A stretch of 5,487 nucleotides of DNA from a virus. Its lineage: Duplodnaviria > Heunggongvirae > Uroviricota > Caudoviricetes. The notes beneath the pieces are model-generated. The model made no database searches, was not told the DNA's origin, and saw only the letters and a list, made by a program, of their open reading frames with translations. Made by a program: the position numbers and the translations under genes. The DNA is taken from positions 1-5,487 of the IMG/VR virus record IMGVR_UViG_2671180921_000003; one strand, given 5' to 3'. Shown one piece after another: positions 1 through 5,487 of the stretch (within the stretch, counting starts at the first letter, position 1; the number at the start of each line of letters is the position of its first letter).

Positions 1-123
1 AGCATTGAGAGCGGCTTCAACGCTGAGCTTGTTCATCAGCCGATCAAACTTACTGAGGTCTTCAGGGGTTTTGAGGTTTTTGGCCAGTTCGTTAGCCAGA
101 GCCTGTAACTGTTTCTCGTCCAT
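1..123 (-). CDS. N-terminal 41 codons of an IS256-family (Mutator-type) transposase; gene continues past the left edge of the window
   Basis: Reverse complement of 1-123 translates from ATG (plus coords 123-121) as MDEKQLQALANELAKNLKTPEDLSKFDRLMNKLSVEAALNA, matching the helical N-terminus recalled for Mutator/IS256-type transposases just before their E-x-T-x-HLG motif. GAAGG Shine-Dalgarno lies 7 nt upstream on the minus strand. Only a fragment is visible, so family assignment is from memory. Confidence 0.5.
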   Translation of the reverse strand, partial: MDEKQLQALANELAKNLKTPEDLSKFDRLMNKLSVEAALNA

Positions 124-220
124 ACATTAACCTTCATTTGATTCTGCATTGAGCATATCAAAATCGGGCAATTACACAAATCTATGTACAGGCTCGGCAT
201 CCTCAATGCACCCGCACTTA

Positions 221-247
221 ACCCGCTTCGGCGGGTTTTGTTTTTTC
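221..247 (+). terminator. Rho-independent terminator (ACCCGC-UUCG-GCGGGU stem-loop plus T tract)
   Basis: Seen directly: 6-bp GC-rich stem 221-226/231-236 with a UUCG tetraloop, followed by TTTTGTTTTTT (236-247). The T tract follows the hairpin only on the + strand. Confidence 0.65.
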
Positions 248-318
248 CTGGCATTTTGGTTTACAATTCGCACGCCAGCCTGAACAACTGGCACCTGCTG
301 CGCCAGCAGAGACAACCG

Positions 319-597
319 ATGGCGCACGATACCAAATTACACAATTCTAATGATTCTGCTGTCTTTGCCAGCAGGTGCGGACGGCGTTTTCACGCATTCA
401 CATCAGACTGGTTCCAGCATCCTCCATGCACTGAAGAGCAGGCTGAATGGATAATTCAGTGTTACCGCAGGCGTGGATACGAGGTTAAGAAAGCTCTTAG
501 TCTCGACTATCGTCACTGGATAATCTCAGTCAGACTCCCTTACTCCGAATGCCCACCGCGTCCGTCCCGCACATTCCAGCAACGCATCTGGAGGTAA
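319..597 (+). CDS. Hypothetical small protein (92 aa from ATG 319); possibly the 3' remnant of a gene disrupted by the upstream IS
   Basis: Open frame ends at TAA 595-597, 1 nt before the GTG start of the DUF968 gene (operon-like packing). The ORF-track start at 184 would read through the terminator hairpin at 221-247, so ATG 319 is preferred. Shine-Dalgarno is weak and the product is not recognised. Confidence 0.3.
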   Translation: MAHDTKLHNSNDSAVFASRCGRRFHAFTSDWFQHPPCTEEQAEWIIQCYRRRGYEVKKALSLDYRHWIISVRLPYSECPPRPSRTFQQRIWR

Positions 598-598
598 C

Positions 599-1648
599 GT
601 GCGGGTATTACTTCGACCTGTTCCGGTACCGGAACTTGGGTTGGTGGTCCTTAAACCAGGCCGTGAATCCATGCAGGTATTCCATAACCCTCGAGTGCTT
701 GTGGAGCCGGAACCGAAAAGCATGCGCGGTCTGCCGTCCGGCATCGCCCCTGCCGTTCGCCAGCCGCTGGCGGAGGATAAATCATTACTGCCGTTTTTCA
801 GCAATGAGCGTGTGATTCGTGCTGCTGGCGGCGCTGGTGCACTGTCTGACTGGCTGTTGCGCCATGTTAAATCCTGCCAGTGGCCACACGGCGATTATCA
901 CCACAGTGAAACCGTCATTCACCGTTATGGCGCTGGCGCGATGGTGTTGTGCTGGCACTGCGACAACCAGTTGCGTGACCAGACCTCCGAATCACTCGGG
1001 CAACTTGCTCACCAAAATTTGTCAGCATGGATGATTGACGTCATACGCCATGCAATGAATGGCACGCAGGAGCGGGAATTATCTCTGGCTGAATTATCCT
1101 GGTGGGCGGTCTGCAATCAGGTGGCGGATGCACTCCCAGAGTCAGTATTACGTCGTTCTCTGGGGTTACGTGCGGACAAAATCCGCTCAGTGTACCGCGA
1201 AAGCGACATTGTACCGGGAGAGCAGAGCGCCACCAGCATACTGAAGCAGCGCACAAAAAATCTTGCGCCGTTGCTTCACACCCACCAGCCACAGAACCCA
1301 GCACAGGAAAAGCAGGTGGTCAGCATTGCCGTTGATCCGGAGTCTCCGGAATCTTTCATGAGGCGACCTAAACGTCGCCGTTGGGTAAATGAGAAATATA
1401 CGCGCTGGGTGAAGACACAGCCGTGTGCGTGTTGTGGTCAACCAGCCGACGATCCCCATCACCTGATTGGTCACGGTCAGGGAGGGATGGGAACAAAGGC
1501 CCACGATATTTTCACGCTACCGTTGTGCCGGGAACATCACAACGAACTTCATGCGGATCCGCTGGCGTTCGAAGAAAAGCATGGTTCTCAGGTTGATTTA
1601 ATTTTTCGTTTTCTTGATCACGCCTTTGCAACCGGCGTGCTTGGGTAA
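599..1648 (+). CDS. DUF968 family prophage protein (YdfU-like) with a C-terminal HNH-like Cys/His motif
   Basis: 349-aa ORF with GTG start and GGAGG Shine-Dalgarno 4 nt upstream. The sequence closely resembles my recollection of E. coli Qin prophage YdfU (DUF968). C-terminal motif CACCG..DDPHH..C-REHH-NELH (nt ~1424-1552) and a second Cys/His cluster at nt ~875-961. Sits directly upstream of rusA, as in many lambdoid prophages. Confidence 0.85.
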   Translation: MRVLLRPVPVPELGLVVLKPGRESMQVFHNPRVLVEPEPKSMRGLPSGIAPAVRQPLAEDKSLLPFFSNERVIRAAGGAGALSDWLLRHVKSCQWPHGDYHHSETVIHRYGAGAMVLCWHCDNQLRDQTSESLGQLAHQNLSAWMIDVIRHAMNGTQERELSLAELSWWAVCNQVADALPESVLRRSLGLRADKIRSVYRESDIVPGEQSATSILKQRTKNLAPLLHTHQPQNPAQEKQVVSIAVDPESPESFMRRPKRRRWVNEKYTRWVKTQPCACCGQPADDPHHLIGHGQGGMGTKAHDIFTLPLCREHHNELHADPLAFEEKHGSQVDLIFRFLDHAFATGVLG

Positions 1649-1660
1649 AAGAGGTTACTG

Positions 1661-2020
1661 ATGCGTATAGAGTTTGTTTTGCCTTATCCGCCGACGGTGA
1701 ATACTTACTGGCGACGTCGTGGCAGCACATATTTTGTATCAAAAGTCGGTGAGTGTTATCGCCGTGATGTGGCACTAATTGTTCGCCAGCAGCGGTTGAA
1801 ATTAAACCTGTCCGGAAGGCTGGCAATAAAAATTATTGCAGAGCCACCGGATAAGCGCCGCCGCGACCTGGACAATATCCTGAAGGCACCACTGGATGCG
1901 CTGACGCATGCCGGACTTCTCATAGACGACGAGCAGTTTGATGAAATCAATATTGTGCGCGGACTGCCTGTTCCTGGTGGTCGGCTGGGGATAAAAATCA
2001 CAGAACTGGAGTGCGCATGA
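1661..2020 (+). CDS. rusA: Crossover junction endodeoxyribonuclease RusA (Holliday junction resolvase)
   Basis: 119-aa product with RusA family hallmarks (PPxxNxYxRRRG near the N-terminus, DxRRRDLDN..K..DAL..AG, DDxQ, GGRL..ITE) and the same length as E. coli RusA. AAGAGG Shine-Dalgarno 7 nt upstream of ATG 1661. Confidence 0.9.
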   Translation: MRIEFVLPYPPTVNTYWRRRGSTYFVSKVGECYRRDVALIVRQQRLKLNLSGRLAIKIIAEPPDKRRRDLDNILKAPLDALTHAGLLIDDEQFDEINIVRGLPVPGGRLGIKITELECA

Positions 2021-2706
2021 ATAACCAGTATTTACAGTTTGTGCGTGAGCAGCTCATTATCGCTACCGCTGATTTGAGTGGGGCAACAAAAGGTCAGCTT
2101 GAAGCCTGGCAGGAGAATGCCATGTTTGATACAGGGCGTTACAGGCGTAAAAAAATCCGGTACCGCGATGAAGTGACTGGAAGAATGATAACGCGGGATA
2201 GTCCACCGATACCGGGAAAACAATCACTGGCGAAAGGCTCATCAATTGCTCTGGTAAGTCAGGTTGAGTTTTCGACATCATCATGGCGACGGGCAGTTCT
2301 GTCTCTTGAAGAACTTCATAAAGCCTGGTTGTTGTGGTGTTACAGCGGGAGTATTTATTGGGAATATCAGATCGCGATAACACAGTGGGCGTGGAATGAA
2401 TTTAATGCTCAATCCGGTACCAGAAAAATTGCAGGGAAAACGCAGGAACGCCTGAAAAAATTAATCTGGCTGGCGGCGCAGGCAGTAAAAGCAGAACTTT
2501 TTGGTGGGGAAGGTTATGAATACCAGGAGCTGGCATTACTGGCGGGAGTGACAACTAAAAACTGGTCAAAAACATTTACTCGTCACTGGGTTGCAATGAA
2601 ACACATTTTTCACCGACTGGATAGTGAGGCTTTATTGTTTGTAATGAGAACACGTTCAAAACAAAAGACGGCATTTTCAAAGCAAAGTGTTGCAAAAGTA
2701 GATTGA
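2017..2706 (+). CDS. Putative late-gene antiterminator (Q-like), 229 aa
   Basis: Called mainly on synteny: immediately downstream of rusA (ATGA start/stop overlap at 2017-2020, GGAG 6 nt upstream) and immediately upstream of a promoter-terminator pair, tRNAs and the lysis genes. I do not recognise a specific Q family from the sequence. The ORF track starts at GTG 2011; ATG 2017 is preferred. Confidence 0.6.
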   Translation: MNNQYLQFVREQLIIATADLSGATKGQLEAWQENAMFDTGRYRRKKIRYRDEVTGRMITRDSPPIPGKQSLAKGSSIALVSQVEFSTSSWRRAVLSLEELHKAWLLWCYSGSIYWEYQIAITQWAWNEFNAQSGTRKIAGKTQERLKKLIWLAAQAVKAELFGGEGYEYQELALLAGVTTKNWSKTFTRHWVAMKHIFHRLDSEALLFVMRTRSKQKTAFSKQSVAKVD

Positions 2707-2718
2707 AAGGCATATATT
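2690..2718 (+). promoter_or_regulatory. Candidate sigma70 late promoter (pR'-like): -35 TTGCAA, 17-bp spacer, -10 TATATT
   Basis: Seen directly: TTGCAA at 2690-2695 and TATATT at 2713-2718 overlapping the 3' end of the Q-like gene. A second -10-like element with TG (cTGATATT, 2729-2736) lies about 12 nt downstream, as expected for a sigma70-dependent pause element in lambdoid pR' regions. Confidence 0.4.
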
Positions 2719-2770
2719 TCATGCAAATCTGATATTTTGCCGATTTTGTACGTGATGGCAAAAGCAAACA

Positions 2771-2796
2771 AAACCCGCCCACAAGCGGGTTTTTTG
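2771..2796 (+). terminator. Rho-independent terminator (tR'-like) about 65 nt downstream of the Q-like gene
   Basis: Stem AAACCCGC (2771-2778) / GCGGGTTT (2785-2792), 6-nt loop, T tract 2790-2795. With the upstream promoter it would give a short (~70 nt) transcript, as in lambdoid pR'-tR' units. Confidence 0.7.
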
Positions 2797-2877
2797 TGCC
2801 ACTTATCTCGGATAGGCATGGTGAATGCGCTGGTGGAGGAGATAAGGGTGATTTTTAATCAGGTGATTTTTGAATGC

Positions 2878-2906
2878 TTGCAACATTGATTTCGTAACAT
2901 TATTAT
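2878..2906 (+). promoter_or_regulatory. Strong sigma70 promoter for the tRNA cluster: -35 TTGCAA, 17-bp spacer, -10 TATTAT, GC-rich discriminator
   Basis: TTGCAA 2878-2883 and TATTAT 2901-2906, followed by CCTGCGCCC; predicted start 2-3 nt before the mature tRNA 5' end at 2916. Upstream direct repeat of AGGTGATTTTT (2847-2859 and 2862-2875) provides UP-element-like A/T tracts. Confidence 0.5.
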
Positions 2907-2915
2907 CCTGCGCCC

Positions 2916-2991
2916 GGCCCTTTAGCTCAGTGGTGAGAGCGAGCGACTCATAATCGCCAGGTCGCTGGTTCAAATCCAGCAAGGGCCACCA
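2916..2991 (+). tRNA. ileZ: tRNA-Ile2-like (anticodon CAU; tools often label it tRNA-Met), ileZ/ileX-like, 76 nt with encoded CCA
   Basis: Full cloverleaf folded by hand: acceptor GGCCCTT/AAGGGCC, D-arm GCTC-AGTGGTGA-GAGC, anticodon loop CTCATAA (CAT at 2949-2951), T-arm GCTGG-TTCAAAT-CCAGC, discriminator A, CCA. Very similar to my recollection of E. coli ileX, and in the Q-downstream position where lambdoid and Stx phages carry ileZ. Confidence 0.85.
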
Positions 2992-2992
2992 A

Positions 2993-3068
2993 CCGCCACT
3001 AGCCATCAGGAAAGAGCGTCAACCCTTTAAGTTGAGTGTGCGAGGTTCGAGTCCCCGGTGGTGGTCCA
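2993..3068 (+). tRNA. Atypical tRNA-like gene (76 nt, CCA encoded); best fold gives anticodon UUU with C33; possibly degenerate
   Basis: Acceptor stem CCGCCAC/GTGGTGG (one G-U), anticodon stem TCAAC/GTTGA with loop CCTTTAA (3024-3030), T-arm CGAGG-TTCGAGT-CCCCG with one A-C mismatch, D-stem only 2 clean pairs, discriminator U. It occupies the middle slot of the ileZ-argN-argO trio known from lambdoid phages but does not fold as a standard tRNA-Arg. Confidence 0.45.
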
Positions 3069-3081
3069 TTATCAGTATTCT

Positions 3082-3158
3082 GCGTTGTTAGCTCAGCAGG
3101 ACAGAGCAATTGCCTTCTAAGCAATCGGTCACTGGTTCGACTCCAGTACAACGCGCCA
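3082..3158 (+). tRNA. tRNA-Arg (anticodon UCU, reads AGA), 77 nt with encoded CCA
   Basis: Acceptor GCGTTGT/ACAACGC, D-arm GCTC..GAGC, anticodon stem ATTGC/GCAAT with loop CTTCTAA (TCT at 3116-3118), T-arm ACTGG-TTCGACT-CCAGT, discriminator G, CCA. Corresponds to the argN/argO-type rare-codon tRNA of lambdoid phages; which of the two names applies is not resolved. Confidence 0.85.
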
Positions 3159-3171
3159 CACTTATTTTCCC

Positions 3172-3195
3172 GGCTCGCTTTTGCGGGCCTTTTTT
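3172..3195 (+). terminator. Rho-independent terminator after the tRNA cluster
   Basis: Stem GGCTCGC (3172-3178) / GCGGGCC (3183-3189) with one G-U pair, UUUU loop, then TTTTTT 3190-3195. Confidence 0.65.
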
Positions 3196-3328
3196 GTATC
3201 TGCGCCACGCCCGGCGCATATCAACCACAGAGCCTTTCAGGGGGGAGCCATAGGGAACGGTCGGTGTGACTGTCTCTGTGGGCTGATCATTCCTGAGTGC
3301 TGGCTCACCCACCCAAAGGAACGTCACG

Positions 3329-3760
3329 ATGTTTGGAATCTTCAAAAAGAAAACCCGCAGAGCGGCAGCGGAAATTAAAAAGTTTGAGAAACGCGATCTG
3401 GCACAGGCGGTGATTAACGCTGCATACCTGGTGGCCTATGCAGATGGTGAATGCGAGGCATCTGAGAAAGCGAAGATCGAACAGGTCTTACGTAATCAGC
3501 CTGCGTTGTCTGCGTTTACCTCGGAAATTAATGCGATTAGCGCAACTATTATCGGTCAGCTGGATACCAATTTTAAAATTGGTCGTCGTGCCGCGTTACG
3601 CGAGATTGAGGATGTGAAACACGATGCGCGTGAAGCGGAAGATGTGCTGGATGTGGCGGTGGCCATTGCGGAGGCAGACGGCGAAATTGAGCCGGAAGAG
3701 CGCAAGGTGCTGGAAGAGATTGCCGGTGTTCTGGGTCTTCGTCTGGAGAATCACCTGTGA
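3329..3760 (+). CDS. TerB-like (tellurite-resistance TerB family) protein, 143 aa
   Basis: ATG 3329 with AAAGGA Shine-Dalgarno 8 nt upstream. Acidic helical protein with two repeated Y/A-x-ADGE..E-x-E-K..L modules (AYADGECEASEKAKIEQVL and AIAEADGEIEPEERKVLEEIA), which I associate with the TerB fold. Family call is from memory, not a search. Confidence 0.7.
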   Translation: MFGIFKKKTRRAAAEIKKFEKRDLAQAVINAAYLVAYADGECEASEKAKIEQVLRNQPALSAFTSEINAISATIIGQLDTNFKIGRRAALREIEDVKHDAREAEDVLDVAVAIAEADGEIEPEERKVLEEIAGVLGLRLENHL

Positions 3761-3924
3761 CGGTAAAACTGCGCCTGGCTGTGGCTGCACTCCTGCTGTT
3801 TCTGGTGGTGATGGTGGATTTCACCAGCAGAATCATGTCGGTGCTGGCGGATGGGGTGCTGGTCTGCGGCATTGTGGTATTGCTGTGGCCGGTGATAAAA
3901 AGAAACAGCCTGTATAATGCTTGA
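3757..3924 (+). CDS. Small hydrophobic membrane peptide (55 aa, two predicted transmembrane helices), translationally coupled to the TerB-like gene
   Basis: GTG start at 3757 overlaps the TerB stop (GTGA); GGAG at 3745-3748 lies 8 nt upstream. Product VTVKLRLAVAALLLFLVVMVDFTSRIMSVLADGVLVCGIVVLLWPVIKRNSLYNA. Absent from the ORF track because it is under 60 codons. Internal ATGs at 3811 and 3835 are alternative starts. Confidence 0.45.
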   Translation: MTVKLRLAVAALLLFLVVMVDFTSRIMSVLADGVLVCGIVVLLWPVIKRNSLYNA

Positions 3925-4139
3925 TTTTTTTGTTTGCTGTTTATTAAAAACACTTCTGCATGGTGAATCCCCCTGTGCGGAGGGGCGACTGGTGTAGGTA
4001 GCATTTATTATGTTGTAGGCAAGCCGACGCGGGTTCAGTGACACCGGCTGAATTCACCGGGAGGCACCCGGCACCATGCTTTGCCACAAAAGTGTTATTT
4101 CTGTTTTTCTCAAACTATCATCGTTATTCCTTTATTTCC

Positions 4140-4166
4140 GGCTGCGCATGGCGCGGCCTTTTTTTT
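4140..4166 (+). terminator. Strong rho-independent terminator (8-bp GC stem plus 8 T)
   Basis: Stem GGCTGCGC (4140-4147) / GCGCGGCC (4151-4158) with one G-U pair, followed by TTTTTTTT 4159-4166. The T tract follows the hairpin on the + strand only. Confidence 0.75.
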
Positions 4167-4252
4167 ACGACCAGCCACTGGCAGATGGTCATCCTGTGAT
4201 TTGATTCCGGTTCCGGCTTTTTAACTCTGTTCCTGTACACGGGAGAAATTCG

Positions 4253-4423
4253 ATGTCGATTAAACATTACGATGTTGTCAGGGCGGCGTCGCCGTCAGAC
4301 CTTGCGGAAAAGCTGACACACAAACTGAAAGAGGCCTGGCAGCCGTTTGGTAGTCCGGTGGACATAACTCCTTATACCCTGATGCAGGCGATTGCAGCAG
4401 AAGGTGATGTGGTGGTCAAGTAA
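4253..4423 (+). CDS. Small conserved prophage protein, 56 aa (tentatively DUF1737-like)
   Basis: ATG 4253 with GGGAGA Shine-Dalgarno 6 nt upstream, stop TAA 4421-4423. Product MSIKHYDVVRAASPSDLAEKLTHKLKEAWQPFGSPVDITPYTLMQAIAAEGDVVVK. The DUF assignment is a tentative recollection. Confidence 0.55.
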   Translation: MSIKHYDVVRAASPSDLAEKLTHKLKEAWQPFGSPVDITPYTLMQAIAAEGDVVVK

Positions 4424-4599
4424 TACTGGCCACAGTTACCCAGAAACTGAATGGAGTTGCAGGTTCGGCACTCCAGGTCATAAAAGACAGTCTGACACTG
4501 AGCCTGAATGCGCTGACGCTGACGGATGTTACAAAAAGTGCAGCGTATGGCGTTGAGATAGAAAGTCTGGTGCTGGAGATGAATGCACCGGCAGCATAA
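4408..4599 (+). CDS. 63-codon open frame with protein-like composition but no ATG/GTG/TTG start (possible pseudogene, non-canonical start, or recoding); product tentatively resembles small DUF826-type prophage proteins
   Basis: This frame is open from just after TGA 4405-4407 to TAA 4597-4599 and translates to ..GQVILATVTQKLNGVAGSALQVIKDSLTLSLNALTLTDVTKSAAYGVEIESLVLEMNAPAA. It overlaps the 3' end of the upstream gene by 16 nt. A strong Shine-Dalgarno-like AAGGTGAT sits at 4401-4408, but the only in-frame candidate starts are ATA 4423 or CTG 4426. Confidence 0.3.
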   Translation, partial: CGGQVILATVTQKLNGVAGSALQVIKDSLTLSLNALTLTDVTKSAAYGVEIESLVLEMNAPAA

Positions 4600-4607
4600 T
4601 AAAAAAG

Positions 4608-4637
4608 AGCCAGCGCCCACTCTGAAGGACGCTGGCT
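4608..4637. other. Stem-loop AGCCAGCG / CGCTGGCT (8-bp stem, 14-nt loop) flanked by A tracts
   Basis: Seen directly. AAAAAAG lies upstream and AAAAGG downstream, so a U tract would follow the hairpin only on the minus-strand transcript; possible minus-strand terminator or recombination scar. Confidence 0.4.
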
Positions 4638-4752
4638 AAAAGGCCTTATATGTTTGTAGAGACTTATTTTTCACAGACAGCAATGATGTCTGTCAATATA
4701 TTATCAATATGCGGATTGTTTCAGTTACAGATGCTTTATTAAAGAAAAAAAC

Positions 4753-4787
4753 AGCCAGCACTGACTTTCGGTGGAGAGGTGCTGGCT
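4753..4787. other. Stem-loop AGCCAGCAC / GTGCTGGCT (9-bp stem, 17-nt loop) flanked by A tracts; paralog of the 4608-4637 hairpin
   Basis: Seen directly. Same AGCCAGC core and same A-tract context (AAAGAAAAAAAC upstream, CAAAAGG downstream) as the hairpin at 4608-4637. Confidence 0.4.
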
Positions 4788-4961
4788 CAAAAGGATAGAT
4801 GGACTTCACATGTTGCTTCTATATGGCGGTACATTTTCTGACAGACAGTGACGGATGTTGTCAAGATATTGTGTCATTTATAACCTGAATCAGGGGAGGC
4901 CGGAATGTTATCTGGCATTTTTAGCAGAGCCTGAATGCCATAATCACGGCTCCCGGAGTTG

Positions 4962-4992
4962 GCCGTCAGTGGGTGACACTGGCGGCTTTTTT
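4962..4992 (+). terminator. Rho-independent terminator about 50 nt upstream of the holin start
   Basis: 10-bp stem GCCGTCAGTG (4962-4971) / CACTGGCGGC (4977-4986) with one G-U pair, 5-nt loop, then TTTTTT 4987-4992 followed by further T-rich sequence. Confidence 0.75.
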
Positions 4993-5042
4993 GTTTTTCT
5001 TTACTTTCATTTTCTGTCGGCGGTGACGGAGACATACATCAG

Positions 5043-5249
5043 ATGGAAAAAATCACAACAGGTGTGTCATACACCACGTCAGCGGTGGGGACGGGATACT
5101 GGTTACTGCAGCTGCTGGACAAAGTCTCTCCATCCCAGTGGGTGGCAATAGGTGTATTGGGTAGCCTGCTGTTTGGCCTGCTGACGTATCTGACAAACCT
5201 TTATTTCAAGATTAAAGAAGATAAGCGTAAGGCTGCACGGGGAGAGTAA
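5043..5249 (+). CDS. S: Class II holin, phage 21 S (S21) family pinholin-like lysis protein, 68 aa
   Basis: Product [68 protein letters not shown] is near-collinear with my recollection of S21 / DLP12 EssD (..[45 protein letters not shown]). GGAG 11 nt upstream. Confidence 0.9.
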
Positions 5250-5253
5250 TTCA

Positions 5254-5487
5254 ATGACTCAAAACTATGAACTGATTGTGAAAGGGATCCGCAATTTTGA
5301 GAATAAAGTTACGGTAACTTTAGCGTTACGGGACAAAAAACGCTTTGACGGTGAAATTTTTGACCTGGACATCTCGCTGGACCGTGTTGAAGGTGCCGCG
5401 CTGGAGGTTTATGAGGCTGCAGCCAGAAGGAGCATCAGACAGGTCTTCCTGGATGTTGCTGCCGGGTTATGTGAAGGGGACGAGCTG
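5254..5487 (+). CDS. Hypothetical protein, 5' part only (78 codons visible; continues past the window end)
   Basis: ATG 5254 with GGGGAGAG Shine-Dalgarno 7 nt upstream, 4 nt after the holin stop; open to the end of the window. Product MTQNYELIVKGIRNFENKVTVTLALRDKKRFDGEIFDLDISLDRVEGAALEVYEAAARRSIRQVFLDVAAGLCEGDEL is soluble and has no signal-arrest-release or transmembrane N-terminus, so it is not an S21-type SAR endolysin. Confidence 0.55.
   Translation, partial: MTQNYELIVKGIRNFENKVTVTLALRDKKRFDGEIFDLDISLDRVEGAALEVYEAAARRSIRQVFLDVAAGLCEGDEL

Follow-up and report, generated by a model that had tools for sequence, protein, structure and literature searches.

A temperate-phage tRNA gene with an argN-like body and a shifted lysine anticodon: possible retention against tRNA-Lys nucleases and a probably impaired copy

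The cassette and its closest described relatives

The argN gene of Stx-converting and other lambdoid phages, a tRNA-Arg gene with the anticodon UCG, is the nearest described relative of the gene considered here, which lies directly 3' of an identical ileZ in the same slot of the post-Q cassette and can be aligned to argN column for column with a BLAST identity of 84.4% to argN alleles. The two genes share the D loop with A20, the T loop and U73-CCA, and their 5' acceptor strands are one base apart; they differ in that the anticodon of the present gene is UUU, position 33 is C, three stem pairs have been exchanged on both strands, A51·C63 is mismatched, and the spacer after the ileZ CCA is 1 nt long, compared to 7 nt in the argN arrangement. 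The copy analysed here comes from a stretch of 5,487 nucleotides (the window; positions 1 to 5,487 of the IMG/VR Caudoviricetes record IMGVR_UViG_2671180921_000003), and when compared to argN it additionally lacks U12 and has U70. A chance match is ruled out because of the identity to argN together with the shared slot after ileZ; the middle element is a genuine tRNA-type gene rather than a chance fold.

Phage tRNAs have reportedly been shown in recent work to defeat tRNA-cutting immunity, and the proven cases are said to be virulent phages such as T5. A phage tRNA-Lys rescues phages from both PARIS and PrrC170 (PMC11464382; PMC11555353). The PARIS-resistant tRNA-Lys(UUU) of T5 (Burman et al. 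2024; Belukhina et al. 2025) resembles the present gene in being phage-encoded, in its UUU anticodon and in positions 39-41 that are unlike those of the host; however, that gene is a genuine homologue of tRNA-Lys, with U33, A73 and a proven function, whereas the Lys-like gene has an Arg-derived body, C33 and U73, belongs to temperate phages and is known from sequence. The host lysT family likewise has UUU, and its loop (CUUUUAA) is shared with that of the Lys-like gene (CCUUUAA) at six of seven positions (C32, U34-U36, A37 and A38); lysT differs in having U33, the stem strands GUUGA/UCAAU and A73 in place of C33, UCAAC/GUUGA and U73.

Alloacceptor anticodon shifts, or tRNA remolding, are on record for the nuclear and mitochondrial tRNA genes of eukaryotes (PMC3923123, PMC4783518). 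As in remolded genes, the closest kin of the Lys-like gene's body are in another acceptor family (Arg) and not among tRNAs of its own anticodon, and descent can be seen in synteny; unlike them, it lies in a temperate-phage cassette, involves two anticodon substitutions plus U33C and has been followed by frequent decay. Prophage tRNA pseudogenes are a further point of comparison, as the window allele falls below threshold in Rfam, is unannotated by PGAP and has a stem deletion; its parent class, in contrast, has compensatory evolution and a clean cloverleaf. Literature searches found no paper on the Lys-like gene, and queries for ileZ, argN and argO gave only noise.

The trio in the window begins with an ileZ-like tRNA with the anticodon CAU at 2916-2991 (+), called by ARAGORN (cat) and scored at 72.5 bits by the Rfam tRNA model, whose homologues are annotated as tRNA-Ile by PGAP. 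The Lys-like gene follows at 2993-3068 (+) and is called tRNA-Lys(ttt) by ARAGORN; an argO-like tRNA-Arg(UCU) at 3082-3158 (+; ARAGORN tct, 68.1 bits by the same model) is third. A putative sigma-70-like promoter, TTGCAA-17-TATTAT, is placed immediately 5' of the trio at 2878-2906 (+) by consensus match only, and the tRNA unit ends in an intrinsic-terminator-like hairpin and T run at 3172-3197 (+), the hairpin proper spanning 3172-3189 and the end coordinate having been extended to include the T run. A protein-coding reading of the locus was set aside on overlap alone, as the open reading frames at 2999-3208 (−) and 3036-3269 (+) overlap the three tRNA genes. An earlier sequence-only reading had described a 76-nt element with a good acceptor stem and CCA between ileZ-like and Arg(UCU) tRNAs, and had placed it in the argN slot; ARAGORN and the sequence confirm its coordinates, and the alignment to argN bears out the slot homology.

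The reading preferred here, held with somewhat better than even confidence, is that the middle gene is an argN-derived tRNA gene shifted to Lys(UUU) and possibly retained against nucleases that attack tRNA-Lys, and that the window copy is further derived and probably impaired.

Descent from argN and distribution of the UUU class

The UUU class is the product of an alloacceptor anticodon shift in an argN-like tRNA-Arg(UCG) gene. The argN loop CUUCGAA differs from CCUUUAA by U33C, C35U and G36U, and the three swapped stem pairs are 7:66 (U:A to C:G), 27:43 (C:G to U:A) and 30:40 (G:C to A:U), with pairing kept in each. Standard pairs occupy 96.1% of pair cells across 46 distinct alleles; the three both-sided changes set the Lys and Arg clades apart, and U27·G43 intermediates are seen in two argN alleles. 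The path from an argN-like sequence to the main Lys allele comprises 12 substitutions, with three compensated pairs and one broken pair; when substitutions are placed at random in simulation, at least three compensated pairs together with at most one broken pair arise in 1e-4 to 1e-3 of runs. This pattern argues that the UUU class evolved under selection for tRNA shape and not by simple decay. An independently captured host tRNA-Lys was considered as the source and rejected, as a simple global alignment gives 60 identical positions to argN and 46 of 76 to host lysT.

The anticodon loop is a fixed, discrete state, and IMG/VR contains zero U33, UCG, UCU or UUG versions of this anticodon stem-loop. 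A search of species-representative genomes with the 17-mer anticodon arm returned 38 contigs, in which the only enterobacterial hosts were E. coli and Shigella flexneri; the other contigs among the 38 were taken as chance 17-mer matches. No deeper relatives for covariation analysis were found.

The main lysine identity elements for LysRS are U35 and the UUU anticodon; C35 is a major identity element for ArgRS and is absent from the UUU class, which retains A20 of argN and has U at position 35. Since U35 and UUU are the main lysine elements, the intact allele would be expected to be charged by LysRS and to decode AAA and AAG. The UUU anticodon is accompanied by A37 and A38; the discriminator is U73 rather than the A73 of tRNA-Lys, and the body is argN-like.

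Of 5,426 complete E. coli genomes, about 770 contain the Lys-like form, which is also found in induced phages and is a widespread allele class rather than a private oddity; the induced phage PhiR47_1 carries it between Q and the holin gene. Complete E. coli genomes with the window allele itself number 222, and those with alleles of 95-99% identity to it 535. Among 100 IMG/VR loci with enough flank, the arrangement is ileZ–Lys–Thr–Gly in 80 and ileZ–Lys–argO in 11. Diversity per site of the Lys-like gene in four-tRNA loci is 0.023, which is eight times that of ileZ and three times that of Thr and points to weak constraint; the middle gene is uncallable in 27 of 110 clusters of an ileZ-anchored sample, and many lineages can clearly do without the middle slot. 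When hit rows sampled at even spacing are roughly extrapolated, the PGAP tRNA call fails for about half of the copies in E. coli (the window allele in ~222 genomes and C2U/C4U/U8C/C11U-type alleles in ~190).

These losses would be explained if the whole UUU class were a dead relic, that is, if argN had been inactivated, had drifted by chance to UUU and had persisted as a passenger flanked by two tRNAs that are of use. About one cluster in four has the middle slot deleted, fused or scrambled, the gene is much more diverse than ileZ, decay is evident in many of its alleles, and C33, U73 and A51·C63 would fit the same history. Such a history is considered improbable, however, because three compensated pairs and one broken pair among 12 substitutions are very unlikely under neutral drift; furthermore, the loop equals that of tRNA-Lys at six of seven positions with no surviving intermediates, the commonest allele has a clean cloverleaf at 44.4 bits, and structure-breaking variants are mostly singletons. 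If the gene were merely a decaying relic the finding would be ordinary; if the intact form works as proposed, the locus would be a clean natural case of anticodon-shift evolution in a phage and would provide a simple construct to test.

Fold and state of the window allele

The acceptor stem of the window allele, CCGCCAC/GUGGUGG, has seven pairs, one of which is G3·U70 (2995/3062); the 3' strand GUGGUGG, the discriminator U73 (3065) and the encoded CCA (3066-3068) occupy 3058-3068 (+), as given by the sequence, the argN alignment and ARAGORN. The D arm, GCC / AUCAGGAAA / GAGC at 3002-3017 (+; allele alignment and ARAGORN), lacks U12 between 3003 and 3004 and keeps G18, G19 and A20. As a result of this 1-nt deletion (GCTC to GCC when compared to intact alleles), the only D-stem pairs are G10:C25 and C11:G24, with an adjoining C·A mismatch in the ARAGORN drawing; the main Lys allele has a four-pair D stem. 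The anticodon stem-loop UCAAC-CCUUUAA-GUUGA at 3019-3035 (+) contains C33 (3025), UUU (3026-3028) and G39, U40 and U41 (3031-3033). U33 is near-universal in tRNAs; C33 is fixed across all Lys-like alleles. The T arm CGAGG-UUCGAGU-CCCCG at 3041-3057 (+) has the A51·C63 mismatch at 3043/3055, which is fixed in the Lys alleles and restored to an A:U pair in allele K8. Canonical features that are kept include the 7-bp acceptor stem, the 5-bp anticodon stem with its 7-nt loop, the T loop UUCGAGU (UUCRANY), G18 and G19, U8, A14 and CCA. C33, U73 and the A51·C63 fixed in all Lys alleles may be no more than signs of a tRNA that works badly or not at all.

The near-absent D stem, T-stem mismatch, C33 and UUU anticodon had all been noted from the letters alone; each is present, and the Rfam tRNA model (RF00005) gives the same fold. 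Neither ARAGORN nor this model returned an alternative fold that would make it a high-scoring canonical tRNA-Arg. The model scores the window allele at 28.2 bits (E = 1.4e-4) in a search of a 94-nt stretch alone, just under the gathering threshold of 29 bits; a scan of the whole window at E ≤ 1 leaves the middle gene unreported, which is a filter effect and not an absence. Scores descend from 55.1 bits for argN through 44.4 for the main Lys allele and 37.0 for the L001 allele to 28.2 for the window allele. Minimum free energy (MFE) folding is uninformative here, as it fails to give the cloverleaf even for the clean ileZ, and none of the three tRNAs has more than a weak z-score; cloverleaf energies were evaluated explicitly instead. 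The cloverleaf of the window allele has an energy of −15.4 kcal/mol compared to an MFE of −23.3, and this gap of 7.9 kcal/mol compares with 2.7 for the main Lys allele.

Intact Lys-like alleles are annotated as tRNA-Lys by PGAP, and GenBank depositors give intact members the same label; the window allele is without annotation in every sampled record. Annotation of the locus is inconsistent between pipelines, which give tRNA-Lys, nothing, or argN by analogy. For the window allele, a label such as tRNA-Lys-like pseudogene or variant would probably be appropriate.

The window copy is a more derived allele, and the ileZ–Lys–argO order in which it stands is recombinant; U12 is lost and C70 has changed to U. 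Because the commonest intact allele lacks both the D-stem deletion and C70→U, the copy is most likely impaired or dying, and it would probably decode poorly or not at all. The sequence-only reading had offered three options, namely a decaying tRNA, an unusual functional tRNA or a tRNA-derived regulatory RNA. Decay is the best fit for this copy, given its two lesions, its sub-threshold score and its missing annotation, but does not extend to the UUU class as a whole, whose pairs are compensated; the regulatory RNA is without support.

Continued function of the window allele as a tRNA-Lys is considered unlikely, but carries some weight. A three-pair D stem (G10:C25, C11:G24 and C13:G22, with A23 bulged) together with tertiary contacts may suffice, and G3·U70 would be an acceptable wobble; the ARAGORN call persists, and the acceptor, anticodon stem, T loop, G18 G19, U8, A14 and CCA are intact. 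The deletion is also seen in two contexts, one with U70 ahead of argO and the other with C70 ahead of Thr (alleles K2 and K18), and has therefore spread or recurred, and the 222 complete genomes with this allele point the same way. The 12:23 pair is gone with the loss of U12, however, and the Rfam score, the distance of the best cloverleaf from the MFE and the silence of PGAP in sampled records all count against function; the frequency of the allele may only mirror heavily sequenced EHEC lineages.

G3·U70 is the major identity element of AlaRS, and it occurs only in the ileZ–Lys–argO lineage. It could in principle recruit AlaRS to the window allele such that AAA and AAG are sometimes read as alanine, which is regarded as highly improbable: a stem in decay most often acquires C→U opposite G as its neutral change, U73 and C2:G71 do not match the context of an alanine tRNA, a stable tRNA is made less likely by the D-stem lesion, and such activity would probably be harmful to a lysogen.

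Codon supply and the sites of tRNA-Lys nucleases

The Q-like open reading frame (2011-2706) has 231 codons, which include three AGA, one AGG, three ATA and 16 AAA; the AGA, AGG and ATA codons reported earlier are thus all there. These codons had been taken as a sign that the trio supplies rare-codon tRNAs, which holds for ileZ and argO but not for the Lys-like gene. When PhiR47_1 is compared to a 49-kb sample of MG1655, ATA, ACA, GGA, AGA and CGA are enriched 1.5-2.8 times, whereas AAA is not enriched (37.0 and 41.8 per 1000, respectively) and AAA/(AAA+AAG) is equal (0.71 and 0.70). Because AAA is not enriched in this cluster-carrying phage, rare-codon supply fails to account for the Lys-like gene. 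Ordinary supplementation, with an extra tRNA-Lys for AAA-rich phage genes, is accordingly given little credence, despite every cassette tRNA reading A-ending codons (ATA, AAA, ACA, GGA, AGA and CGA), the AAA content of the Q-like frame and the same argument having been made for Thr(UGU) by the authors of the SfI study (PMC3636060). The lysT region of K-12 by itself contains five tRNA-Lys(UUU) genes, and a tRNA with C33 and U73 would contribute little to this supply.

With host tRNA-Lys in ample supply and no enrichment of AAA in the phage, nuclease evasion is considered the likeliest cause of retention. PrrC cleaves 3' of U33 (PMC2610378), and AriB cleaves at U36AAUC|A41, which is abolished by U39→A (PMC12409363; PMC11464382). 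The host lysT anticodon arm is GUUGA-CUUUUAA-UCAAU and that of the Lys-like gene UCAAC-CCUUUAA-GUUGA; the AriB site at positions 36-41 therefore reads UAAUCA in the host and UAAGUU in the Lys-like gene, which also has C33 for U33 at the PrrC site. These differences in the anticodon arm suggest an anti-defence role for the family. With C33 at the scissile position of PrrC, and G39-U40-U41 where AriB of PARIS needs U39-C40|A41, the Lys-like tRNA could sustain Lys decoding or soak up nuclease once the host tRNA-Lys has been destroyed. If the intact form works in this way, prophages that are common in E. coli, among them those of EHEC lineages, would carry an Arg-bodied tRNA-Lys that escapes PrrC or PARIS, and the reading of a well-known tRNA cassette upstream of stx and lysis genes would be changed. 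The T5 tRNA-Lys, a proven PARIS escape tRNA, keeps U33, which speaks against the anti-nuclease reading, as does the unaltered AriB site of the adjacent Thr(UGU) gene.

A role as a decoy for phage tRNAs has been raised (PMC12409363), and the middle gene could accordingly be an uncharged tRNA-shaped RNA, acting either as a decoy for tRNA-Lys nucleases or as a spacer for RNase P and the processing of ileZ. Such an RNA would tolerate C33 and U73, as well as the mismatch in the T stem and even the deletion in the D stem, and the 1-nt spacer after the ileZ CCA would be in keeping with a part in maturation. This role is nevertheless very doubtful; ileZ and argO are kept in clusters in which the middle gene is scrambled or deleted, so processing is independent of it, and the UUU anticodon with A37 and A38 resembles a decoding loop.

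A broader form of the preferred nuclease-evasion reading is put forward tentatively, as possible but on balance doubtful. The UUU class would be an Arg-to-Lys counter-defence decoder or decoy that cannot be cut by PrrC (C33) or by Toprim tRNases of the PARIS/AriB type (G39-U40-U41), perhaps including P2 Old, and post-Q cassettes would be anti-tRNase rather than rare-codon kits, jointly covering the three AriB targets. These targets are reported to be Lys(UUU), Thr(UGU) and Asn(GUU) (PMC12409363); tRNAs for Asn(GUU) and Thr(UGU) are present in SfI, Sf6, ST64T and phage 21 (PMC3636060), and Lys(UUU) and Thr(UGU) are present in the Lys-like cassettes studied here. The neighbouring Thr(UGU) gene was considered as a second resistant variant and rejected, as in related clusters it is identical to host thrU and hence keeps the AriB site.

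Origin and structure of the middle tRNA gene

The window corresponds to a lambdoid prophage's late-regulatory region; in close relatives, PGAP annotates genes for DUF968, RusA, antiterminator Q, three tRNAs and a TerB-family protein. On the plus strand, ARAGORN calls an ileZ-like tRNA(CAU) at 2916-2991, a tRNA-Lys(UUU) at 2993-3068 (the middle element) and an argO-like tRNA-Arg(UCU) at 3082-3158; sequence matches place a promoter-like site, TTGCAA-17-TATTAT, upstream of the trio (2878-2906, +) and a terminator-like hairpin (3172-3189, +) with a T run downstream. A whole-window Rfam scan skipped the middle element; searched by itself, it aligns to the Rfam tRNA model as a standard cloverleaf at 28.2 bits, against a gathering score of 29. 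The hand fold of the sequence-only reading is borne out: the acceptor stem has 7 bp including G3·U70, the CCA is encoded, the D stem is reduced to two pairs, the T stem carries an A51·C63 mismatch, C33 and the UUU anticodon are both present, and the flanking tRNAs are clean (72.5 and 68.1 bits, respectively).

Compared with two ileZ-argN-argO cassettes, one from an Stx2a phage and one from an O157-type prophage, the window has almost identical ileZ and argO genes, and its middle element can be aligned base by base with argN, which is a canonical tRNA-Arg(UCG) scoring 55.1 bits. Relative to argN, three stem pairs are exchanged (U7:A66 to C:G, C27:G43 to U:A, G30:C40 to A:U) and the anticodon loop changes from CUUCGAA to CCUUUAA; there are also two variable-loop changes, G51 to A in the T stem, C70 to U in the acceptor stem, and a one-base deletion in the D stem (GCTC→GCC). 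In a simple global alignment the middle element shares 60 identical positions with argN and 46 with host lysT, which makes it an Arg-type body with a Lys anticodon and excludes a captured host tRNA-Lys. By structure and descent the element is an argN paralogue or allele; going by its anticodon, it is a tRNA-Lys. The Lys-like gene originated through an alloacceptor anticodon shift, a process known from eukaryotic and mitochondrial tRNA genes (PMC3923123, PMC4783518). The anticodon-stem strands (UCAAC/GUUGA, window 3019-3023/3031-3035) also match those of host lysT (GUUGA/UCAAU; MG1655, L267 155-230) with the 5' and 3' strands exchanged; this may be coincidence, as three of the five pairs already occur in argN.

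Across 46 distinct middle-gene alleles, standard pairs make up 96.1% of pair cells, and three stem pairs are altered on both sides between the Lys and Arg clades; a U27·G43 intermediate is found in two argN alleles. The main Lys allele, the commonest in IMG/VR, differs from an argN-like sequence by twelve substitutions; six form three compensated pairs and only one breaks a pair. When substitutions are placed at random in simulations, 1e-4 to 1e-3 of the trials, according to the transition bias, yield three or more compensated pairs and no more than one broken pair. Six of the seven positions in the Lys-like loop agree with host tRNA-Lys, and a search of IMG/VR for versions of the stem-loop with U33, UCG, UCU or UUG found none. 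On these grounds, the class originated under selection for tRNA shape.

Distribution and decay of the Lys-like alleles

In a 76-nt megablast search of 5,426 complete E. coli genomes, 222 carry the window allele without any change, and a further 535 carry alleles 95-99% identical to it. The gene is already known to automated annotation, as PGAP labels alleles with an intact D stem tRNA-Lys; the window allele lacks PGAP annotation in all sampled records, and the GenBank depositors of PPompW prophages name it tRNA-Lys. A literature search found no account of the gene's descent from a tRNA-Arg, of its fixed C33 or of a link to defence. The window copy is probably decaying.

In the main Lys allele, which scores 44.4 bits, the acceptor stem is perfect (G3:C70) and the D stem has four pairs; the best cloverleaf of this allele lies 2.7 kcal/mol above the MFE fold, compared with 7.9 kcal/mol for that of the window allele. 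The ileZ–Lys–argO lineage carries U70 and adds further lesions: the window allele (G3·U70 at 2995/3062, G3:C70 in intact alleles) has lost U12, and the allele of locus L001 (37.0 bits) has G48A and G66A, the latter creating a C7·A66 mismatch. Since it combines the D-stem deletion with G3·U70, scores below the Rfam threshold and receives no PGAP call, the window allele probably decodes poorly or not at all; continued function, through a D stem of three pairs and a bulged A, is less likely but has a real probability. G3·U70 is the classical identity determinant for AlaRS, and mischarging of the window allele with alanine through this pair is of low probability.

Of the 100 IMG/VR loci with sufficient flank, 80 have the order ileZ–Lys(UUU)–Thr(UGU)–Gly(UCC) and 11 the window-type ileZ–Lys–argO. 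The four-tRNA cassette lies at 7193-7502 of locus L009 and at 15195-15504 of the induced phage PhiR47_1 (L272), in the latter between Q and the holin gene. The window cassette looks like a recombinant of Lys-type and argN-type cassettes, since a Lys-type 1-nt spacer upstream of the middle gene is joined to argN-type sequence downstream. In the four-tRNA cassette, Thr and Gly match MG1655 thrU and glyT at 100% identity, and at locus L110 a truncated tyrU persists after thrU; phage thus acquired part of the host thrU-tyrU-glyT operon. At four loci (L179 about 3440-3700, − strand, and three similar) a thrU-like gene carries G35→U, which adds a further UUU anticodon, here on a Thr body (ACUGA-CUUUUAA-UCAGU). 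The cassette has shifted to UUU a second time in this gene, independently of the first, and the variant co-occurs with a Lys-like allele with U4, C8, U11, G73 and a restored A51:U63 pair.

At four-tRNA loci, the Lys-like gene has a per-site diversity of 0.023, against 0.003 in ileZ and 0.007 in Thr. Alleles of the C2U/C4U/U8C/C11U type, uncalled by PGAP, make up about a quarter of E. coli copies by rough extrapolation from evenly sampled hit rows; ARAGORN cannot call the middle gene in 27 of 110 ileZ-anchored clusters (L014, L008 and L023 are among the loci with a varied slot), and some clusters hold argN-argO fusion genes (variable-slot loci including L021, L048, L093). The middle slot is thus often dispensable, and constraint on it is now weak. 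E. coli also holds a graded decay series with cumulative C2U, C4U, U8C and C11U, then G18A, C25U and C28U; decaying alleles (L269 380-472; L270 392-484) are flanked by intact, annotated ileZ, Thr and Gly genes. One common middle-slot allele, uncalled by ARAGORN, has its anticodon arm swapped for unrelated sequence; one allele shows a UCG to UCU shift (variable-slot loci including L030).

Codon supply and a possible anti-defence role

The proposal that the trio supplies rare-codon tRNAs fits ileZ (ATA) and argO (AGA), and also argN (CGA/CGG) and the cassette Thr and Gly genes, but not the middle Lys-like gene. Per 1000 codons, PhiR47_1 compared with a small (49-kb) MG1655 sample that includes ribosomal-protein genes uses ATA at 7.5 and 4.0, ACA at 12.7 and 8.3, GGA at 12.8 and 5.6, AGA at 5.8 and 2.1, CGA at 5.9 and 3.7, and AAA at 37.0 and 41.8. 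The size and content of the host sample limit the comparison. As AAA is not enriched and the K-12 lysT region by itself holds five tRNA-Lys(UUU) genes, rare-codon supply does not account for the Lys-like gene.

Several defence nucleases of E. coli attack host tRNA-Lys(UUU): PrrC cleaves 3' of U33 (PMC2610378), and AriB of PARIS cleaves U36AAUC|A41, with cleavage lost upon U39→A (PMC11464382, PMC12409363). The tRNA-Lys of T5 evades AriB and rescues infection (PMC11464382, PMC12409363), and phage tRNA-Lys genes also rescue from PrrC170 (PMC11555353). The prophage element has C33 at the PrrC site and U36AAGUU41 at positions 36-41, where lysT has UAAUCA and T5 UAAACC; because these differ from the host cleavage sites, the intact Lys-like form may be a Lys decoder or decoy that PrrC- and AriB-type nucleases handle poorly, resembling the T5 gene in its proposed role. 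In the lambdoid phages SfI, Sf6, ST64T and 21, genes for Asn(GUU) and Thr(UGU) follow Q (PMC3636060), and post-Q cassettes jointly cover all three AriB targets named in PMC12409363, Lys(UUU), Thr(UGU) and Asn(GUU), which is circumstantial support for an anti-defence role. However, the cassette Thr gene has the sequence of host thrU unchanged and hence is no resistant variant, the T5 escape tRNA keeps U33, and U73, C33 and A51·C63 could just as well be signs of a poor tRNA.

Other features of the window

The window is a mosaic prophage segment; none of the 5,426 complete E. coli genomes matches it whole at ≥95%, the best match being ~92% over 95% of its length, and its tRNA region, taken separately, shares 98.9% identity with PPompW-type prophages. 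A promoter-like site (2690-2718, +) coincides with the end of the Q-like ORF and is followed by a hairpin with a T run (2770-2793); the stretch 2690-2795 (+) gives weak, sub-threshold isrJ/isrK-like matches (24.5 and 22.7 bits) and resembles a pR'/tR' short-transcript unit that precedes the tRNA trio, which has a promoter-like site of its own. The stretch 3929-4115 (+), located downstream of the TerB-like and DUF3927 genes, strongly matches the gammaproteobacterial sRNA STnc100 (116.4 bits; gathering score 47).

Follow-up and report, generated by a model that had tools for sequence, protein, structure and literature searches.

The closest described relatives of the gene pair analysed here are tciA and tciB, which are named in the annotation of phage P1. 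The tci name was assigned 'by homology' only. Papers that mention the tci genes treat them as possible cargo and describe the predicted resistances as still to be tested (PMC6799933, PMC9603915). In a CRISPRi screen, tciA, tciB, and tciC of P1 were non-essential (PMC10695390), so any benefit of tciAB would have to be conditional. A literature search returned annotation-level mentions and this one screen, and no functional study of tciA/tciB or of DUF3927. The window, that is, the whole stretch of 5,487 nucleotides of phage DNA analysed here, contains a pair that can be assigned by sequence to this already known family. PGAP names the two products 'tellurite resistance TerB family protein' and 'DUF3927 family protein', and the corresponding pair in phage JLK-2012 is annotated tciA and tciB. 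The preliminary description of this DNA had called the module uncharacterised, which stands with respect to function, for which we found no study in the literature, but not with respect to identity, since the genes are already named and annotated in Pfam, PHROG, and PGAP.

The window pair resembles P1 tciAB in its protein families (PHROG 632 and 1470), in sequence (41% identity for TciA and 58% over the aligned part for TciB), in gene order, in a tciB start at or overlapping the tciA stop, and in adjoining tRNA genes. It differs in what follows tciB, where P1 has tciC, encoding a 35-aa peptide with one transmembrane (TM) segment, and the window has an STnc100 gene; no tciC equivalent was found in the window, the sequence 3' of tciB being this sRNA gene. 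The settings differ as well, P1 tciAB lying in the C1-controlled ban region and the window pair in a lambdoid prophage, in what appears to be its Q-dependent late region.

A second relative is TerB of the bacterial terZABCDE(F) operon, which shares with TciA the Pfam TerB domain, an all-helical fold, acidic ADG...E motifs, and a membrane-partner gene next door. A complex of TerB with TerC has been reported (Turkovicova 2016, as cited in PMC12054061 and PMC11003894). However, the partner is a polytopic TerC in the bacterial operon and a 55-aa peptide here, the identity between TciA and Klebsiella TerB (2JXU) is low, and neither the open reading frames nor the Pfam search revealed terZ, terA, terC, terD, or terE in the window. 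In the N-terminal region of DjlA and in YebE/DUF533, a transmembrane segment of the protein itself holds the TerB-like domain at the inner membrane, which is the arrangement we propose below for TciA and TciB as two chains. There the domain and its tether form one chain, whereas here they would be separate polypeptides; no J domain is present here, and the profile matches of TciA to DjlA (1.4e-6) and DUF533 (4.7e-5) are weak and below the cut-offs.

The third comparison concerns position. In Stx phages, the cargo slot has the order Q, tRNAs, stxAB, STnc100, nanS-p, holin, and the window has an ileZ/argN/argO-type tRNA trio upstream and STnc100, nanS-p (a remnant here), and an S21-type holin gene downstream. 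The slot contains toxin genes there and tciAB here, and nanS-p is fragmented here. Finally, a search of PADLOC-DB, which includes the TerB-containing system Shango, returned only a weak partial match for TciA (candidate PDC-S48, E 0.004, 35 residues) and none for TciB, and the window has no helicase or ATPase neighbour of the pair. On the basis of these searches, tciAB is placed outside the catalogued defence systems and holin families.

Features of the tciA and tciB genes

The tciA gene (3329..3760, plus strand) has an ATG start and encodes a TerB-family protein of 143 aa. As the preliminary description had proposed for this reading frame, the product is TerB-like: it matches Pfam TerB (PF05099) over residues 26-138 with 59.8 bits, above the gathering threshold of 24.4, and it matches phrog_632, annotated as 'tellurite resistance', end to end (5e-69, residues 1-143 of 143). 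TciA is mildly acidic (pI 5.1; 27 D+E vs 21 K+R). The structure of Klebsiella TerB (PDB 2JXU) matches it by sequence (phmmer, E 4.5e-8), and the predicted structure of TciA is an all-alpha, TerB-like fold. An acidic A-D-G-x5-E motif is duplicated in the protein (A38-D39-G40...E46 and A116-D117-G118...E124) and kept in the alignments; from these alignments and from the known features of the family, we take it to be a TerB signature. The acidic residues D23, D39, E46, E66, E92, D95, and E124 are conserved in an alignment that extends from E. coli phages through Vibrio and Pseudomonas phages. A zinc-finger reading of TciA was rejected, the match to zf-HC2 being below the cut-off (E 4e-4) and some homologues having I, L, A, or N in place of the single cysteine, Cys42.

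The tciB gene (3757..3924, plus strand) has a GTG start and encodes a 55-aa DUF3927 membrane peptide. Its start overlaps the end of tciA, and the junction reads CTGGAGAATCACCTGTGACGG in the window. The tciA stop codon TGA (3758-3760) and the tciB start codon GTG (3757-3759) form a 4-nt GTGA overlap, and a GGAG read from the sequence as the putative tciB ribosome-binding site (3745..3748, plus strand) lies within the L-E codons of tciA, 8 nt upstream of the GTG. This arrangement, which had been pointed out in the preliminary description, is thereby confirmed. The GTG start is further supported by distant phages, most of which have ATG at the equivalent position. TciB matches Pfam DUF3927 with 61.4 bits (cut-off 25), its sole significant Pfam match, and phrog_1470 with 2e-29 (residues 1-51 of 54); PHROG 1470 is annotated as 'TciB-like inhibition of cell division or resistance to colicin'. 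No holin family was matched in the Pfam profile search. The peptide is strongly hydrophobic (GRAVY +1.47), with two hydrophobic segments on the Kyte-Doolittle scale, DFTSR between them, and Lys/Arg at both ends. On this hydropathy scale, the peptide fits a hairpin with both ends in the cytoplasm (N-in/C-in). D21 and a D32-G33 motif are kept in 9 of 11 diverse TciB sequences, and variants from jumbo phages are without D21 and D32. P45 and K48, at one end of the peptide, are invariant.

A 55-aa open reading frame is uninformative by itself, because 69 open reading frames in the window reach at least 30 aa. To the Pfam matches can be added conservation and frame-specific purifying selection, and together these place tciB above chance. 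We compared 81 close loci, in which TciA is 97% to 100% identical to that of the window (IMG/VR contigs, JLK-2012, and the window itself). The GTGA junction is retained in 80 of the 81, with CTGGAGAA kept at the tciA/tciB junction, and tciB is intact, at 52 to 57 aa, in 77. The exceptions are two loci in which tciB is truncated, one in which it is extended, and one in which tciA is frameshifted. Pooled pairwise Nei-Gojobori estimates of dN/dS for tciA are 0.03 in the annotated frame vs 3.9 and 3.4 in the other two frames, and those for the tciB core are 0.26 vs 1.33 and 2.46; the ratios are descriptive because the sequence pairs are not independent. Even so, the contrast between frames is clear for both genes. 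The claim that the small hydrophobic frame is conserved, coupled to tciA, and under purifying selection was thus borne out, and the checks by which the preliminary description could have been refuted all turned out in its favour. A minus-strand open reading frame of 143 aa (3573-4004) and further overlapping frames were considered and are held to be spurious, because the substitution patterns fit the tciA and tciB frames only. Judged from these comparisons, tciB is a real gene, and tciA and tciB are a two-gene module with one soluble and one membrane product.

Of 5,426 complete E. coli genomes, 644 contain at least 80% of the region 3200-4250 of the window, and a single genome often has it in more than one prophage. 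Several chromosomes of poultry E. coli carry the DNA of the pair with 100% identity.

The cargo slot between Q and the holin gene

Upstream of the pair are a DUF968/HNH gene, rusA, and the gene for the late antiterminator Q (2011..2706, plus strand; Pfam Phage_antiter_Q, 4e-87; phrog_304). A consensus scan found a promoter-like site, TTGCAA-17-TATATT, at the end of Q (2690..2718, plus strand), which is a candidate for the late promoter pR'. It is followed by a hairpin with a T-run (2770..2797, plus strand), AAAACCCGCCCACAAGCGGGTTTTTTGT as read directly, which may be the terminator tR'; the scan reported this hairpin on the minus strand. Together, the two would form the promoter/terminator pair that is customary for late genes. 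An isrK-like match at 2723-2795 is weak and below the Rfam threshold. Next are three tRNA genes (2916..3158, plus strand), called by ARAGORN as Ile2-type (CAT), Lys(TTT), and Arg(TCT), of which the middle one is diverged. Rfam confirms the outer two only, and the middle gene aligns with an Arg(TCG) gene of related loci. A terminator-like hairpin with a T-run (3172..3197, plus strand), found by the scan, lies 3' of the tRNAs.

Downstream of the pair, a full-length match to the STnc100 family (3929..4115, plus strand; Rfam RF02076, 116 bits, gathering score 47) starts 5 nt past the tciB stop. With a TATAAT at 3913-3918, the RNA might start at approximately 3925. The match is followed by a further terminator-like hairpin with T8 from the same scan (4140..4166, plus strand) and by a DUF1737 open reading frame (4253..4423, plus strand; Pfam DUF1737), the N-terminal remnant of a nanS-p-type esterase gene. 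In the E2 locus of E. coli, whose sequence equals that of the window over 3200-4250, PGAP treats this frame as a partial pseudogene. The full-length esterase gene is present in JLK-2012, 434, and BP-4795, and it is reduced to fragments in the window. Farther downstream is a class II (S21-type) holin gene (5043..5249, plus strand; Pfam Phage_holin_2_1, 1e-32).

In JLK-2012 and two IMG/VR loci, the STnc100 gene likewise comes after tciB, and it comes after stx1B in phage BP-4795, which has the order stx1B, STnc100, nanS-p (yjhS), holin. By this gene order, STnc100 is part of the lambdoid backbone, outside the tciAB module and at the downstream edge of the cargo slot, and tciAB fills the place, between Q/tRNAs and STnc100, that is held by stx1AB in BP-4795. 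The proposal that the pair sits in a Q-to-holin cargo slot like that of stx agrees with this comparison, Q, the tRNAs, and the holin gene being as described. In Klebsiella lambdoid prophages with different Q and holin genes, the pair is in the same relative position. The consensus scan found no promoter-like site on the plus strand between 2906 and 4674, so that Q-dependent late transcription is the simplest reading for tciAB, and from its position the pair would be expressed late.

Distribution of the pair and membrane-protein neighbours of phage TerB genes

Coupled tciA-tciB pairs, with tciB starting at -8 to +3 nt relative to the last position of the tciA stop codon, were found in 12 loci from seven phage groups: lambdoid (Klebsiella, E. 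coli), P1, D6, N4-like, jumbo Machinavirus, Pantoea LIET2, and Pseudomonas nickie. Identity of TciA to that of the window falls to approximately 27% to 30% among these loci, and the junctions read GTGA, TGATG, TAATG, TAAATG, or much like these. This co-conservation of adjoining genes is in line with the two-component soluble/membrane module that had been suggested for the window. In phages 434 and 2B8, tciB is present without tciA and follows an unrelated polytopic membrane protein; the 247-aa protein encoded 5' of tciB in 434 matched no Pfam family.

The setting of the pair varies among these phages. In the virulent N4-like phages with a coupled pair (Pollock and FSL SP-076), it lies among early/replication genes, and the P1 copy is situated between the C1-operator-controlled ban promoters and ban itself. 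The lysis genes of P1, D6, N4-like, and jumbo phages are remote from the pair, and D6-like phage-plasmids have a Tad2-like gene (anti-Thoeris family) approximately 700 nt downstream of tciAB. Carriage by virulent N4-like and by jumbo phages and the position in the repressor-controlled ban region of P1 argue against a role in lysis timing and against a purely lysogen-protecting one. Small membrane exclusion proteins are also encoded by virulent phages, as with Imm and Sp of T4, so carriage by virulent phages is compatible with an exclusion function.

To the comparison of pairs we added a survey of the neighbours of TerB genes in 20 phage loci, in each of which the TerB gene is above the Pfam threshold and which represent perhaps five independent lineages. 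Nearly all of these genes adjoin a gene for a membrane protein. The neighbour is a DUF3927 peptide in 12 of the 20 loci. In Pseudomonas phages AF, Zuri, and Lana it is an unrelated protein of 65 to 73 aa with one TM segment and a CxWYGYQTERE-like motif, which matched no Pfam family. TerC adjoins TerB in Vibrio phages MS02 and BUCT194, the latter having the order TerB-TerC-TerB, and a Na+/Ca2+-exchanger family protein (Na_Ca_ex, PF01699) is encoded directly downstream in Vibrio phage D491 and one gene away in K479. Only PMBT3 has no adjacent membrane gene. With approximately four independent associations against one exception in a small sample, this pattern is suggestive.

Among the matches listed from the homologue searches there were no stable TerB-DUF3927 fusion proteins. 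The fusions that were seen (P0124 and P0186) are near-identical E. coli frameshift variants and for that reason do not constitute independent evidence. In an AF2 model of the natural frameshift fusion P0124 (pTM 0.64), the TciB part is one long helix of low confidence (pLDDT 47-68).

Proposed function and alternatives

We propose, with confidence that is about evenly balanced, that tciAB encodes a membrane-tethered TerB module in which TciB is the partner of TciA and which acts on the inner-membrane/divalent-cation state of the cell in lytic growth. TciB is read as the membrane partner because of the membrane-protein neighbours of phage TerB genes and the reported TerB-TerC complex. Use in lytic growth rather than in lysogeny is favoured by the virulent N4-like and jumbo carriers, by the C1-controlled setting in P1, and by the place of the window pair 3' of Q and of the promoter/terminator pair. 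In the window, Q-dependent read-through starting at the promoter downstream of Q would yield a transcript of tciAB together with the late genes, and translation of tciB would be coupled to the end of tciA, such that both proteins are produced together. TciA would be a cytoplasmic, acidic, all-helical protein with the TerB fold and TciB an inner-membrane peptide of approximately 55 aa, serving as an anchor or as a small oligomeric membrane element. TciB may bring TciA to the cytoplasmic side of the inner membrane, as reported for TerC with TerB in bacterial ter operons, and the pair may then, while lytic development proceeds, tune the inner-membrane/divalent-cation state of the infected cell to the advantage of the phage. 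The identity and families of the genes, their coupling, co-conservation, and purifying selection, and their position in the slot equivalent to that of stx are observed; the interaction of TciA with TciB, the location of TciA at the membrane, the time of expression, and the physiological effect are what we infer.

Several observations were counted against the tethered module: the presence of tciB without tciA in 434 and 2B8, the exception of PMBT3, the jumbo-phage TciB variants that are without the Asp residues, the lack of stable fusions among the matches listed, the low confidence of the TciB part in the AF2 fusion model, and the non-essential score of the P1 genes in the CRISPRi screen.

A broader version, which we consider possible but doubtful, is that phage TerB proteins in general are the metal-binding cytoplasmic half of a small module that alters the divalent-cation or membrane state and whose membrane half is interchangeable (DUF3927, the 1-TM protein, TerC, or the Na+/Ca2+-exchanger family protein), with tciAB as its minimal version.

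The preliminary description had named phage exclusion, next to stress and lysis timing, as a plausible function, and a defence reading lost ground on two counts, PADLOC giving no meaningful match and virulent N4-like and jumbo phages carrying the pair. On such a reading, tciAB would reproduce the phage inhibition and the resistance to pore-forming colicins that are linked to ter, guarding the lysogen or the already infected cell from other phages or from colicins, much like superinfection exclusion. TciA is homologous to TerB, and a TerB-like protein belongs to the Shango defence system (PMC10250203). When terZ, terC, and terD were hit by insertions, phage inhibition and colicin resistance were reduced or lost (Whelan 1995, as cited in PMC12054061); however, in that citing account the phenotypes map to these three genes, all of which are absent here, and an insertion in terA, likewise absent here, merely reduced phage inhibition. 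Moreover, the PADLOC search is negative beyond the weak partial match (E 0.004), there are no helicase or ATPase partners, tciAB sits where expression in the lysogen should be off, and the tci name itself goes back to homology. We therefore regard exclusion or immunity as unlikely.

A device for cation flux appears rather unlikely too. TciB would here form an oligomeric pore or carrier by way of its membrane Asp residues, and TciA would be its cytoplasmic metal-binding gate or sensor. The conservation of D21 and D32-G33 in 9 of the 11 diverse TciB sequences, the conserved acidic motifs of TciA, and the cation-transporter family proteins (TerC or Na_Ca_ex) next to TerB in other phages are all consistent with this, but jumbo-phage TciB is without both Asp residues and the 1-TM partner of the Pseudomonas phages has no such residues either. 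TciB also resembles no channel family in structure or sequence, and its part of the AF2 model is of low confidence.

Carriage of the pair by virulent and temperate phages of many families, and the dispensability of the tci genes in a laboratory host, would be compatible with counter-defence, in which tciAB shields the membrane from abortive-infection effectors or disturbs the host Ter system or another membrane stress system. The Tad2-like gene of the D6-like phage-plasmids points the same way, but this association is a single neighbourhood and neither protein is similar to known anti-defence proteins, which makes the explanation improbable. An antiholin-like regulation of the lysis cassette, also raised in the preliminary description and suggested by the place of the pair between Q and the holin gene in E. 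coli and Klebsiella lambdoid prophages and by a two-segment hydrophobic layout superficially like that of class II holins, is very improbable, because TciB matches DUF3927 and no holin family, the pair is distant from the lysis genes outside the lambdoid phages (P1, D6, N4-like, and jumbo phages), and the slot is a general cargo slot, as is evident from stx1AB in BP-4795.

As a discovery the locus is ordinary, since every element of the finding is already annotated in public records. The pair is nevertheless common in E. coli prophages, with relatives in P1-like phage-plasmids, N4-like virulent phages, and jumbo phages, and it shares a late-operon slot with the Shiga toxin genes. If the pattern of membrane partners holds up, it may represent a general phage route to adjusting the inner membrane or the cation balance of the host. 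If the interchangeable-partner version were true as well, TerB and its partners would constitute a widespread and so far unstudied host-takeover function in the lytic growth of temperate, virulent, and jumbo phages.

Membrane-protein neighbors of TerB and TciB

In phage 434, the place of the TerB-family gene tciA (window 3329-3760) upstream of a tciB homologue is taken by a polytopic membrane protein of 247 aa that belongs to no known family (L002 2138-3125; the same arrangement is present in phage 2B8). This occurrence of tciB, the gene for the 55-aa DUF3927 membrane peptide (window 3757-3924), without tciA shows that it is not strictly tied to TerB. In a few Escherichia coli records, frameshifted junctions join TciA and TciB in one reading frame, including P0124 (197 aa), P0186 (170 aa), and an IMG/VR locus with a 195-aa tciA ORF; one fusion record is annotated as a "zinc-finger family protein". 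Apart from the frameshift they hardly differ from the normal pair, and either sequencing errors or recent mutations may account for them.

Other phage TerB genes have different membrane-associated neighbors. TerC genes or genes of the Na+/Ca2+-exchanger family (PF01699) accompany TerB in Vibrio phages (L018 378-1926, L109 224-2226, L108 1801-3381, and L010 1519-3441). TerC adjoins TerB, with one locus ordered TerB-TerC-TerB, while the PF01699 membrane protein lies directly downstream of TerB in phage D491 and one gene from it in phage K479. In three Pseudomonas phages, the DUF3927 position is taken by a 65- to 73-aa protein without a Pfam family, whose gene abuts or overlaps the TerB stop codon (L008 1932-2153, L011 1943-2146, and L019 1938-2153). 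It has a single N-terminal transmembrane segment and a conserved C..WYGYQT(E/D)R..KYA..VGCMV motif.

The region downstream of tciB

A full-length, plus-strand gene for an STnc100-family sRNA (window 3929-4115; Rfam RF02076, 116 bits) begins 5 nt after the tciB stop codon. Further copies are present in two comparison loci (L001 4787-4959 and L100 3485-3698), and STnc100 also lies 3' of stx1B in phage BP-4795. The window copy lacks the terminator hairpin found at the 3' end of the Rfam model and is followed by a separate terminator-like hairpin at 4140-4158. The final tciB codons (L-Y-N) contain a perfect TATAAT sequence (3913-3918) some 10 nt ahead of the sRNA start, so that the 3' end of tciB may overlap a putative STnc100 promoter. 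No good -35 element was seen for this site, which was not flagged by the promoter scan, and most related alleles have CATAAT instead (His for Tyr).

Farther downstream, a DUF1737 ORF (window 4253-4423) is what is left of the N-terminal part of a nanS-p-type (SASA esterase) gene, with the remnant region extending to about 4620. This gene is full-length in phages JLK-2012, 434, and BP-4795; in the E. coli E2 locus, whose sequence matches the window exactly over 3200-4250, PGAP annotates its fragments as pseudogenes. In D6-like phage-plasmids of Salmonella, a Tad2-like gene (PF11195, anti-Thoeris family) is located about 700 nt downstream of tciA-tciB (L103-L107 4881-5456).

Upstream RNA features and neighboring tRNA genes

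The short stretch that separates the first terminator from the promoter-like site following Q (window 2723-2795) weakly resembles the prophage sRNA isrK, scoring below threshold (22.7 bits versus 50). Related locus L021 has an above-threshold isrK match (538-614) adjoining a C4 antisense RNA match.

ARAGORN called the middle gene of the tRNA trio (window 2993-3068) as tRNA-Lys(TTT), as did PGAP for the E. coli E2 locus. The gene corresponds to a diverged Arg(TCG) copy from the usual Ile/Arg/Arg trio, with an altered anticodon loop. The Rfam tRNA model did not report it at E<=0.1, and ARAGORN left the middle gene uncalled in many related loci. This tRNA may have switched its anticodon or may be decaying.

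The trio is located roughly 170 nt 5' of tciAB in about 47 of 60 close IMG/VR loci. Genes for tRNAs, in differing sets, adjoin tciAB in five unrelated phage groups, namely lambdoid phages, P1, D6, Machinavirus jumbo phages, and nickie (window 2916-3158, L004 1616-3276, L014 1028-1733, L006/L007 884-3277, and L017 1711-1789). This recurring adjacency may reflect either shared cargo zones or a functional link between tciAB and tRNAs.

Follow-up and report, generated by a model that had tools for sequence, protein, structure and literature searches.

Can a reading frame be a small gene if it has an apparent ribosome-binding site in front of it and a double stop codon behind it, but no start codon? 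The question is raised by positions 4408–4599 of the DNA stretch analysed here, whose whole length of 5,487 nt is referred to as the window. After a TGA at 4405–4407 the frame runs through 63 open codons (4408–4596) to a TAA at 4597–4599, followed by a second TAA at 4600–4602. Its first 16 nt (4408–4423) are common to an upstream ORF of 56 codons, 4253–4423. The motif AAGGTGAT, which resembles a Shine-Dalgarno (SD) sequence, lies at 4401–4408, and ATVTQKLNGVAGSALQ... belongs to the peptide that the frame encodes. These features were pointed out in a preliminary description made from the sequence alone. The open frame and its tandem TAA TAA can be read directly in the sequence, and the overlap with the preceding gene and the location of GTG 4409 and GTG 4412 in the frame of that gene are likewise confirmed. 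Because the six frames of the window contain 41 stop-free stretches of at least 63 codons, the openness and length of the frame are uninformative on their own; it is homology that sets it apart.

The answer reached here is that the locus 4253–4599 is almost certainly a dead, internally deleted nanS-p gene, the start-less frame being what remains of its 3′ end rather than a gene that starts in an unusual way. Members of the nanS-p family, known from Stx prophages and from other lambdoid ones, encode a prophage 9-O-acetyl-N-acetylneuraminic acid esterase in which a DUF1737 domain is followed by a SASA catalytic domain and, at the C-terminus, by a lectin-like domain. Named examples are L0105 of 933W and gp84 (vb_24B_21) of phi24B, and the corresponding PGAP product name is 'SASA family carbohydrate esterase'.

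The window represents the region of late regulation and lysis in a lambdoid E. coli prophage. It encodes a DUF968 protein (599–1648), RusA (1661–2020), antiterminator Q (2011–2706), three tRNAs (2916–3158), a TerB-family protein (3329–3760), a DUF3927 protein (3757–3924), a P21-type holin (5043–5249) and a YdfR-like ORF starting at 5254. RusA and the YdfR-like ORF are named from syntenic annotation (PGAP for RusA), the tRNAs were located using ARAGORN, and the remainder were identified using Pfam. The STnc100 sRNA is found on the plus strand at 3929–4115 as a full-length match to RF02076 (116 bits, E 8e-26). It is just upstream of the esterase remnant, with a terminator beyond it at 4140–4166; PasD/STnc100 has been placed at the same position relative to prophage sialic-acid esterase genes (10.64898/2026.05.13.724894).

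Some details of this region are worth adding. The first tRNA (anticodon CAT) is assigned to Met by ARAGORN and to Ile by PGAP. The middle one, 2993–3068, is a tRNA-Lys (anticodon ttt) according to both, with the Rfam tRNA model silent at E<=0.1; a syntenic O157 prophage has a tRNA-Arg in this slot. Directly after Q, at 2723–2795, Rfam gives a weak isrK-like match, its 22.7 bits falling short of the gathering score (50). A GC hairpin and T-run, read directly in the sequence, close this match, which probably represents the pR′ leader together with tR′, the late-operon terminator. A 47-codon ORF on the minus strand (4124–4267) overlaps the start of the 56-codon ORF and is unrelated to the deletion; in PGAP it is a pseudogene fragment without either terminus, beside deleted as well as intact esterase alleles.

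The fate of the gene is seen most directly by comparison with intact relatives. In strain 20.1 (locus L003), DUF3927 and the holin flank an intact esterase gene of 1,851 nt, in exactly the place of the window's two small ORFs. The prophage of O157 strain HB6 (L093) has the gene order of the window throughout, namely DUF968, RusA, Q, three tRNAs, TerB, DUF3927, esterase, holin and YdfR, and aligns with it as two colinear blocks. Window positions 196–4418 correspond to L093 1–4219 with 92% identity, and 4429–5480 to L093 5734–6790 with 88% identity. There is only one large difference between the two, where 1,514 nt in L093 are represented by 10 nt in the window, and the 1,514 nt lie wholly within an intact esterase gene (4054–5904, 1,851 nt, not annotated as a pseudogene). 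One intact gene thus matches both ends of the locus, in unchanged order and context. In a megablast search of 5,426 complete E. coli genomes the region 4230–4640 likewise splits in two, the first part matching genes annotated 'SASA family carbohydrate esterase' at their 5′ ends, and 4429–4640 matching such genes at their 3′ ends.

Aligned base by base with the strain 20.1 gene, the window lacks gene nt 167–1680. The left break follows nt 166, so that window 4253–4418 comprises codons 1–55 and one further base, and the match is taken up again at codon 561, with its first base. Between them, at 4419–4428, the 10 nt AGTAATACTG replace the 1,514 nt. In net terms 1,504 nt are lost, a number that is 1 mod 3, and the 3′ codons are for this reason in the -1 frame with respect to the 5′ codons. 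The deletion removed all of the catalytic domain together with roughly two thirds of the C-terminal one, and the filler supplies codon 56 (AAG, Lys) and the TAA stop to the 5′ remnant. The right break falls within Pfam DUF6645 (residues 467–577) and within a domain of solved structure, as would be expected of a deletion rather than of a domain boundary.

The two remnants can be assigned with confidence. The upstream ORF (4253–4423, plus strand) matches Pfam DUF1737 (PF08410) over residues 4–50 with E 4e-14, and its nucleotide sequence is 92–94% identical to the 5′ ends of the intact genes of strains 20.1 and HB6. [quoted passage not shown] The 3′ remnant (4429–4599, plus strand) comprises codons 561–616 and the stop, with 93% nucleotide identity to the intact gene. 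By BLASTP, residues 8–63 of the start-less frame align with residues 561–616 of the strain 20.1 protein, with 50 of 56 identical (89%, E 3e-30). The suggestions that the frame is protein-like and that it is linked to the upstream 56-aa ORF are thereby borne out: it is former coding sequence, and the two ORFs are the two ends of one gene. The alignment begins only at residue 8, and 4408–4428 is a chance upstream extension of the open frame. The first seven residues encoded there, CGGQVIL, are out-of-frame DUF1737 codons 52–56 plus filler, and match no esterase residue. In a collection of 5.8 billion protein sequences, this N-terminal extension including QVIL is covered only by the fragment itself (P0001, labelled 'partial'), and no other hit to the 63-aa query covers more than 89% of it.

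The domains of the intact protein make clear what has been lost. In the strain 20.1 protein Pfam identifies DUF1737 (residues 3–50), SASA (66–262) and DUF6645 (467–577). Residues 59–379 match the structure of NanS/YjhS (3pt5, E 6e-122) and residues 421–613 that of the NanS-p C-terminal domain (6yp6, E 2e-29). No SASA domain was found by Pfam in either ORF of the locus, which cannot encode an esterase; the prophage in the window has thus lost its NanS-p enzyme. DUF6645 was not detected by Pfam in the 63-aa translation, in which a complete C-terminal lectin-like jelly-roll is absent: the last 56 of about 200 residues are left, with a weak match to 6yp6 (E 0.27, residues 167–217). The composition of the frame had been described as helix-like. 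The homologous residues, however, are the C-terminal end of the domain in 6yp6, and on the basis of the literature and the alignments the tail would correspond to the end of a β-sandwich, not to a helical peptide.

The same interpretation is already present in RefSeq, where both halves are marked by PGAP as incomplete pseudogenes; this holds for seven records, including L001, L087, L088, L089, L090 and L091. In RM14723, which is 99% identical to the window, they appear as 'DUF1737 domain-containing protein, missing C-terminus' (window 4253–4417) and 'hypothetical protein, missing N-terminus' (window 4429–4599). The gene family is thus a known one and its decay is routine.

We now consider whether the tail could nevertheless be a genuine small gene whose translation begins at a non-canonical codon (GTA 4420, ATA 4423 or CTG 4426), with AAGGTGAT serving as the ribosome-binding site. 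In favour of this, the frame is indeed open, with the motif at 4401–4408. Its role is another matter, since it is read as GAA GGT GAT, codons E50-G51-D52 of DUF1737. Among 83 loci, the sequence TGATGTGGTG is present in 42, and AAGGTGAT occurs unchanged in mid-gene in 41–42, nearly all of them intact alleles. The motif is thus best described as internal, conserved DUF1737 coding sequence and not as a ribosome-binding site for a downstream gene. Its SD-like core ends 11–17 nt before the candidate start codons, a spacing that exceeds the usual range. The proposal of initiation at ATA 4423 or CTG 4426 consequently finds no support, the apparent SD being accounted for by codons 50–52.

Nor is a canonical start available. 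The preliminary description stated that there is no ATG, GTG or TTG before codon 58; there is in fact an in-frame GTG at codon 55 (4570–4572), the first canonical start in the frame, which is of no practical relevance. The ATG at codon 58 is found in the window alone, with ATA in all six (6/6) other copies of the deletion allele, and ATA or Ile at this place in the intact alleles that were read. A start is missing from the frame in every aligned copy of the deletion allele, and no canonical start with a well-spaced ribosome-binding site is conserved in the homologues. The product would moreover be 56 residues cut from a β-sandwich domain of about 200 residues. A small gene at this place is thus very unlikely, and two further points that bear on it, one of them in its favour, are taken up below with the other alleles and with the substitution pattern.

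A second possibility is that the DUF1737 ORF is joined to the tail by programmed -1 frameshifting of the ribosome. The geometry is suitable: seen from the stub, the tail is in the -1 frame, and the two share 16 nt (4408–4423). A deletion of length 1 mod 3 accounts fully for the frame relation, however, and the overlap consists of junction filler rather than conserved sequence. The preliminary description had rightly noted the absence of a classic slippery heptamer: none occurs in 4408–4423, and the sequence T GTG GTG GTC AAG TAA contains no X XXY YYZ. Recoding without a slippery site would, furthermore, append to the 56-aa protein only 56 residues of a β-sandwich of about 200. We consider this explanation hardly credible.

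Loss of the start of a small gene through a recent indel of 1 nt, or through an error in sequencing or assembly, has also to be considered; nothing speaks for it beyond the missing start codon itself. An 81-nt junction probe was found in 13 complete genomes, from dog, chicken and human isolates, and in several large plasmids, with an identical junction and frame relation. When the window was aligned with six copies (L001, L087, L088, L089, L090 and L091), positions 4408–4432 were identical in all. Positions 4405–4407 were identical in the five copies that span them, L087 being cut upstream of about 4408 by an IS element. Elsewhere the copies differ by up to about 6%. Because the junction is base-for-base identical in copies that differ elsewhere, sequencing error and a 1-nt indel are excluded. 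The only length difference between the window and RM14723 is in the A-run past the stop codon. An error or small indel is therefore so improbable as to be negligible, and this suggestion can be regarded as already refuted. The alignment with homologous prophages that had been proposed does answer the question, but what it reveals is an internal deletion of about 1.5 kb in place of a 1-nt difference.

The plasmid copies of the junction are IS-flanked debris. The deletion allele is present with an identical junction on virulence plasmids of about 100 kb, NZ_CP045828 (L087 3001–3192) and NZ_AP029606 (L088 2870–3210), amid fragments of IS200/IS605, IS4 and IS66 and close to genes for OspG-family and TcdA/TcdB-like effectors. 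Their DUF1737 part is further frameshifted or cut off. Plasmid matches covering 4408–4470 were considered as a possible intact source gene and rejected, being the same deletion allele further truncated by IS elements.

The feature that fits least well with an internal deletion is the filler. Ten nucleotides at the junction are not accounted for by a single clean deletion, and this counts against the main interpretation. The best match of the filler within the deleted segment of an intact allele is 6/10 (P ~0.75). A match of 8/10 to CFT073-type sequence (P ~0.02) was chosen post hoc, and as a source of the filler it is suggestive only. The filler may reflect decay in several steps or may be untemplated. 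Repeat finding in 4100–5100 gave only short matches, probably due to chance. Among 80 esterase-related and 80 DUF1737-related IMG/VR loci, no intact allele carries the junction residues QVILATVTQ or the filler, and the collection of 5.8 billion proteins yielded only the fragment itself and other partial NanS fragments. An intact allele with a tail more than 89–93% identical to that of the window was not recovered.

The window is not alone in having lost this part of the gene. Independent nanS-p deletions with different junctions are found in other E. coli, and the catalytic core has been lost through internal deletion several times independently in E. coli prophages. The allele shared by the window and RM14723 joins gene nt 166 to 1681 with the 10-nt filler (net loss 1,504 nt). 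That of CFT073 and FDAARGOS_1304 joins nt 220 to 1712 with a 16-nt overlap (net loss 1,507 nt), and that of PNUSAE019785 joins nt 93 to 1117 with a 10-nt overlap (net loss 1,033 nt). The net loss is 1 mod 3 at all three junctions (-1504, -1507, -1033), which with n=3 may be chance. Short forms covering at least 80% of the query are found in about 850 of 5,426 complete E. coli genomes and are mostly of the CFT073 type; the CFT073-type short allele (L002 1494–1840) is in about 840 other genomes.

The CFT073 type provides the one further argument for a small gene. In this independently deleted allele a GTG is present at the equivalent position, overlapping the TGA of the stub (GTGA, in GAGTGATAC), and PGAP calls a 53-aa ORF there. 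The arrangement looks like translational coupling. At the comparable place the window has AAGTAATAC, with GTA and hence no start, and the GTG of CFT073 is GTA in every copy of the window's allele.

It could also be proposed that the short form is ancestral, as a two-ORF module into which an esterase cassette was inserted in other phages. DUF1737 is mostly found as a single domain (2,528 of about 3,000 Pfam entries; 10.64898/2026.04.10.717836), and the number of E. coli genomes with short forms, given above, is compatible with this. The right breakpoint, however, lies inside a folded domain and inside Pfam DUF6645, and the two halves are mutually out of frame, neither of which favours a module. 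There are three different junctions, two of them with microhomology of 10–16 nt in the flanking alignments, which is typical of deletion. Furthermore, the 80 closest DUF1737 sequences in IMG/VR are all long alleles, 54 of them complete ORFs of 616–645 aa. An ancestral short form thus appears extremely improbable, and deletion from a full-length gene is the preferred reading.

If the locus is a deleted gene, the two remnants may be under different constraints. Seven distinct tails of the deletion allele contain 7 synonymous and 15 non-synonymous variable sites, compared with a neutral expectation of about 1:2.7. Pooled pN/pS for the tail is 0.65 in these seven, vs 0.38 in 20 intact tails, and for DUF1737 it is 0.22 in four deletion copies vs 0.24 in 24 intact copies. 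The comparison involves few sequences, has low power and may be confounded by exchange with intact alleles through recombination. Some of the variation looks imported from such alleles, whose typical residues are found, for instance, in the L089 tail. As a hint, the pattern would fit a drifting tail and a stub that is still constrained. The substitutions in the tail thus look near-neutral, which is the remaining point against a small gene.

On the basis of these observations, the present state of the locus may be described as follows. Its position, with Q/pR′ on one side and the holin on the other, makes it likely that late-operon transcription still reaches it. The 56-aa DUF1737 stub, with a filler-encoded Lys as its last residue, may continue to be produced, as its native start is intact; the tail lacks both a start codon and an evident route to translation, and presumably remains untranslated. 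The codons of the tail are still open only because they were recently coding, and the tandem TAA TAA and the hairpin downstream are the native end of the parent gene. The lesson for annotation is that an ORF with an SD-like motif and a double stop, but no start, can be the out-of-frame 3′ end of a deleted gene.

The sequence following the stop codons deserves comment. The flank 4600–4640, made up of the second TAA, an A-run and a GC-rich hairpin at 4608–4637, is colinear with the 3′ flank of intact genes. Together with the T-run complementary to TAATAAAAAAG, the hairpin scores as an intrinsic terminator on the minus strand. A gap of 440 nt (4600–5040) separates the esterase remnant from the holin. 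Within it, a second look-alike module (A-run, GCCAGC hairpin, AAAAGG) was seen by eye near 4745–4795, and terminator-like sites on the plus strand are located at 4899–4916 and 4961–4987. Convergent anti-sRNAs of the AgvB/AsxR type were placed in such a position by Tree et al. 2014 (PMC4104026). An Rfam search of 4540–5060 for AgvB, AsxR and other known sRNAs gave nothing above noise. Such an antisense terminator, or the 3′ end of an sRNA, directly adjoining the stop codons may perhaps be the only reason why the 3′ tail is kept.

Comparison with known systems places the locus within a familiar family. It resembles nanS-p in having its DUF1737 domain, the last 56 C-terminal residues, the 3′ flank and the hairpin, and in its late-operon position between the Q/tRNA/TerB/DUF3927 block and the holin. 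It differs in lacking SASA and most of the lectin-like domain (nt 167–1680), and its two pieces are out of frame. NanS/YjhS of E. coli K-12 (3pt5) represents the parent catalytic family of the intact relatives; it has itself neither DUF1737 nor the C-terminal domain, and the part homologous to it is wholly gone from the window. NanS-p has been proposed to aid the use by E. coli of O-acetylated sialic acids from mucus (PMC10462455). The closest parallel in structure is the CFT073-type allele, annotated as a DUF1737 pseudogene and a 53-aa protein (WP_001327246.1). It has a deletion of about 1.5 kb, a stub with a tail in the -1 frame, and the same prophage position as the window's remnant, but its junction is its own (220 to 1712), it keeps the GTG, and it is about 85% identical to the window in nucleotide sequence.

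In phi24B, the DUF1737 part of gp84 is reported to decorate the capsid, on which it stays behind when the protein is cleaved near residue 54–57 (10.64898/2026.04.10.717836). The 56-aa stub of the window is a DUF1737 domain of a length close to that of the phi24B capsid fragment (residues 1 to about 54–57), and by analogy it might serve as a capsid-decoration protein. It is possible, though on balance doubtful, that the deletion created a free-standing DUF1737 decoration protein, that the stub has been kept by selection, and that recurrent deletions shed the enzyme while keeping the module. If true, recurrent internal deletion would be a regular route by which lambdoid phages shed the enzyme and keep the decoration module. 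Two differences from phi24B should be borne in mind: the short protein of the window would arise by truncation of the gene and not by proteolytic processing, and the 99%-identical copy resides in a lambda-like siphovirus prophage whose tape-measure gene is frameshifted, whereas phi24B-like phages are podoviruses.

Follow-up and report, generated by a model that had tools for sequence, protein, structure and literature searches.

The DNA analysed here, a 5,487-nt stretch of a Caudoviricetes record (IMG/VR IMGVR_UViG_2671180921_000003, positions 1 to 5,487) referred to below as the window, is the late-regulatory/lysis boundary of a lambdoid prophage. Its gene order runs from a DUF968/NinG-like gene through RusA, the antiterminator Q, tRNAs and moron-type genes to the 3′ remnant of a nanS-p/SASA sialate O-acetylesterase gene, which is separated by an intergenic interval from a phage-21-type class II pinholin gene (Table 1). 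A DUF1327 gene is also present 3′ of this interval, with the holin gene. Megablast aligned 4429-5250 colinearly with the esterase 3′ end and holin of Stx1 phages, H-19B and phage 434 (93-96%), on the basis of which the reading frame at the left edge of the interval was identified as an esterase stump; in the window this stump is fused behind the DUF1737 gene. In the curated record of phage 434, the homologous intergenic region is annotated with three terminators, two on the minus strand and one on the plus strand. None of the ORFs in the interval gave a Pfam match, and a protein-coding explanation was rejected for the ORFs 4650-4742 and 4855-5151, the latter of which overlaps the holin gene out of frame. 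Rfam searches returned nothing credible in the interval (whole window, E ≤ 1; 4540-5060, E ≤ 10). The segment 4885-4996, which covers most of a structured spacer (X) and the plus-strand terminator T3, folds with -44.7 kcal/mol (z = -3.6), and in spacer X a GGGGAGG tract is followed by a mini-ORF of 9 codons (4905-4934).

Table 1. Features of the window; positions are counted from its first nucleotide.
Feature	Positions	Strand	Remarks
DUF968/NinG-like gene	599-1648		
RusA gene	1661-2020		
Antiterminator Q gene	2011-2706		
Three tRNAs	2916-3158		
TerB-family moron	3329-3760		
STnc100-type sRNA	3929-4115		
DUF1737 gene	4253-4423		
nanS-p/SASA sialate O-acetylesterase, 3′ remnant	4430-4599	+	last ~56 codons; stop TAA 4597-4599
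Module 1	4598-4715		read on the minus strand (4715-4598)
EcOnc52-type sRNA (module 1 RNA), predicted	4601-4662	-	~60 nt; 5′ end approximate
T1, module 1 terminator	4601-4637	-	stem 4637-4627/4618-4608; U-tract 4607-4601
P1, promoter-like element	4667-4696	-	-35 TTGACA 4696-4691; TG 4675-4674; weak -10 GAAAAA 4672-4667
Module 2	4741-4878		read on the minus strand (4878-4741)
PasA sRNA (EcOnc51 homologue; module 2 RNA), predicted	4745-4829	-	85 nt
P2, promoter-like element of PasA	4835-4864	-	-35 TTGACA 4864-4859; TG 4843-4842; weak -10 CAGAAA 4840-4835
Structured spacer X	4873-4955	+	always linked to T3 and leader in related loci (architecture survey)
T3, intrinsic terminator	4961-4998	+	11-bp stem and T-run (terminator scan); ~45 nt upstream of holin start
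Third partial copy/holin leader hairpin UUUCUGUCG/UGACGGAGA	5008-5032 (hairpin 5011-5032)	+	alignment and fold
Phage-21-type class II pinholin gene	5043-5249	+	68 codons; Pfam PF04971, E = 1.2e-32

An earlier note on this DNA had listed hairpins, A-tracts and repeats ahead of the holin gene, all of which we recovered at the same positions, and had read them as a leader module present in three diverged copies. Modules 1 and 2 are colinear on the minus strand (score 66 against 20.7 ± 4.0 for shuffles, z = 11.4), so that the self-similarity it supposed is significant. Two blocks carry the similarity, one promoter-like and the other an A-tract followed by an AGCCAGC hairpin, each of which is significant (0/2000 shuffles); the RNA body between them shows no significant similarity from module 1 to module 2 (447/2000 shuffles). 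For the second common block (4667-4705 and 4832-4870), local alignment gave a score of 32 against a shuffle mean of 15.9, and 0/500 shuffles reached 32. Hairpin 1 has its arms at 4608-4618 and 4627-4637 behind an A-run at 4601-4607, and hairpin 2 has its arms at 4753-4761 and 4779-4787 behind an A-run at 4745-4751. A reading of both hairpins as plus-strand attenuators was rejected, as A/G rather than T follows them on the plus strand and T3 is the only plus-strand terminator. The repeat is real but largely explained by known sRNA genes, to which we turn after the third copy.

Copies 1 and 2 of the claimed triplication are strong, and the third copy is real but short, rising modestly above chance. 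It consists of CATTTTCTGTCGGCGGTGACGGA at 5008-5030, which matches 4832-4855 at 20/24 positions with one gap (score 26). In a search of 4825-4875 against both strands of the whole window it was the best match after module 1, and its score is above 24, the 99th percentile of the maxima that 100 shuffles gave across the window. Its similarity to P2 may well be coincidental, leaving a duplication rather than a triplication, though we would not call this probable: the match is only 24 nt long, 1/500 shuffles reach its score in local SW alignment against 150-nt segments, the esterase remnant holds an 11-mer that matches equally well, TGACGGATGTT (4519-4529), and the third copy comes without TTGACA, TG or a hairpin/A-tract terminator partner. 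Against coincidence stand the score above the window-wide percentile, the shared orientation and the location within 180 nt. Common descent, a recombination junction or luck may each account for the likeness to P2.

The setting of the third copy is that of the holin leader. The leader hairpin at 5011-5032 has a 9-bp stem whose 3′ arm holds the holin Shine-Dalgarno sequence GGAG (5028-5031), and the leaders of S21-type holins in four further classes, unrelated to it in sequence, likewise put the Shine-Dalgarno sequence into a hairpin; the energies of these occluding hairpins in the five classes are individually no better than those of shuffles. T3, which precedes the hairpin, is annotated as a terminator in phage 434 as well, and by eye a terminator-type stem with a T-run occupies its position in most other upstream regions of E. 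coli-type S21 holins. In one related locus (L096) a mosaic breakpoint falls inside the third copy. We regard the third copy as part of a holin expression cassette distinct from the sRNA units, in which T3 would stop unantiterminated transcription before the lysis genes and the hairpin following it would occlude the holin Shine-Dalgarno sequence. In lambda S (sdi) and in phage 21 S, as known from the work of Blasi and Young, a hairpin containing the Shine-Dalgarno sequence lies immediately upstream of the holin start with a terminator before it, and the stem-loop upstream of phage 21 S was reportedly described by Barenboim and co-workers in 1999. The holin leader of the window resembles sdi in having a Shine-Dalgarno hairpin just upstream of the start and a terminator before it; in contrast to an sdi-type dual start, however, the upstream start position of the window's holin (5034-5036) reads ATA rather than ATG, and the dual-start function regulated by sdi appears to be absent from this holin.

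Module 2 corresponds to PasA, an Hfq-dependent, Northern-verified sRNA of EPEC E2348/69 (PMC8550237, Table S6). The 85-nt PasA of E2348/69 is identical at 82/83 positions to window 4827-4745 on the minus strand (E = 6e-39), its 236-nt form is 93% identical to window 4827-4598, and the published PasA Northern probe finds an exact match at 4754-4778. In E2348/69 a major 85-nt and a minor 236-nt form occur, whose stability depends on Hfq, and the gene lies on the strand opposite to its esterase and holin neighbours in a '> < >' context (PMC8550237). The literature places the PasA/PasC locus between a sialate esterase and a holin gene with RusA and TerB nearby; RusA, TerB, the esterase remnant and the holin gene are all found in the window, and the RNA lies on the minus strand between the plus-strand esterase remnant and the plus-strand holin gene. 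The published 3′ ends of PasA map to ~4745 (major form, 85 nt) and ~4598 (minor form, 236 nt). The terminator of PasA, T2, has the stem 4787-4779/4761-4753 and a U-tract of seven U (4751-4745); it was not called by the terminator scan because its 17-nt loop is above the limit of that scan, and it folds and coincides with the published PasA 3′ end.

The PasA seed GCCAGCACCU at 4786-4777 is the 5′ arm of its own terminator. An exact 8-nt complement of this seed, GGTGCTGG, occurs at 4569-4576 in the esterase stump (pairing of CCAGCACC to GGTGCTGG) and corresponds to the target motif CUGNUGCUGG that RIL-seq data locate in the esterase 3′ end (PMC8550237). RNAduplex runs of PasA or the module 1 RNA against the esterase stump or the holin leader gave implausibly long interior loops, and their output was discarded. 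EcOnc51, an Hfq-CLIP sRNA candidate from prophage Sp12 of EHEC Sakai (Tree et al. 2014, PMC4104026), aligns to module 2 as well (window 4801-4725, 96%). PasA/EcOnc51 and module 2 thus agree in strand, in position between esterase and holin, in terminator and in seed, and the 236-nt form is colinear; relative to PasA of E2348/69, module 2 has a single substituted position in the RNA body and two more at the 5′ end, and the neighbouring esterase is reduced to a stump. Judged by sequence, module 2 is PasA/EcOnc51, which is expressed and Hfq-bound in E2348/69 and Sakai and is predicted here. The segment from X to T3 was also considered as an inverted PasA paralogue, but its gappy alignment (score 38 against 20.3 ± 3.9, 2/1000 shuffles) is carried mainly by terminator and palindrome and is unconvincing.

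The counterpart of module 1 is EcOnc52, an Hfq-bound CLIP sRNA candidate from the O157 Sakai prophage Sp4 (Tree et al. 2014, PMC4104026). All 78/78 nt of EcOnc52 (Sakai Sp4 1181998-1182075) align to window 4662-4589 with 87% identity and its 3′ end is hairpin 1, its boundaries being the limits of the CLIP cluster rather than mapped ends. Both EcOnc52 and module 1 follow directly after the esterase stop codon, and they differ only in the upper part of the terminator stem and in its loop, where module 1 has an allele found in PasC; the 5′ body and the promoter region are identical. EcOnc52 collected ~1.0 million Hfq-CLIP reads, which places it among the abundant clusters, with reads multi-mapping between Sp4 and Sp12 (PMC4104026); because of this multi-mapping (the 'x' flag), expression specific to the Sp4 copy is unproven. 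A literature search found no further data on EcOnc51 or EcOnc52, and EcOnc52 is characterised only by CLIP.

On the minus strand P1 and P2 follow a common plan of TTGACA, N15, TGT and (C/G)A(G/A)AAA, with the RNA 5′ end 5-6 nt further on, and the spacing from the -35 to the RNA 5′ end is the same in both modules, at 4829 for PasA (mapped) and at ~4662 for EcOnc52 (approximate). Each combines a perfect -35, a spacing of 18 and TG at -15/-14 with a -10 of only 3/6 matches (CAGAAA and GAAAAA, respectively), and because of this poor -10 neither was called by the consensus promoter scan. We infer that both are promoters of extended -10 geometry with a perfect -35 and a weak -10, and that the block CATTTTCTG..GTGACGGATGTTGTCAA is the core promoter of the minus-strand sRNA genes. 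Among ten distinct PasA/PasC-type alleles, 3/49 positions vary upstream of the 5′ end as against 13/25 of the first RNA positions, and an invariant upstream region next to a variable RNA start is expected where a conserved promoter drives an RNA whose 5′ region is diversifying. Zhu et al. (2026 preprint) suppose that the PasA 5′ end comes from cleavage of a longer transcript, in which case the real promoter would lie further upstream and P2 would be something else; the pattern of allele variation runs against such processing, though not decisively.

The A-tract with its AGCCAGC hairpin is a Rho-independent terminator viewed from the non-transcribed strand. T1 was called by the terminator scan (fold -23.2 kcal/mol, z = -4.0), forms the 3′ end of both EcOnc52 and the 236-nt PasA form, and is annotated as a minus-strand terminator in phage 434. 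Across alleles the terminator stems show compensatory changes in three pairs. The earlier note had taken the polarity of the hairpins as that of terminators for minus-strand transcripts, hinting at antisense RNA, and this is borne out by the PasA 3′ ends at both hairpins and by EcOnc52, which ends at hairpin 1; the 3′ ends that it predicted at 4601-4608 and 4744-4752 fit the PasA ends published on near-identical sequence.

Taken together, the interval very probably comprises two tandem paralogous Hfq-dependent sRNA genes, which are read from the minus strand and run antisense to the phage late operon. Published experiments on near-identical sequences have established that PasA exists, from which strand it is transcribed, how long its forms are and that it depends on Hfq, and also that EcOnc51/52 bind Hfq. 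Our analysis adds the identity of the window elements with PasA/EcOnc52, the tandem paralogy and the covariation of the stems; we infer where exactly the promoters lie, that module 1 is transcribed independently, and what T3 and the leader hairpin do. Each sRNA gene would consist of a sigma-70-type promoter (TTGACA, extended -10 TG, weak -10), a fast-evolving RNA 5′ part and a Rho-independent terminator, both terminators being built on the conserved stem AGCCAGC/GCUGGCU, and read-through of the PasA terminator would yield the 236-nt form that ends at the module 1 terminator. Since each module is a minus-strand sRNA gene, we read the block that recurs in copies 1 and 2 as their promoter region and not, as had been proposed, as a reiterated holin leader; of the three copies, just the partial third one forms part of the holin leader. 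The claim that no coding feature explains the repeats stands as far as proteins are concerned, but they are explained by experimentally described RNA genes.

Module 1 might instead be only a 3′ extension of PasA, with P1 the decayed relic of a duplicated promoter, which we consider unlikely. Pearl Mizrahi et al. describe the module 1 region as the minor 236-nt PasA form (PMC8550237), of which module 1 is indeed also the 3′ part; the -10 of P1 is weak, an element of such geometry escaped the promoter scan, and the module 1 RNA body lacks significant similarity to the PasA body. In Sakai Sp4, however, IS629 is inserted ~20 nt beyond the module 1 TTGACA, so that the whole PasA module is gone and P1 is intact, and EcOnc52 was nevertheless called there as a separate Hfq-bound RNA. 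Moreover, P1 keeps a perfect TTGACA with the spacing of P2, and in a diverged plasmid copy (L149, 88% identical) it is better conserved than the RNA body. In RIL-seq data the T1-homologous region 743267-743294 is RNA2 in all its chimeras. The Sp4 truncation with EcOnc52 abundant, together with this RNA2 role, speaks for module 1 as a separate gene rather than just the tail of read-through PasA, and module 1 probably has its own promoter, as predicted above.

We give little credence to a functional role of the three CATTTTCTG..GTGACGGA copies on the plus strand or at the level of the DNA, whether as repeated sites for a regulator or as an RNA motif of the late transcript, by which sRNA promoter activity would be coupled to holin expression. 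The copies do share one orientation, the third scores above window-wide chance and overlaps the holin Shine-Dalgarno sequence, and P1 lies within a 13+1+13 near-palindrome (4670-4696) of a kind typical of operators. The palindrome is strong only in P1, however, and the third copy is without its TGTCAA half; the plus-strand P2 RNA folds unlike the leader hairpin, in L096 the core of the holin leader is kept while the 5′ half of the motif is missing, and no candidate regulator is known.

A bolder proposal, which we rate as a long shot, is that PasA and EcOnc52 arose by an old tandem duplication and share a promoter/operator block with the third copy in the holin hairpin, acting as an antisense brake or answering to a common regulator. 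A minus-strand precursor starting upstream of P2, as cleavage from a longer transcript requires, might carry the 5′ leader UCCGUCACUGUCUGUCAGAAAAUG, which would be near-complementary to the holin Shine-Dalgarno hairpin. If this were true, the sRNA locus would act in trans as a direct brake on holin translation and hence on lysis timing; alternatively, the three copies would bind one regulator, co-ordinating sRNA output with lysis.

Returning to the tandem sRNA gene pair, its variants were collected by gathering related loci via the holin gene and classing them by architecture. Thirteen loci have the tandem architecture (T1, body 1/P1, spacer, T2, body 2, P2, X, T3, leader), and in ten loci of a single-module, PasC-type architecture T1 is joined directly to a PasA-like body. 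PasC itself (E2348/69 prophage PP5) combines a terminator 39/40 identical to T1, whose loop in the window is the PasC-type allele, with a body 81% identical to that of PasA and a promoter region identical to P2; it is thus a single module, whereas the window has two modules and no PasC-type body. The PasA body also occurs with the PasC terminator (L076), and nearly all differences between the window and its closest E. coli relative lie in the T1 loop. Several unrelated fillings occupy the same slot among the related loci, one of them an EcOnc32-type minus-strand sRNA whose terminator begins with the same AAAAAAGAGCCAGCGC. Two apparent variants were set aside: L147 (H65), a seemingly clean module boundary at 4912, is an internal deletion in a decayed prophage, and the plasmid copies L149 and L150 are IS-truncated fragments rather than alternative architectures. 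From PasC, L076 and the T1-loop alleles it follows that recombination in the AGCCAGC/GCTGGCT(A/C)AAA sequences would shuffle bodies and terminators, and PasC-type alleles look like hairpin-level recombinants of the tandem pair.

Of 5426 complete E. coli genomes, 671 match the region 4560-5060, which spans both modules, over at least 80% of its length, as a rule in several of their prophages; the genome search turned up ~3300 places in all. It is barely credible that the repeats have no function and are left over from repeated illegitimate or homologous recombination where cargo and lysis cassette meet: the locus is certainly mosaic (the PasC chimera, L076, the T1-loop patch, the break of L096 in the third copy) and unrelated architectures fill the same slot, but both modules are abundant Hfq-bound RNAs elsewhere, with PasA verified by Northern blot, their terminator stems are kept by compensatory changes, their promoter blocks are near-invariant beside variable RNA 5′ parts, and the region is present in this many genomes. 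The recombination that the earlier note suspected at this junction accordingly holds in so far as alleles swap hairpin, RNA body and promoter, and fails in so far as the modules are not mere scars.

OmrA/OmrB in E. coli and PrrF1/PrrF2 in Pseudomonas are paralogous sRNA genes that stand side by side, point the same way and have a promoter and a terminator each, and PrrH is a composite RNA produced by read-through of the PrrF1 terminator into PrrF2. The PasA-EcOnc52 pair resembles OmrA/B and PrrF1/2-PrrH in being a tandem pair with a read-through composite RNA; it differs from OmrA/B and PrrF1/2 in that its bodies have diverged beyond recognition and only the promoter and terminator blocks are alike. 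AsxR and AgvB (RF02703/RF02702), like the Pas RNAs, are short Hfq-binding sRNAs from the moron region that follows pR′ in lambdoid prophages, are encoded antisense to the late transcript, and are conserved in the 3′ part and variable in the 5′ part as PasA/EcOnc52 are; they lie, however, after the stx/moron genes, whereas PasA/EcOnc52 lie directly before the holin gene, and their covariance models gave no match (window, E ≤ 1; 4540-5060, E ≤ 10).

The feature is essentially already known, since PasA/EcOnc51 and EcOnc52 have both been detected experimentally in pathogenic E. coli. What is new is modest: the tandem paralogy of PasA and EcOnc52, their shared promoter geometry, and the chimerism at the level of the hairpin seen in PasC, which combines a PasA-like body with the terminator hairpin of module 1. 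A 2026 survey missed the tandem paralogy, as the diverged paralogue 150 bp downstream escaped its criterion. PasA and EcOnc52 are without annotation in Rfam or GenBank/RefSeq, and raw-sequence scans therefore keep rediscovering them as unexplained repeats. Yet these RNAs are among the most abundant prophage-encoded Hfq ligands of EPEC/EHEC and interact with mRNAs of virulence genes. Recognising the locus as a tandem paralogous gene pair, rather than as one gene with a long minor form, also brings out that variation starts abruptly at the RNA 5′ end next to an invariant promoter, which is reminiscent of the anti-sRNA class. The sRNA pair stands back-to-back with a terminator-plus-hairpin cassette that would guard holin expression, and the arrangement provides a map for studying how prophage sRNAs share the cargo/lysis boundary with lysis control.

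The window contains a strong Rfam match to STnc100 (116 bits, E = 8e-26), flanked by the TerB moron and the DUF1737 gene and accompanied by a hairpin with a T-run; PasD has been related to the STnc100 family by Zhu et al. With this STnc100-type match, the number of prophage sRNA genes in the window rises to at least three. The segment directly 3′ of the antiterminator gene Q displayed sub-threshold similarity to the Hfq-binding RNAs isrK and isrJ. This segment is closed by a strong terminator and probably represents the short pR′-tR′ transcript, analogous to lambda 6S RNA and StxS.

Features located in the window
Feature	Position	Strand
Segment 3′ of Q	2722-2795	+
Middle tRNA (anticodon ttt)	2993-3068	+
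STnc100 match	3929-4115	+
Hairpin/T-run	4139-4170	+
DUF1737/nanS-p junction	4423-4430	
Near-palindrome (13+1+13, centre 4683)	4670-4696	
Mini-ORF MLSGIFSRA with the purine tract before it	4890-4934	+
Holin start motif	5034-5045	

ARAGORN placed the middle tRNA between the two tRNAs found by Rfam; as the Rfam model gave no call here, this tRNA may be degenerate.

A different minus-strand sRNA occupies the same slot before the holin in other prophages (L077, L079 and L088), where it lies ~330-230 nt upstream of the holin, matches Tree et al.'s probe for EcOnc32 and possesses a canonical TTGACA-N16-TATAGA promoter. Its terminator opens with AAAAAAGAGCCAGCGC, as does T1, the terminator of the EcOnc52-type module 1 RNA, which suggests a wider sRNA superfamily with a common terminator base. 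The putative module 1 promoter is spanned by a near-palindrome with the arms TTCACAGACAGCA and TGATGTCTGTCAA, which yields mirrored -35-like hexamers, one per strand; this element may act as an operator or as an overlapping divergent promoter pair.

The nanS-p esterase gene, which measures ~1.85 kb in relatives, has only its last ~56 codons left in the window, joined directly behind the DUF1737 ORF, and the PasA-complementary site is still present in this stump. The nine-codon mini-ORF, with a GGGGAGG tract 7 nt before it, sits within a strongly structured plus-strand segment (z = -3.6) reaching T3, the intrinsic terminator before the holin gene; the purine tract shows indel variation among relatives.

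Contigs with the same enterobacterial prophage holin (L008, L012/L014, L019, L039 and L043) turned up in MAGs assigned to Nanosynbacter, Bacillota, Veillonella, Segatella and Geobacteraceae, almost certainly through binning contamination. Most relatives begin the holin with ATG TAC CAG ATG or ATG AAA TCC ATG, whereas the window reads ATA CAT CAG ATG, a dual-start motif without the upstream start. The 68-residue form is therefore the sole possible product, which prompts one to ask what times lysis.
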